Source of the DNA: Spirogloea muscicola
Taxonomy: Eukaryota
Reading direction: 5' to 3'
Length of the DNA stretch: 64,000 bases
Assembly: GCA_009602725.1 (NCBI GenBank)
Contig: WELB01000012.1
Coordinates: forward strand, 804,619 to 868,618
Shown: in pieces, positions 1-64,000 of the stretch
Layout: the number at the start of each line of letters is the position of its first letter
Numbering within the stretch: position 1 is the stretch's first letter
Program-made: the position numbers and the translations under genes
The notes under the pieces: generated by a model
What the model was told of the DNA's origin: nothing
What the model saw: only the letters and a program-made list of their open reading frames with translations
The model's database searches: none

Positions 1-162
1 TTGCTTGCAAATCCAGAGCAAGCCCACCTTGGAGCCACTAAAGCCTGTATACTACACATTGGATGGTGTCCTACTAACCCCGGAACTTTACTTGGTGTTC
101 AGTAAGCAGAACTTTGCAGCTCAAAAGCCGTAACAGCAGTGGCCTGTGCACGACATTGGCAG

Positions 163-879
163 GTCCATTGAGCCGTGGTTGAAGACCAACCAAAAGCCAC
201 CCAACGGGAGAGAGTACCGGCAGCTTCCCAAGGACAGGGCAAAGCTGGACGGGAAGTATGAATGCATTCTATGCTTCTGCTGCCAGACTTCGTGCCCTTC
301 GTACTGGTGGAATGCAGAGAACTTTCTGGGGCCAGCCGTCCTTATACAAGCTCATCGGTGGATCGTTGATACGTGAGTCTGCATTATGCCATTTGCCATG
401 ACATCAAAGGACTGTACTCATCCCTCAACGCACATCCTTAGAACAGTCAAACGAGATCCTTAGCCATAGGTGGTATACAGCTGTCGTATCTACGCAAAAT
501 GGTAGACCCAATCGTGCAAATGTGCATTACTGGCAGCCATCATCAGGATGGACCCTGCAGCCTTCAGCATTTCTACAAGGTCCCGTCGTGGTCAATAAGA
601 AGCAACGAGAAAGTACCAAGGAGGCATGCAAGGCCATCTAAGGCTGACTTCGCAACTTCAACTGGATGGCAATTGTTCTGATGCAGGCGAGACCAGTACG
701 CAAAGCAAAGGCTGGAAGCGCTTTCTGAGGGCCGCAGACTAACAGCCTGCCATCAGATTTTCAACTGCGCTGCAAGCTGCCCCAAGCACCTAAACCCTGG
801 CAAGTCGATCGCCGAGATGAAGAGGGACGAGCTCCTGAGTGCTGCTAAGAGCATCCTGCCCCTTCTTGGCAAGAAGTAA
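163..879 (+). CDS. SDH2: Succinate dehydrogenase iron-sulfur subunit, last two exons (163-372, 687-879); 5' part outside window
   Basis: Spliced translation SIEPWLK...[19 protein letters not shown]...[24 protein letters not shown]...[21 protein letters not shown]...KK* has both Fe-S cysteine clusters of SdhB; GT-AG intron 373-686; TAA at 877-879. Confidence 0.97.
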
Positions 880-1492
880 TGCTCATCTTCAGTCCTTGAT
901 CAACAATGCATGACAGTTGCCAAACACATCATCGTGTACCCGTTAATTCTTCAGATTTCAGCATACACTGGTGGCTTTCCACTCTTGGCTCGACTCCTTC
1001 AAGGGCATTGACGATTTTGCAGTCTTGCCAGTCACTGTTGGTGAAGTAAATGCAAGCTAGTGTGACTCACATCAGTGCTGCTTGGCCTCGAGGTAACTTT
1101 ACCTGTTGACGTTGGCCAGGTCAGCCCTCTCTCGAGCAGCTCGTTGCTTCGTGAAGGACACAAGCATTCAACCAAAGACGGTCACTTACGAATAGAAGTT
1201 TTGCAACTCCGCGTTGACATGGTGTGCTAGATTAAGTTGGTGCATGAATCTTGCAACCCCCGAACCTAGGACGTAAGCAGAAATATTGGTCTGGAGGGGA
1301 GACAATATGCAGAGCACATCGACCAAGATAGATTGGTGAATGCGCATGAACAGGACTCACTGACAATAATATGGAGCCGGTCTCTTTTGGCACACCATAA
1401 CAACGAGCGCAGCTGCTGGAAGAAGCAGCTCTTTCACGAACTCGGGTGGCAGGCGAAGCCGCGCAAAACAGGGGGCAGCAGAGCTTGATCTG

Positions 1493-1574
1493 CGTGTTCG
1501 GCAGGACTCGAACCTGCGCGGGCAGAGCCCAACAGCTTTCGAGGCTGTCCCGTTAACCACTCCGGCACGAACAC
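1493..1574 (-). tRNA. tRNA-Ser(CGA)
   Basis: Reverse complement folds with acceptor stem GTGTTCG/CGAACAC plus G discriminator, D-arm with TGG, anticodon stem ACAGC/GCTGT with loop CT-CGA-AA, long variable arm GGGC-TCT-GCCC and T-loop GGTTCGAGTCC. TTTT terminator about 25 nt downstream; TATA-like TTTATAG about 30 nt upstream. Confidence 0.96.
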
Positions 1575-1815
1575 ATGCAAGCACGTCGCGAGCGCCGCAA
1601 AGCGCTATAAACTGTTGTAAAGGCAATTTGCCGACAAATGCTCTCTGGGGCCTTCCTCTACTTCTTTAATTACTATCAGCAGCGATATAGCATTGATCCT
1701 GTAATTCCTTACCGAATCCTTCATCCCGGCTTCATTCGGCTGGCTTTCCCAGCTGCGCTTTACGTACCAGCTGCGTTCTCCTCGTCGCCGCCGCGGGCGG
1801 GCCAGGCGGGCCGCC

Positions 1816-4480
1816 ATGGCGCTGGCGGCGCAGCTCCTGGCCGCGCCCTACGGCGCCGCGCTGCGCGCGCTGCCCGACGTGGCGCTGCGCGCCGCCGTGC
1901 GCGCCATGTCCGGTATGCGGCTGCGCTCGTCCCGCGCGCCCACGGCCGAGGCGCACCTCGCCGCCCTCCTCGACTTCGTCAAGGGTGCGGCCGGGCCCCC
2001 TTCGTGCCGCCTCTCTCGCCGTCTCAAAGGTTCAGGGCTTAAGGCTTAGAGCTTGCGCCTCTCGGCGACGGATGCGTCGCTGGGGGCCCTCTCTTGCCAC
2101 AAGCATTGGGGTAAGGGCAATCTAGACGAGGCTGACCCATTCCCCGACGCCCCGAGCTGGCCGCTGCGCAGCACTGAAGCTGATGCCGATCGCGATCAAC
2201 ACCGAGGAGGCCAACGTGCAGGTGCTGCTTCCCCCACGTCAACCAGGTCCAATGTGGCCTTTGGGCTCAGATTAAAGTCTATTGGCGACGCCTTTGCAGC
2301 TGCGGCGCAGCCCGTTGGCACTGCAGACTCGATGACATGGCGCGGCCGTCTCGGCGGCGCTCTGACTGACGTCTCGCCGCTTCGCGCTGCGCCGCCGTCT
2401 CCTCCCCGCCCGAGGCCGCAGCACTACGAGGTCCCGACCGAGTTCTACAAGCTCGTGCTCGGCAAGCACCTCAAGTACAGGTGCGCAGCGGCCGCTGGTC
2501 GTCTGGTCCCCCCGGCCCCGCTGAAGTGAGCGTGCTTGGGTAATCATACGATGCTTTTGGGTTCCTTGTACTCAAGAATTTACTGCTGATTCCTAACTTT
2601 CTGAGCGCGAGCTCTGTGCCTACTACAGCAGCAGCTGACTCGGGCTCCGCCCCTTGGTGTGCTTTTCGTGCAGCTCCTGCCTGTACCCATCTCCAGCATC
2701 AACACTGGACGAGGCGGAGGAGCACACGCTGGCGCTCTACTGCGAGCGCGCCCAGCTGCAAGACGGGCAGGCCGTGCTCGACCTCGGGTGCGGCTGGGGC
2801 TCGCTGTCGCTCTACATTGCGGCACGCTACCCCGGCAGCTCCGTCACGAGCCTCTCGAACTCGAGCACGCAGCGCGCTTACATTGAGGAGGAGTGCAGGT
2901 TCTGACTTGCGCCTTGCTTTGACTCAGCCGCTTATCAATCGGCTCTGCTACCGGCAACGCTCGCTCGTCACTCAATGCTTGCATGAACCCCTAGAAAATT
3001 CACAGGTGCAAGCAAAATGTGCAATGCTCACAACCAGTGGAAGCTGCGGGCTCGTGCAGGCAAAGAGGGATCAAGAACCTGGAAGTTGTGACTGCCAATG
3101 TGGTTGTCTTCGAGGCGGGCACCATGTACGACAGGATACTTTCAATTGAGATGTTTGAGGTTGAGCTTGCGACCTGACTGACCTTGATGGCTGCGAGGCC
3201 AAGATGCAGGCTGCTGCGCCTTGCATTAGTCAGAACCACATTACTGTTGTTGATGCAGGTTTGCCAGGTCACAAGCATTGTGATGCCGTTATTGGGCAGT
3301 TCCATTTGACTTTGGCGGGGTTGACTCAGGACGTGGTGGGCTACACTGCTGGCTGCAGCACATGAAGAACTACCAGAAGCTGCTGCACAAGGTCTCCGTG
3401 TGGTTGAAGCCCGACGGGCTCCTTTTCATCCACATCTTCACCCACAAACAATATGCATACCACTTTGAGGTCTCGTGCTCAACTCATTCGACCCACAGAC
3501 GACCACCTCATAGCTAAGCCTATACTTACTTCCTGCAGTATTGCACTTTGATACACTAAACACTCAATTGCATCAAGGATCGCCCAGCTACCATCTGGTC
3601 TGCTGCGATTGTATTTGGAGGTGTGCTGAAATTGCAATGTTCAATGTGGTTATGCTTGGTCCGCGTCACCTGGCCACAAGTAGACTACATCACTCTGGTC
3701 AGGCGCTGGAGATGCTTATACTTAACCGCAGTCCAATAGAAGTCGTGCATCCCTCGTCCCCTAGGTTGCGGATCTCTGAAGAGGTGGCCTGGTGCAGACT
3801 GCCAATGACGACGACTGGATGGGACGTCACTTCTTCACCGGAGGCACCATGCCCTCGGACGACCTCCTCCTGTATTTTCAGGTCTGCAATGAGTGGAAGC
3901 CCTCCACAATTTCATACAGCGAATAGGGAAGTTCTGCAGCAGTTGCCTCTGCTCGTATATTGTCACTGCTTGCTCTGGCTAATTACAACACTCCTGCTCT
4001 GCAATGCCAGGATGATGTTGCAATTGTGGACCACTGGCGGGCTAGCGGGAAGAATTACCAGTTGACAAGGCAAGCAGTAGTGGTTGCATAGCAGCTCTAT
4101 TAGGGTCGTATGGGTCTGATTTGACCCAACTCAGCGTGTATGCACAGAGCTGGCACGAAATGAGGGTACCACAATGAAGGAATGTTCCACTTAGTGCCCT
4201 GTATTTCCCGGACCCCGCTCCCAGCTTAAGGAGTATCGCCAAGTGTGGATGTGATGTGGTAGCTGACTTTCAGTTGATGCGTGGCAGCGAAGCTTGGCTC
4301 CGTAACTTTGACAAGAATATTCACACAATACGGCCCATCCTCGCTAAGACTTATGGGGAAGACCAGCTGACCAAGTGGACGGTTTACTGGCGGACATTCT
4401 TCATTGCCGTGGCAGAGCTATTTGGCTTCAGCAACGGGGAGGAGTGGCTCATCTCTCACTACCTATTCAAGCGGAAATGA
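1816..4480 (+). CDS. SAM-dependent methyltransferase of the cyclopropane-fatty-acyl synthase / coclaurine N-methyltransferase-like (CMAS) family, 9 exons
   Basis: Exons join to [51 protein letters not shown] (SAM motif I), [67 protein letters not shown]. Intron 8 (4070-4287) has a GC donor. Confidence 0.93.
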
Positions 4481-5029
4481 GCCCCCAAGCTACAGTTGTA
4501 GGTACCCTGGACGACATGCAAAATCTGACACATAAGCCAGTGCATCATTGCCGCGCTCCCGCAATGGCATCAATGCCACCTTGTGCCCATGCAAGAGCGA
4601 AGATCATGATAGTCTGTCAGCAGTTTAAGGCCCTGCGTGACACGACCTTGGCTGACCTTTGCTGCAGAAGGTGCGCACTGGGACTTGCACCACTTCCAGC
4701 CAAGTTGCGGTCTTATGAACCACCTTTAGGCCTTGAAGCCACAGCGTGACTACCAGAGAGAAAGTAGAGAAAGCGTGTTATGAATGATGGAGGGCCAGAG
4801 CAGCCAAGCACAAAGCCAAGAACATTATGCTTGTTGGGCCTGCGGCTATGTTGACCTGCTCAGTAGCTGCAGGTCAGCATGTCAAGGTCGTTACATGATG
4901 CCCAATTGCCAGGACGAAAGTTTCCAACCCTTTCTGCTTTCCAGAGTGTTATCTCCTGAGCAGTATACTTTTAGACTACTCTTAATTCTAGACTCCTTCG
5001 ACCTTGCATAGCCATTACCCTTTGGAAGA

Positions 5030-6030
5030 GCATCTTCCTTCTTCGGGCTGGCCTTCTACTGCACAACTATTTGTAGTCACCACTTGCGTAGCTGTGCCTT
5101 TTGGTCCCTTCTGACCTTTTATTTTTTTGGGGCTGCCCTTTCACAGCCATTGTCGCTGTTTGGGGAGACCATAACTTAATAGCCATTGCCCCCCTGTGGA
5201 AGAGCTTCTTCTTTGAACCTTGTCCCCTTGAAGTGGGGCGACTCCTTTTATGTGCTGCTAATTTCCAACGTGCGGCTGCTGACTAGGGGTTACTGAGCAG
5301 GCACCCTTAGTGGTCTCCAAACCCTTCAAATCCATTGAACATCGTTCACTCCGTTCGTGGCCTGGCTTTTCACAGCCCTCGCCCACTTTGGCAGAGCTGC
5401 TTCTCGTTTGGCGTCTGGCCTTGAGAACACAAGGGGTTAACTCTAATTGGAAAAAAGCAGTTTTCATGAGGTGCCTAAGGCGCAAGGCAAGTCAAGATTT
5501 GACGACGAAGACAGGCTTACGAGATCAGATATGAGAGATAGGCACAAGCTGTAGCTCAGGCCTTCTGTCAAGCTATTGCTCAGGCCTGCGGCGCCGCACT
5601 GCAGCTTGACACTCGTGGAAAGTGCAGGTTAGTACCCATATCTGCAGACATCACCTGCTTTTACTAGAAGAAGTGGCTCTCCCAATGGGGGCAAGGGCTG
5701 TGAGAAGCCAGCCCGAAAAGAATTGACAAGGTTCGAAGGGCATCTGGCATCTAGGCATCTGTCAGTGCCTATGATGGCTGCTCCTTCGTGTTTCTTTAAT
5801 CTCCACAAGGTGAAGAGACGTGAAGAAACAGATGGAGGGAACGCCCCTCTACTGGAAGAGTCTTTCTTTCGGCTTACATGGCCACCCTTTCAGACTAAGC
5901 GCACCGCGTGCCTTCTCTCGTTAGCAATTGGTATCTCGCTTTTTACGCCATTCGGCCCCTCCAGACCTTGTCCTTTCTCTTGGGCTGGCCTCTGACAGCC
6001 GCCAGTCAATTTGGAAGCGCTGCTTCTCGC
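5030..6030. mobile_element. Several short 3'-end fragments of CRE-like non-LTR retroelements upstream of ATG101
   Basis: Copies of the TTGTC..TTCTTTT-GGGCTGGC...CAGCC stem-loop at about 5125-5150, 5355-5390, 5664-5740 (minus) and 5960-6025 match the 3' UTRs of longer copies elsewhere in the window. Confidence 0.7.
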
Positions 6031-6160
6031 TTCGTCGTCTCTCCCACACACCAACCCGAGTGGCATTCAAAGGCTTGGTGGCTCGTGGCGCCGGGCAGCC
6101 GCCGACGCCGCCGCCCGCCGCCCGCGCGCGGCGGGAGGCGCGGCCCGCCGAGCCTTGGCC

Positions 6161-8383
6161 ATGAGCTGCCAGGTGTTCGACCTCCAGCCCCTGGTGAGCA
6201 GCCGGTCACGCCGTCAGCCTCGATCTCCGCGAGCCCCCATTGCTCGAGCTTGGGCTTGCGCTGACGGCGCCCGCCCCGGGCTCGGCCTGCGCCCTTTCCG
6301 AGCGCCCGCAGGAGCTGGAGCCGTACCAGATACGCGAGATCCTACGCTGTAAGACACCCCCCCCCCTGAGGACCGAGAGCTCAGGGCCTAGGGCTCGGAA
6401 TCGGGATCAGGGTTAGTCGCTCAACATCGGGAGTTAGGGCTCAGGAAGGGGCTCCTCGCTTCGCTCAGAAGCCCCCCACCGTCCTGGATCTCCAGCTAGC
6501 CTCCGCCGTCAAGTCCGTGCCCTGTTGTCATGGAGCCTGCTGGCGCAATTGCAAACCGCTGCTTGGACGTCCGGAAGCGGGCCAAGTGGCTGGCAAAGGG
6601 TAGTGCAGGGGCTGGCAGGGGTGCTCGGCAAGGCTGCCGCACTCTCGGGTCCCAATGGAGCCACTTAGAGAGGCGCAACCCACGCTTTGAGCATAAGCGA
6701 GGGTGCTCTACGGGTTGCTGGGAGGCCAATCACGTTGTGGTGCCTGGGACGCCCAACTTGACGAGGGTCTGTAGGCAGGCCCATCATCAACTGCCAGCAG
6801 CTCAACGCATGCCGAGCAGTCGTTGCTATGGTTGGCTTGTCCTCAAGCCCATAAAAACCCGCCTGTCGCAGGCCTCCTACACACTGTGCTGTTCAACCGG
6901 GCGCTAGGGCTGGTGCGCCCGCGGGACGTGGACTTGGAGCTCTTTGACATCACCTACGTGACCACCCCTCCCATTGCTCTCACTTTCACGTTCTCTTGGC
7001 CTGCTAGCGGAGCAGCTCCTGAGTACTTTTCATATGCTGTGCCGTTCTTGTTCCATTCGTCATTAAGCACCAACAAAAGACTTGTCCTTCCTTTGGGCTG
7101 AGCCCACTCAATAGTGCATGTCAGGTGCAGTGTGGCAACGCAGCCATAGAGAAGCTGGTGGAGGAGCGCATTGACTTCTTCTGTGCGTGGATGGATAAGC
7201 ACCCGAGCAAGAAGGGGCAGGCAAGCACATGCCAGGCAGCTTGAGTGATGGGTTGTGAAGCTCTGGCGACTGCTTCTTGCTAGTCCTGCCATTCCAGCAA
7301 GTCATCAAAGTGCCAAGTCCTGTAATAGGGCCTAGCTTCCAGCCTACATCCAGCACGAATGTGTATGTTGTTTCAGTTGTACCATATGTGCAGTTGTCCT
7401 TATGTTGTAGGGCAATCGACAGAGTATGTTGTAGAGGTAGGCATGTATGCATGTCATTGATTGAAGTTTAGTGCCTGCTTACTTCTCCAGGTATGCCTCT
7501 CATTCTATGAAAAGAGGAATAAGCAGATGGCGTGGTTCGGCAACCAGATGGAGCGCCTCTATTGGGAGCAGTGGTGCATTCACCTGGCTGTCGTGCAGTC
7601 GCCTGAAGCAACCCACCGGCTGGACAAGGTCTTAGACGGTGCTGGTGAGGCTGTCAGACATTTCTGTACAAAAGTTACGGCCCCTGCTGTCTTGACATGT
7701 TTGGACGCCCGTTACGGCCCCTGCTGTTTGCACATACTTGTGCTTGTTTGCTGCAGCACATGGTGATTGCCTGCAGGAGCTTAACATAGCAGTGTTTGTC
7801 ACAATGCTACGGTTTTTAGTTCTGAGATTCACTTGCGAGCGCCTATTTGTTAAAGTCTGGCTGGACGCAAATATACGTCTCTCTCTCTCATGAAATTTCT
7901 TGGCTCCAAGGAGACTTGCGCTAATGATCTTGCTGCTGCTCCTTGCCAGACATATTGGCAGAGGAGCGGCTACGACGGCATGCCGCGCTCGAGGCCACCG
8001 TTCGAGAGACGATACTGCAGATTTTACAGATTATCGATGAGAAGAAGGAACACATTCCGCCAGTTTTGAGCTCGGAGGTTGCCTGCTTTCCCTACGAGAT
8101 TACCATCCCAAGGTGAGGAATGCTTACCTCTTTGGCTCTTTGGAGTCAATCTGTGCCAGCTGGGTTGACAGCATAGTGTCACAGAGGAGCTGCACTGCTT
8201 TGCTGGCCGTGGCACACAGCCCAATATCATGCACGGGACCACAGCCTGGGCTACCTTGGCTGCTTCTATTTAGGAGCTGAATCCTGGATTATAACTCGTC
8301 CATGCAGTGCCTCGGACTCGGCGTTTGGCATGGACATGTTCAAAAGGATGCTGCAAACTAATCCTCCAACAATGTTGAGCTAG
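6161..8383 (+). CDS. ATG101: Autophagy-related protein 101, 7 exons
   Basis: Spliced protein MSCQVFDLQPLELEPYQIREILRCLLHTVLFNRALGLVRPRDVDLELFDITYVQCG...WMDKHPSKKGQVCLSFYEKR...AWF...ERLYWEQWCI...KKEHIPPV...FPYEITIPSASDSAFGMDMFKRMLQTNPPTMLS* matches plant ATG101 including the WF finger. Intron 4 (7221-7490) has a GC donor. Confidence 0.95.
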
Positions 8384-9339
8384 TCACAGCCTCCCAATCG
8401 CAGACATGACCCTCACAACAATGGCCAGAAGACATACAAGGAGCCCCTATGGCCCTTCTCAAGACCCTATTCTGCTGTCAAGAAGCAAGAGCTAGCCCCC
8501 TCTCATCCCATGCAGCTAAGAGATGCCACATGTACATAGTTATGCAAATTGGGCAATCATTGCCCAGCCCTTCTTAGTGGTTGTTTATATCTGCAGAGGG
8601 CCTAGAAGGCTTGGAGGCCCCTTCCTGTACATAGTGCCTTATTGTTTTTGCCAGTGTGCTATAAAGTGGCACAAGGCAGCATGTACATCGTGCAAATCAG
8701 CATGAAGGCTTAGCTCTTGCTTCTTGATGCCCTCCTTGCACATAATGCTCTGTTTGCGGCCTCAAGCAGTTGCTTGTATCATTGCTTCAAACCTTGACAA
8801 TAAGATTGTATTTATTATTTCCAAGGATCAGTTGTGTTCAGTCAATCCGCTATTGGATATCCAACAGTTCAGGTGGGTTTGCAGGTGGTGCCTGAACAGT
8901 CAGCCTTTTAGTTGCCTAGAAGTTGCTTAGAGGTTGTAATGTGCCTTCACAAACTTAAGTACTTGAACGACGAGTAGAGAGTAGTATAGAATGGCTGTTA
9001 GTAGGCATGTCATGCCCAGCCGCAGAGCGTCGTTGTGTCGTCGGTCAGACGGCGATTGGGCGGAACCGAGCAGGGCTAACCCTGGTCGGATATCTCGGGT
9101 AGGAAGGTGGTATAGGGATCCTCAGCGGGGATAACCTACGGGGTGAATCAAAACCCAATGCGGCTGCTGATATTAAAAAAGGGGCTGTGAAAGCCGGCCA
9201 GATGCATACAAAATCGCTGGGATCACTGGGATGGCTCGCTGGGGCAACCCGTATGGGCGGGCCGGAGGCAGGTCAGAGTCCAGGCCAGGGTGGCCAGGGG
9301 GCCGCAGCGGCGAGGGATCCCCCGGCGGGGGTGACCACG

Positions 9340-10450
9340 CGAGCGTGAGGGAGGCGAGGAGTCAGTTCTGAGAGCTGCTGGAGAAGCACCGGGCGACGCT
9401 TGCCCTCTCCATGGCGGAGCTGGGCAACGTGCAAGCAAGGGGAGACACACCTGGACGCTGACGGTCCCAGCCGCAACCCCAAGCCGAGCACCCGAGACGG
9501 GAGCGCGGCGCGAGCCGACCATGACCGTGAGGAAGTGGAGCTGCCTGCGTGGCCGGCTTCGGCGATGCTGCTGCAGCCGCTCGACGCGAGGAGGCCAGTG
9601 AGATATGTGCGCCCGGCAGGCGCTTATATCACCAGCGGACAAGCGCACCCGGGCCCGGAACTTCCTGACCACCCAGGATAGGAGCCCGCGCAGGTTGTCC
9701 GCTGGTGATATAAGCGCCTGCCGGATGCACATTTCATTGTCTTCTGATGGTCGGCTCGCGCGCCACGCTCCCGTCTCGGGTGCTCGGGTTGGGGTTGCGG
9801 CTGAGACCGTCAGCATCCAGGTGCATCTCCCCTTGCTTGCACGTGCCCAGCTCCGCCATGGAGAGGGCAAACGTTGCCCTGTGCTTCTCCAGGAACTGCT
9901 TCCGTTCTCCCTCCGACAACTCCTCTCCCACAACCCACTCGTGGGGCAGCTTCTCCTTCCCTGCTCCCACTTCTTCCTGCCGTGGTTGCCATGCGGACGC
10001 CGCCCAGCCTCCTGCTGCTGGGCCCCCTGCGCCATCTGTTCCTCCTGAAGCTCTACTCTCCCCCCCCTACCACGAAGCCGCCAGCACCTGCACGCGCTGC
10101 CCGCTGTAGGTAGAGCCCCTGCGCCAGCTGCCATGCTGCCTGCTGGCTCCGCTGCGCTGCTAAGCAGACTGTCAGCGACCAAGTGACGGCCCTAAGGTCC
10201 ATAGCATTGGCCAGCAGCTTCCGTCGCTGCCTCTCGGTGAGTTCAGGAGCTGCGGTCATGCCGGTCTGGAAGCCCAAAGCCCGCTCCCGCTCGTCGGCGC
10301 GTGGCTCCTCCAGTTGCTGCGTGGTGTGGTCCCACACCATGCCGGGGCCCCTATTCCGGAATGCATAGGACCGCTGGATAGCTCACCAGCGTGGGCAGTG
10401 CCGCCCGTGGCTGCCCAACCTTGTTGCACGGCGCGAACGGAGGGCTGTCG
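9340..10450 (-). mobile_element. Decayed, internally deleted Ty3/gypsy-type retrotransposon remnant with a C5-cytosine methyltransferase C-terminal fragment, plus an inverted partial copy
   Basis: Minus strand reads ALPTLVSYP/(frameshift)SYAFRNRGPGMVWD...EEPRADERERALGFQTGMTAAPELTERQRRKLLANAMDL (DNMT motif IX/X-like), then LSEGERKQFLEKHRATFALSMAELG (pre-RT region) joined to HLDADGLSRNP (gypsy RNase H end). An inverted copy lies at about 9347-9642. Confidence 0.7.
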
Positions 10451-10460
10451 TCCATCCTCA

Positions 10461-10545
10461 CTCCGGCCTCCGTCGCGTCGTCCTTCGCGTCTCCGGCCTC
10501 CGTCGTGTATCCGGCCTCCGTCGTGTCTCCGGCCTTGGTCGCGTT
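10461..10545. repeat. Imperfect tandem repeat of an approximately 18-bp unit (TCCGGCCTCCGTCGTGT[A/C]), about 4 copies
   Basis: ctccggcctccgtcgcg...ctccggcctccgtcgtgtatccggcctccgtcgtgtctccggcctt read directly. Confidence 0.8.
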
Positions 10546-12219
10546 TCCGGCTCCTCGTCTTCGCCTCCGTCGCCAGGGGTGTGGTGACTCGTTTGCCACA
10601 TTCTTTGCATGTCTGTGCACCTGGTAGTGAGGCCATGCAGGGCAGGTACTGCTAGCTAATGAATCAGAGTCCTGGCCTGTAGGCGGAGCTTCAGGTGTGG
10701 CACCTCGACGCGTAGTTAGCACGATACGGGCAGGCACGACAGGCGACGCAGGCCAACACCATAATTACTCGAAACTTTTAAGTCGATCGTGCTGGCCACG
10801 GATTTGTACCCATCCTTTTTGGTACATGCAGTCTCTCTCCAGAGAACAATCTTCAATGTTTGAGCCAGCTGCAGGGCGCAGGAGGGCAAAGACAAGCTGC
10901 CAGCAGCTCCGTACGCAGCGGGCCATCAATATGGCTTCGTAGCAAAGCTCAAAATAGCTATGTCCATCAACAGCTTCCAGGGAGGGCGCCTCGAGCAGCA
11001 CCGAGCACAACTTTGGAGCCAAGCTCCTCTCTGGCGGCATGCCCAGCAATACCACCGCGTGCCTTCAATACTCTAACACCATCTCCTAATAATTGCCACA
11101 GCAATGTGAGCACCATGCTCCAGCCCGGTAGTTTGCTGCTGGTGGAAGCTGCAGGTCTGCCCCTTGCCGGCACACTGGTCGCAAGTCGTCCTCCACAAAC
11201 ACGTTGCTTAACAAATTGCGTACCACTTGCAGATGCCAGCATGTGTTACTTGGCAGTACTCATTCTGTCAATGGCGATAAAATGCAGAATTGTGTAAAGG
11301 TTCTAATAAGTAAGTCATTGTCAGACACGTTGACGTTGTCAACGATGTGCTTACGCTACTTTGACGGCTTCAGGATGGCACGAGCAGATGCCTGACAAGC
11401 ACGTCCATATGTTGTCAGGACTGCCCAACCACGTCAGTTTTGCACCCTCTGTATGCATGAAGTGTTCATGTGCTTGCTACTCATTGGTGCACCTGGTCAA
11501 AGCAGTGGCTCCATTTGCCTGCCATGTGCACGCTCACAGCGACGTCGGCCTTTGACAAAGCATTGGGATTTTGTAGCAAAATAAGTACCGAAAGTTGCTG
11601 CTACAACATGATCATGATGTGCCCCTTCATTGAGCTGCGTGGGGTCAACTAGCTGCTAACCAAGCTTCTCCCCATCACTTTATATGCCACTTATAGTTGG
11701 TGCAAGAGCTTATTCGTCGCTTCCAGCAACCAGGTAGGAGTTAGGTGGAGTGCTTGACATCTCAAGTGCACGAATTATAAGCTGAGCAAGTTCAGGTCAT
11801 CAAGGTCGTGAGGCTGGACATGAGCCTGCTGCCTTAAGCAGGCAGTGGAGCTGGCTTGAGTGAGTGAATTGGAGAACCTTGAAGAAAGTGGCTAGCCGTG
11901 CTCCATCACACATTGGAGTATGACTAGCAAGCTGCGGCTCAGCTGAAGAGCGACTGGTCAAAGTGTAGTAGGAGCAGCAACTTCTACTTGCTCAGCTGAA
12001 TCAATCTATCCTGCAATTTGTGCTCATGTCAATGGTGCAAGATTTGAAAAATAACTTAGGGATGCCACTACACAGAAGGCAACTGGCGCCTGCTTCTGCA
12101 GCATATCCTCTGCACACTGTGCGTCTATATCCTTGAGCATACAGTATTTGTGAGGCTGCTACAATCAAGGTCTCTGCATTGACTACATTGCAGTGGCCCT
12201 GGATGAGGTATTCAAGAGA

Positions 12220-13176
12220 TCAATGTCTCCAGTTATTCCAGACGAATGAGAAGCGCTCAAGGCGGCAGCCGGCGTCTCTGTGGTAGCAGGACGTGGCCAG
12301 GGACTGCAGCGCGGCCGTCGTGCGCGGGGAGGCGCTCATAATCAGCTCTGTGGCTAGCGCCTCGGCGACACCCAGCAAGGCGCCGGCGATCACATCGAGG
12401 AAGTAGTGGCGGCCGAGGAGGACGCGGGATGTGGAGGTGGAGACTGCCCAGATGGTGGCAAACACGAAGACGAGGGGCCCATCGAGCGGCGGAGGCAGCA
12501 TGGCCGCGAGCAGCGGCCACTGGAGGAAGCAGAGGGAGGCAGTGAGGATGGTCCGCGAGGCATGGCCCGACGGGAACGACCACTTGTCCACGGACACGAC
12601 GACGTTGTGGCCTGCGGGAGCAAGGAGATGAGAGGGAGTAGGGTGAGTGGCCGGAGGTCGCGGGCTCAAACTCCGTCTATTTCGTCCTTTGGAAAGCCGG
12701 TGTCAAAATCCAAATTTCAAATGGGCAGGGCTGGCAGCGTGGCGACGTGTGATGCTGGCAACGGGTTTGCACAGCCTTGGGCTCGGGCAGCAATTGGAGT
12801 AAAGGATCTAGGGCCTGCCTGTGTTGTAGCTCGGGCGAGGCCGTCGGACGATGACCTTGATGACGCCGATGACGGCGAGGTCGACGAGGTAGGCGGCGAA
12901 GGTGAGGAAGGCGAACCAGCGCAGGCGCGGGGGCAGGCGCGGCGACTGTGGCGCCAGCCAGATGGCCAGCGGCGCCGGGATCCAGAAGCGCCCGTCGCCA
13001 GAGACCTCGAGCGCGCGCAGCACCCAGCGTGGAATGCCCTGCCCAGAACCGTCAGGGAGCAGGCCCGTCAGGCTCAGGGGAGCTCCAAGCCGCGAGCCGC
13101 AGCGAAGTGCCACCCGACTAGCGCCAGTAGCCACAGGGGGACGCGGCGGGGACAGGCGGCGTCTACTGCGGGGCAT
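12220..13176 (-). CDS. PAP2-family lipid phosphate phosphatase (LPP-beta / PLPP6-like); 5' end uncertain and may lie in the N-gap
   Basis: All three PAP2 motifs are present: KVIVRRPRP, SFPSGH and SRVLLGRHYFLD, with hydrophobic TM segments. Intron 12612-12818 has a GC donor; stop at 12220. Confidence 0.9.
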
Positions 13177-13264
13177 GAGGGGGGGATGCTTCAATGGAAA
13201 AGCGAGAACAGTGGAGGGAAGGAGGGAGGAAGGGAGGGAGGGAGGAGGGAGAGAGAGAGGGAGG

Positions 13265-13916
<652 letters not shown>

Positions 13917-13940
13917 GCCGGTGGCGGCGTCCATTGCCTC

Positions 13941-13981
<41 letters not shown>

Positions 13982-14090
13982 GCGGCGGCGGCAGTGGCCG
14001 TGGCAAGCTCTATGCTTCCCACTGGTTGACAACTGGCTCCGTTGGGAACGGGTGGCCGATGACAGAGCCGTGAACCTTGTGGCCGCCGCC

Positions 14091-17000
14091 ATGCGCGGCG
14101 GCTGGGCGGCGCTGCTGACGGCGGTGGCCGCCGTCGCCGCCGTCGCTGCCGGCCTCGCGCCGCGGGCTGCCGCGCTCACCGGCTTCGTCTCCCGGGATGA
14201 GGCCGCCGAGCTCCGCGACGAGGTCCAGGCCCGCTGGCAGCCATGACCATCTCATTGTAGTCTCCGCCGCCACTGCCGCCGCCGCCCCCCGAGCGCCGCT
14301 GACGCCGCAGCCGCGGCCGCCTGTGCCGCCGGCGCAGGTGCGCGAGATGTTCTACCACGCGTACGGGGGCTACATGGAGCACGCCTTCCCGCTGGACGAG
14401 CTCCGCCCGCAGTCGTGCACCGGCGAGGACTCGCTCGGCGGCTACTCGCTTACCCTGGTCCGCTGCCTCCGGCATGCCCTCGTTGGATCAAGCTGCAGAC
14501 TCGCTTGCATGCATGCACGGTGAGGCTCGGCAGAGTTGGTCATGCTGGCCTGCTGGTCGAGAATATCGGCCTGCACGTTAACAAGGGCCTGCAAGACGCT
14601 GCATCCCCCCGCAGGTCGATGCCATGGACACGCTTGCCCTTCTTGGCGATCACGGCGAGTTCTCCAAGGCCGTGAAGTGGATAAGCTCGCACCTTAATTT
14701 TGATCAGGTGAGTGGCTGGTTGCGCATTCCTTGGGCAGGCTTGGGCTGCATCTTTTTGAAAGACAGACCTGCCCAATGGAGATTATCGCTATGTATGCTG
14801 GCCCCCGTTGCCCCTATGCAACGTCAAGGACTTCCGTCGGTGCTGAGCATGTTGTGCTCTGTGGTATTGGCAGAACGTGACCGTCTCACTGTTCGAGACC
14901 AACATCCGCGTCCTTGGCGGGCTGCTGTCAGCGCACCTGCTTGCCAGCGACGCCGCCACTGTAAGCCCTATGCCTTGCAATCCTTGTATATTTAAGCAGG
15001 CCCACTAGAGCCCCTCTAGGCCTCTGGGCCTTGCCTGTGCTCTGATGAGTGTGAGCTGGATCTGCCCTGCAAAGCCTTGCCTTAGCTCCAAGTGGACATG
15101 TCCTTGCCTTGCTCTCGTGACCTGGACAAATGGCTTGTGTGTTACTCGTCTTGGTGGCAAGGCAGGTGAATATTACCTGCACTACTTATGCTGCCGTTGT
15201 CATTCTTAACAGGGCTTGCAGGTTGACGGCTACCATGGTGAGCTGCTTGACCTGGCTGACGACCTGGCATCAAGGCTCATGCCTGCATTTGACACGCCGA
15301 CAGGTCCTTGACACAGCCCTGTCAACACTGCATCTGAGCACCGCATATGTGCTAGTAATATGACTTGGTAGACAAATACCAAACAAGGCTTACAGCTTTG
15401 GACCGATGGCTGCCAGAAGCAAAGGGCGAGTCGGGCAAGTCACTTATGCAAAGCCTAAGAGACACTTGGCCAGCATGCAGGCATACCATATGGATCGGTG
15501 CACCTTCAGCTTGGAGTGCTTCCTAACGAGACCAAGGTAGGGGGCAGAGGTGCCTGAAGTATATGCATTTTCTTAATTGCGATCTCAAGCAAAATGATAC
15601 TTAAGAAAGCCACGCACAAGAAGCCACAATATACTTTGAGGATTGAGAGGTGTCAACCGCAGCAGACCTGATGTTTTTCATCCAGAGAGTAGCATTTGTA
15701 ACTCGCTAGACTAGAATCTCTGCCTACTTTGCCTTCATGGTTTTTGTGTCCATGCGACCAGGCAAAAGCCTTTTGCCTAGAGTCTCTGCCTATTCATGTC
15801 TTGCCAATTGTTAGGAAGGTACTTACATCTCAGAAGCCCAATGTGGGGGCGTATTTGTGCTGTATGGTGCGTCCCTTAAGGTTACGTCAACAGCAGGCGG
15901 AGGCACATTGACATTGGAATTTGGCGTCCTCAGCCGCCTGACAGGGAATTCAGGCAAGCAGCAATTCAGCTTGTGTCAGCTTGTGTGTGTTGCATGGTCA
16001 GCTTGTGAGGTGGCAACACAGGAGAAGCTTGATCAATTACTACGCTCCTCTGAAATTTGTCTTTCAGATGCTTAGCCCAGATGCCATGAGATTGCACCAA
16101 ATGCATTTGCTCTGGTTGTTCTAACAGAGCTTAGCATAGCTTGGCTTCATTGCGCCACACAGCATACGAAGAGGCTGCTCGAGACGCTGTGAGAGGTTTG
16201 TGGGCACAACGCTCCTCGCTTGGCCTTGTGGGTGCTCACATTGATGTCTTCTCTGGCGATTGGACTCACCAGGTACTCACACTCAGGCAGCCCTAAAACA
16301 ATCCGAAGCTATTCACTTGTCATTTTAGAAGTCATTGTCCTGTAGGTTTCCTCTGCAGACATGCAGATATGTGTTTATGAAAAGAGAGCTTGCGCTTCCT
16401 GTGATTATTTCGTGTCTTGCTGCAGGCAAGCAACTGCAAGCTGACCATCACCTGTTGGTCCTACCTCACTGTGACTGTGCTGCATACCTCCAATATACAA
16501 TGGATAGCTGGTGGAGAGCACTCTTGACTAACTGCAGTGGTATCAGTTGCCTGGCTGATCGTGGCGGCAGGATGCCGGGATTGGTACCAGCATCGACTCC
16601 TTCTATGAGTACCTCATCAAGGTCAGTCATAACCCCACTTTTCACATCAGCCAGGCCTGCTGCCTGGCCGATGTGAAAAGCCTGCTGCGCTGCATTCGGC
16701 AGTCAATGCGCGCAACGTTCAGCTGATAATGATTTGACCCTATGATGGAGATAAGCATGCCCGTCTCAGGCTAACCGTAATCCTTGAGTTGCAGGCGCAC
16801 ATGCTCCTTGGAGACGACGAGTACCTCCACATCTTCAAGCAGGCATACGGGGCCGTCATGGACCATCTGTATCACGACCCCTGGTCAGCACTCAACCCAA
16901 CATATACCCAGCTTGCGTGCTACTGCGAGCTGCAGCCAGAGCTGCCACTGATGTTGATGCTAATCGTGGGACCTACTTGTGCACCTTGCTGCCTCGATGT

Positions 17001-19413
17001 TCTTGCATTGGTTGTGACGACGAAGTGAAACAATCATGACTGGGGACTGGCCAGAAGTCTAATGATCAATTATTAGTTGCAGGTACTTGGAGGTCAACAT
17101 GAATAATGGCATGGTTGTCTGGCCACTATTCAACAGCCTCCAGGCCTTTTGGCCAGGACTCCAGGTCACTATCACGCCACTGGCTGTTCCATGTTATCTC
17201 GGGCGTGATTGCACAGTCTGCGCGCTCTTTTTCTTGTTGATGAGTGGAGCAACTGCAGCAACAGGCACGGGGCAATTGCTGTTAAAGTTGTTATGGTGAG
17301 CTGAAGCAAGACAACACTGAATTGGTCAGTTGAAGCAAGAGAACACTGGGACGTGGATATTCAGGCCATAGTAGGCGATGTGGAGCCAGCCGCACGCACG
17401 CACCGCGCCTTCTTCTCCGTCTGGCAGCGCTTTGGGTTTACTCCAGAGGGGTTCAATCTTGCCACTTCCAGCGTTCATGTGAGCCCCTTGCCATGCAGTG
17501 TCCTGCCAAGTCGCCCAAGGGCTCCGACTTGCACAACCTGCACAATGGGTTCGGCTAGCCAACAAGCCTCGTTGTAGAGCAATGAAGCTCTTTGGAGCAG
17601 ATTGAATGAAACGACCTAGATCATTGTCTTGTTGCTCACGTCGCAGCCTGGGCAGAACAGTTACCCCTTGAGACCGGAGCTGGCTGAAAGCACATACTGG
17701 CTTTACAAAGTGACTCGAGACCCCTGGTTAGCAGCCTACTCGTTGGCTGTTGCAGGCATATTCTTGACATTGTCTGGTTGCTAGCCTAATCCGCTGATTC
17801 ACAGACCAGAGTCCCCTCATCGCAGCGGGGCACATCAAGCATGTAGTGTTGTGGTTGAGGGAGAATGTTGACCAGTCCACATACAGTCTTGCTTATTGTC
17901 CTGCCCAACTGTGCTGTGCAGGTATCTCAGCGTTGGGCGGGACATTGTGGCCAGCTTGCAGACCTCAGCAAGATGTCCATGCGGTTTCTGCCACGTTGAG
18001 GATGTTGAGAGTCATGCATTGGCTGACCACATGGAATCCTTCTTTCTTTCTGAAACGGTCAGCTTCATGTCACTATCACCACCTGGTATACGTCCTGACT
18101 CTTGAGGCGACTTGCACAAAGTCTACCTCAGACTTCATTCAGTGTCTCTGACAACGTCTTGAGCCAATACTACACATTCATTACTCAGGGGTCAGACTCC
18201 CTTGGCTTTGACAGGTCAAATACTTGTGGTTGCTCTTCGACCTTGGTGCAGGCGGGACTAACCTTGTGGAGAGGGGTCCTTACTCGTGAGGCTCACTTGC
18301 TTTGCTACTTGTCTCCTTAAGAGCGCTGCTTGCAAGCTACGCTGCTCCTCCGCTTCCGTAGCAGATAACCTTTAGCAGATTCATTTGCAGCAAACAGTAG
18401 GAAGCGCAACTTGTCCAAGTCTACTAGCAAAGAGCAACAGTTTGACACCACTTGAAATGCCCTTCTCTTCAACCAGGTACATATTCAGCACAGAGGGCCA
18501 CCTATTTCCCATGACGCCTGAGATTTCGCTGCCCTCCGAGCGCTGCTCATATCTGGGGAGCTTCTGCCCAAGCATAGGAGACGATGTTTCCAGCTTACAC
18601 CAGATCAAAATCTCTGAGGACCAGGTTGCTGTGAATATGAGCAGCAAGGCAGCACAAATCCCTCTAACACCTGAAGGAAGGGGCAGTGATTGGTTCGTGA
18701 ATGCGCTGGAGAGGGGCGCAGATAATGCTGCGGGCAGCTGTCCCACTGGCAATGAAGAAGCGGCAAAGGAGGGTGGAGCTACGGAGGACTTTCAGGGACT
18801 GCTTGACAACGATGGGTGTCAGGCCGAGTTAGAGCCTACACTGACGGTATTTATTTGTCATACTTGTTGCACTCATTCCTCTCAGCTATACCATTTAGAC
18901 AATGCACTTGTGGCACACATCTTTGTGCAGATGTAGGCACATGTAGACCGAGTAAGATGCAGTACGCACTTCTGTTGCTCTTGAATGTGAAAGAGGATAG
19001 GTAATGTGACAGGGTAGAGCACCTTGCAGGTGCAATCTAATCACCTCTGCAAGCCTCAGCTCCAGTTTCCCTGCCATGTGCAGGGAGCCTGCGCAAAGTT
19101 GAGCTTCTGGCGTGGACTTGGTATTCACGGCGTTGTGGACAATGTGCCATCATCGCAGGCCGCTGAGAAAGCGCCCCCGCCGACTCAGGAGCCACAGCCG
19201 CAGCAGCAGCCGCAGCCAACGGCAATACTTGTGCAAGCAGGAGATGGTGCACAGCAGATTAAACTCACACAGGGGAACCTCATGCAGATGTTTCAAGCAT
19301 TCGGGGCAGGGCCAACTAGCATGGCGGCAGGTAAAGAGGCGGAGAATGGTAAGCAGGAGCAGAGCGACAAGCAGGTGGCGAAGGGCGAGGAGCTGGGCTT
19401 GGCGGCGGAGTAG
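14091..19413 (+). CDS. MNS4: GH47 EDEM-like alpha-1,2-mannosidase (ERAD), 17 exons, with signal peptide
   Basis: Exons give [146 protein letters not shown] and YIFSTEGH, followed by a plant MNS4-like C-terminal extension. Intron 15954-16162 has a GC donor. Confidence 0.95.
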
Positions 19414-20004
19414 GGTGGAGGTTGCCAGTGACAGCTCTCTCTCAAACAAGACACATTTGAGATGGCTTGGTTAACTGCCACAAAAGTGCGCTGGCAACAG
19501 CTTACAGCATTGGCTTATTCGACAAGCAGATTGCAGCAGCCCAAAAAAGTGGTCTGCTCAGTTATCATCTGCTGCATCTGAGCCGTCTGGCAGCTGCAGT
19601 AGTAGCTGCCAGCTGCCAGCTGCAGCGGCAGCAGCGTCCCCAGCTCGCTACACGTAGCGTCGCTGGCATGCAGCTTGGGCTATCGGGAGCTTCAAGTAGA
19701 GCACAAGCTCGAGGGTGCCCCTTCCAACGGTCAAGGAGATGATGGAGTTGGCTGGCCCGATTAGCAACCAGCCGACTCCAATGTAAGTCTGGCTTCCCCT
19801 CTCTGTGACGCAATTCGACAGCAGGAAGAGCACTCCAGTTTTAGGCAATGGCTGTGAGAGGCCAGCTCATAGGAATAATGTACAGGACCTGGAAGGGACG
19901 AGAGGTGCAAAGAGTACGACATCACTTGTTGTGATTCCTGCGACTGGGCGCTCTATAAACTCAAGTCAGCATGTGCAAAAGAAAGTGGAATAGGTCCATA
20001 TCGA

Positions 20005-20950
20005 TGAAAGAAGTGGCACTCCCAATGGGGGCAAGGGCTGTGAAAAGCCAGCCCGAAAAAGAATTGACAAAGGTTCGAAGAGGCCAAATAATGGAGGGGC
20101 CTAAAAAGCGCTGAGCAGCTATGAAGGGGCCTGAAGATGCTATGTCAGAATGGGGGAGATGGACCGCTCGGTAATTACGAAGTAAGGAGCCTCAAATCTG
20201 ACAGACTAGCTTCCGAAAACTATCCCCTTGACGAAAGCCTGAGGCGGCAGCGATAGCACGGCCAGCACGCAGATGCAAGGCGTGGGCCATGGACCGCTGA
20301 AGGGAGACGGACAATCGCATACGATATATCTGAGCCCACGAGCCAGCGGCGTTGAAGTCAGCCGGCTCCCCGCGCCTGCGAGACACAGCGCGCCGCGCAA
20401 GCCTGGCCAGCAGGTCGAGCCACTGGGACCCGAGAGCCCCGTGCACGTCCATCGACAGCAAATGGCTGGGGGAGGGCAGCCCGAAGGAATGGACAAGGTC
20501 TGAGGCGAGCTTCTTCCAGAGCGCAGAGGGCACCAGTTGACCAGTTCGGAGCCGCCGCCTCACTCTGGATGCCCTCTTCTCGACGAGTGTTTGGGGTGAG
20601 CTCTCAACTTGTCCCTTGTTCACTCCTTTTCGGGCTGGCTCTTTCCAGCGGTGAGCCGGCTGACTTCAACGCCGCTGGCTCGTGGGCTCAGGTGTATCGT
20701 ATGCGCTTGTCCGTCTCCCTCCAGCGGTCCATGGCCCACGGCTTGCATCTGCGTGCTGGCCGTGCTCTCGCTGCGGCCTCCGGCTTTCGTCAGGGGGATA
20801 GTTTACCGGCAGCTAGTCTGTCGGATGTGAGGCTCCTCACTCGTAACTACTAAGTGGTCCATCCTCCCCCGTTCTGCCATAGCCTCTTCAGGCCCCGCAG
20901 TCGCTGCTTAGCTCGTAGTTTGGCCCCTTCGAACCTTGTCAATTCTTTTC
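20005..20950. mobile_element. Two 5'-truncated CRE-like non-LTR copies (subfamily A) in inverted orientation, with short fragments between them
   Basis: The minus copy at about 20005-20460 encodes MDVHGALGSQWLDLLARLARRAVSRR...RMRLSVSLQRSMAHAL. The plus copy at about 20645-20950 encodes FNAAGSWAQVYRMRLSVSLQRSMAHGL...LLTRNY*. Their 3' UTRs are homologous. Confidence 0.85.
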
Positions 20951-21468
20951 NNNNNNNNNNNNNNNNNNNNNNNNNNNNNNNNNNNNNNNNNNNNNNNNNN
21001 NNNNNNNNNNNNNNNNNNNNNNNNNNNNNNNNNNNNNNNNNNNNNNNNNNNNNNNNNNNNNNNNNNNNNNNNNNNNNNNNNNNNNNNNNNNNNNNNNNNN
21101 NNNNNNNNNNNNNNNNNNNNNNNNNNNNNNNNNNNNNNNNNNNNNNNNNNNNNNNNNNNNNNNNNNNNNNNNNNNNNNNNNNNNNNNNNNNNNNNNNNNN
21201 NNNNNNNNNNNNNNNNNNNNNNNNNNNNNNNNNNNNNNNNNNNNNNNNNNNNNNNNNNNNNNNNNNNNNNNNNNNNNNNNNNNNNNNNNNNNNNNNNNNN
21301 NNNNNNNNNNNNNNNNNNNNNNNNNNNNNNNNNNNNNNNNNNNNNNNNGCCGCCGCCTCTTGCGGCGGCCCGCGCGGTGGACTCCGGTGCCGCCGCCTGT
21401 GAGTCGCCCTCACCACGGCGAGAGCATGGCAGCTGCCACCGCGTGGCCGCCGTGCCCCGTGGCCAGCC

Positions 21469-23669
21469 ATGGCCGTCGGCGACGGCCCGGCGCTCACGCC
21501 GCGCTCGTCTGCCGGCGACGCGGGCGCAGCGGCGGGCAATGGCACTCCCGCCGCGGGCGCCACCACAGCTCGGGGCTCGCTCGTCATCTCCAACCTGCCG
21601 GAGGGCGCGACGGCCGACGACCTCGCCGGCATGATCAGCGAGGTCGGCGCCATCGAGGTGCCTCCTCCTCTCCCTGGAATCGAACCTGGCCACTAAGAGT
21701 GTGAGACTCGTCGAGTAGGGGGCGACGGCTGTGAATGGGCAGCCCAGTGGAAAAGGCCGAATTGCAAAGGGGCCAGAAAAGCGTCAAGAGCACACAGCCA
21801 CTCCAGTGGCCGAGAATCGGGCATTGGCTTTCGTTGCCTAATGCCAGTCTGCTCGCTGCAAGCGGGGGCGGCTCTGCTTGCATGGGGGCTGCTCTTCCTC
21901 CCCTCATCTGACTCCCTGTTGCTGACACGGTGTTACTAAGAGTGCCCCGTCTGCCTAGCCTGTGGCTCCGCTAACGTTGCGAACACCCTCTGCATGCACC
22001 TGGCTGGCTTTCACAGCCGCTCTTCTACCAATCAGCAGTTGCATTCGTCTTTGCGCCCAGGTGGACGCCGGGACGGGGCGGCCGCTTGTGACAGTCCGGC
22101 GGAATCGCAAGACGGGCACCCACGAGGCCGAGGTCGTGCTGCGCCGTGCGCACTCGGCCGCGCAGCTCGTCAAGTGGTTCAACGGTGAGCAGCGGCGCCG
22201 TCCGCCCACAGCCCACATCAGGCTGGGGCCTTTGTGAAGGTTTTGCACTGTGGAATGACACAATGTGCTCTACTGGGTGCCGCTGCCGCTCGTTTCCTTG
22301 CAGGGTATAACTTCAAGGGCAGCACGATCTCGGTGGCAGTCGGGAAGCTGCCGGTGCAGGAGGAGGAGGCGGAGGCGCCGGAGGAGAGGGAGCGGGCGAG
22401 GGAGGGGGGGAGGGAGGGTGAGAGGAGGAGGGAGGAGGAGAGGGAGGGGGGGGCGGAGGTGCAGCCAGAGAGGAAGTGGGAGGAGAGGGAGAGGGAGAGG
22501 GAGAAGGAGCAGGAGAGGGGGCGGGACAGAGAGCGGCCTCGCAGCAGCGAGTTCGACCGACAGAACTCCTCGCCAGGCCGGACCGACCTGCCGCGAGGAG
22601 AGCGTGACAGGCACGCCGGCAGTTGGGACGCCGACTTGCCCCGCGCGCGGGACGGCGGCAGCTTGGGAAGCTACCACCGCGACCGCAGCAAGGGCCGGCG
22701 GAGCACGGGCTTCTCGGACCAGGCGCCGCCGGGCTATGTGCCGCTTCCGCAGCTCCAGGGCGCGGTTGAGTATGCAGCTAGCAGGGGGTTGTCGCCATCG
22801 GCTGCACCGAGCTACCCGAGGGCTGCGGATGGTTACAGCAGGAATGGTGGCGTGTACGGCAACGCCCGCAGCACTGGCAGCGGCAGCTTCGGTGGGCCGG
22901 GCGGCGGGTACATGCCGCTGCAGCGCGGTGGAGCTGGTGGCGGCGGCGGCGGCGACGGCGGATTCCGTCGGAACAACCCCAATGTGGAGCCGCGAGAGGG
23001 TGACTGGATCTGCACAAATCCCACGTACGCAGCCCATGCCCCCGCAACCCTTGTGCACATGTGCTGTTATCTCCAAAGCTTCAATTACATGCATGATAAG
23101 TCAGATCGTCACTCTTCTTGTGTGCCAGAGCAAGTGTTATGCCGCAAGCATAGGCGCCGTGTGTCACTAGCTAAAGCTGTGCTGCAAGCAACATGTGCAG
23201 GTGCGGAAATCTCAATTTTGCGCGGCGTGCGTACTGCAACAACTGCATGCAACCACGAGCAGCCGCGGCTGCGGCGGCAGCGGCGGCGGCAGCGTCGTCC
23301 CCACTTGGGCACGCCGTCGGCATGCATGGCCTGCAACCACCGGGCCCAGCCTTTGGGATGGCTGGCGTCGGCGCCGGCAGCGGTGGCGGCTGGGGCGACG
23401 ACCCCATGGCGATGGGGGCCCGTTACCGAGACTTGATGTATGAGGACCGCAGTGGCGGTGGCACTCATCAATTCGCAATGGGAGTTCGCAATGCCGACCG
23501 AGGCAGAGACCGATATGAAGAACGGTACAGGGATGACAGACACCGGGATGATATGGCTGGCGCTATGTGGGGCGAGCGGCGGCCTTCGCCGGGTCGGTCT
23601 AGAGGACTGGACCATGTGCGGAGCCGCTCGCCGCCCCTTCGAGGTCCTTTGCGGGATTATCGCCGCTAA
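21469..23669 (+). CDS. FET/TAF15-like RNA-binding protein (divergent RRM, low-complexity region, RanBP2-type zinc finger), 4 exons
   Basis: SLVISNLPEGATADDLAGMISEVGAIE|VDAGTGRPLV...AAQLVKWFN|GYNFKGSTISV resembles the TAF15/FUS RRM. NNPNVEPREGDWICTNPT|CGNLNFARRAYCNNC is a RanBP2 finger. The tail is RD/RS-rich. The start is uncertain because of the adjacent gap. Confidence 0.85.
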
Positions 23670-25537
23670 CAGCGAGCAAACTGCGCAGCAAATCATGAGA
23701 CTTTTGTATTTCTCATCTGCACACTTACTCGCATCTTGGTCTGGGAGGCCAATCTGGCCGCGTGTGTAATGTTGGAGTCGACATGTGCAACATGCTCATT
23801 GCATACAACCGCTTTAGCAAGTGCACATTGATGTACATCAGACCACTGAGCTGGGCCCCTAGAAAGTCCACTTTCAACGGGATTTGGATCGTCCTTACTT
23901 GGCTCCATCATCTGTGGCATAGCAAGCTGTGGCAGCCAGTCTTGCCTTAACCGTCTTCTGATACTTACTACTGCTTCTGAAAGTCATCGCAAGCAAAGCT
24001 TTTGATGCCAGTGCCACCGATCGTTCAGGGTTTCGGAGGTCTATACACTTGGCCAGCCTCACTGTGTGGCAGATTGCGCGATGTCGGCCATTTCCATAGC
24101 TTCTTGGCTAATTGCCACAAATTCGCCTCCACCATATCGGGCCAAGCTGTGCACCGTCTGTGAGCTCCAGCGGTTGTCAACATCTTCTTTGCCCGAACTG
24201 ATAATGAGCTTCTTTCAATCTCCATACAGCAACTGGTGCTCATGCATGCTGGCACCTCTGGTTCTCTTTTGTGGACAAGCTTTTACAGCCCTTCCCCTTA
24301 ATTAGAGCTGCTTCATTGGCCGCTTATATGTGTACGTCAGGAATCATTCATCACTGATGCCAGTCAGCTTCGGTGGGTACTTGTATGTAGCATCTGCAAT
24401 AAGAGAAAGCTCAAAGACCACAATACCCAAGTATACGAGCCTATCACATTGCTAGGCAAAACTGCCAGATATGTTTAGTAAGCCACTTCTTGCATGGCTG
24501 GTGCAACTGCAGGGTAGGGCAAACTGCTTCACTGATGGAGGAAAAATTTATCGGGGAGCTTGCTTTCTCTGTGTTGACATGTCACAAAGGATGGACATGT
24601 GATGCGAAGACTTGTGTCTACTCTTCTGGCAATTGCCATCATCTGTCAGGAACTGTCGTCTGATAGTCACTGCCCCTTATTGCTACAAGATCTTGACCGT
24701 TGTAAATAGTATTGGCCGCAATCCTCTACCACAGCACAGGGCTTTCGAAGACAAACTGTGCATGGGGCTGACTTGCCACCAAGCCGGTGGCATATCGCAT
24801 GAAACACTTGCGCCAAGCCCCTGGCTAAATGCCAAAGGTTCGTTGAACATGACACATCCTTGAAGCATTTCGGGAAAATACCTGAGCTGATTAGCCTAAG
24901 TACAGGGGTCCTTGAAAGCCAAACAGTTGGATAGTGAATCATATCAATAGGCCAACTTTTCGAAGTAAGGCTCAATGCATGTCCATAAGAGCTGATGCGT
25001 GCACAAAACAAGGCCGTAGATTGAGAGGAGCACATATGCTCAAAGTGCACTTTGTGCAGCTTCTCGTACATATCACCTTTGCGTAGCTACCAACAGACCT
25101 GTGCTCTTTTCAAAACTGGCAAATGCTATGGGCCCTTGGGTGTCAAGGTACTGTACACTGCCCCACATCGCAGAGCGTCCTGGACGCCCCGCATTCACAG
25201 TCAGAGCTGTGGTGCTCAGCTTCAGTGTTGATAAGCGTATCCACTACCAGATAAGTTGGAGGATCCTATTCCTCCCACATAGCTGCTCTCTGTTGAGAGT
25301 GAGCTAACCAAGGAGCGTAGGAACAAAGAAAGTGCCTCAGTCAGGCGCTCTGTACAAGTGTCCGCGCAGTCGCCGTGCTTGCATGGCGTCACCGAGTGAG
25401 CGAGCCAAGCCTCACAACCAGGGATCTCCTAAGGAGAGGCAACAAACGTCAATACGTAGAGGCATTGTGGCCGATGACAAGCCACGCCCCTAAACCCCCT
25501 CTGTAGTACGTCAAACCAGACTCGCGGGGCGTGTATC

Positions 25538-27654
25538 TCAGTTGCTGTTAGCGGGCTCAAGCTTCACAACCAAGGGCCCGGGCCCCAAGGGGCTATCTCT
25601 GAGCAAGGACGTGAGGTCGCCATGTTCCCCACCATCATCCAATAAGAGATCGTCATCATCAAGCACCATATCTCCCTGACAGGATGCTCAAACAACAACA
25701 AACACAGAAGCCCTCCTCATCATCAATTCTGAAGGTAAAGGATGCCACATTATGCACTTTTCAAAGTACTACCAACATTCCAAAAGAAGGGCGCATTGCT
25801 TAAGCCCTGGAGCACTGTAGTCCACAAATACGTAGGGAGATGGTGGTGTTGTTGGTATGTTTGACTTATCGTATTATATGAAAAGTCCTAGAACATAGGC
25901 AATAATTAGACATTTGATGGTGATATGTACCTCGTCGTCATCCTGGGTATGGTCCCCAACTTCGTCATTACGTGCAAAGCGGCCCCGGACCCTGGGTCGG
26001 CTGTCCGCCAGTGTCTTGCGGCATGCGTACTTTGCAAGACAAGGAAAGAGACCAAGTTTGCCAAGTACATGAATGATGAGACATCGTCAGAAGCCCGGGG
26101 AAAAGGTAAGCACGAATGAGGTGAGGCACACTAAACTCTAAATCTGAGACAGCATGCAGCAGACAGCAGCCAGGGACTACGACTCAGCAAAGGCTAGTGG
26201 ACCACCCTCAGCAGTATAGCGAACCTACTTGTGGATGGTCCCACGACAGAATGGACAAGGAGGGGTTGAAGAGAAAACGAACGACAGATGGCGAGCGAGC
26301 AAGTTCCATTTTAGTCACAGTCACTTGATTAACACGCAATTCTGAGACTGTGGCATTGTGACCAGGCAGGCTGCAGTGGGGGCGCGAAGTCATTGCCAGC
26401 TTGGCCAGGGCATCATTCTGTCTGTTTGTTTGACTGACCTTGATTTTCTTGTTGAAGTTTCGCTCAGTACGCTTCTGCCGATAGCGGCTGATCCGCATTT
26501 TCCGCTCCTCCAGCGTGTACCGGCCAATCTTGAAAGAGCCCTCATCATAAGGACCGACTGGCATGCCATTCATGGCCATCTGCATCTGCATGCCCTGCAA
26601 CATGGCCAAAGCAGCAGACCCCACCGCACGGCCATATTAATCCAGTAGTGCTAAGAGTGCCGACGAGGTGCTGAAGAGGTGTTTGCTTCTGCCAGCAAGT
26701 TGAGAGGACTGTGCAGACAGGACAGAGCTCCAGGCATCACCCTTACCTGGATGTCCCCAGTGGAGTGGACGCGCCGCATGCCCCCAATGGGGGGCATGAT
26801 GGGTCTGACGTGCATGCCCTGGAGGTCCGACAGCGTGGGCTGCATCCGCACCGCCGGCACGGCCATGCGCCCCATGTGGTCCAGCGGAGCAACGCGGGCG
26901 AAGCCCGCCGGGCCGCCCGGCAGCATCGCGCCCTCGGCCATGGGCAGCGGCGGCGGCGGCGGCGGGGGCGCCGGGGCCAGCGTCCGGAGCTGCCCCAGCG
27001 CGTGGCTCGAGTAGCTCCGGTGCATCGCTATGCTGCGCGGCGGCGGCCGGACCATGGCCAGCAAGGGCCGCAGGCCGTCCCCGCCGGCGTCCACGTTGGG
27101 CATCGCACCGCCCTGGTCGCTTGCCGCTGCCAAAGCCCCCATGTGCATCATGCCTGGGGCCGGTGGGGCCATCAATAAGGGCTTCAGCTTCTCACCACCA
27201 CCACCAGTGCCACCACTGCTGCCGCCGCCAGTGGCGCCGCCGTTTGGCACCTCTGTCTTTATCACAGCATTGGTCGAGTCCATCTTATGCGGCTTGCCAG
27301 CAGGGCCCACACTGCCGCCGCCGCCGCCAGCGCCGCCACCGCCAGCGATGCCGCCGTAGCTGTGAGCGGAGGGGCCTGGGCTTGGGGCAATGGGCGTCAG
27401 CTGGCGGGGGCTGCCTCCAGCAGCGGCGTTGACCAGCGTGCCGTTCTTGTGATGCGACTTTGTCGCAGCGGCCTTCGGGGAGGCAGCGGCCGGCAGTGGC
27501 GCCCCATCATACACAGGAGCAAATGGTGGTGGCACCATGCCCATGCTGGGGCTGATGGACAGCTTCGTGAACCGCTCCGCCGCGCTGGTCCCCGGTGACA
27601 ACAGGTTCCGCGTCGCCGCCGTCGCCTGGCTGCTCGGCGACAATGGCGGCCGAT
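25538..27654 (-). CDS. CCT-motif family (CMF) protein; 5' exon(s) run into the N-gap
   Basis: The [12 protein letters not shown] motif typical of CMF proteins is followed by the CCT domain [53 protein letters not shown] and an acidic last exon ending ...EPANSN* (stop 25538-25540). Confidence 0.92.
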
Positions 27655-28834
27655 NNNNNNNNNNNNNNNNNNNNNNNNNNNNNNNNNNNNNNNNNNNNNN
27701 NNNNNNNNNNNNNNNNNNNNNNNNNNNNNNNNNNNNNNNNNNNNNNNNNNNNNNNNNNNNNNNNNNNNNNNNNNNNNNNNNNNNNNNNNNNNNNNNNNNN
27801 NNNNNNNNNNNNNNNNNNNNNNNNNNNNNNNNNNNNNNNNNNNNNNNNNNNNNNNNNNNNNNNNNNNNNNNNNNNNNNNNNNNNNNNNNNNNNNNNNNNN
27901 NNNNNNNNNNNNNNNNNNNNNNNNNNNNNNNNNNNNNNNNNNNNNNNNNNNNNNNNNNNNNNNNNNNNNNNNNNNNNNNNNNNNNNNNNNNNNNNNNNNN
28001 NNNNNNNNNNNNNNNNNNNNNNNNNNNNNNNNNNNNNNNNNNNNNNNNNNNNNNNNNNNNNNNNNNNNNNNNNNNNNNNNNNNNNNNNNNNNNNNNNNNN
28101 NNNNNNNNNNNNNNNNNNNNNNNNNNNNNNNNNNNNNNNNNNNNNNNNNNNNNNNNNNNNNNNNNNNNNNNNNNNNNNNNNNNNNNNNNNNNNNNNNNNN
28201 NNNNNNNNNNNNNNNNNNNNNNNNNNNNNNNNNNNNNNNNNNNNNNNNNNNNNNNNNNNNNNNNNNNNNNNNNNNNNNNNNNNNNNNNNNNNNNNNNNNN
28301 NNNNNNNNNNNNNNNNNNNNNNNNNNNNNNNNNNNNNNNNNNNNNNNNNNNNNNNNNNNNNNNNNNNNNNNNNNNNNNNNNNNNNNNNNNNNNNNNNNNN
28401 NNNNNNNNNNNNNNNNNNNNNNNNNNNNNNNNNNNNNNNNNNNNNNNNNNNNNNNNNNNNNNNNNNNNNNNNNNNNNNNGGCGGCGGCGCACGCGGCGGC
28501 GGCGCTGGCGGCGGCGGCGGCCAGGGCTGGCGCCGGGGGGAAGAAAGGAAGGCGGTGAGGAGGCGGCGGAAGGGGATGGAGCTGGCGTAAAACAATCAGC
28601 GCTGGCAGCAGATTGTATCGCGTCAGCAGATTCGTGCGCAAAAAGCGCCCGGGGGGACAGATCACATCGTACTTGCGTTCCGGGCTCCCCGCCCGCCCGA
28701 GGACCTGACGAGGACGGCGACTGAACGGCTCCCCGGCACCGTTCCGTTGGGGTCTTATCAATCTCCCGACCGTGGGTTTGACTCACCTCCCTTGCGCCTT
28801 CGACGAAAATGCTTGTCAACAGAAGAAGCAAGTC

Positions 28835-29700
28835 CAATGTACGGCGAAAGCCTAAAGCCCGAGTGAAATTCTTTCCCAAGAAGGCGGGGTCTGCGAAAGC
28901 CAGCCCACAATAATCTAACATGGTCCAAAGGGCCGAACGGCGCCAAGACCACACTGCTATGCAAGAGACGACAGCGATTTGGAGCTTAGTAACTCCGACT
29001 CAGCAGCCGCAAGTCGGACTTACTGGCAGCTGTAAATGGAAGTGCGCAGTAAGTCGCGCAGCTTCATTGACAAAGCGTCGATCACAGCTGACAGCCAAAG
29101 TGGACAACAGCAGAATGAGAAACCAAATATATACCTCTACAAAAGTACGTCGATGACTGTAAGCGGCCGGCCAATATGAACCGACAAGGTCCAAAAGGCC
29201 GGAAGTCGGCAAACATACGATTCTACTCTCCGTGACTAACTGCAAACACACGCTCAATGAGCCCTAGTCAACAATTGCAGATTGGAGAAAGTAGCAGGCG
29301 GATAAGCGTCACCCCGTTGAAACGGAAAGATTTCGTGTATTTGAAACAAACGAAGGCCAAATGGCCAAGTACAAAGGCAAGCACATATTAAGACCTACAT
29401 AACCTACAGTAGATTGACCCGCTCAGAAACCACGGGTCAAAGGAGAAACGGAGAGGCAGTCAGCTAAGGCGCGGGCTGCCCACAAGTGCATGACACAAGG
29501 AATGGCAAGATGCATTATGTTCAACCAAGCAAGCGAACAGATGGAGAACGATATAGGTGCGGATTCAAACGATGAAGCCTCTATACGTCTCTTTCAGTCA
29601 ATCAACTTGGGCTGATGTCCAGAAACAGCTAATTAATAGTGAGGCGATGGCTGTGAGCGGCCAGCCCAACAAGGAATTGACAAAGTTCGTAGACATTGCG
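28835..29700 (-). mobile_element. Short CRE-like 3'-end fragments, including subfamily F at about 29325-29440, upstream of the CCT gene
   Basis: GGGCTGGC...CAG hairpin copies at about 28885-28930 and 29645-29690. 29325-29440 on minus reads LTRGF* plus a 3' UTR shared with 33587-33676 and with 38440-38522 + 39259-39370. Confidence 0.7.
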
Positions 29701-30631
29701 TCCACCAATGAGAGGGCAGCTAAGTGCCCCGGGGCATAGCCTCACCCCCTCCTGCCGCCGTGTTCCTTCTCATATGTGTCCACCTGCACAAGGTTGCAAC
29801 TCTCGGCAGCGCTCGTTGGAAGAGTTCGGTCTTCAGTATTACGAACAAGGAAAGATGTCACTACTCGACAGCCAGGAATGTAATTATTGGACGACCGCCC
29901 GAGCCCAACACATGACTATTAGAGCAGCTTCTTTTAAGATGCACGTCTTTGTTTCGTTGGTTTGAGACCCAGCACAATATTCTACTTTTTGGTGCTGCCA
30001 CACTTTTAAGGAATTGTGGCAAGAAGTCAGTCTTGCCTGTGGCAGCTCAAGTATGTTGTTTCCAATTTTCAGATCGTGAAGGTTGCCAGTTCCACGGATG
30101 CCCGCCTCTGCTGTCTTGGTTGCTGGTTCTATCCTTCGAGGAGATGTTGCATCTTGAGCAGGTGGGACAAATCTTCCAGATTGAAATTTCTATACATGCT
30201 TCGCAAAGTTGACATTATGCCCTACTTTTCAATTGCGGGTACCTCAACTATGCAGAGAATTGTGCAAGAAAGGATGTTTCGGGATGCCTACTACTGCCTG
30301 CCCCATCAGGGCAGGCATGGTATGAAGTGCAACATGCTTCGGGAATGATTGAACATTCCACTTCTTCACTGATGTCTGATGGCCACGTCTACTGCACTTC
30401 ACTACTAACTGACACAATTTGTCCAGGATCAACAAGTTGGTATTTGGCAACTTGTCCGTTCAGCACAAGCCGGTGCAAGTAAGAATTGTAGATACGTTGT
30501 GGAGTACTATACAATTCTTAAGTCAGCACATGACTGGGAAATTTCCAGTAGTGATGTTAAGGTCTCTGAGCAAAAACTTGCATTTAGCTAAAGCATGTTA
30601 GAGGCTTGCCTTTGCAAAGCATCTCTACCAA

Positions 30632-32823
30632 CTACCGACTAAGATTGGAGCTCAGCGCCTGGTGGGGGTTTGATGGCAATTGCAGGTGGCTGTGACCAGC
30701 GCGGTGGCCTGTCTTCAAGTCAGACACGTGGGGTACTTGGCCGCCACATTGCTGTGCCAGAGCAAGCTTCAAGGCCTTCACCTCGCTGAGAGAGCGACTT
30801 AGTGCAGCCTGGTATAGGTCTGACGTCAGCTTGAGCATCGCCTTCTCCTTCTCCTGCTGCTGCACCTTCTGCACCAAATATTTGATGGCAAGCGCCTTGC
30901 TGTCCTCCTTTGATATCTCATTTTGCTGCTGCTGCTGCTGCCGCTGCTTCGAGTGTAGTTCTGGCTGTAGAGCTGGCTGCAGGGATGACTCCTGCTGCGA
31001 TACCTCTGGCACTTGCCCTGAAGGTTGTTGATGTGGCAGTTGCTGCAGTGGCTGCTGTGCTGGCTGCTCACTTGACGGTGGTGGCAGTGGCTGCTGTAGC
31101 TCCTCCTGCTCCTGAGGCTCTTGCTGCTGTGGCCCAGAGACGTCTGCCAAATTCGCGGCCACATCAGCAGTTTCCTCCTGCTCACCTGTGCAGAGGCCCT
31201 CCGGTTTGATGGGCACTGCATCAGCGGACAGCTCAGTTTCGGCTGCCGTATTACTATGATCTGCAGCTGCCTCCACAGGCTGTGCCACAACAGTGTCAGA
31301 ATTGCTCAAGACCTCTGCTTTCTGCTCGACTGAGGTAGATGGTGGCCCCTGGCTTTCCAGTGGTTGGCATTCCGCTAGCTGGTGGCTGCAGGCAGGTGGC
31401 TCTGTCGTCACGCCCATCCCAGTCTTGCTGGCCTCAGCCTCAGACATTGTGTTGCCGCCATTGAACACTCCACTTTCAGCACCCTCTGGTACTTCTGGTA
31501 CTTGAGGCTCGCAGGTTGTGTCTGGCTCTTGGTGTGACGGCTCTACTTCATGAGCAATGCTAGCATTGGAGGCATACTCCGTGACCAAGTCTTTGGCTGG
31601 TGAACTCGGCTCCAAGCCAGATGTCACCTCAACACTCGGCTCCGTTTCAGGGGTCTCGACAAATGCTGCCTGTGAGGAATTGCTGGAGACCGCCGCATCA
31701 ATGGCCTCCTGGAAAGCCACTGCAGCTTTCACCAACTCCCGGCGACGCTGCCTGACTGATGCATTGGTGGTCTGCAATTGCACACGACAAACATGCAGTA
31801 ATTTTTAGTCATGCTCCATTGGGCAAGGAATGCAAGATGCAGATACAGTCACAAACCAATGCTTTTCCAACTACAAAACACTGAAAATCAGACAAGTCGG
31901 GACATCAACTCTATTGGTCCATAACTATCACGTATCAGACAAGTCAGGACATCAACTCTATTGGTCCATATCTATCACGTATTCTGCTGCGTCAATCTCA
32001 GCAAGCATGCCTATTGAGGCCGTGTGTGGGTGCAGAAACAGTACAGCAAGCTAATCAAAAGCCTTAGCTGGATGCAGCTCAATACCTGGATGCTGTCAAG
32101 CTGGAGGAGGTGACTCATGACCAGCTCTGCCCATCGCCGGCCGACCTTGGCATCCGTCCGCAGCAACTGCTTGTCCTCCGTCTCCCAAGATGTCTGCAGG
32201 TCCTTCAAGGAGCCCGCCAAGCTCACGAGCTTGCGCAGCTGCTGCAAGGGCCGACTGGCGCGCACAGCACGCCCACGGAATGCCGCCTGGATCTTGGTTG
32301 CAGCAGCTGGCGGCTCCATACGCAGCCTGATGGAGACGCTGGGGCCGTCAGCGTCCCCCTTTCCCTCCTTCACCGGCACTGGCACGACTTGGGGCTTGCT
32401 TTCCTTCACCACCTCTGATACCTTATCCTTCACCACCTCTGATACCTTAGACTGTTCACTGCGCTGTGCGCTGCTGGTGCTTGCTTCTCCACTGAATTTG
32501 GATGACAGCCAATGCACTGGTACAACTACTGGCCTCCCAGTCTCCGCAGGGCGCCGCGCACCGAGACCGTGGGCAGCGATGTGCGGGCCGTCCCCATCGT
32601 GTGCAGCCACGCCCTTGTCCTTCTTGGTGGCGCGCGGCTGCACCCTGGCCAGCTTCCGCTCTCCGGCCAGCCTCTGCGGACGTGCTGCGGCGGGCTGCCG
32701 TCGGAGAAGGTCGACCGCGGCGGGCACGAAGGGGCTGCCGCGCGCGAGGCCGGCCTGCGGCGGGACTGGTGGCCAGGCGCTGGGCGCGGCGAAGAGGTCC
32801 TCGAAGAAGGCGCCGCCACCCAT
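30632..32823 (-). CDS. IQ-motif + BAG-domain co-chaperone (BAG5/BAG6-like) with an acidic, Q-rich tail; 2 exons (intron 31772-32085)
   Basis: AATKIQAAFRGRAVR (IQ motif) is followed by LRKL...LVMSHLLQLDSIQ|TTNASVRQRRRELVKAAVAFQEAID (BAG helices) and a C-terminal coiled coil. Confidence 0.85.
31887..31980. repeat. 47-bp tandem duplication in the BAG intron
   Basis: atcagacaagtc[g/a]ggacatcaactctattggtccata[a/t]ctatcacgt occurs twice (31887-31933, 31934-31980) with 2 mismatches. Confidence 0.9.
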
Positions 32824-33019
32824 AACTGGCAAAGGCGGTGTGGCGCAAAGGTGGCGGCGGAAGCTTGCGGCAGGCAGGGCCGGCGAGGAGGGCGGCGACG
32901 GCGGGCCCGGCCGCGGCGGCGGAGATGGCGGCGATGGAAGTGGCGATGGGAGGGGTTGGGAGGGGCTGTGGTGCCGAGGCTGGGAGGGCGGAGGGTGGAG
33001 GTGGAGCTGGAAGGCGACA

Positions 33020-36000
33020 GGGCCGCTTAGAAGTGCTCGCCCGTAGAGAAGAAAGAAAGTAGAAGAGAAACCGGCAAAGCCAGCCCTAAAAAGCATGGAG
33101 CGGACGTCGGAGGAGGGAGGGGGGAGGGAGGCCCGATGGCGCCCCGAGCGAGGGGGCCGGGAGAAGCTCGGGGGGGCCCGCGGGGAGGGAGGGCGGAGCT
33201 ACTAGAGGCTTCTGGGAACGGAGGAGGGAGGCGGGAGGTGCGGGGGCACTCCAGGCGGCTCCCGAATGTTCTTTTCACCGATGAGGCCCATCTGGGCGCG
33301 GCTGATCCAGCTGGGCGCGGACGGCCAGCCCCGTACACGACGCGCCGACCTGGTCGCCATCCCGCCCGGCGGCGGTCCCCGCATCATCGCTGATGTGGTG
33401 ACAACTGACTGCATCGACCCCGCCAATTCCCACCAGATCGGCGTCGTTTGCAGGGCACGCGGTCGGCCAGGGCGACCCGGGGCAAGGAGCGAAAATATGC
33501 TGATCACCCGGTTGGGGATGAATTCGCGGCCCTGGCGATGGATGTACACGGGGCTTTCGGCAGCCGCTGGCTGGATCTCCTTCAGCTTTCTACTGTAGGT
33601 TATGTAGGGCTTAAGATGTGCTTGCTTTTGTACTTGGCCATTTGGCCTTCGTTTGCTTCAAATACACGAAATTCTTCTTCAGCGGCTTGCCCGCCAGGCC
33701 ATTGCCCGGCAGCCGGGTCTGCCAGGGGCGATGCCCGGCTTCAACGCCGCCGGTTCGCTCTCACAAGTCATCCGCATGCGCCTGGCCGTATCGCCTCAAC
33801 GCTCCCTTGCCCACGTCGTCCACACGCGAGCAGGCCGTGCTATGGCCGCCGCCTCTGGGTCTCGGCGGAGTGCCTCTTTCACTGCAGCGAGCTACTCAGG
33901 GAAAGGGCTCGCCCATTGACGATAGGGGCTGGAAAAAGCCAGCCCAGAAAAGAATGAACTAAGGACGAGAAGGGGCCAGGGGAAGTACGAAGAACAACAA
34001 GCACTAAAAAGAAACGAAGCAGCTACGAAGCACTCAGTAACCCCTGCTAAGCAGCCTCAGGTCAGAGAGACTGGGTTCCAGGAATCGGGTCCCCTGGCCA
34101 GAGCCAGAGGCAGCAGCGAGACTCAGACCTGATGTTGCTCACTCGTGGGTACTGAGCTTCCCTCTGCATCGTCTTTGTGTTCTGCAGTGTTTTGAGTGTA
34201 GTCCTTTTTCCGGCTCGTCTTTCTTTGGCTTTTGGACATTGTCCATTACTTTTTGGGCTGGCTTTGCCAGCCCCTCTTATCTATGGGCGCGCACTTCTCT
34301 CCTGGATGCCCGGCCTCAACGCCGCCAGTTCGCTCGCCCAAGTCTTCCGCATGAACCTGGCGGTATCGCTTCAACGCTCCCTTGCCCACGCCGTCCACAC
34401 GCGAGCAGGCCGTGCTATGGCCGCCGCCTCTGGGTCTCGGCGGAGTGCTTCTTTTCTTGCAGCGAGCTACTCAGACTTGATGTTGCTCACTGGTGGGTAC
34501 TGAGCTTCCCTCTGCATCGTCTATGTGTTTTGCAGTGTTTTGTAATGTAGTCCTTTTCCCGGCTCCTCTTTCTTTGGCTTTGGACACCGTCCATTCTTTT
34601 TTGAAACAAAGTACGAGAAGGGGGCCAGGGGAAGCGCTAAGAAAAACAAGCACAACAAGAGACAAAGCAGCTACGTATTACTCAGTAACCCCTGCTAAGC
34701 AGCCTCAGGTTAGAGAAGCTAGGCTCCTGGAAGTGGGTCCCCTGGCAAAAAAGAAAGTGCTCACCTGTAAAGAAGAAGGGCTCGCAAAGCCAGCCCAAAA
34801 TAGAATGGACAAAGCCAAAGAAAGAGCAGCCGGAAAAAGGACCACTACGAAACACTGCAAAACACATAGACGATGCAGAGGGAAGCTCAGTACCCACGAG
34901 TGAGCAACATCAGGTCTGAGTAGCTCGCTGCAGGGAAAGAGGCACTCCGCTGAGACCCAGAGGCGGCGGCCATTGCACGGCCTGCTCGCGTGGCCAGAGC
35001 CAGAGGCAGCAGCGAGGGCTCTGCCGGCACGCAGGCGCAGGGCGCTGGCCATAGACCTTTGCAGCGAGACGGCCAAGCGCATCCGGTACACCTGCGCTAG
35101 CGACCCGGCTGCAGGAAAGTCCACTGGCTCCCCATGGAAGCGGCGGATATTAGACTGGCCAAATTTGTCTAAGGGCTTCAATATCTGGTGCAACAAAGCT
35201 CGCGCCTATGCTGTGGCTCGCCAACGCCGGCCTCCTGGCCGAGCGATGCTAGGCGCGGCCGGAACAATAGCGACGCCTGGACGTCGAACGGTCATCGTAT
35301 TATGTCTTAGTCCTTCGCACTCCGGTTCCTTCAGACCTTGTCCATTCCAATTGGGCTGGCTTCTCCCAGCCACCAGTCAATCTGGCCGCGCTTGCTTTGT
35401 TTTCCCCACCTCTTGAGCGGTCAATGACTCTCCAGGAAAGACAAAACTACACACCAAGACACGAAATGATGCAGATGGATGCTCAGTAAGCACGAGTGAG
35501 CAACAGCAAATCAGAATAACTCGAAGCAGGAAAAGCGGCACTCTGCCGAGACCCTGAGGCAGCAGCCATAGCGCGGCCAGCGCGCGTGCGAGCCCTCCCA
35601 CAGGAGTGTGTCGGGAGCTTTTGAGCCGACCGCAATCTTGCAGCTTCAACAGCAGCTTTTCACTGGGACAATGCATGAAAGCCCTCGGCCCTTGAATTGT
35701 TTTCAGTCTTTGTTCTTGGGATGAGCTTACGTTCTCACTGCCTTGGCTTTTTGGACCGTTTCGGACATTGTCAGCCTACCTCGTGACAGCCGGCGCGAGG
35801 ACCCGTGGCGTCGCGCACTCAAGGCATCCTCATCTCATTCGATGTAGCCCTATCGGGCGGCGTCATGGAGGAAAACAAACTGCAGCCACATGGCCTTCCC
35901 TGCTGACTAGAATTTATTGAGCAGCCACTCCTCAGTGGCTTCTTGCTTCAAGAATTAGCGCTTTCCAACTGCTTCAACATTGCTCATCGTTTTGTGGGCA

Positions 36001-36190
36001 TCTTCAGGCACCTTCGTAGCTGCTTTGCGCTTTTCAGGCCCCTTCATCATTTGGCCCCGTCGAACCTTTGTCAATTCTTTCTCGGGCTGGCTTTTCACAG
36101 CCCTTGCCCCCATTAGGAGTGCCGTTTCTTCTTTGTGGGCTGGCTTTCCTTTCACAGCCCTCGCCACCTTGAGAAGAGCTGCTTCCTCCA
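33020..36190. mobile_element. Cluster of nested and tandem CRE-like non-LTR retroelement 3' fragments, including the longest copy with a restriction-like endonuclease (RLE) remnant
   Basis: 33270-33586 encodes RRADLVAIPPGGGPRIIADVVTTD...KERKYADHPVGDEFAALAMDVHGAFG (PD-(D/E)xK RLE pattern R-x-D...D...K-x-x-KY). It continues RMRLAVSPQRSLAHVVH...LLTRGY*. Further copies occur on both strands. Confidence 0.85.
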
Positions 36191-37949
36191 TTGCGGCTGC
36201 TGCTGTCCTGGCCCACGACTGACTGCTGCCCTGGGGCAGCGCCTGGGTGCCTGACAGCGGCTGTCTTCGCCTCTCAATGCGCCACGTCTGCTGCGAGCAC
36301 CCCACAATAGCGCGCTTGAGAACAATTTGCCAGCAGTGGCATCGGCCCTCCAGCACACTCATGCACGTCAGGGAGCTTGTTCAGGAGGGCAAAGTGGTAG
36401 ACACCTGGATGCTGCTCCAGGTCTGTCAGCACAGTGCTCAGGACAACGTGCCCAACAGCACTTGCTGGGCGCTGCTTACAAGCCAGCTGCTCAAACTCAA
36501 CACTAACAAGGGAGTGCGCCCCACGTCGTCATCAAAAGTATTGCGTGTCATAGCATAGTCGGGCACTTTGGCAGCAGGATCTGGAGCAGGTCTAAAGGCA
36601 TATGGAGTATCAACAGCACAATGCAGGGCCCCGTGGCTATATTAAGGCTTATCTGAAGTGGTTTTAACTGAACTACGTTATCATTAGGAGGCATTCTGTA
36701 TTCCGTCTTGGGCGTCACCCTTGAATTGGACCCAGATCGAGCACAAGTATTGTGCTTAAAGTAGAGTATGTCAAGTGATTGTCAAGGGGTTGTATGCGGC
36801 CTGACCTTTTCTCCTGCCATGATGTCGCCACGGTTATGGCTACCAAGCGAGCTGCTCTGGAGGGCAGGGCTTCTGATCACGATCGTACAGTCGCCCTCAG
36901 GAATGCAGAAGCTTGACCCGCTCATTGGTCTCTTCTTTGTGCTTTCTGGCTTTCCTTGACAGCTGGGTTTAGGGTTGCCACCTCTGCATAGACAACTTAT
37001 CCTGCATTGGCTCCGCCCAGAAAGCAGGTGGTGGCTGGTTTGGAGATGCAGCCACTGATTTCAGGTAGGCGGCCCTGCGCAGTACCCAAGTGTACCTGCT
37101 GCAAGCTTACGCGGCTATGGAAGGTGTGATCTCGACTGCTGACCAATCGCGGTGTGCCTTTTGTAGCCACAGTATTGGTGCAAGCTCAATGTGACCTTCG
37201 CAGCAACACGGACGACTCTAGATATGATAGGTGCACTCGAGCAGTAGCAGCGTCTGATTCCTGCAGGGACGCCTCCTTTCTCTTCTCCCAGTGTGCACGA
37301 CTAGCCAGCTAATGCTGACGATGATTTTGATACCAAAATCTTCTTGAACGTCAACTGCTGGCTTTTCTTCATCTATCTGGCTGCATCCTTCAGTCAGTGC
37401 GTCTGGGAGCCCTTTCCGGTATTTGTTTTCTTCTGCTTTTGTTTCCCTCTCTCCCCTTGTTCTTGCAGGTCAGCCCTCGATGTCGATGAAGCTCATTGCT
37501 TTGCGCAACGCGCAGCTTCCAGAAGGTCCTCTGCTTATGTCAAGTTACTATCTTAACTCAAATTAAATCTGACGTCTGTGCATTTCTATCCATAGGCATT
37601 TACTAGCTTGCCATATGAAGTCGTCGCCCAGCTAGCGGCATTGGCTCCACTGTTACTCAAGGCTCGTAGAAATAACGTCCTGGTTTGTAAGCCTGAGTAT
37701 AAACAGTCCAGTGCCTTCAGTATATCCACTTTTCACACATGCAAGGATCATACAACTTGGGACTACTGTATGCAAGTATTGCTGATGTGTTGCACCCCCA
37801 CAAAGATAACAAATGAGAGCAATCTCACTCGGAAGGACGGAAGCCACCATGTCAGCAACAGGAAATACAATGCAACAAGAAGAACGCCATGCTGTGAGAG
37901 GCAAGTGCTCTCCCAAAGAAAAATGGAGAATGTACAAAGAGATGGAGGG

Positions 37950-39770
37950 CCGCAGCCCACGGCTGGCTTTCACAGCCGCTCTTTCCAGCGCTCTCAGGCT
38001 CATGCGGTCCACCCGCGCGCTGGCCGCGCTATGGCTGCTGCCTCAGGGTCTCGGCAGAGTGCTGCTTCTCCTGCTTCGAGTTATTCTGACTTTCTGTTGC
38101 TCACTCGTGGTTACTGAGCATCCATTCGCATCATTTCGTGTCTTGGTGTGGAGTTTTGTCTTTCCTGGCACTGTTCTGTGGCCTTTTGACGCCTGCGGAC
38201 AATGTCCATTCTTTTCTGGGCTGGCTTTGCTAGCCCTTCTATTTCTATGGGCGAGCCCTTCCCTTCAACATCAGCAACCGATTTCTCTTCCATTCCCGCG
38301 GATATTGGTGTCTCTCTTAGCGAGCTCATTGCCCATTTACCAGGACTTCTGTAAGGCTCGAATAGGCCTCCCTTTTCATGCGCACCGCGCGCCTTCGCTC
38401 TTCATTCCAGCCCCGAGTCCCCCGCGCCTTGAGGAGCCAAACATTCGTGGTATTTGAATCAAACGAAGGCCAAATGGCCAAGTACAAAGGCAAGCACATC
38501 TGAAGACTACATAACCTACAACTGGCCACGCTGCGGCAAAGGCCGCCCGCAGCAAGGCGGCCAAACACGCCGACCACCCGGCTGCAGATGAGTTCGTCCG
38601 CCTGGCTGTGGACGTGCACGGGGCTCTCGGGTCCCAGTGGCTCGACCTGCTGGCCAGGCTTGCAAGGCGCGCTGTGTCCCGCAGGCGCGGTAAGCCGGCT
38701 GACTTCAGCGCCGCTGGCTCGTGGGCCCAGGTATACCGCATGCGATTGTCAGTCTCCCTTCAGCGGTTCATGGCCCACGCCTTGCATCGAGAAAGGGCTC
38801 GCCCATGGAAAATAGAGGCTGGTAAAAGCCAGCCCAAAAAAGAATGAACAAAGGACGAGAAGGGGGCAGGGGAGTACGAAGTACGAAGAACAACAAGCAC
38901 AAAAACGAAAGCAGCTACGAAGCACTCAGTAACCCCTCCTAAGCAGCCTCAGGTCAGAGAGACTGGGTTCCTGGAAGCGGGTCCCCTGGCCAGAGCATCT
39001 GCGTGCTGGCCGTGCTCTCGCTGCGGCCTCGGGCTTTCGGCAGGGGGATAGTTTTCCGGCAGCTACCGGAGTTGAGGCTCCTCACTCGTAACTACTGAGT
39101 GGTCCATCCTCCTCCGTTCTGACATAGCATCTTCAGGCCCCTTCCTAGCTGCTTAGCGTTTTTTAGGCCCCTCCGTCATTTGGCCCCTTCGAACCTTTCT
39201 AAATTGTTTTCGGGCTGGCTTCTCACAGCCCTTGCCCCCGTTGGGAGTGCCACTTCTCACCTACAACAGATTGACCCGCTCAAAACCACGGGTCAAAACA
39301 TAAAGGTTGCTAATGGATGCCTGAATACTAGATGGCAGATACGAAGCCCTTCTGCGGCTTCTGCGGCATTGAGCGGCTTGCCTGCCAGGCCATTAACCGG
39401 CGGCCGGGTCTGCGAGGGGCGATGCCCGGCTTCTTCAACGCCGCCAGTTCGCTCGCACAAGTCTTCCGCATGCGCCTGGCCGTATCGCTTCAACGCTCCC
39501 TTGCCCACGCCGTCCACACGCGAGCAGGCCGTGCTATGACCGCCGCCTTTGGGTCTTGGCTGAGTGCCTCTTTCCCTGCAGCGAGCTACTCAGACCTGAT
39601 GTTGCTCACTCGTGGGTACTGAGCTTACCTCTGCATCCTTTCTGTGTTCTGCAGTGTTTTGTAGTGTAGTCCTTTCTCCGGCTCCTCTTTCTTTGGCTTT
39701 GGACATTGTCCATTCTTATTTGGGCTGGCTTTGCCAGCCCCTCTCTATGGGCGCGCACTTCTGCCACCAA
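37950..39770. mobile_element. Cluster of nested CRE-like non-LTR fragments (subfamilies D, F, A, C, B)
   Basis: Repeated C-terminal peptide ...RMRL(S/A)VSLQRS.AH...AAASG...LL(T/S)R(G/N)Y* with its 3' UTR hairpin. TSDs acctacaac (38514-38522/39259-39267) and gcatc (38784-38788/38995-38999). Confidence 0.87.
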
Positions 39771-40171
39771 CTAGAGCTCGCCCCAGCTTTCTGGTGCAAA
39801 GCATTAGCCTGAGCACTCTGCAAACACGCCGAAACTCGTCGTCGCAAGAACGACAGATATGCAGCCGGCAAGCCCATCTCAGCCGCAAACACATCTGCAC
39901 GTCATGTGTAGCCTAAATTGGCAATTTATTTTGCAGGAGTGTGGAGAATGGAGGACCTAAAGCGAGGAGCCCGGGCCCCGGCAGCGGCAGCGGCAGCCCG
40001 CACACAACGCCGCCAGAGTGGCCTGCGCCGCCGTCCGCGGGGCGCGGCCCAGCAGCAGCGGCGCGCTCCCAGCGAGAGTTTGCCATTTCCGGCTAGCCGT
40101 TGGCGGCGCCCGTTTAACGTGGCAGCTAAAGGGCTCCTCCTCCCACTGGGCCCGAGGCCGAGCCATCCCGC

Positions 40172-42129
40172 ATGCCGCCGAGGGCCGCCATCGAAAGCCT
40201 GCCGGACGAGTGCCTGACGGCGGTGCTGGCGCGCGCCGCCGCCAGGCCAGGCGGGCCGCCGGGCTGGGCCGCCATCGTGAGCGTCTGCCGCCGGTGGCGC
40301 CGCCTGGCCAAAGCCGCCATCACGGAGATCTCGCTGCGGGACCGGGGGTGCCAAGGGTCCGGCCCGGGGGAGCCGCCGGTGGTCGGCACTGGCCTGGCCG
40401 CCGCCCTCCCCGCTCTGACGCGCCTCAGCCTCCACTTTGACTCCGTGCCCCACGAGGACCTCCGCCACCTGTCGGCTATATCGACGCTCACCGACCTGCG
40501 AGTGGAGCTGGCCGGGCAGGAGCACAACGATGAGATCGACCACGTGGAGCTGCAGCGCACCTTTCGGTCTCTCACTGCGCTCAGCACGTCGTGCGAGCGC
40601 TTACACTACACAAGACGTGCCCTGCCTTGCCCCTGGCTGACGTCGCCGGCTTCACGGCACTCGAGAGCCTCACAGTGACCAATTCGCTAGCTACTGGTAC
40701 TTGCCTCATGCTGCCAAGTGCTATGCTACCCAAGTTCCTGCTGCGTGACTGCTGATACCACTTACTAGTATGTTGGAAGCCAAGCTCTTTCTTGCATTAT
40801 GAGGGTAACTGAGTGCTGACTTCAATTACCTGTTCTGATATTGCAGATGGTGACATCCACACGATCGCTACTGCTTGCCGGCACCTCACAGAGCTTCTGC
40901 TGTTGCATTCCGAGCAGGATCGGTCGGGTGGTTTCACTGCTGCTGGCTTGGAGTCGATTGGCAGGAATTTGCGCCAGCTTCGCAGATTCCGCGTACACTT
41001 TTGCCGCAGCTTCACGGACAGTGGGATCAGGCAGGTGGCTTTGGGTTGCACGCTGCTGCAAGACATCAGCATGCACTCCTGCCCCAATGTGTCTGCACAC
41101 TCAGTCCATGCGGTTCTTGAAGCATGCCCTGAGCTCAGGAGACTGCGGTTTCACCAGAGGTGGAATGACCCAGGGCTACGATTTTCACATGCCGTACATC
41201 TGACTATATCACGATTGGAAATGGTGGAGATCGTCATGTCCGATGATGCAGGTGCCAGTACGAATACTGCCATGGCCATCCTGGCTTTATCCTGCACGCA
41301 ATTGCGTGAACTACACGTGCACGCTGTAACCGACCCGCGCCCGGATGTCAGCAGGCTCGACCTATTGAAGAATTGTGCAGTCATGCCAGCGCTTGTGACA
41401 TTGACAATGACGGGATTCCAGTCCATCGAAATGACATCCTTTGCAGCATTCTTAGTCGGTGCCCCGCTGTTGGAGAACTTGACCTTGGAGGATTGCAAGT
41501 TGCTCGGTGTTGTGCAAGCACTACCCATGATGGTTTCTCTTCGCTCCATTGAGTGTTGTTCATCATTGGTTGGGCCATTGTTCGACTACTGGGACTTTGG
41601 TAAATGGTGCCACAACCTGACTTCCTTGCTCACTTTAGCACAATCTGACGGGGAGAACTTGGCCTTATCGCTTGCCGGATGCAACAAACTTGTGACTTTG
41701 AAAATTGAGGCCTATCATCGGTTGCGGCAAAGGCGGCTCCCATGGACCTGTCCCCCGCTTGGAAGCCTGAGAACTCTTATCTGCGAAAATGTGCATTGGC
41801 AAGACTTGGCTGCGTTAGCAAGGGCGTCCCCACGGTTGGAAGAAGTGCACTTACAAAGCTGCACCACCATGAACAAGAAGGCCATCCTTGGTCTTCTCTC
41901 CTCGTGCCCCCGACTTGGTTATATCAGAATCCTGGGCTGCTCTAAGCTTTCTCCAGTAGTGATGGATCGCTTGGCATACGGACTGAATGTCCGACGAGGT
42001 CATGTGTATGAGAGAGTGCATCTAGAGTTAGTAGATGGAAAGTGGGGACTCAATGGGGGGAAAGGCTCCATGATGTATTCTACGTATCGAGTTCATCGTT
42101 CTCAATGTAACACTGAGAACCCAAGTTGA
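40172..42129 (+). CDS. F-box/LRR (FBXL/RNI-like) protein, 2 exons; possible frameshift near 40620
   Basis: N-terminal F-box IESLPDECLTAVL...IVSVCRRWRRL. Exon 2 (from about 40847) is full of cysteine-containing LRRs (IATACRHLTEL, FCRSFTDSGIRQVALGCTLLQDI, CPELRRL, SCPRLGYI). Confidence 0.82.
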
Positions 42130-42559
42130 GATGGAACTTAGGCTCGAGCAAAGTTGATGTCTCTCATACTTCTGAGGTACATGGAAGTAGCAATTTTAGA
42201 ATATGATCCTAAACATTTTGGGTGATCACCACATGCAAATGGCCTCTCACAGTAGCATTGAATGGAAGTCGTTTAGCTTAAGGAACTTACATTTTCTGTT
42301 GAGAGCCTTTTGTTATAGCAACTTAAATGCAGGTTAGCATGTTGATTGCACACAGCTGCCATTGTTGGCCACACCAGAAGGAAAGATTGGGAAGGAGGCA
42401 GCCCACCAAAGCAGAAGTTGCCGTTGGAGCGGGCTGAGTACATAAATTCATAAATGATGCCTGCACTTGCTGCAGCGAGTGAAAAGGTGCTTGCGGTCAA
42501 ATAAGAGAAGACTACTTGAAGTATGTGAACTTAGGCTGCTTCTGCTCGTGGTGGCCCTG

Positions 42560-43533
42560 TTACAGCGACCTGGCGCTCCCTCAGGGTCGACGACCCGTCT
42601 GGCAGCCCTGTGTGGGTGTAATAATCCATGCCTGGGCCTCGCACTATGTTCAACACGATCTTGCTTCCCATCGGGAAGGTGCTCTTCATCAACGGTGCCA
42701 GCTCGGGCTATGCAGGTGTGACGAGGGATCAGCGTTGGCTCCATTGAGATCTGTGCTGCATACTTCAAGAAGTCATCTGATGCAACCTGCGAGGCTGTAA
42801 GCTAGTGATATCCGCAGTCAGACGCACATCTTCTGCTGCATGGAATACGCTTGTGCAAATTGAAGTCGGCCGCAGGTATCACACCGCTTGCACGACAGCA
42901 TCAAATCCATACCTTCGCAATCCAACCGTGTCGCCCGGCTCGGCAGCGAGGTTTGGCGCTTTGTCACCGTCCACCATCGCCAGGCTGTTCCCGGCGTCTG
43001 CCACTCTCGCCCATGAATACAGGCCCATCCTGGCAGGAGGAAGCCCCTACACGTTCACCGCCCCCAGCCAAGTACGCGGGGGCCATGTAAACGTCTGTGG
43101 AGGCCTTCTCGCCACAGTACCTCGACTACCATATGAGTGCACCGCCCATCATCTCCCCGTCCTTGCCTACCTCCCTCCTCTACTCCCAGAACGTCCCCAT
43201 CACGTTCTCGGCGGCGAAGGCCGTCTCTGTTGTGCTGATCGACCCCGGCGTGAGCACTCATGGCCTCACCATGGGTCAGCGCATGGTCAAGCTGCAGTGA
43301 CCAAGTTCGTCGCCAACAGCAATGGCGCAATCTCAACAACAGTCACCCTCCCGCCCAACAGCAACATCGGCCCGCAGGAGTACTACTTGCTCTTTGTGAT
43401 CGTCACACCTGACGGTGTTGGCGCAGCCGTTGTGCCATCTATATGTAAGTGGGTGCAACTAGGTGGGATCCCAGCCTACCCGCCACCAGCCCCTTCGCCT
43501 TACCCCTCACCGCCACCATCAAGCTCTCGTTGA
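42560..43533 (+). pseudogene. 5'-truncated pseudogene of a glyoxal-oxidase-like (AA5 Kelch + DUF1929) C-terminal half
   Basis: ...SPVWV**SMPGPRTMFNTILLPIGKVLFINGASSG (in-frame TAA TAA), PSTIARLFPASATL, frameshift, VEAFSPQYL...DPGVSTHGLTMGQRMVKL, frameshift, PQEYYLLFVI...VPSICKWV. Paralogous to the 3' half of the gene at 44557-50030. Confidence 0.85.
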
Positions 43534-44556
43534 GCAATGGTGCAGGCGACACACACCATTCGATTCCAACTCCATACATGCTTGATAGATCAAGTATTGC
43601 TTAAACTCATAGCTGCCTAAGAGCTGTCGAGCTTGTACTTTTCAAGTCACACAAGATCACCGCATGTATTTGTCTTTCAGAGCACCTAAGTCAAGAATGT
43701 GCTCAAGCTTTGCAATGTATCACAGGTCCATCACAAGTAGGAAGTCATGTTTCTGTTGTTGGCAGGCCTTCACCCCTAACCCAGTCACAGTGCCACATAA
43801 TCGGCCCTCCTTCCAGCCGAGGGCCCCTCATACTTCCTCTGCAGGAGTTTAGACCTCACAGCACGATGTCCAATTCTTTCTTTCTTTGATCCTTTTCCTC
43901 CTCAAGGAAAGGTCGTTGCCATCAATGAGCTGGGCAGACCGTCTCTTAAGCAAATCTGATTCACTTCCTGAATGAGCAAACTCACATGTCAATAGCACCT
44001 ATTCTCAGGGATTCCAAGAGTATGGCTGCTGTAAGTATCCAAGAATTAATAACACACATAATAAGAAAATTCAAATGATACAAATGTCAGGCGTACATCA
44101 CTTTTATGACAAGAATGTATACCTTCATGGAGCTTGCAGTCTGCACATTGCTGGAGCATGAGCAGGTAAAGGAGTGCAGGCAGATATACAACCTGACGCT
44201 GTGGCAAAGTGCCTGTGGGCAACTAGGCATACATGTGTGCAGCACATGTACAAGCCCACCAAGGTTCTTATTGCAAATCTTCTTGATGAATGTTCAGACA
44301 ATCTGCACACAACCTCCTACTTGAAGGGTCAGACCAATGTGGTGGTTGCAGGACTGACGTTCGTGCTGCCCACCTGCATGTCTGCTGGTTGGGCTGGGCA
44401 TCACTCACTCATAAAATGACCATGTGAGCCTTCCGGCAAGTAAGAAATAACATCAATTTTTTAGTTGGTCAACTAGACCCTAGAAAGGAAGGAGGCAAAT
44501 GGCAGGCTGCCGGCAGCAACAGGAAGGGAGGGACGATTCAAGCACGGGGCCAGTCA

Positions 44557-47500
44557 TCATGGGGGTGCTGGTCCAACACTGATCCATATACCAGTCGAGG
44601 GCACAGCTGGCCCATTCGCTACTGCCTGCACCACGACAAAAAGCAGGTAGAAGCCCGGGGGACAAGTGGACGGCGTTGGGGGGCTGGTGAAGGACACAGT
44701 GTAGTTCCCTGTTGAGGTCTTGGTTGTACTGCTGGAGTCGAGCACGAGTGCACGCTGTCCCATGTTCCGGCCGTGTGTTGCTACTCCAGGGTCCATGAGA
44801 AGCACAGCCGCGGAGCTGACCGAGCCAGCTGAGAAGGAGATTTGATTGGCGTCATTATACTGAAGGTATTCGGGTAGTGAGGCAGGGTCAACACTAGGCT
44901 GAGGAGAGAGCTGCGCGGACAGGTAGGGCGGTGAGAAGGCCTCCACGGAGAGCGGGACGGTGGAGGGGTACTGCAGTGGGGCCTTTGCCACGGTGCTGCC
45001 CCCTGCAATGATCACTGTTCCATCAAAGCTGAGGGTTGCTGATGCTTGGTCTGGCCTGGCGATGGTGGAAGGTGGCAGGACTCGGAATCTCGAGGAACTG
45101 CCAGGTGGCTGGCTTGGATCCAGAAGGAACGGGGTCAACAGAGGCTCGTCTGTGGTATTGCGCACTGCAGAACAGAGGAGCACTCAGACAAAACATGGCG
45201 GCAAAGGTACATCGATGATGGCAGCTCGGGGCAAGCCAAAGTTCGTGGCGAGCAGCGTGACCTGAGGAGCTCAGCTTAAGATGATCGAATACTGTGACGT
45301 TGGTTTGGGATGCTTGTGCAACCAGTATTCACCTGCACTGTGCAAGTGAGATTGGTGCATGCTCACAACAGCAGTACTCAGTCAACAGAGTTTCATGTTC
45401 ACCTGCTGAGCCAGATGATGCGCCATTGATGAAGAGTACCTTGCCATCGGGCAAAAGTACAGTGCTGAACATGGTTCGCGGCCCTGGCATGTCCTCATAC
45501 GTCCAGGTGGGTGAGGGATCACTGACATGGAGAGTACCGCAAGAAGAAGTGGCAGGGAGAGCGCCTCCGCAGACCATGATGACCGCAGCAAAGCCGGCTG
45601 CAGCACGCAGTGGAAGCATGACACTGCCTGAAGCGTACGGGCTAGTCCTCGACAAGGAATTGGGGTCTCCACTGACATTAATGTCGGGAAAACTTCGGGT
45701 GCAGTTCCCGCTTCCAGCAGTGATGTTCAGCTCACACGCCTGTGACGCAAGCACAGCAGTGTGTTGTCAATCATTCATGACCATATGTAACACACGCAGC
45801 GGGAAACAGGTTGGAAGGCAGGATTGCTCAGCAAAGGCAGGAAGGTGAGGAGATCTGCGACACGCTGGCTTCTCTCATAGGCTTCTGCACCTTGTTGTTG
45901 ACAAGCAGAAAGAGGTTGCCACTAGGAAGAAGGTAGATGATCGGGTAGAGGTCGTAGTATCCAGCAGTCAAAAGGAGCGGGATTGAATGCGTGTTAGACC
46001 TCTCAAGAGGTCTCTGCTTCAAAAGCAGCTCATATGAGTAGCTTGTTGCAGCAATCGAGTCTGTGTCGTTGTTCAGGCCCTCGCCACCAACAAAGATGAC
46101 ATTGCCGTCCTGCAGCCTCTGTGCGGATGAAAAGAACCTGGTGACCAGCCCTTATGGAGCAGCTCAGCAAACGAGCATCGCCATGCTCGTGAAGCGGTTG
46201 CAGCATCTATGCTGCTGAAAGTACATAACCAAACTTCCTCTTCATTTGTTCAAGACAAGCCCAAGCACGTCAAGGCAACGGCGAAGCAGGGAGCTGGTCA
46301 GGCTGACCTTCTTGTTCTGAGGGCCTGCTCAGGTGAGTCAAATTCGGCTGAGCCGTACGGCTGTGGATCGAAGCTCCTGAGGGCATACCAGCCCTTGGGG
46401 TCCGAACTGTTGCCGATGCCGCCAGCAACCAGCACTGCGCCTGTGGATGTGGTGTGACCGCAAGCGCCATACGTGTTTGTCACGGGCCCATGGAGGCCAC
46501 GCACCTGTGCAGTCATAACTTGTTCAAGGCGCAAACCAGGTATCAAGTCCACTGTCACAGTTTTGAACTCCAGCTGCAGACAAGCTCAGTATCTGCAGAT
46601 TGACAGACCTGAAACGTGGTTGTGCTGAACTCCACAGCATGAGCGAAGCGGGACGCATCATCACTGGCCCTGACTCCCGTCTCCACGATATCCGTGCGAT
46701 CCACAAAAAGGATGGTATTGTGCCGAGTCAGCACTGCCAGGGTGCCGGAGATACCAATGTCGGTGCTGAGCACAGCGAAGGCGCCAGCAAATGGAGGAGG
46801 TGGAGGGTGGACGGGCGGCCGTGGCGGCGGAGGACTGGGCGGCCTGGGAGGGAGAGCTCTTGGCGGCGGTGGGGAGGGAGGCGGCGGGGAGCTGGGAGGT
46901 GGGGGCCGCGGCGGCCTCGGCGGCGGGAAGTGGGGGCTCAGTGGCGGATTTGGGCTTCTGGGCGGCGGTGCTGGCTGCGCACTACAGCCTGGGATGGCAC
47001 ATCTGTCGTGGCCGGTGGCCTTGTACACACCACTCGGGGTCAGCATGTACGGATCGCCAATGTAGTCCTCACCCCAGGTGTGGATCTCCGGCACCGAGAG
47101 CGGACTGCCGGGTGTGTGGTTGAACGGGATGGGGAGAGTGGATTGGAGAGCCGCGTAGAAGCTGACAAACTGCTTGGCCATGGTGGTCCACCGCGGCTGC
47201 CCGGGCCCGCTCGTGTCGGTCGCGATCCATGCCGCGCCATACTGGTCGACGTAGAAGTACTTGCCACCGTAGCAAGGGACTCGCGGCGAGCGGTAGATGG
47301 GGCCGCCGATGACTGCAACGGAGGTCACTTTGACATGCGCGTCCTGGTGCGTGTAGGTCAACCTCGGCCACTGCGGCCACAAAGGAAAGAGCAAGCTTGT
47401 GTCAGTGATGCTCTTTCTGCAGAAGTTGTGAAAGCGCTTTAGGTCTCTCCAGCTTTGGCAAGACAACTGCTTGATCAATGAGGGAGACGCAAGTCATTGG

Positions 47501-50030
47501 GCAGCAATGGCTGGACCTCAAGGCCTCCCACCTTAAGCGTTCCGAAGATTTTGTGGGGGTCGGTGAAGCCGCCTGGCGGGGCATGCTTGTCATACTTTGC
47601 AATCTTTGTGAAATTCAACGTTCCTGTGCCAACAGAGTGGCAGCTGCATATTCAGACGTGCACCTTGCCATACGTCCGGTGCCATAAGAGCTGGCACCAG
47701 CAGGTAGCCCATCAGTGCGCAGCAGCAAGTGCTGGTGATGCCTTGGGGAGGTCCTGCCAGGGGCCGGAACTTCACACGCACCTTCAAACATGCGCCAACC
47801 GTAGTTTCCTCCAGCCACAATGACATCAATCTCCTCCATGGTGTCCTGCAGTGCAGGAAGTCTAAGCTGGTGAGGGCTCCCGATGCTTGCAGTAGAGGCA
47901 ACGATCCATATGAGAGAAAGCCAAGCATCTACAACGGCGACAGCAAAGGAGAGCGGCATCTGGCTAATGCAGAATAGTCAGAGCGTGGCTGGCTGTCAGA
48001 CCTGGCCAACATCAGCACAGAGGAAGTCATCATTGTCGCGGTCAAAAGTGCAGCTCCAGGGGTTGCGCAAGCCAAGCGCATAGATTTCGGGGCGAATCCC
48101 TGAGACGCCAACGAATGGGTTATGTGACGGTATCCCGTATGGACGGCTTGCTGTGTAGTTATCCACGTCAAGCCGCAGTATTTTCCCGAGGAAGGTGGTG
48201 CCCCGCTGTGCGAAGTTGAAGATGTCGCCAGCTCCACCCCCATCACCGGACATGTAGTACATGTACGGCTCCAGCACAGTGCGCCGGAAGAGCAGGTGGC
48301 CGCCGTTGTGGTTGCTGTATGGCCTGCATGCAAAGCCCGTGGGACTCGCCAGCCAAAGTCAGCATCCACTGGGTGGCAGCTGCTGCAAACATGATGCCTC
48401 ACCTGCCAAGGAGCTCCCCTGGCGTTCTCTACCTCGCGAATGTGAGGAGCCTCCGGACTTCAGCTTTGATGGCGACTGTCGCTGTACGTGGGCTGGAGCC
48501 CGCACTGTACTCGGCAACAATCGTGTTGGCCTCACACAAGGGCTGCTGCGAGGCTCCAACGTTGGGCTGCGGGATGTGACACTGATTGACCGCATTGCAC
48601 TCGCACGGCCCTTGGCAGTCCGGGTACTTGGTGCCATTGCAGATGTACGACACAAAGAAGCGGCCATTGACAAGGTAGTCCGGGTGCAGTGCAAACCCCA
48701 GCAGGCCACGCTCGCCGTTGGCTAAAGTCCTCGAGTGAATATCAAGAAACTGCACATGTGATGAGCGTGATCAGGGCGGACCTTCGCCAAGGCGTAGCGG
48801 CCTCGTCACAGGAGGCGGTAGGCGCTGGCGCTCGAGCAGCACCAGCCAGCAGCGGGCTTGGCATAAGGAGGTTTGACTTACAACGGTCCTGTTGGCAAAC
48901 CTCTTGCCGCTGCCTTCTGGCGGGACCTGCGCAAGAAAAACATAGCCGCTGCGCGTGTGCAGGAAGACGCGGTTGGAGCCGTCGGGGTGCGGCAGCATGC
49001 CCAGGTAGTACCCATCATCGACCCGGTCGAGACAGATGTTGGGCAGCGGCGGCGCCGAGCTGGTTGGCGGAGGCGGCACGTACGGCGGCGGCGGCGGCGC
49101 TGGGGGGAGCGGGCCATTGGGATCGTAAGGCAAGCCGGAGAAGCAGCGGTCCTGGTATGGCGACGCGCAGAAGTCGAGCCGAAATGCAGCCAGCGTCGGG
49201 TACTTGTCGCGCAGGCGGAACGCTGCCGGGCTTGGCTGCACGTTGAGCTCGTCGCGCTGTGCCTGCAGGTACTGGAGGTAGAGCGGCGAGTACGTGACGT
49301 TGAGGCCAGCGCAAGCTGCGTACGCGCCGTCGCAGTAGCTCCCCAGGCAGAGCAGCGGCAGAGCGCGCGCCGCGCCGACCTCCGAGTCGAACAGGTGCGA
49401 CGCCCACGGGTCGCATTGCTACAATGGACGCACGGCAGGTCGTTAAAGCCCGTCAGCGAGCTTCGCGACGGGGCATACTGTCAGTCGATCAGCGACCATG
49501 GTGGCCGCCACTTGCAGCGACCAGGTAGACGAGGGAGCTCACCGCGCAGGTGGCGAGCTGCAGGAAGGTCCGGCAGCCCGCAACCTCGTCGGCGGAGCCA
49601 CCCGAGAAGGCCATCTGGGCGGCCTGCCGCTGCAGCCGGACGTCCGCGTCGTAGTCGCAGCACCCCAGGTGGGCGTACGCGCCGCCGTGGAGCTGCATGC
49701 AGAAGGGGCCCGCGGGGGACTGCGGCACAGGCCCGGCTGCGAGCGCCACCACCAAGAGCTCCGATCAGGGCGCCAATGCAAGGCACCACGGCGCCCGCAG
49801 CACAGCTGTCGCGGTGACGGAGACGTGATCTATGTCAAGCCAAGGAGCTACCGACGAGAGCTGACGACACAGTGGAGCTGGCCACGCCTGCGAGAGCAGC
49901 GGCGGCGGTGCTCACAGAAGTCCTCGCAGATGGGGTGCGCCAGCGCGCTCCCGACGAGCAGCAGCAGCGCGGCGGCCACGGCGCGCGCCGGCCGTCCGCT
50001 GCTGCGGCGGGCGTGCCGCCGAGACGCCAT
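44557..50030 (-). CDS. Secreted HIPL1-like protein (cysteine-rich domain + PQQ glucose/sorbosone-dehydrogenase propeller) fused via a Pro-rich linker to a glyoxal/galactose-oxidase-like domain, 12 exons
   Basis: Signal peptide ...ALLLLVGSALA-HPIC. HIPL1 motifs GCCD, CAQCDPWASHLF, ICLDRVDDGYYLGMLPHPDGSNRVF, GFALHPDYLVNGRFFVSY, NHNGG, GDGG, LGKILRLDVD, EIYALGLRNPW, CADVGQDTMEEID, GGNYGWR, WGED. After an SPPPP linker come GLOX motifs DIGIS, DRTD, AHAVEF, DLYP...LLPSGNLF, MPGPR...LLPDGKVLFING, VEAFSPPYL, TH..NMGQR, PPGFYLLFVV. All introns are GT-AG and phase-compatible. Confidence 0.9.
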
Positions 50031-50229
50031 GGTGGCGCCCTCGCTGGCGGCNGGCCGCGCCGCAGCTCGGGCGGGGGGGGGGGGGGGGGCCAGCTGACTG
50101 ACCAGAGCCGGCGGAAGCGGCCGACCGGGGGGGCGGCTCGAACCCGCACCGCAGCTCGGGTGGGCGGCGGCCTTAGGGGGAGACCCTTTCCATCGCCTTG
50201 TCGCTTTCCCCCGCCGCGTCAGCCTGCCA

Positions 50230-50520
50230 GCCACGTGGCGAGCAGCCGCGCGGCCAGCTCCGCGCCTCGCCACCTGGCACGCCAGCGCGGCGGGGCCCGC
50301 CATGCGCGCGTCGCACGTGCTGCCAACGACCGGACGTCAGCGCTGACGTCAGCGGTGGCGCTTCGCGCCGGGGGCGCCTGTCGCGACGCGCCTGCGGCCG
50401 TCCGACGCGCCGCATCTCTCGGCGCAGTTCTCGCCGCACGACGCGGCGCGGGACCTTGTAGTGGGGATGGGGACGGCCCTGTTGCCCCAACTGGCGGCCG
50501 CCGCGTGGGCCCACGTGTTG
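50230..50520. promoter_or_regulatory. Cluster of ACGT-core (G-box / CRE / ABRE-like) palindromes upstream of the HIPL1 fusion gene
   Basis: GCCACGTGGC 50230-50239, GCACGTGC 50313-50320, GACGTCAGCGCTGACGTC 50333-50350 overlapping TGACGTCA 50344-50351, and CCACGTGT 50511-50518. Confidence 0.45.
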
Positions 50521-50619
50521 GGGCGCTTGCAACCGCCGCAAGCATCTCGTGCACCCCGGCCACACCTCAGCACGACGGCGGCTCGTTGACCGCCGCTGGC
50601 CCTCCAAGCTTGCTTTCTG

Positions 50620-53600
50620 CGCCATCCGGCCTTTTCTGGCTTTGCCAGCCCCTCTTCTCTATGGGCACCACTTCTTCTTTCAGACCTTGTCCATTCCTTT
50701 GGGCTGGCCTCTCACAGCCACTGCTGTCAACTTGGAAGCGCTGTATACCAATACGACCACCGTCTCGGCCTGGCCTGCCTTTTGCCGCTCAGATGCCTTG
50801 TCAAGTCGTTTCTTCTTTCTCTTTCGAGCTGGCTTTTCCACAGCCCTCGCCCCCTTTGGATGAGCTCACTTTCCTGACGCCTCTTTGCCTCCATGTCGGA
50901 GAGAAGAAAGGGCGATGGCTGTGAAAGGCAGCTGCGCAGAAAAGGAGATACAAATGGAGAGGTACAGGAGCTTCTCTTTACGCCATCTGGGGTACGCAGG
51001 CAGGTTCCGTGCTGCGGGCTCGATGGCCCAGGTTTCTCAAATGCGCCTTTCCACCTCGCTGCTGAGGTCCCAGGCGTTCGTTTGCCTTGCAGCTGCTTGC
51101 TGGCCGTTGCATTGGCTGCCGCCTTCAGTGGCGCCTGTACATCCCTTCTCCTAACCATTTCTTAGTCACGTCCAAGTATTGACTTAGGGAGGCTGAGTCA
51201 CCGGTGCCTAGCCAAATCTTTCTGCTAGTCTGCGCTTCCTTTGTCGTCGTCTCCCTATAGCTTTGCCCGACCATTTATGCTTGGCAAGAAGAGAAGTGGC
51301 TCTTTCAAAGGGGGCAAGGGCTGTGAACAGCCGGCCCAAAATAATACAAGGTCCGAAGGGGCCAAAAGTGCTGTTGCAGAGCTCGGGTCGGATGGATCAA
51401 TTAGTAACCACGACTGAGGCGCCGTAATCCGAAGGACGAGCAGCTGGATTGCAATCCCCTGACGGAACCCAGAGGCTGCAGCTAGAGCACGGCCAGCACG
51501 TAGGTGCATGGCGTGGGCCATGGACCGCTGGAGGGAGATGGAGAGGCGCATGCTATGAACTTGAGCTAGCGAGCCAGCGGCGTTGAAGTCAGCCTGCTCA
51601 CCTCGCCTGCGGGACACAGCGCGCCGCAGAGGAGCACCTGTCAGGCGGCCTGCTGGCCTCTACTGGCTCACCAAAGCAAAGCAACCGCGGGGGCTCTTGC
51701 TCGGCGACAAGACTCTGCGGCCCCAAGGTCACAGCTGGAGCAGCCGACGCCCGACACCGCCGTTGGTCTCCGGTCGTCTGCGCCGGCGGCGCAGACGGGG
51801 ACTTGACAGTCGGGCCCCGGCAAGTGTACCGCATGCGCTTGGCCGTCTCGCTGCAGAGGTCTATGGCCCGCGCGCTGCACCTGCGTGCAGGCGGAGCCCT
51901 CACTGCTGCCTCTGGCTCTGGCCTGGGGACCCGCTTCCAGGGACCCAGTCTCTCTGACCTGAGGCTGCTTAGCAGGGGTTACTGAGTGCTTCGTAGCTGT
52001 TTCGTTTCTTTTTTGTGCTTGTTGTTCTTCGTACTTCCCCTGGCTCGGCTTCTGACTCGGGGTTACTCAGAGCCCATATGCTGTATCCACTGGCATCGCT
52101 GTATCACTTCAGCACCTTCGGCCCTTTGAGCCTTGTCCATTTCTGGGCTGGCTTTCCACAGCCCTCGCCCTTTTTTAAGAGAGTATACTTCTGCAGTGTG
52201 GGACGTGGGCTTGCTGCTGTAGATGCACTTTTCCTCACTTTCCCAGTCGCAAGCTACTCTGACATGCGGCTACTAAGTGGAGGTTATCATGTATTCATCC
52301 TCTTTGGCACTTGCTGAGCTGTGTGCTTCAGCACTTTTCGGCCCTTTCGGACCTTGTCAACATTACTTCGGGCTGGCTTTTCAAGGCCTTCGCCCCCTTC
52401 TGGAAGAGCCACTTTCTTGCGCAGTTGCCATAGCTGTGTGATTCAGCGCTTCGGGCCTTTTCGGACCTTGTCCATTCAATAGCCTCCCACATTCATCCCC
52501 TGTAAATCAGATCTCGTTCTCAAGGCTCCCTGTATGCATTCGCTGGCTTTTGTAGCCGCCCCTTATGGTAGCAGGCGCTTCTTTTAGGGCTGGCCTCTGT
52601 CAGCCCCAAATCTCTATGGGCGCGCAATTTCTTTCTACCCTGTGACGTGCTTCTCCGGGCAGCCCCGGCGACCGAGCCTGCGCTGCTGCTGAGGGCCCTC
52701 ATGGACAGCCTGTGGGACGAGTGCTTGGCGGTGCTGGCGCGCGCCGCTGCGATGTCAGATACTTCGCCAGCTTTGGCTACGACTTGTGCCGCCCGCCAGT
52801 GGTGCTGCCTGGTCAAAGCTGCCGTCTAAAATTTCCAGCTTTGTGGACCTTGTCTATGGGCGAGCCATTTCTTGTTCATTCTTTTGTGGGTTGGCTTGTC
52901 CCAGTCCACGCCCCCTTAAGAGCTGATTTTGTTTCCAGGTGCTTCAGGCTTCCTACTGGTCAGAGAAGGGCTCGCCCATTGAGGATAGAAGATAGGGGCC
53001 GGGAAAAGCCAGCCCAAAAAAGAATGAACAAAGTACGAGAAGGGGCCAGGGGAAGAAAGTGCTCGCCCATAGAGAAGAGGGGCTGGCAAAGCCAGCCCAT
53101 CTTCTAAAGTCCCAAGTCAGAGAAAGAGGAGCCGAACAAGCACTTAGAAAAACAAGCAGAAGAAGAACCTAAGCAACTACGAAGCACTCATTAACAACTT
53201 GTAACTGTTGACAAGGGCGGGTTATTAAGCGGATTTCCTCATGTTTCCTCTTGCGGGTTTACTTGCTTTCCTGAGTGATCTCCATCTTTTCCGGATCTGT
53301 CAGACCTAGTTCAGTCTTTTCTTCAGACCTATATCTCCTTTTGGGCTGGCTTTTCACATTTGAGGCTCCTCATTCGTAACTACTTAGTGGTCCATCCTCC
53401 CCCGTTCTGACATAGCATCTTCAGGCCCCTTCGTAGCTGCTTAGCGCTTTTTAGGCCCCTCCGTCGTTTGGCCCCTTCGAACCATTGTCAATTCTTTTCG
53501 GGCTGGCTTTTCACAGCCCTTGCCCCCATTGGGAGTTCCACTTCTCTTTTCACAGCCCTTGCCCCCAGTGGAAGAGCCACTTGGGGCTGGCCTTCTTCTA

Positions 53601-55670
53601 CAGCCCATGCTCGCGCTCTTTGGAAGCCGCTCCTTTTTGAAAGAGCATGTTTTACTTTGAAAATTCTGCTCTTTCTGACGGCTGGCCCTTACTTTTCTTT
53701 TACGGCACCTTCTTGGGCGTTGGATGTTGTCCATTCTTTTTGGACTGGCTTGGACCTGCCGGCCAAGCTTGCGCGGCGCGCTGTCCCGCAGGCGAGGTGA
53801 GCCGGCTGACTTCAACGCCGCTGGCTCATGGGCCCAGGTAGAAGGAACCTCGCCCTACACACGCAGTTAGGGTGAGCAGTCCTTCTTGAGTTCGGCTGTG
53901 GGGGTTTTAGGGACCAACCCACTACACAGGCAAAGCACTAGCGCATAGGCGCAGCGGAAGACAGGCCCCGTGGCGCCGCCGTCCGGCGGCGACTCCACCT
54001 CCTGGGCGCAGGCCGGCGCAGCAGGCCCCGCAGCAAGGTGCGGCGGCGGCTGCGGCGGCGAGCAGCGGCAAGGCTGCTCCTGGGCTTCACCGGCTCGAAC
54101 TCCCCCCGAGCCTCGGCCCCCAAGGCTCTGCGTGCTTCCCCGTGCCACCCCCCCCTCCAGGGGTGTGAGCGGGTCGCCCTATGGCCTGCCAGGCGGCGGG
54201 CCAAAGATCCTCCCTTGAACGGGCGGATCCTAGCGAGGGTATTCCTGGACGGGCGGGGCCCGCCTCTGGGCGGGCCACTTGCCCGGCAAGTCAGCCCGCC
54301 ACCTGGCGGGCCCACTTGTCCCAAATAGCCGGTCATGTGATGCCAACAGAGCCACTTGGCTTAACCAAACGGCTGGTTCATTACACCAGGGGACCCGCTT
54401 CCAGGAACCCAGTCTCTCTGACCTGAGGCTGCTTAGCAGGGGTTACTGAGTGCCTCGTGGCTGCTTAGTATCTTCTTGTGCTTGTTTTTCTTAGTGCTTC
54501 CCCTGGCCCCTTCTCGTCCTTTGTTCATTCTGTTTTGGGCTGGCTTTTTCCAGCCCCTATCCTCAATAGGCGAGCCCTTCTTCTTAAGTCTATCGCATGC
54601 GGTTGTCAGTCTCCCTTCAGCGGTGCATGGCACATGCCTTGCATCTGCGTGCTGGCCGGGCTCTCGCTGCAGCCTCTGGCTGTCGCCAGGGGATTGTTTT
54701 CCCGCTAGTCTGTCGGATTTGAGGCTCCTCACTCGTCACTCCTCCACCCGTTCTGCCATATCGCTTTAGGCGCTACTACTAGAGGTACTGCGATTCCAGT
54801 ACTGAGAGTCCCCTTTGCTGCTGTCTTAGTACTTAGCACACCGGCTCCTTCAGACCTTGTCCAATTTATTGGGCTGGCCTCTCCCAGCCACCAGTCAATC
54901 TGTCCGCGCTTTTGTCCGTTTCTAGGCCCCTCCGTCATTTGGCCCTACAAACCTTTGTCAATGCCATGCAGCAGGGTCGCTAGCGCAGGTGTACCGCATG
55001 CGCTTGGCCGTCTCGCTGCAGAGGTCTATGGCCCGCGCGCTGCACCTGCGTGCAGGCAGAGCCCTCGCTGCTGCCTCTGGCTCTGGTCAGGGGACCCGCT
55101 TCCAGGAACCCAGTCTCTCTGACCTGAGGCTGCTTAGCAGGGGTTACTGAGTGCTTCGGAGCTGCTTCGTTTCTTTTCTGTGCTTGTTGTTCATCGTACT
55201 TCCCCTGGCCCCTTGTCGTCCTTTGTTCATTCGTTTCTGGGCTGGCTTTTTCCAGCTCCTATCCTCAATGGGCGAGCCTTTCTTTGTCAATTCTTTTCAG
55301 AGCAAGCGCGGCCAGATTAACTGGTGGCTGGGAGAGGCCAGCCCAAAAGAATGGACAAGGTCTGAAGGAGTCGGAGTGCTAAGGACTGAGACAGCAGTAA
55401 GCGAACTCTCAGTAACCTCTCGTCAGTAGATGCAAGTCTGAGTAGCTAGCAGGCGGGCTTTTCGGGCTGGCTTTTCACAGCCCTTGCCCCCACTGGGAGA
55501 GCCACTTCTTCCGCTTGGCCAGCACCTCTTCTTTAAGGGCGCGCCATTCTCTTCCAGTCAGCGGCGCGGGCAGCAGCTTGGCAGTGTTGTTCATATCTCT
55601 ATATCTGGGCTGGCTAATCACAGCCATCGTCCTAAAATAGAGCCGTTTCCTTTAAGTGGAAGAGACTTCC
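50620..55670. mobile_element. Dense cluster of CRE-like non-LTR retroelement 3' fragments on both strands
   Basis: Many copies of the RMRLAVSLQRSMA.../LLSRGY* peptide end (e.g. 51290-51625 minus, 51810-52050, 54975-55285) and of the GGGCTGGC...CAGCCC 3' hairpin. Confidence 0.87.
52698..52829 (+). pseudogene. Isolated F-box motif fragment
   Basis: LMDSLWDECLAVLARAAAMS...AARQWCCLVKAAV* aligns by eye with IESLPDECLTAVLARAAAR...CRRWRRLAKAAI of the F-box gene at 40172. No LRR continuation. Confidence 0.65.
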
Positions 55671-55974
55671 TCTTTTGTCGTAGCTGTCGAGAACCAGCGG
55701 GGGCAGTATTAGCTGTCGGTGAGCGGGCAGGCAACCGGGACCTGACGGCAGCCGCCCCGTGCCCGTCTACCTCGATCACCGCCACGGAGAAGACGGTGTT
55801 CGGCACTCCCAAAGCGGCAATTAGAGGGAAGACGCTTCCAGTTAGGAGCCGTCACCCGTCGAGAAAGCGGCAGTTCAAGTCCCGCGCGGCGACCAGGCTT
55901 GGCGCTTGTCCCCCCCCTCCGCCGCGCGCCGCGCCGCGTTCCCCGCCGCGGCTCGCGGCGCGTCTCGCGGCGCC

Positions 55975-57833
55975 ATGGCGGCCTCGCCACTCGACGACGC
56001 CGTCGCGGGCCCGAGCGCGTCCGGCCCGCCCGCTGCCGTGGCCCGTCGCGGGCGCTCAAGTTCCGAGCTTGAGGCGGAGTCAGCTCCTTCTGGCAGGAGC
56101 TGACTTCTCAGCTCGCGCGCACACTTACCGCCCGGGCTCTCCGTCGCGCGTGGCCCGCCAGGCCAAGGAGCTCCACGTCGACGCCGCGCTCCTCAGCACC
56201 ATACGTAACGCCATCAGGTACGCGCGCCCGCAGCAGTGCCGGCGCGACGGCTGCCAAGCTCCCCAGGCACAGGAGCTTGCTGAGCGAACCAAGGCCGAGC
56301 ACGCCGTCGAGTGCCACCGCAGGCGCGCGGCAGGAGGTGGCGCTGAAATCAAGACGATGTCAGTCAGCTTTCAACAGGCGACTACTGACCAGACATGTTA
56401 TTGGCTCTGTCTGGCGGTGCGGCCGGGCCTTTGGACATTGGATAATGTGCTTGCTGTGCGTTATGCAGGGCTGCAGGCAACATGGTGACGTTGAAGCCGT
56501 CCAAGGGCCTCGCAGGCGACCGTATGGTCTATGCAGGCGATGTCTCAGCGGAAGGAGCTGCTGAGCTGAACCAGGTAGCAGACCAACTCCGCGTCAGTTG
56601 CCTGTTGAGGTCACAGGAATGTTGCCTTCATTGTGGCGCTCGATGGCTTCAGTCATTGTGAAGCAGCAGCCTAAGTGGTCAAGAGGTCAATGAAGCCTTG
56701 CAATGCTCGCGTACTGGGTTTCCTCGCTGTTCATTCTGTTCTTGCAACAGAGCCCTGGTGCCTGTTAAGAGCGTGCAGGAGCACCGTAATGATGAGCCTT
56801 TGTCATTGTGTCGCAGCTAAAGCCTCTCTTGTACCTCGAGCACCACCCCAGCACCCGCTCGGCCAGCATCAAGGTAGAGCAACATCTGCAGAGCATGCAA
56901 ATCATCATACGTCTGAGCTTCTGTCAGTTACAGAGACTTTGAGCAGTTGTATAAGTCTGGTGCAGGCACGCAGATGAATTGACCTTTTGAAGACACAGTC
57001 GAAGAGGCCATTCTCAGCTCTTGCAGAAGCATCAATTGTTTCTGGCAACTGGGGTCAATACTTGGACATGAGGGGCCGCTGCTGCTAGGCGCCAGTCAGG
57101 GGGAAACTCTTGCAGATGTGATGGTTGTGCGCTTCTGTAAGCACCAGGCTTGCTCACACTCTTGGCGAGTGGTGCGGTGCTCGGCAGGATGGTGCCACTG
57201 GCGAGGTCATCATGCTTCTTGTGCGTGAGCACAACGACTACCCGTGGCACTCGGGCGACAACTACCGCTGCTCAGTTGGAGGCGCTACGGAGGTGCGACT
57301 GTATGCCAATGGGCGGCCAGTGGGGGTGCAGTTTGTCAAGGACCGCCTGTTCGCTGCCCTTTCATCTCAGGTACTCCAATGCTCTCTGACAGTAATGCCA
57401 GAGGTTCGTCTAGTAATGGTCCTCTGAAATGATCCCTTCTGTCTACTTTATAGACAGAAGAGACATAGCACAGTGTAGCAAGTGCTGGGGTAGAGGTTTT
57501 CGTTTAGAGGAGGGGAGATATTGACTGTCCACTGTGCTGCAGGTTGACGGCTCAGAGCGGCCAACTCTTGGTCCGAGCATGGTGGAACTCCAGAAGTCCA
57601 AAAATGGAAACAGCTTCGTATTCACTGCAAAGAAGAGAGAGGGAGAGCCTGGGGAGGAGGTTGGCACTTATTTAGGCGTGAAGAGCTCCGCTGTTTTGCG
57701 CTTGAGGGGAACCACCGGCGTCGATCCCATTGTTCTGATTGTGCTGAGCTGGTTCAGCGTGAAAGCGCACGTCGGCGGCGTGAAGGGCGAGATTGGACAT
57801 GCTCCATCAGGCCCAGAGACCTTGCATGAATAA
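55975..57833 (+). CDS. Uncharacterised protein, possibly Tubby-C/LURP-one/scramblase-like beta-barrel, about 6 exons
   Basis: Phase-compatible GT-AG exons: AKELHVDAALLSTIRNAIR|AAGNMVTLKPSKG...ELNQ|LKPLLYLEHHPSTRSASIK|DGATGEVIMLL...SSQ|VDG...SAVLRLRGTTGVDPIVLIVLSWF...LHE*. The terminal strand-GVD-hydrophobic helix pattern suggests the fold; the fold call is weak. Confidence 0.65.
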
Positions 57834-58697
57834 AAGCCCAGACCTTCAGTACAGGCTGTGCCATCATCAGCACAGAATGATCAAGCTGGAGGGCTCTGTG
57901 AAGCTCTTTCGCCATGGATAAATATGCAAAGCGGTGGTCCGACATGTCTTTTATATGTTGTGCAGTAATAGGGATTCACAGTGTCCATTTTCGTTAGGCG
58001 TACCAGATCTGGCTGGGGTCCTCTGATAATAAATGACTGCCTTGTTGAGGTTGTCAAATCTCTGACATTAGGCCCTGTGTGGAGATTTCCATAATTGAGC
58101 GACCAAAGCCGTGCTAGTATGTGTTTGGCTGATGCGCTACTTGCAGTAGTGCAGTATTTAGCCAGGCCTGGAGCGCGTGCACTTGTATGCAACATTGCAT
58201 ATTCGGTGGTATGTCATAAGGCGAGTAGGTGGGAGCTTTGCGGAGGCGTGGAGACAACTAGTTAAGCAGCACATTAATAGGTGTGCATCACAGAAGGAGA
58301 GTTGGATGTCAAGTATGGCAGTGTGGCGTAGCACTTGTCACTTTAATGCAGGTCAAGTGGCTGCCTTCCTGCTTGCGCGATACAGGGCATCCTTGTGAAT
58401 GGGAGTGATGCACACACTTCCAGTACTGGGTAACATCTATTTGAGGAGCGAAGGAGCACAGTGGATTGCGGGTGGAAAGAGCAGTTGCAGGGCAGAGAAG
58501 CGATGGTGGTGCAGGGTCTACCAGCAGCTCCATGCGCCTCGTGGAGTCCGGGGGTCTCAAGTGTCACCGTTACATGGGCGGCCAACTCCTGGCTGCAGGC
58601 ACTGTGGTACGATGAATCTATCCACCGCGACGGTAACTTGCGGCGAAGGTGGTAGCGAGAAAGAGACTCTTCCAGTACAGGGCGATGGCTGTAATAG

Positions 58698-58891
58698 AGA
58701 AGGGCTCGCCTATTGAGGATAGGGGCTGGAAAAGGCCAGCCCAGAAAAGAATGAACAAAGGACGAGAAGGGGCCAGGGGAAGTACGAAGAACAACAAGCA
58801 CAGAAAAGAAACGAAGCAGCTACGAAGCACTCAGTAACCCCTGCTAAGCAGCCTCAGGTCAGAGAGACTGGGTTCCTGGAAGCGGGGCTCC
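58698..58891 (-). mobile_element. 5'-truncated CRE-like element (subfamily C) with a 12-bp target-site duplication
   Basis: Flanked by tggctgtaatag at 58686-58697 and 58892-58903; near-identical to the copies at 33900-34120, 38789-38994 and 55090-55285. Confidence 0.9.
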
Positions 58892-58961
58892 TGGCTGTAA
58901 TAGGCTTAGCCCGGACAAAGATGTAACATTAGAACCCCTTCGGCAGCCTGCGACGGCTGCC

Positions 58962-61420
58962 ATGGCGGCCCTGCCCGCCGCCGCCGCTGCCGCCGCCGCC
59001 GCCGGCAGCGGCGGCTGCAGTGGCGGCNNNNNNNNNNNNNNNNNNNNNNNNNNNNNNNNNNNNNNNNNNNNNNNNNNNNNNNNNNNNNNNNNNNNNNNNN
59101 NNNNNNNNNNNNNNNNNNNNNNNNNNNNNNNNNNNNNNNNNNNNNNNNNNNNNNNNNNNNNNNNNNNNNNNNNNNNNNNNNNNNNNNNNNNNNNNNNNNN
59201 NNNNNNNGGCCACGGGCGCAGACGCCGCCGCTGCAGGTCCGAGCCCGCCGCCGCCGCCGTCGCCGCCGCCGCCGCCGGCGCAGATGCGCTTAGGAGCGGC
59301 TCTCATCCTGGCTTGCAGCACCGACGGGCTGCCGCTCGGCAGGGCGACGACGAGCCCATCGCGGCCGCCGTCTCGGCAATGTAGGCCACCATAGCCACTT
59401 CCCCATGACCGCTAGAGCTGAGGCTAGCGCCCGGCGCTTGTGCCGGCGGCAGCAGCGGCGCTGGCAGCTGGCGGCGACGGCGGCACGCGCGAAGTGGAGT
59501 TCCGGTGGGCCGGCGGCGGCGACGACGTGCGGCTCACGGGCGACTTCTGCGGCTGGGGCGCGCAGCTGCCCATGGCGCGCGCCACCGACGGCGCCGCCTT
59601 CACGCTCAAGCAGGTCCGCCCAAATCAGAAGCGTCACCAAATAGACCTCTGAGGTCCGCCCGAAAAGCAAAGCCAAATGGGACTCGAACCTGCATCTTCC
59701 AATGGATCCGCTGCGCGCCTGAAACTACGTTGCAGAGCCTGGCGCCGGGGACGTACAGCTACAAGTTCATCGTGGACGGCCGATGGCGGCACGCCGCCGA
59801 CCAGCCCAGCACTGGCGACGGCGTGGACGGCTTCAACAACACCATCACTGTCGAAGGTGAGCGGGTGCTCCCTCTCAGCCCAGAATCGGCTGAGTAGCAC
59901 TTATGGGCTGGCCCGCTTAACGTCCTGTGGTGATGATGCCCAAGTAGCAAAATCAAAGTCAGCTGATTTGGCCCTTGCAGCTGCATCAGCGCTTCACTTG
60001 CGAGCACAATGGGTCAGATTCGTCTGTGAATATTTAATGTATGTGAGCACTAATGTGCAGCCTGTGCTGCATTAGTGCGTCAGCTCACACCTTGCTGCCA
60101 ATGCCGCAGCTCCACCTCTTGCCAGTGTCGAGGAGAAGGTCCCAGTGAAACCAGCACAGGGTGCCTCAGAAGTGGAAGCCAAGGAGGCGCTGCCCTCCGG
60201 TGGTAGCGCTCTGCCACAAGCGCCACCTGAGCAGAAGGAGGCAGACAGCCTTCCGAAACAGCCACCGTCGCCCTTGCCTACTGACAAAGGCAGCGAGGAC
60301 AATGGCAAGCCGGCTGTGAAGGTAGTGACTGGCGAGGCCATTGCCGCTGCCAAGGCTGACGAGAAGAAGCCCGCTGGGAAGAGGGCAGGGAAGAAGGCCA
60401 CTGTTGTGCGGCCCATTGGGGAGGTCATGAATGGCGAGGTCATTCCTCAGCTCGCGGCGGCACTAGAGAAGGAGCCGGACGTGAGCAGTGTCGACCTCAC
60501 ATTTGCTGACAACCAGGTGAGGAGAGACACCTAGGTCTTCTGAACCTTCTAGCAAGAGCAGAGGCTGCCACGTCTTTTGGCTGGTCACTACATAGGCACA
60601 GGAGCAGCTGGGGGGATTCCCCTCTACCTGACAGAGTGCTTGCCCAGCCCAAGCTAGACAGCAGGCGCAGGAGTCTATATGCTCATAATACGCGTGCTGA
60701 GGTCTTCCAGCAACTGCAGATGACAAGGCAGATCATTGTGTTTCCACCAAGGGGCTGATCCGCTGGCTTGCATTGGCCTCCAACTGCTGGAAATCCTGCT
60801 GCTTTAGTTCTAAGATTGAGGCAGGGCAAACTTTGTGAGAGTGGACGGGGTTGACAATCATATCTGCGAGGCAGTATCCTCATCTATGCAAGCGGGGCTC
60901 TTTCCAGTGATGTAAGCCGCAAACGCTAAGCATTCAAAGCTCCTCGTGTTGCCTTGTGTCAACCTGCAGTTGCGCGGCAGCTTTGTCAAGGGGCCCGTCC
61001 CCTACTGCTTCTGGGCCTACTTTCCAAGCGGCACTCTTGAAGGTACCTCACTCGCATTGTCTTGTCAGGCCCGCTCATAAGCTGGCCATATCTTACGTAT
61101 GGAGGGTTCTGTGCTGACCACTACTGACACGATCAGCATTGGCTAGCTACCTTATCTTGTGGCTGCTCTTGTGTGGTCAGCATGAGGACAACACCTGGCA
61201 TCTTTGCTGCTCGTCAAGCTTGTAGCTCGTTCATAACCCCTTGCTAATTGACACTCTCGGTCCAATCACAGGCCCACGCGGCTTCTCGTTGACGTCCCAC
61301 GGCGGGACACCAAGTACTGTGGAGCCTTTCTTGATTGACGAGCGCAAGATCACGGCCGAGCTGCTCGTGTTCTGGGTACGCAAACGCCTCTTTGCACAGA
61401 AGATATTATCTCTAAATTAG
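58962..61420 (+). CDS. Putative plastid protein: transit-peptide-like N-terminus + CBM48 (AMPK-beta-type glucan-binding module) + Pro/Lys/Ala linker + NdhV (DUF2996) domain
   Basis: CBM48: REVEFRWAGGGDDVRLTGDFCGWG...|SLAPGTYSYKFIVDGRWRH...GFNNTITV. NdhV: EVMNGEVIPQLAAALEKEPDVSSVDLTFADNQ|LRGSFVKGPVPYCFWAYFPSGTLE|GPRGFSLTSHGGTPSTVEPFLIDERKITAELLVFWVRKRLFAQ. Exons 59453-59613, 59736-59856, 60110-60516, 60970-61042 and 61272-61420 join in phase. The 5' exon is interrupted by a gap. Confidence 0.88.
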
Positions 61421-62149
61421 TCCATTGCCCTGGCCTTTATCAGCCTGTGTCACGCATAAGAGATGCTGTCATGGACTGCTTACCGCAATGCCGGGAAAAT
61501 CTGACAGGCAGGCTGCCACCGATTCTTTCATGCACCAACACGACGACAATTTTGACCACTCAGAAACTTAGGACTCTGTGCTCTAATGTACCTGCTTTTC
61601 TTCACTTTTGATGTATCCAACTGCTGTGGCAGTGGCATTTGACTATTGCTCGTAGACGACTGACTATGAATGCTCTGTGATTGGGCAGCAAATTAAGACA
61701 GCCTATGCATAAAATACACACTTGCACCACGAGTATGCGCGTGTTCATGTTCAGAGCAGCATATTAAGGCTGGCATCCGTGAAGTCCATCATACTGTTAA
61801 TGGCAGCTCGAAGAACATGGGACGTTTTTGAAATTCACACTCCTCAGTGAAGTACGTTAATTTGTAGTGCTTAAATTTGCATCTTGGCTCCTCGAAGACA
61901 TTGCGACAGGTGCACAGGCTAGAGTCCTGAGACCCACTCTTGCACCAATATGTGCAAGTCAAGCTATGGGGAAGTGAAGATAACTACCAACATGGGAAGA
62001 TTAAGCTATGGAGTGGGGTAGCAAAAACAGCTACTGGTTACCCAACTTCCATGTGCAAAGAAGAAACCAGCATAGCTGCAGAAAAGTCTGCCGGCTTGTA
62101 TAACAAGCTCCACCTTAGCAGAGCCTACACGTCCTCGCTAACAGGCTCG

Positions 62150-64000
62150 TCACAAGATGGAGCCGTCAACTATGAGCTGTGGCTCCGGCTCCTGCTCCTC
62201 TGTCCTGTCCCGCAGCTCTTGCAGCTTCCTTTCTCGTACCTCGTCCATCAGTTGCCACGTCGAGTCGCTGATGAACTTCGTCTGAGGCAATCAACAGGAG
62301 TGAATCAGCAACAGCTCATGACCATTCAATCATGTCATACAGGTACCCAAAACCCGCTTCTATTCTTAGGATAGCAAGGTACGGAACATAAAGGCGTTGG
62401 ATTTACCAAATTGATCTTTGACACCGATTGCTCTGACTTGCAATCTATTAGATCAGCTCAATCTGCATGGCACGGACCTGTTGAAGCCTTGGAGCTCCGA
62501 AGGTGGCGTAGCCAACAGGGCCAGGATGGAACGTGGCTCGACCAGGCAGCGCCGTGCCGACTACGCCCCACCTGCCCACGTGCACAAGAGCACCGTACTC
62601 ATCCACCGGCCGTATCCTGTCCTGCAGGACAAGGGAGGGCTGGGAGCAACAGTCAGAGGCAGACACTGAGGGCACACACGCGTATTACATTTTAGCAACA
62701 GCAAGACGAGATTGCAAGACCTTGCGTGCCATGAACAGGCACTGCATGACAGACTTTGTCCTAGCTCTGGCAGCAGGGGACAAAGTCATACCTGTGCAAT
62801 GCGAGGGGCTCTGTTGAAAGCATTCCATATCTCCTCAGCTGACACTTCATCCTTCTCTGAGAGCATCTCTGCACGAGCAACCGTAAACGAATGAGCGCAA
62901 AAACTTTGAAACATAGCTACTTTGCGTGAAACCCTCGTTTACCTCATTTGCATGATTGTCAAGAAGACCTTGTGCTTCCCCCAGCTCTAATCATTATTCT
63001 AGTATTTACTGCGACGAATCCATGAGGCCAGCAGGTGTGCAACCACTTGGACATCTGATAAGGAGGGATCAGCAACCCACCAGCAATCGTCTCCACAGCA
63101 GACCTATATTCCTTCAGGATGGCAGTTGCCTTCTCCACAGCATACCGCATGTACTCGTCGCGCAAGGCCACAATCTTTGGCCCCAGCTGCCAGTGATACA
63201 AAGGGTAATACTGTCAATAAGCTGAACGCAAATCCATATGGGTTATCATCGAAAGCAGCCAGATCACACCTTACATATCACATCTTCATGCGACACTAAT
63301 TCATGGTCATGTCACCCATGCACATGTTTGACTGACCATGATTGATTTGGGCAAGTGTGTGTAAGTACATGGGTGACAACGTCCTGCTGTGTCTGGAAGG
63401 TGAGGGGGCCAAGCGCAGTCATTCCCGTGTTTAAGATGAGATAGTCAGCAAGCTGGGCAGCCTCCCCAAGCGCCGCACTTGACATCCACGACATGTTCTC
63501 CTTTCCAAAAATCATTTCCTCAATCACGCGAGCTGGAGCAGCAGACAAAGATTTGTGATGCTGAAATCTTTCAATGTGCCATGAAGGCAAGCAACATATA
63601 TACCATATAGTAGTGTGTTACAATGGAAGTGTGCATCAACAAGTCAAGCTAATAACACTATGCAGGCATTGTAGGCAAAGTGGCAAGACATCTTCTTAAG
63701 GGCCACTAGCCAAGTCCCCAAGCCTACTTGTGTCTGCCTTCATGAACATGGGGTAGGTCTACATACGAGCACAGGCGCGGACAATAGCATCCACAATTGC
63801 CGGTTTTCTGGCAAAGTGCCTGTGCTTGGGCTCGGCATACTCCATGTTCACGAGCGTGTCGATCTCCGTTGCGTTTGTCTACCTTGACCACAACACTCAA
63901 CCACAACACTTAGACATGAAGCAGAAGGCTTGCTGTTATAACAAAAGCAAGCAGACAAGGTCATCTGACCTCGCCCACACAATCATGTCTACAATTAGAC
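62150..64000 (-). CDS. FTSHI4: Proteolytically inactive plastid FtsH-like ATPase FtsHi4, 3' exons; 5' part outside window
   Basis: Spliced C-terminus FARKPAIVDAIVRACA|PRVIEEMIFGKENMSW...LILNTGMTALG, ALRDEYMRYAVEK, EEIWNAFNRAPRIAQ|DRIRPVDEYGALVHVGRWGVVGTALPGRATFHPGPVGYATFGAPR, ISDSTWQLMDE...* matches the FtsHi4 C-terminus as I recall it from Arabidopsis. Confidence 0.9.

Follow-up and report, generated by a model that had tools for sequence, protein, structure and literature searches.

Can a single protein chain carry a HIPL1 unit at one end and a copper-radical oxidase fold at the other, and, if so, what would such a protein do? The question is raised by a locus on the minus strand of a 64,000-nucleotide stretch of DNA (hereafter the window, whose coordinates are used throughout) from Spirogloea muscicola, a green alga closely related to land plants.

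The fusion gene extends over 44557–50030 (minus strand), exactly the span originally predicted, and comprises 12 exons that encode 1263 amino acids without an internal stop, with GT–AG borders at 11/11 introns; the model is backed by spliced joints and by the public model P0136. Exons 1–6 lie at 50030–49916, 49736–49543, 49418–48882, 48749–48433, 48323–48002 and 47845–47782, and exons 7–12 at 47623–47532, 47370–46609, 46504–46308, 46137–45891, 45739–45403 and 45164–44557. Central to the question is exon 8 (46609–47370, minus strand), a single open frame leading from the end of HIPL1 over the linker to the start of the oxidase (AA5) half. As the original prediction had it, these 762 nt are stop-free and hold the HIPL1 C-terminus, the proline linker and the GLOX N-terminus: they translate into 254 amino acids (the remaining two frames contain 5 and 4 stops) and are flanked by AG ahead and GT behind. 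Neither a pair of separate genes nor a chimeric assembly created by the proline-rich repeat is easy to reconcile with a linker exon that has no stop, no Met and no AATAAA or TGTAA, in a gene sequence containing no N. Furthermore, Met is absent from aa 657 to aa 989, so the AA5 half has neither a start nor a signal of its own.

Transcripts bear on the same point. In run X1 – one study, whose RNA status was guessed and which behaves as spliced – contigs mark 10/11 introns (two of these joints coming from diverged copies, and intron 1 having no joint), and depth is zero in all five bins inside introns 7 and 8. An exact-match contig (46794–47182) runs from the HIPL1 end to the linker end, and a sister contig of about 90% identity continues from mid-linker to the AA5 start, spliced onto exon 9. 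In favour of two genes or a chimera, no single X1 contig joins HIPL1 and the AA5 module in one copy, and the models at the sister loci hold one half each. The filtered X1 contigs include no exact-copy contig over 46607–46793 and give no depth over exon 1, but a gap in filtered contigs proves nothing.

The public model P0136 shares its start, stop and 5474-bp span with the fusion model and is 100% identical to aa 708–1263, thereby providing an independent check on exons 8–12. It treats the HIPL1 half as a 2.96-kb 'intron', a reading that we rejected: the skipped exons are spliced in X1, such a joint is not among the 15 listed X1 joints, and its use would drop a domain with 22/24 conserved Cys. 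Since all four public models (P0136, P0002, P0003 and P0004) break at or inside the linker, the breaks point to annotation trouble at low-complexity DNA, which also speaks against two genes. The locus is thus, with high confidence, one intact spliced gene, and two genes or a chimera are very unlikely. A wider consequence is that domain surveys based on proteomes miss genes whose models break at Pro-rich linkers.

The encoded protein is predicted to be secreted. Its predicted signal peptide (aa 1–31; 49938–50030, minus strand, as are all domains below), judged by hydropathy and alignment, has a basic n-region, a hydrophobic core and an ALA/HPIC boundary; across the whole protein, hydropathy over 19 residues peaks in the stretch beginning at aa 17, and the segment can be aligned to the N-terminus of Acer HIPL1. 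It is followed by an HIPL1/HHIP-type Cys-rich domain (aa ~32–200; 49128–49937, exons 1–3), for which searches give E 7e-12 against a starfish HHIP-like protein and 3e-7 to 1e-6 against repeats of Acer HIPL1. A short Pro-rich spacer (aa 206–229; 49041–49112; 15/24 Pro), an addition to the architecture first described, precedes the GSDH/HHIP-type β-propeller (aa 231–669; 47005–49037), which is identified by Pfam, profile and residue alignment. The extensin-like linker (aa 680–740; 46792–46974) has 40/61 Pro, no Tyr, no Met and three SPPPP motifs, at aa 708, 713 and 726, and the pseudo-copper-radical-oxidase module, an AA5 propeller plus E-set, takes up the rest (aa 741–1263; 44560–46791). Among the exon ORFs, Pfam recognises GSDH, Glyoxal_oxid_N and GO-like_E_set, mostly under the curated cut-off and as fragments; our own profiles, both of which include the fusion model itself, delimit GSDH at aa 231–669 (E 9e-116) and AA5 at aa 741–1260 (E 2e-150). 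Sequence and structure models (the latter of two sister proteins, P0004 for the AA5 half and P0002 for the HIPL1 half, each half taken separately) together uphold the proposed signal peptide, SP4 motifs and two propeller folds. The GPI-type tail with which land-plant HIPL1 proteins end, as the original prediction pointed out, is absent: in the alignment, the Pro linker occupies the position of the land-plant spacer and hydrophobic tail, and the sampled C-terminal hydropathy peak (1.4) falls in E-set strands.

Are both folds enzymes? In the AA5 half, the ligands of the aldehyde-oxidase structure 9N3U (C450, Y510, Y738, H739 and H826) align with G814, F869, D1100, Q1101 and H1192. The Cys–Tyr cofactor pair is therefore missing (C450>G814, Y510>F869), as are the axial Tyr and one His ligand (Y738>D1100, H739>Q1101), leaving H826, as H1192, the only one kept. 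Characterised AA5 enzymes conserve every first-shell residue (PMC13094651, the source of the 9N3U ligand set), and among the 111 aligned AA5 modules in which each of the five positions carries a letter, 89 retain all five. C816 stands two residues from the lost Cys. The fold itself is intact: the model of P0004, 93% identical to the fusion module, has a pLDDT of 91 and 9N3U as its best match (TM 0.81), and Pfam on P0004 supports an AA5 propeller with a C-terminal E-set. With four of five first-shell residues replaced, the module is almost certainly not a copper-radical oxidase. A two-enzyme redox protein, pairing a PQQ dehydrogenase with an H2O2-making copper-radical oxidase, could draw on the completeness of both folds, on the retained H1192 and on the nearby C816, but with Cys, both Tyr and one His gone from a shell conserved in characterised AA5 it is extremely improbable. 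Of the wall-associated double β-propeller protein originally proposed, one gene and two propeller folds remain, and the coupling of two enzymes does not: redox coupling between a quinoprotein-like and an oxidase-derived module is unlikely, given the four lost AA5 ligands and an incomplete PQQ-binding set.

The HIPL1 propeller is less clear-cut. It retains H393, D415, R474, N475, G494 and E500; the catalytic His, the Arg–Asn pair and the Ca2+ loop of the E. coli dehydrogenase Asd are matched by H393, R474, N475, G494 and E500, the first four aligning with Asd H147, R214, N215 and G234. R474 and N475 are invariant in 121/121 aligned rows, and the His at 393 is Gln in the Acer HIPL1 copy shown. 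From their motifs we infer that these Asd positions correspond to His144, Arg228, Asn229 and Gly247 of sGDH (named in PMC6881810). The basic residues that Asd would offer to the PQQ carboxylates find no match in the fusion: by sequence alignment, R341 and R343 become E642 and H644, and K314 becomes Y591 in a gappy stretch. In sGDH, Arg406 presumably belongs to the same basic set. Arg408 and Lys377 of that enzyme bind the PQQ carboxylates, and fungal AA12 shows that PQQ can be bound in other ways, its residue set being different and including one His (PMC6881789). An active PQQ/Ca2+ sugar dehydrogenase, with the dead AA5 as a substrate-targeting domain resembling the carbohydrate-binding module on fungal AA12, would fit the retained residues, among them the His; it is at odds with the lost carboxylate contacts and with the closest structures, which are HHIP chains. 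The P0002 sister model, of moderate quality (pLDDT 68) and used for fold only, has HHIP as its top match (E 4e-22), followed by Asd and sGDH. Our literature search found no paper combining HIPL1, PQQ and a plant, and PQQ synthesis is not known from plants; an active dehydrogenase here is doubtful. By analogy with HHIP, the propeller is most likely a Ca2+/sugar- or protein-binding unit. With the catalytic His, Arg and Asn retained, however, its role may not be purely one of binding.

Is the fusion more than an accident? Sister loci, judged from protein models and their coordinates, offer some perspective. The public models P0002, P0003 and P0004 each contain only one half; P0003 (74% identical) and P0004 (93%) have open frames and the same five site letters as the fusion. 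P0003 and the ~90% sister transcript carry a Pro linker ahead of the same module, with no signal peptide, and the linker and module must therefore be older than this copy. Over 52 codons the sister contig shows 15 changes, 10 of them silent and 5 replacements, with silent sites making up 26% of the total (p 0.001), suggesting that the AA5 module is probably under selection as a protein. Nine Spirogloea modules share the Cys>Gly change and with P0148 form one clade (FastTree support 0.996; P0226 and P0229 left out of the tree), the named members of which are all from Spirogloea; Myrmecia and Edaphochlamys, too, have single cases of AA5 proteins without the ligands. In gene models, relatives within the clade follow an intact AA5 (P0005, P0137) or precede an LRR, TM and kinase (P0291, with P0139 and P0290 extending over just its AA5 part); P0291, P0005 and P0137 are automatic models, P0005 being matched by one 30-nt RNA end. 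The clade also decays, since a neighbouring copy at 42550–43533 (plus strand), left from the 3' end of a related AA5 gene without the ligands, is a pseudogene with two in-frame stops and frameshifts; it lies tail-to-tail with the fusion gene, outside its ORF, a layout repeated at sister locus s123.

One might suppose a young, near-neutral fusion, in which a HIPL1 gene ran into an adjoining dead-AA5 gene via their Pro-rich ends after genome duplication, each half being conserved for its earlier role and the junction having no special one. Such an origin would suit the single locus, as well as sister locus s210, where at most 1762 bp are left for a linker and AA5 that need 2439 bp, so that this copy probably lacks the oxidase half. 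It would also suit the strong expansion of both families in S. muscicola: Glyoxal_oxid_N proteins number 53, against 1 in Mesotaenium, and GSDH proteins 18, against 3 (supplement of PMC11096116). The age of the linker and module and the excess of silent changes, however, make it unlikely.

Beyond this locus, none of the 120 best of 434 long GSDH matches fits the AA5 profile, and none of 164 AA5 proteins fits the GSDH profile. The latter comprise 149 from a search that listed 150 of 2794, 10 from a weak search that missed the known long relative P0005, and 5 from Spirogloea. A metagenome scan found no fusion locus, an Atlas search returned ordinary AA5 clusters only, and none of 32 AA5 proteins scanned for appended domains (WSC, chitin-binding and B-lectin were among those present) carried GSDH. 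Within these searches, the HIPL1–linker–AA5 fusion is confined to the present gene, so far a single complete locus in a single species, and the literature search located no published description of it, in line with the original prediction, which knew of none.

The explanation that we favour, with middling confidence, is a HIPL1 unit, predicted to be secreted and linked through a proline rod to a dead copper-oxidase fold, which would grip wall polysaccharide and take the place of the GPI anchor. Hydroxyproline glycosylation would stiffen the linker, and the pseudo-oxidase might bind a galactan- or pectin-type substrate like that of active plant galactose oxidases, holding HIPL1 in the wall; its role as a glycan-binding tether, argued by analogy, is about evenly balanced. 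The gene could have arisen when a HIPL1 gene with a Pro-rich tail was joined to a Pro-linked member of the locally expanded dead-AA5 clade. Alternatively, the chain may be a polyprotein, cut in the linker to free HIPL1 and a free pseudo-oxidase: six Arg lie in the linker and the halves are otherwise separate proteins. The linker lacks a dibasic site, however, and Hyp-glycosylated rods resist proteases, making such processing highly improbable. Bolder than the wall-tether reading, and rather speculative, is the idea that Spirogloea turned the copper-radical oxidase into a reusable wall-glycan-reading module, shuffled via extensin rods onto HIPL1, an active oxidase and an LRR receptor kinase (where it would form an ectodomain not described before), and that here it aims the HIPL1 propeller, with its catalytic His, Arg and Asn, at a polysaccharide substrate. 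If true, this would offer direct access to the function of plant HIPL1 proteins. The occurrence in nature of a HIPL1 without an anchor, attached to the fold of a wall enzyme, suggests that HIPL1 works on or at wall polysaccharide, and the fusion would be a soluble construct with which PQQ, Ca2+ and glycans could be tested.

Of the proteins described so far, land-plant HIPL1 (rice OsHIPL1; Acer P0006 repeat 1) shares the signal peptide, the Cys-rich domain and the GSDH propeller with its plant Cys insert (37% identity to Acer HIPL1, with 22/24 Cys in aa 1–700 shared). It has a Ser/Pro/Thr spacer and hydrophobic tail, however, where the fusion carries a Pro rod followed by an AA5 module of 520 aa, and it lacks the extra Pro spacer before the propeller. 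HIPL1 affects seed vigour in rice, its biochemical function being stated as unknown (PMC9241377). Animal HHIP/HHIPL proteins, with a Cys-rich domain and propeller, are the best sequence and fold matches, but the two long animal HHIPL matches listed lack both the AA5 module and the Pro rod. Soluble PQQ sugar dehydrogenases (sGDH, Asd, fungal AA12) share the fold and the His, Arg–Asn, Gly and GGNYGW motifs; unlike them, the fusion has no matching C-terminal Arg pair and Lys, and has an added Cys-rich domain. With AA5 oxidases (FgrAldOx 9N3U, galactose oxidase and Arabidopsis RUBY, which acts on RG-I galactan and is the precedent for the substrate suggested above; PMC10980338) it shares the propeller, the E-set and the last His, yet here AA5 is a C-terminal passenger on HIPL1 with most of its first shell replaced. 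The signal peptide, three SPPPP and non-HRGP domains place the protein among 'other chimeric EXT', chimeric extensins being recognised by at least two SPPP, a signal peptide and a non-HRGP domain (PMC4769139), although it has no Tyr-X-Tyr, its rod is 5% of the chain, and it falls below the 2000-aa line for long chimeric extensins. A precedent for the design is GSDH;Malectin, present in three Chlorokybus proteins (supplement of PMC11096116). Spirogloea's own P0005 and P0137 (an active AA5, then an SPn rod and a dead AA5) and P0291 (LRR, TM and kinase after a dead AA5) belong to the same dead-AA5 clade at 41–42% identity but join the dead module to a different partner domain.

The gene at window 44557..50030 on the minus strand encodes a HIPL1 part, a proline-rich rod and an AA5 (glyoxal-oxidase-type) module in one protein; this architecture is real, assembled from known parts and so far confined to one locus of one alga. 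Its model has 12 exons, from an ATG at 50030 to a TGA at 44557, with GT-AG ends at 11/11 introns and no N bases, and yields 1263 aa. The original prediction that one 762-nt exon crosses from HIPL1 through the linker into the oxidase was borne out on translation: window 47370-46609 (-) gives 254 open codons, with 5 and 4 stops in the other two frames. The protein starts with a signal peptide (aa 1-31, predicted from hydropathy and alignment), followed by a Cys-rich domain, a 24-aa Pro spacer, the GSDH propeller (aa 231-669), a 61-aa Pro linker (aa 680-740; 40 Pro, three SPPPP) and the AA5 propeller with its E-set (aa 741-1263).

Transcript data come from a single run of one study, X1 – presumed to be RNA, from a strain possibly the same as the assembly's – which contains 36% of the words. 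All five depth bins lying within introns 7 and 8 are empty, as expected of spliced RNA. Its contigs splice out 10/11 introns – eight at exact length, the remaining two, introns 2 and 3, in contigs of copies that have diverged – and the joint of intron 1 was not found among them. One 389-nt contig follows window 47182-46794, from inside HIPL1 to the linker end, with zero differences; a second runs from mid-linker to the AA5 start and is then spliced to exon 9 (31 differences in 320 nt). None of the X1 contigs listed joins the HIPL1 and AA5 domains in one copy. That the locus holds two genes, or a chimera, is nevertheless very unlikely: the linker exon contains no stop and aa 657 to 989 no Met, so a two-gene model is hard to construct. 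A second spliced joint, at window 45091-45403, skips 311 nt, has a non-AG end and probably derives from a paralogue.

Public annotation hides this single-gene architecture. The Spirogloea muscicola model P0136, retrieved by cluster look-up, has the same 5474-bp span, has aa 1-38 in common with the fusion and matches aa 708-1263 at 100% identity, yet skips the whole HIPL1 part, making the fusion invisible to proteome surveys. The sister models all break at the linker: P0002 is HIPL1 only (85%), P0003 a Pro stretch with AA5 (73-74%) and P0004 AA5 only (93%). GSDH and AA5 were not found in one protein among the 120 long GSDH matches or the 164 AA5 proteins listed. The domain-combination rows listed for 16 genomes in PMC11096116 – with 17 GSDH and 6 Glyoxal_oxid_N places – include GSDH;Malectin in Chlorokybus, and neither GSDH with Glyoxal_oxid_N nor Glyoxal_oxid_N with a kinase; 'glyoxal' is absent from the main text of PMC10834447 and the parts listed of its 7 supplements. 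No literature was found on HIPL1 together with glyoxal oxidase, or combining HIPL1, PQQ and plants, and titles and abstract openings of the related papers listed make no mention of the architecture; in the literature searched, which also took in passages of PMC9241377, PMC10980338, PMC3191482, PMC10762512 and PMC4769139, no published description was found.

A reading of the AA5 half as a working oxidase did not survive alignment. The copper ligands of FgrAldOx (9N3U) – C450-Y510, Y738, H739 and H826 (PMC13094651) – align to G814/F869/D1100/Q1101/H1192, so that four of five are replaced and, judged by these residues, the oxidase half is dead; two live enzymes in one protein are extremely unlikely. 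Of 158 AA5 modules in the alignment, 47 were excluded for gaps at these positions; 89 of the other 111 keep every copper-site residue. Nine Spirogloea modules have Cys>Gly in common, 8/9 retaining the last His, and together with the Spirogloea protein P0148 they form one clade (FastTree support 0.996), sister to an intact Spirogloea AA5 (1.0), in a tree of 56 sequences from which the ligand-less AA5 of Myrmecia and Edaphochlamys were left out. Lineages inside the clade are about 40-47% identical, which makes the loss of the copper site old. The fold is predicted to be intact, P0004 being modelled at pLDDT 91 and TM 0.81 to 9N3U. Single AA5 proteins of Myrmecia (P0229) and Edaphochlamys (P0226) also lack several copper-site residues, possibly through independent losses.

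On the automatic models, the dead module has been reused within Spirogloea. P0005 (1218 aa; matched by a 30-nt RNA loose end) and P0137 (1242 aa) run from an intact AA5 through an SPn/HPPPP rod to a dead one, and P0291, at s42:146492-157507 (+), from a dead AA5 through LRRs and one transmembrane helix to a kinase. P0291 may be a receptor kinase whose ectodomain is a pseudo-oxidase; a signal peptide is apparent neither at its start nor ahead of the LRRs. The Glyoxal_oxid_N family is large in Spirogloea muscicola, with 53 proteins; the rows listed from supplementary file 5 of PMC11096116 give Penium 7, Mesotaenium 1 and each of four Zygnema genomes none. Of wider interest than this one gene are the dead-AA5 clade and its modelled fusion to a kinase.

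A 3' fragment of another dead-AA5 gene (window 42550-43533, +), with two in-frame stops and frameshifts, lies tail-to-tail with the fusion gene across 1024 bp. At locus s123, P0004 and P0148, the fragment's counterpart, have the same layout (gap 1030 bp). The odd tail of P0002 reads this dead-AA5 neighbour in antisense (80%, E 5e-10), so its locus, s210, counts as a third of the same kind; with at most 1762 bp of room there, and 2439 bp required for linker and AA5 assuming similar introns, the oxidase half is apparently missing. Thus s123 keeps the AA5 half and s210 seems to be without it. A further HIPL1 transcript, with its loose end at 46985, continues into a Pro-rich tail distinct from this linker. 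The genome of Spirogloea muscicola is triplicated. A young, near-neutral fusion is quite unlikely; the diverged X1 contig that runs from mid-linker to exon 9 carries 10 silent vs 5 replacement changes (silent sites 26%; p 0.001).

The 500 bp ahead of the ATG contain, at window 50232-50517, one TGACGTCA and three CACGTG boxes, 3/8 of the window's total; 0/1000 local shuffles reached three, in a test picked after the boxes were noticed. A plus-strand gene at ~40175-42110, translated and read by eye, has an F-box-like start and LRR-like repeats. Dense short interspersed repeats with recurring common motifs, on both strands at ~33300-39800 and ~50500-55600, are possibly SINE-like or decayed retroelement ends.

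We take the product to be, most probably, a glycoprotein secreted into the wall or mucilage. Its rod would be Hyp-glycosylated and hold the HIPL1 and AA5 units apart, and the pseudo-oxidase would retain the face with which plant galactose oxidases, RUBY among them, bind sugar; it would fasten HIPL1 to polysaccharide of the wall and so stand in for the GPI anchor – a role to which we give an even chance. Cleavage of a polyprotein into separate units is most improbable.

The HIPL1 half finds HHIP first, by sequence and by fold, then E. coli Asd and soluble PQQ glucose dehydrogenase (sGDH). The expected quinoprotein-like module stands in part: aligned with Asd, it retains H393, R474, N475, G494 and the NYGW loop, whereas E642/H644 replace Asd R341/R343. 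In sGDH, His144, Arg228 and Asn229 act at the quinone, whose carboxylates are bound by Arg408 and Lys377 (PMC6881810, PMC6881789); their mapping onto the Asd motifs is our own inference. PQQ use is doubtful, and a working PQQ dehydrogenase that the AA5 module directs to its target is unlikely, if less so than a near-neutral fusion. Phe occupies column 646 in 113/121 aligned rows, so the blade type is common to an HHIPL-like subgroup and not alga-specific. The Acer negundo model P0006 (2094 aa) has three consecutive HIPL1 units and is probably a merged tandem array. With Acer HIPL1 the algal half has 37% identity and 22/24 Cys in common; where the Acer protein ends in a spacer and hydrophobic tail, the fusion protein carries its rod.

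Follow-up and report, generated by a model that had tools for sequence, protein, structure and literature searches.

The window analysed here is a stretch of 64,000 nucleotides from Spirogloea muscicola, and it raises the question of what a GLOX/AA5 domain does when its gene stays intact while nearly all of its active site is replaced. The active site of AA5 enzymes is described as invariant, so family counts treat each member as a source of H2O2. A sequence-only reading of this locus proposed a pseudoenzyme, repurposed as a carbohydrate- or protein-binding propeller or endowed with different chemistry. Our sequence comparisons point to a real, constrained, lineage-specific AA5 pseudoenzyme within an unannotated HIPL1 fusion.

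Gene model and architecture

The hand-built gene model comprises 12 exons encoding 1263 aa (Table 1). The introns are all GT-AG, with lengths of 104-238 nt, and the joined exons form a single open frame without a stop. The protein exhibits a Cys-rich domain and a GSDH propeller (aa 32-672), a Pro-rich linker of ~60 aa (~681-740, encoded at ~46971-46792) with three SPPPP motifs, and a GLOX/AA5 domain (~741-1263). The latter starts within exon 8, near 46790, which is upstream of the coordinates given in the sequence-only reading, whose stretch is the last third of the gene. Pfam searches on single exons recovered GSDH, Glyoxal_oxid_N and GO-like_E_set, and PF03024 gave no match on single exons. 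The PF07995 match corresponds to exon 5, and the GLOX part scores 92 bits with PF07250 and 70 bits with PF09118, values that pass the Pfam cut-offs or nearly so.

Table 1. Features of the window (positions are those of the 64,000-nucleotide stretch)
Feature	Position	Strand	Content
Whole gene	44557..50030	-	Signal peptide, HIPL1 domains, Pro-rich linker, catalytically dead GLOX/AA5 domain
Exon 1	49916..50030	-	Start codon, predicted signal peptide, hydrophobic stretch aa 17-35; no cover by run X1
Exon 2	49543..49736	-	Cys-rich N-terminal HIPL1 domain; X1 contig piece 49544-49734
Exon 3	48882..49418	-	End of Cys-rich domain, short Pro run, start of GSDH-type propeller
Exons 4-7	47532..48749 (48749-48433, 48323-48002, 47845-47782, 47623-47532)	-	GSDH/HHIP-type propeller; PF07995; X1 joints for introns 4-7 at 85% likeness
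Exon 8	46609..47370	-	End of GSDH propeller, Pro-rich linker, GLOX blade 1; X1 contig 46794-47182, 0 differences
Exon 9	46308..46504	-	Gly814 at cofactor-Cys position; Cys816
Exon 10	45891..46137	-	Phe868 at second-sphere Trp position, Phe869 at cofactor Tyr position; PF07250
Exon 11	45403..45739	-	Kelch blades; conserved Cys1006/Cys1016 pair
Exon 12	44557..45164	-	Asp1100/Gln1101 at axial Tyr/His; Ig-like E-set with His1192; stop codon
NTYGACG	46477-46457	-	Gly814 46468-46466, Cys816 46462-46460
RRFFSS	spans intron 9; Phe868/Phe869 46136-46131	-	Cofactor Tyr replaced by Phe
ARPDQAS	45060-45040	-	Asp1100, Gln1101
ATHG	44781-44770	-	His1192 kept
Truncated, decayed paralog of the dead GLOX clade	42550..43533	+	Stops 42619-42624; frameshifts near 43080 and 43300; faces the gene
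F-box/LRR-type gene	40130-42129	+	PF24758 on a 438-aa frame, PF23598 weakly upstream
Exon(s) of a PAP2-family phosphatase	12223-12702	-	
Exon(s) of a protein with an AMPK1_CBM glycogen-binding domain	59409-59894	+	
N runs (assembly gaps)	13265-13790, 20951-21348, 27655-28479, 59028-59207		

With regard to the N-terminal part, the land-plant HIPL1 profile matches the gene (HMM E 1e-125), and HHIP is the best PDB match of a related HIPL1 copy, P0190. The signal peptide, Cys-rich domain and GSDH propeller are common to the window gene and to land-plant HIPL1 (OsHIPL1 type, with animal HHIP relatives), and the HIPL1 part is 35% identical to P0191 over 722 columns. Land-plant HIPL1 ends in a short spacer and a hydrophobic tail, whereas the window gene continues into the Pro-rich linker and a dead GLOX domain of 520 aa. 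In a hydropathy scan and alignment, the gene product exhibits one N-terminal hydrophobic segment and 13 N-glycosylation sequons but lacks the C-terminal hydrophobic GPI-type tail that is present in the three land-plant HIPL1 aligned. A signal peptide together with repeated Ser-Pro3-5, here the three SPPPP, is the mark of chimeric extensin-like wall proteins, to which the predicted product may belong. A similar Pro-rich stretch is present at the N-terminus of P0002. At 48313-48299 (minus strand), the HIPL1 propeller also carries an HNGG motif and an LRNPW motif, both of which align with soluble PQQ glucose dehydrogenases.

A search with the last exon retrieved proteins of Spirogloea muscicola. 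The 5474-base span of the public model P0005 (SM000012S25396) is identical to the gene and its last 556 residues are those of the hand-built model; P0005 is therefore the window gene. In the public model, mid-linker sequence directly follows exon 1, and exons 2-7 are missing together with the larger part of exon 8; ~650 residues are lost in this way, which the hand-built model restores. Transcript evidence comes from one sequencing run, X1, which is probably of RNA, although not on record as such, and whose contigs were compared at 85% and 97% likeness; two other runs, X2 and X3, contained next to none of the searched words. At 85%, among the joints shown, which exclude three further joints, those of introns 4, 5, 6, 7, 9, 10 and 11 are exact, those of introns 2 and 3 are near, and intron 8 does not appear. 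At 97%, introns 9, 10 and 11 are spliced and the intron bins are uncovered, and no single contig runs from HIPL1 or the linker into exon 9 or the GLOX blades, with 46547-46793 uncovered. The gaps of X1 (exon 1 and 46547-46793) carry no evidential weight.

The splicing of the public model raises the question of whether the fusion is a real product, or whether HIPL1 and the dead GLOX domain are found on separate or alternative transcripts in which exon 1 leads to the linker. This would agree with the annotation of homologous copies as separate parts, and no X1 contig spans the whole gene. It is nevertheless improbable in our view, as exon 8 can be read without a stop, and in one frame only, from the final part of the GSDH propeller through the linker into the first GLOX blade, and no in-frame Met occurs in aa 656-990. 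In addition, the HIPL1 introns are spliced in X1, and the 389-nt contig 46794-47182 crosses the acceptor of the public model at 46890 unbroken. The combination of HIPL1 and GLOX was absent from the other 196 fetched proteins, a set not assembled as a fusion search. Since P0190 (s210) is an HIPL1 copy modelled without GLOX and P0001 (s123) a GLOX copy modelled without HIPL1, the fusion may be neither required nor common to these copies. Whether the fusion is real or not, the GLOX domain would be a pseudoenzyme.

Active site and predicted fold

The AA5 site comprises Cys228, Tyr272, Tyr495, His496 and His581, and the Y495F substitution alone is inactive, according to an excerpt of PMC11611005. 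In the AA5_1 enzyme FgrAldOx of Fusarium graminearum (9N3U), the part of PMC13094651 that describes the site gives C450, Y510, Y738, H739 and H826 as the first shell, with W509 in the second sphere, and states that first-shell residues are conserved throughout AA5_1 and AA5_2. The four motifs singled out by the sequence-only reading are present on the minus strand where it had placed them, by coordinates as well as in the gene model (Table 1), and their register was checked against the intact paralog P0028, land-plant GLOX and 9N3U. These alignments agree with its count of four replaced residues out of five: C450, Y510, Y738 and H739 of 9N3U correspond to Gly814, Phe869, Asp1100 and Gln1101, and H826 is kept as His1192. 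A further replacement, absent from the earlier list, is Phe868 at the position of W509, the W of the R-W-Y motif.

Our residue census covered 184 aligned rows, that is, 183 fetched proteins and the hand-built model. Among rows with a residue at the position, the canonical one is found in 123/135 for Cys, 130/149 for Tyr, 167/182 for the axial Tyr, 164/182 for its His and 165/167 for the last His. Gly occupies the Cys column in eight of the 184 rows, all from one Spirogloea clade and two of them being the window gene itself. As judged from this alignment, the residue changes are neither chance nor common variation. X1 contigs match both the Cys motif (46313-46499) and the Tyr-His motif (45000-45124) without a single difference, and one contig joins across intron 9 exactly as RRFFSS requires; the motifs are therefore not errors of assembly or of splice prediction. 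None of the alternative splice acceptors of introns 8-11 brings back a catalytic residue, and X1 backs the chosen ones for introns 9-11. Cys816 was likewise rejected as a shifted cofactor Cys: it is located at the start of an inner strand, in a column of small residues in active enzymes, and is missing in P0026, P0176 and P0177.

The scaffold, which the sequence-only reading took to be intact together with its splice sites, is well preserved in the prediction. The AlphaFold model of P0005 has a mean pLDDT of 85.6, with 418 of 616 residues at or above 90, and exhibits a seven-blade Kelch propeller and an Ig-like domain. Assessed by Z, rmsd and sequence register alone, it superposes on 9N3U with Z 46.3 and rmsd 2.0 across 478 residues, and on galactose oxidase (AA5_2, 1GOF) and Streptomyces GlxA (4UNM) with Z ~39, which suggests the same fold; unrelated propellers give Z <=22. 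The four introns of the GLOX region are GT-AG, and three of them (9-11) are spliced in X1.

FgrAldOx and plant GLOX-like proteins (PF07250 with PF09118) thus share with the window protein the seven-blade Kelch and Ig-like E-set, the equivalent of His826, a modular N-terminal partner and a secretion signal. In contrast, C450, W509, Y510, Y738 and H739 are replaced by Gly, Phe, Phe, Asp and Gln, and the partner is HIPL1 instead of a WSC or CBM module. Compared with 1GOF and 4UNM, to which identity is 18-21%, the domain lacks the Cys-Tyr cofactor, the axial Tyr, one His and the probable equivalent of Phe464. In terms of AA5 features, the propeller, the Ig-like fold and the equivalent of His581 are present, and the cofactor Cys and Tyr, the axial Tyr and His and the second-sphere Trp are absent. 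As four of the five catalytic residues are lost, oxidase activity is almost certainly lost too. The gene product is an AA5 member by descent and fold, not as an enzyme.

Could the site instead have been rebuilt for another metal or reaction? Asp1100, His1192, Cys816 and Tyr813 are common to the window gene, P0001 and P0002, which form a three-gene branch, and His1192 is kept in seven of the eight clade genes scored at that column. However, other branches exhibit Phe-Gln, or lack Cys816 (the P0026 group) or the His (P0006), and Cys816 lies two residues beyond the cofactor position. The alignment of the clade rows yielded no substitute metal-ligand set common to the dead clade, hence a rebuilt metal site is very unlikely, and with it the different chemistry that had been suggested from the sequence.

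Origin of the loss and selective constraint

Ten Spirogloea models lack the site, although the number of distinct genes may be lower, some models being near-identical and on tiny scaffolds. At the five catalytic positions, the window gene, P0001 and P0002 exhibit G-F-D-Q-H, and P0026, P0176 and P0177 exhibit G-A-F-Q-H. P0027 has ?-R-F-Q-H, P0006 has G-R-F-Q-G, and the partial P0062 and P0034 show F-Q. In a 57-row tree, all ten dead models group together (SH-aLRT 99). In a 39-row tree with the motif columns removed, which leaves out 18 of the 57 rows including three clade rows, the seven dead rows group at 99/97 and are sister to the intact P0028 at 100/99. P0028/P0178 (SM000793S22540, SM000920S24661) are the two intact models found in Spirogloea. 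They keep all five catalytic residues, unlike the dead clade, to which they are 33-35% identical, and both groups carry a lineage-specific Cys pair at ~aa 951-962. The Mesotaenium and Closterium matches that we checked have an intact site and are placed elsewhere in the tree.

The branches of the dead clade that share the losses are ~1.5 changes per site apart, which means that these losses predate the recent copies. On this phylogenetic evidence, the site was lost once in this Spirogloea lineage, long before the recent copies arose. From the common node, the root-to-tip distance is ~1.1 for the window gene versus 0.94 for the intact sister. In these alignments, Spirogloea is not alone in having lost AA5 residues: P0115 of Myrmecia bisecta (S-K-Y-Q-H) and P0149 of Rozella allomycis (Y-Y-Y-G-H) both fall outside the Spirogloea clade in the tree and are separate losses.

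We judged constraint by protein-level proxies, not by codon-level dN/dS. Among 37 canonical rows, 54 columns reach a conservation of 90% or more; the window gene retains 42 of them and has lost 12. The losses are concentrated around the site: eight of the 12 lost columns lie at most three residues from a catalytic position, versus five of the 42 kept (Fisher p 0.0004), and four of the five catalytic columns are lost versus eight of the 49 others (Fisher p 0.007). Four deep members of the clade are invariant at 33/46 highly conserved columns versus 10/134 variable ones (rho -0.50). Differences to P0001 (37/511) and to P0002 (131/516) are more conservative than all 1000 neutral simulations run for each. 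For the P0002 pair, 16 differences fall at conserved columns versus 34 expected, and the probability of finding no stop is 0.01. For P0001, the closest pair, significance is not reached for the lack of stops (P 0.28) and is borderline for the conserved columns (P 0.058). The intact sister itself deviates from the family at 9/62 conserved columns, hence part of the divergence is lineage-wide.

A redundant copy that decays neutrally could also present a ruined active site. The Spirogloea genome is triplicated, as described in 10.1101/2024.07.13.602682, and a truly decayed copy lies 1 kb from the gene. Yet the losses predate the recent copies, the frames are open, the changes avoid the scaffold, and four of the five X1 differences listed in the GLOX domain are silent, so that this explanation is extremely improbable. 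These protein-level tests (simulations, column conservation and targeted loss) reject neutral evolution, which had been named at the outset as the outcome that would overturn a repurposed domain, and indicate that the dead GLOX domain is under purifying selection. The domain thus unites a conserved fold and replaced catalytic residues with an intact gene that is spliced in one probable RNA run and constrained at the protein level, as is characteristic of a pseudoenzyme.

The neighbouring paralog provides, from its sequence, an internal example of real decay. Contigs of X1 from related copies exhibit indels at its frameshifts. The s123 models P0001 and P0034 also face each other, and their gap of 1030 bases is nearly equal to that of the window pair, 1024. 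The last 20 residues of P0190 (SM000210S06734) match the antisense strand of the pseudogene (43238-43297), which suggests synteny of the P0190 locus, an incorrectly modelled last exon and perhaps the loss of a GLOX part. A repeat search of the region found only the Pro-codon repeats and the pseudogene paralog as an inverted repeat. Elsewhere in the window, the assembly gaps (Table 1) account for bins of unusual composition and for several long ORFs that are false.

Possible role of the GLOX domain

Pseudoenzymes are common in general, and the regulation of active relatives by pseudoenzymes is a common pattern. Copper radical oxidases are normally activated by a peroxidase, and AA5 enzymes are generally monomers. 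The dead domain could accordingly act as a regulator or decoy of redox enzymes, binding the intact paralog, the activating peroxidase or the HIPL1 propeller and tuning H2O2 in the wall. An intact sister enzyme, P0028/P0178, is available in the same genome, and fungal oxidase-peroxidase pairs are described in an excerpt of PMC11611005. We nevertheless find such a role unlikely, given the low identity between the clade and this sister and the monomeric state of the family.

The sequence-only reading proposed binding to a sugar or a protein. Phe464 is conserved in all characterised enzymes and stacks on galactose, as stated in an excerpt of PMC11267884. The column that is its probable equivalent, by alignment, contains W, F or Y in 32 of 37 canonical rows versus an aromatic residue in one of the 10 clade rows. 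As this probable stacking aromatic is lost in nine of these 10 rows, binding would lack a known pocket; the old galactose-type sugar pocket is probably not kept and the ligand would be located elsewhere. The initial proposal of a pseudoenzyme stands, with four of five residues replaced, the fold kept and decay rejected. The case for carbohydrate binding in the former pocket is weaker, and different chemistry is unlikely. The in-frame fusion to HIPL1 and the existence of a ten-member clade, neither of which was available to the sequence-only reading, shape the present interpretation.

We consider it rather likely that this AA5-fold domain, almost certainly a non-oxidase with four of its five catalytic residues lost, is a non-catalytic binding module that would hold HIPL1 in the wall or mucilage. 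Arabidopsis HIPLs are reported to be GPI-anchored, and the function of plant HIPL1 is called unknown, in an excerpt of PMC9241377. We propose that an active Spirogloea GLOX was duplicated and that one copy would have lost Cys, Trp-Tyr and Tyr-His early, with Tyr-His becoming Phe-Gln and later Asp-Gln in the branch of the window gene. The dead copies would have been retained for the surface of the propeller and Ig-like domain. In the fusion, the dead domain and the extensin-like spacer would occupy the place of the short spacer and hydrophobic GPI-type tail of land plants, and the domain would take over from the membrane anchor by attaching to a polymer or protein of the wall, thereby tethering HIPL1. 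A wall-tethering or binding module is our best guess for the new role, as far as the sequences indicate.

No report of non-catalytic AA5 proteins in algae or of an HIPL1-GLOX fusion was found in the literature search, which covered titles and the starts of abstracts; the Spirogloea genome paper lies outside this scope and could bear on novelty. An Atlas search returned ordinary GLOX clusters only. The dead clade is seen in one species, but its ten models versus two intact ones would distort AA5 counts in this key land-plant relative. Together with the intact sister, this conserved clade allows a direct test of the role of the propeller apart from catalysis, and the fusion offers a handle on plant HIPL1.

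More tentatively, AA5 may have been turned into a reusable non-catalytic module for surface recognition, present in about ten genes and attached to HIPL1 and, provided that P0177 is a correct model, also to an LRR receptor kinase; this broader scenario is possible but doubtful. If true, the algal sister group of land plants would possess a natural AA5 pseudoenzyme family whose members serve as sensors or anchors in the wall. P0177 (SM000042S15286, 1345 aa) combines a dead GLOX domain, LRRs, a transmembrane-like stretch and a kinase in one model. From its sequence, P0177 would either merge separate genes across 11 kb or represent a receptor kinase whose ectodomain is a pseudo-oxidase.

What the first reader, a model, noticed from the sequence alone, without database searches (positions are those of the whole stretch)
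58962..61420. Starch-binding CBM48 module fused to an NdhV (DUF2996) domain
Seen: phase-compatible exons join an Ala/Arg/Ser-rich N-terminus, a complete CBM48 with its Trp and YKFIVDG.W...NN signature, a long P/K/A/E linker and a full NdhV-like domain (STVEPFLIDERK...FWVRKRL). Established: NdhV is a loosely bound stromal subunit at the ferredoxin-binding side of photosynthetic NDH-1 and, in cyanobacteria and angiosperms, has no glucan-binding domain; plastid CBM48 proteins (PTST, SEX4/LSF) bind starch. Inference: a tether or sensor linking starch granules or the pyrenoid starch sheath to NDH-dependent cyclic electron flow.
Basis: partly seen in the sequence, partly recalled or inferred. Interest (0 to 1): 0.8.

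Follow-up and report, generated by a model that had tools for sequence, protein, structure and literature searches.

The report
Starch-binding NdhV of seedless plants
This algal gene joins a starch-binding-type module to NdhV, a small activator of the chloroplast NDH complex; the same joined form occurs in early streptophyte algae, liverworts, mosses, lycophytes and ferns but not in the seed plants checked, and it likely links starch to cyclic electron flow.

Summary
Confirmed. Five coding exons (59428/59453-61420, + strand) read without a stop as CBM48 - ~100-residue A/P/K/E linker - NdhV. Contigs of one public run join the decisive 59856/60110 junction and the two later ones at GT..AG. The fusion is not a local oddity: 27 of 31 hits carry both domains, and it is present in Chlorokybus, Klebsormidium, Zygnematophyceae, liverworts, mosses, lycophytes and ferns. 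Ginkgo, 76 named angiosperm records and three prasinophytes lack the CBM48. The four glucan-binding residues of the AMPK-beta module and the ferredoxin-side Arg-Lys of NdhV are kept. Best reading: this is the ordinary NdhV of seedless streptophytes, and its CBM48 likely binds starch reversibly and so sets how much NdhV reaches NDH; binding is untested. A pyrenoid-specific role is unlikely. The N-terminus crosses an N-run and is unverified. No paper in the searched library describes the fusion; a 2024 moss NDH study lists NdhV as 'no record', while the moss protein sits in UniProt as an AMPK glycogen-binding protein. This scan noted the same fusion before in a peat moss.

The parts
58962..59236 (+). 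Presumed first exon: ATG and Ala/Gly/Arg/Ser-rich putative chloroplast transit peptide, interrupted by a 180-base N-run (59028-59207); frame across the run and the donor at 59237 are unverified
   Evidence: full-length homologues carry 70-100 residue Ser/Ala/Arg-rich N-termini; no targeting predictor was run
59453..59613 (+). CBM48 exon 1 (domain from 59488; Trp at 59554-59556 equals AMPK-beta W100); 5' end could be 59428, 59453, 59456 or 59468
   Evidence: Pfam AMPK1_CBM E 2.6e-6; PDB AMPK-beta CBM E 3.3e-5; acceptors listed
59736..59856 (+). CBM48 exon 2: Lys 59763-65, Trp 59784-86, Asn-Asn 59835-40 (AMPK-beta K126, W133, N150)
   Evidence: Pfam E 2.4e-11; conservation; spliced to 60110
59857..60109 (+). 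253-nt phase-1 GT..AG intron between CBM48 and the linker/NdhV exon: the junction that makes the fusion
   Evidence: joined in contigs of run X1
60110..60408 (+). Low-complexity linker, 101 residues, A18 P15 K14 E11; predicted disordered
   Evidence: linker of homologue P0005 has pLDDT 45-59
60409..60516 (+). NdhV (DUF2996) domain, N-terminal helix and first strand
   Evidence: alignment; spliced to 60970
60970..61042 (+). NdhV domain, middle exon
61272..61420 (+). NdhV domain, last exon with EPF..DERK motif (Arg-Lys at 61343-61348 = R122/K123 of Thermosynechococcus NdhV), C-terminal helix and stop
   Evidence: Pfam DUF2996 E 4.7e-12; alignment of homologue P0006 to 6khi_V; PMC7021789 passages

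Best explanation
The gene encodes one spliced protein in which a CBM48 module is joined by a long linker to NdhV; it is likely the regular NdhV subunit of the chloroplast NDH complex in seedless streptophytes, and its CBM48 likely binds starch reversibly, which would set how much of this loosely bound activator is available to NDH. Shown here: the exon chain, three spliced junctions, both domains, their key residues and the spread across lineages. From the literature: NdhV is a transient subunit that props the NdhI loop, helps ferredoxin dock, and raises ferredoxin-dependent plastoquinone reduction in proportion to its amount. Inferred: import into the chloroplast; NDH binding of the fused form; glucan binding; partition between starch surfaces (or soluble maltooligosaccharides) and the NDH stromal arm, with a linker of about 35-165 residues long enough to touch both where granules lie against stroma thylakoids. 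Whether starch holds NdhV near NDH (activation) or away from it (damping) is open; I favour holding it near. Inferred history: gain of the two CBM48 exons early in streptophytes and loss of the same exons in the seed-plant ancestor.
For: Spliced junction 59856/60110 in two sequence variants. Both domains in 11 of 14 hits and 27 of 31 hits, including transcript-derived complete ORFs (Netrium, Pteridium, Klebsormidium) and genome models (Marchantia, Riccia, Physcomitrium, Ceratodon, Sphagnum, Selaginella, Ceratopteris, Chlorokybus). In 35 aligned fused proteins (window included) the equivalents of W100, K126, W133, N150 are kept in 32 (3 models start after it), 35, 35 and 34; these residues are named as critical for AMPK-beta (PMC4032982) and the two Trp are needed for starch binding by PTST (PMC4339375). 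Against distant homologues the CBM48 is about as conserved as the NdhV domain (36-46 of 80 and 58-72 of 109 identical) while the linker is not (8-18 matches). A model of homologue P0005 shows two confident domains and a disordered linker (pTM 0.50); the first superposes on sugar-bound AMPK CBMs at 1.1-1.3 A. The NdhV-domain tree follows the plant lineages, with Ginkgo, Taxus and angiosperms (a named Zostera NdhV among them) as one group (99/96) placed among fused vascular plants (87/78, not starred). One Diphasiastrum gene has annotated forms with and without exactly the CBM48 (84 residues), and the motif that precedes the CBM48 in ferns runs straight into the linker in Ginkgo.
Against: The data do not reject a tree in which fused proteins form their own clade (AU p = 0.16), so orthology with seed-plant NdhV rests partly on not finding unfused paralogues in the named seedless genomes, and the searches are not exhaustive. 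The first basic residue of the ferredoxin-side pair is Asn or Ser in 8 of 35 fused proteins (liverworts, mosses). One unnamed unfused protein (P0059) falls next to Closterium, and seed plants run NDH and make starch without the module, so it is dispensable. The position matching AMPK-beta L146 (label recalled) is variable. PTST binding is described as weak or transient, so a firm mechanical tether is doubtful.
Confidence: 0.5

Rival explanations
1. The CBM48 works as a protein-contact or stabilising module on the NDH stromal arm (or with ferredoxin, NdhT/U), not as a glucan binder; seed plants replaced it with other subunits.
For: CBM48s of AMPK/SNF1 also act through protein contacts, and in yeast a role for glycogen is unclear (PMC4032982 passage). 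NDH of seed plants gained further subunits (PMC11629750 passage), roughly where the module is lost.
Against: All four glucan-contact residues are near invariant, which a pure protein contact would not require; the linker varies from about 34 to 165 residues, unlike a fixed packing contact.
Confidence: 0.2
2. The direction is reversed: NDH serves as a thylakoid anchor that displays a glucan-binding module, helping to start or place starch granules at thylakoids (as PTST2 with MFP1, recalled).
For: Same anatomy as the best reading; plastid CBM48 proteins without enzyme domains act as targeting adaptors (PTST).
Against: NdhV is a loose, transient subunit, a poor anchor; no coiled coil or enzyme partner domain is present in the model.
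Confidence: 0.15
3. The module ties NDH to the pyrenoid starch sheath to power CO2 concentration.
For: The alga's relatives (Zygnematophyceae, Klebsormidium, Chlorokybus) have pyrenoids (recalled) and the fusion; starch-binding SAGA proteins place the sheath in Chlamydomonas (listing only).
Against: Liverworts, mosses, lycophytes and ferns keep the module; prasinophytes with NdhV lack it.
Confidence: 0.08
4. Two neighbouring genes merged by gene prediction, or a functionless passenger domain.
For: A CBM-skipping form is annotated in Diphasiastrum; the 5' exons had no contig cover here.
Against: Spliced junction in contigs; 46 fused proteins held, several from transcript assemblies; strong conservation of the module.
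Confidence: 0.02

Closest known systems
NdhV (DUF2996, PF11210): Tlr0472 of Thermosynechococcus (PDB 6khi_V, 6l7o), Sll0272 of Synechocystis, angiosperm NdhV (named Zostera record P0209)
   Same: Same domain (E 1.2e-13 to 6khi_V for homologue P0006), same EPF..DERK motif and C-terminal helix, same basic A/P/K stretch before the domain; plant-type branch of the tree.
   Different: Carries an N-terminal CBM48 and a longer linker; no cyanobacterial, prasinophyte or seed-plant record examined has one.
CBM48 of AMPK beta (PF16561 AMPK1_CBM; PDB 1z0m, 4yee, 4yef)
   Same: About 41-44% identity and 1.1-1.3 A rmsd for homologue P0005; W100, K126, W133, N150 equivalents kept.
   Different: No ASC domain, not part of a kinase complex; predicted plastid protein. 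UniProt's name 'AMP-activated protein kinase glycogen-binding domain-containing protein' hides the NdhV half.
Plastid CBM48 proteins PTST1-3, SEX4, LSF1
   Same: Non-catalytic CBM48 joined to a second module that brings a partner to starch; LSF1 and SEX4 are sequence hits (E 1.6e-10, 1.1e-7).
   Different: Partner module is an electron-transport subunit, not a coiled coil or phosphatase; CBM48 is N-terminal.
SAGA1/SAGA2 pyrenoid starch-binding proteins
   Same: Link starch to another chloroplast structure (listing only).
   Different: Different module (CBM20, recalled), long coiled coils (recalled), pyrenoid-specific, chlorophyte.

Membership tests
NdhV | DUF2996 domain, homologous to solved NdhV | tested here: met
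   Pfam E 4.7e-12 on the last exon; 6khi_V is the top PDB hit of homologue P0006
NdhV | Adjacent basic pair facing ferredoxin (R122/K123) | tested here: met
   Arg-Lys at 61343-61348; mapped through; role from PMC7021789 (PMC6992706 sees no direct contact). First position basic in 27 of 35, second in 34 of 35
NdhV | Orthology with seed-plant NdhV | tested here: inconclusive
   Best tree nests seed plants among fused proteins but a fused-only clade is not rejected (p-AU 0.16); no separate unfused gene seen in named seedless streptophytes among the hits
NdhV | Only NdhV gene of this genome | not testable with these tools
   No genome is held for this window; two near-identical gene models (P0001, P0002) are fused too
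NdhV | Binds NdhS/NdhI and is needed for NDH activity | not testable with these tools
   Needs co-IP or mutants
NdhV | Chloroplast transit peptide | tested here: inconclusive
   N-terminus crosses an N-run; homologues have transit-like N-termini by eye; no predictor run
CBM48 (AMPK1_CBM) | Profile match and beta-sandwich fold | tested here: met
   homologue model and fold search
CBM48 (AMPK1_CBM) | Glucan-contact residues W100, K126, W133, N150 | tested here: met
   All four in the window; 32, 35, 35, 34 of 35; residues named in PMC4032982, mapped by spacing
CBM48 (AMPK1_CBM) | Measured binding to starch or glycogen | not testable with these tools
   Needs pull-down
AMPK/SnRK1 beta subunit | C-terminal ASC (AMPKBI) domain | tested here: not met
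   No such family on any exon or on full-length homologues P0039, P0042, P0065, P0072
PTST adaptors | Coiled coils N-terminal to a C-terminal CBM48 (recalled) | tested here: not met
   CBM48 is N-terminal; linker has no helix in the model of P0005

The most novel reading that the evidence does not exclude
For most of streptophyte history the activator subunit of chloroplast NDH was a starch sensor: NdhV binds starch through its CBM48 and thereby couples cyclic electron flow and dark plastoquinone reduction directly to the state of the starch store, a control that seed plants dropped by losing two exons and that lycophytes may switch by exon skipping.
Probability: 0.4. Interest if true: 0.88.

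Novelty: new variant of a known kind. Interest (0 to 1): 0.68.

Why it matters
A physical link between the carbon store and an electron-transport complex would be a new route for sink feedback on photosynthesis. It is directly testable in Marchantia (Mp1g06650) and Physcomitrium (A0A2K1L204), both routine genetic models. It also fills a gap in print: the 2024 moss PSI-NDH study could not look for NdhV because it found no database record, and the record exists under another name. The sharp split between seedless and seed plants gives a dated change in NDH architecture.

Tried and rejected
No whole genome is held, so a second NdhV gene in this organism could not be sought. Run search: no holder on record as RNA; one run guessed as RNA with a 0.20 share. 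Its contigs left 59208-59795 without cover, so the first intron and the 59613/59736 junction have no read support here; that blank is not evidence either way. Straight read-through from ATG 58962 stops at 59382, and GT at 59381 with AG 59415 or 59427 gives a stop or a phase clash: rejected. A profile of the fused CBM48 run over all 306 held proteins found 47 hits and no weak ones, so no decayed CBM48 is visible in seed-plant records. The fold search listed only CBM48-side matches in the rows shown; the NdhV side rests on sequence. Literature: NdhV+CBM48 0 papers; CBM48+NDH+cyclic electron 0; four gene or protein ids 0; DUF2996 2 papers, one read in passages (cyanobacteria only), one listing only; NdhV+starch 8 listings, none on this topic by title or abstract start; NdhV alone 57 papers, 40 listed; searches gave nothing on the fusion. 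Fan 2015 and Gao 2016, the original NdhV papers, are not held and might show the moss or lycophyte extension. Moss supplement: accessions A0A2K1L204 and A0A7I4DAM0 absent; it lists only assigned subunits. Neighbouring ORFs gave no Pfam family above cut-off. No complex prediction was sent: NdhV with NdhS/NdhI is a solved pair and would pass by likeness. One search failed on a script error and was rerun.

Full report
Observation. The region is a eukaryotic gene on the + strand. Five coding exons (59428-59613, 59736-59856, 60110-60516, 60970-61042, 61272-61420) are separated by GT..AG introns of 122, 253, 453 and 229 nt in phases 0, 1, 0, 1 and give 311 codons with a single terminal stop. Scanned one by one, the first two exons match AMPK1_CBM (E 2.6e-6, 2.4e-11) and the last DUF2996 (E 4.7e-12); the other two match nothing alone. 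The 5' end is less sure. The ATG at 58962 is followed by a 180-base N-run, and its frame stops at 59382 if read through. A donor at 59237 with acceptors at 59452, 59455 or 59467 would give a phase-1 intron in the CBM48 frame; 59427 would give phase 0. None was confirmed.

One transcript. The run search listed one run, guessed as RNA, holding 0.20 of the words. Eleven of its contigs laid on 59208-61700 and show joints at 59856/60110 (depth 24.9; a second, diverged variant at 17.1), 60516/60970 and 61042/61272, the main three read as GT..AG. The CBM48-to-NdhV junction is therefore spliced as predicted. This is one run of one study, and contigs cannot show level or strand. 59208-59795 had no cover. 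The intron inside the CBM48 is backed instead by two near-identical gene models, P0001 and P0002 (108 of 109 identical in the NdhV domain, 80 of 99 and 85 of 101 in the linker), whose ids follow the naming of the zygnematophyte Spirogloea muscicola (recalled); the window looks like a third copy.

Spread. With the last exon as query, 11 of 14 longer proteins carry both domains; the other 3 look cyanobacterial. With the NdhV part of P0006, 27 of 31 do; the four others are a Diphasiastrum short form, Cymbomonas, a Linum model merged with an RCC1-repeat gene, and a fragment. Named fused records: Chlorokybus, Klebsormidium, Netrium, Mesotaenium (Mesen1 label), Closterium, Marchantia (2 species), Riccia (2), Calypogeia, Physcomitrium, Ceratodon, Sphagnum (2), Selaginella, Diphasiastrum, Adiantum (2), Ceratopteris, Pteridium. 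A search of the 50% representatives with a CBM-less query gave 143 hits; I scanned 42 of them plus 3 other proteins with Pfam and looked up names for 20. Without CBM48: Ginkgo, Taxus (partial record), Trapa, Asparagus, Prunus, Camellia, Lolium, Zostera, and the prasinophytes Pyramimonas, Nephroselmis and Cymbomonas. A profile of 12 unfused proteins found 134 proteins, 120 listed, with candidates capped at 7993 and lengths 77-427. Of its 96 new records 3 have a CBM48 (Adiantum, Closterium, one unnamed); by my count 76 are named angiosperms, none with the module. Mesostigma, Chara, Coleochaete and hornworts did not appear under a name.

Both halves look functional. In 35 aligned fused proteins, the window's among them, the positions matching AMPK-beta W100, K126, W133 and N150 are kept in 32 (three models begin later), 35, 35 and 34. 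PMC4032982 names these four as critical (passages); I mapped them by their spacing in the 1z0m alignment. PMC4339375 shows the two Trp are needed for PTST to bind starch and calls that binding weak or transient (passages). The NdhV half matches 6khi_V (E 1.2e-13 for P0006) and the window keeps the Arg-Lys that PMC7021789 places at the ferredoxin interface (passages); PMC6992706 sees no direct contact and has NdhV propping the NdhI loop (passages). The first of the pair is Asn or Ser in 8 of 35. Against distant homologues the window's CBM48 has 36-46 of about 80 identities, NdhV 58-72 of 109, the linker 8-18. Linker length runs from about 34 to 165 residues over 46 fused proteins. An AlphaFold2 model of homologue P0005 (44-row alignment) has two domains with pLDDT mostly above 90, a linker at 45-59 and pTM 0.50, so the domains are predicted to move freely; the first superposes on sugar-bound AMPK CBMs at 1.1-1.3 A. 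The window's own protein was not folded.

History. A tree of 48 NdhV domains (116 columns; a hand-picked subset of the held proteins) separates cyanobacteria (100/100) and puts seed plants in one group (99/96) among fused vascular plants (87/78, not starred); Chlorokybus and Klebsormidium group with prasinophytes. Against my reading, the AU test does not reject a clade of the 26 fused rows plus P0059 (p 0.16). Exon anatomy favours loss: one Diphasiastrum locus has annotated forms with and without exactly the CBM48 (84 residues), and the Q/E..S/T-T motif that precedes the module in ferns and liverworts runs directly into the linker in Ginkgo and angiosperms. The intron after the module is phase 1 here; that the one before it is also phase 1 in other species is inferred from the proteins, not read from DNA. 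P0059, unnamed and unfused, sits beside Closterium and may be a second loss or a skipped form.

Mechanism. NdhV is loosely bound and raises ferredoxin-dependent plastoquinone reduction with dose (PMC7021789; PMC4916593 passages). A diffusible, dose-limited activator that carries an intact glucan-binding module on a flexible linker is most simply a protein whose availability to NDH depends on starch. I put the fusion being real at 0.97, glucan binding near 0.75, and regulation of NDH by starch through it near 0.5. Rivals: protein-contact role (0.2), NDH as thylakoid anchor for starch placement (0.15), pyrenoid-specific tether (0.08), artefact (0.02). The pyrenoid idea is weak because lineages without pyrenoids keep the fusion (PMC10473226, start of abstract only, names hornworts as the land-plant case).

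What is known. Both domains are known; the pairing was not found in print in ten searches. The library lacks most subscription papers, including the two original NdhV papers (nothing seen), and bioRxiv supplements are closed, so an earlier mention in an alignment or table cannot be excluded. Databases hold both Pfam labels but name the protein for its AMPK-type module. PMC11629750 states that moss NdhV has no database record and lists it at 22.4 kDa, 'No record' (passages and whole supplement), whereas the moss protein is a 358-residue fusion (A0A2K1L204). PMC8211685, PMC9326235 and PMC12038448 (passages) mention NdhV without any such domain.

Verdict. A real, conserved and apparently undescribed architecture of a known NDH subunit: new variant of a known kind, interest 0.68. 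The mechanism is inferred but cheap to test in Marchantia and Physcomitrium.

Noticed in passing
window 58698-58893; copies at 55088-55283, 54386-54581 (inverted) and about 52985-53204 (direct): A dispersed repeat of about 196 nt (90-95% alike) ends some 70 nt upstream of the presumed ATG; further partial copies cluster at 52500-55500. Looks like a short mobile or regulatory element.
   Followed up: partly
P0017 / P0210 versus P0030 (Diphasiastrum): Annotated forms of one locus with and without the whole CBM48: possible regulated exon skipping. Annotation only; no reads checked.
   Followed up: partly
window 62100-63620, minus strand: Several exon-like open frames of a convergent neighbouring gene; the two scanned gave no Pfam family.
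   Followed up: partly
P0069: A plant-type NdhV labelled Diacronema (Pavlova) lutheri, a haptophyte, groups with prasinophytes; contamination or mislabelling is likely.
   Followed up: no
P0001, P0002, P0009, P0003, P0027: Several public gene models of this protein miss the transit peptide or half of the CBM48; others are merged with neighbours (P0057 with a reverse transcriptase, P0037 with an RCC1-repeat protein).
   Followed up: no
P0011, P0021, P0026, P0027, P0039 (mosses): The otherwise conserved Phe-Trp of the NdhV C-terminal helix is replaced by Gln-Gln or Gln-Gly in these moss-type proteins, a lineage-specific change at the helix that contacts NdhI.
   Followed up: no
window 13265-13790, 20951-21348, 27655-28479, 50052, 59028-59207: Five N-runs in the window; the last lies in the GC-rich first exon of this gene.
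   Followed up: no
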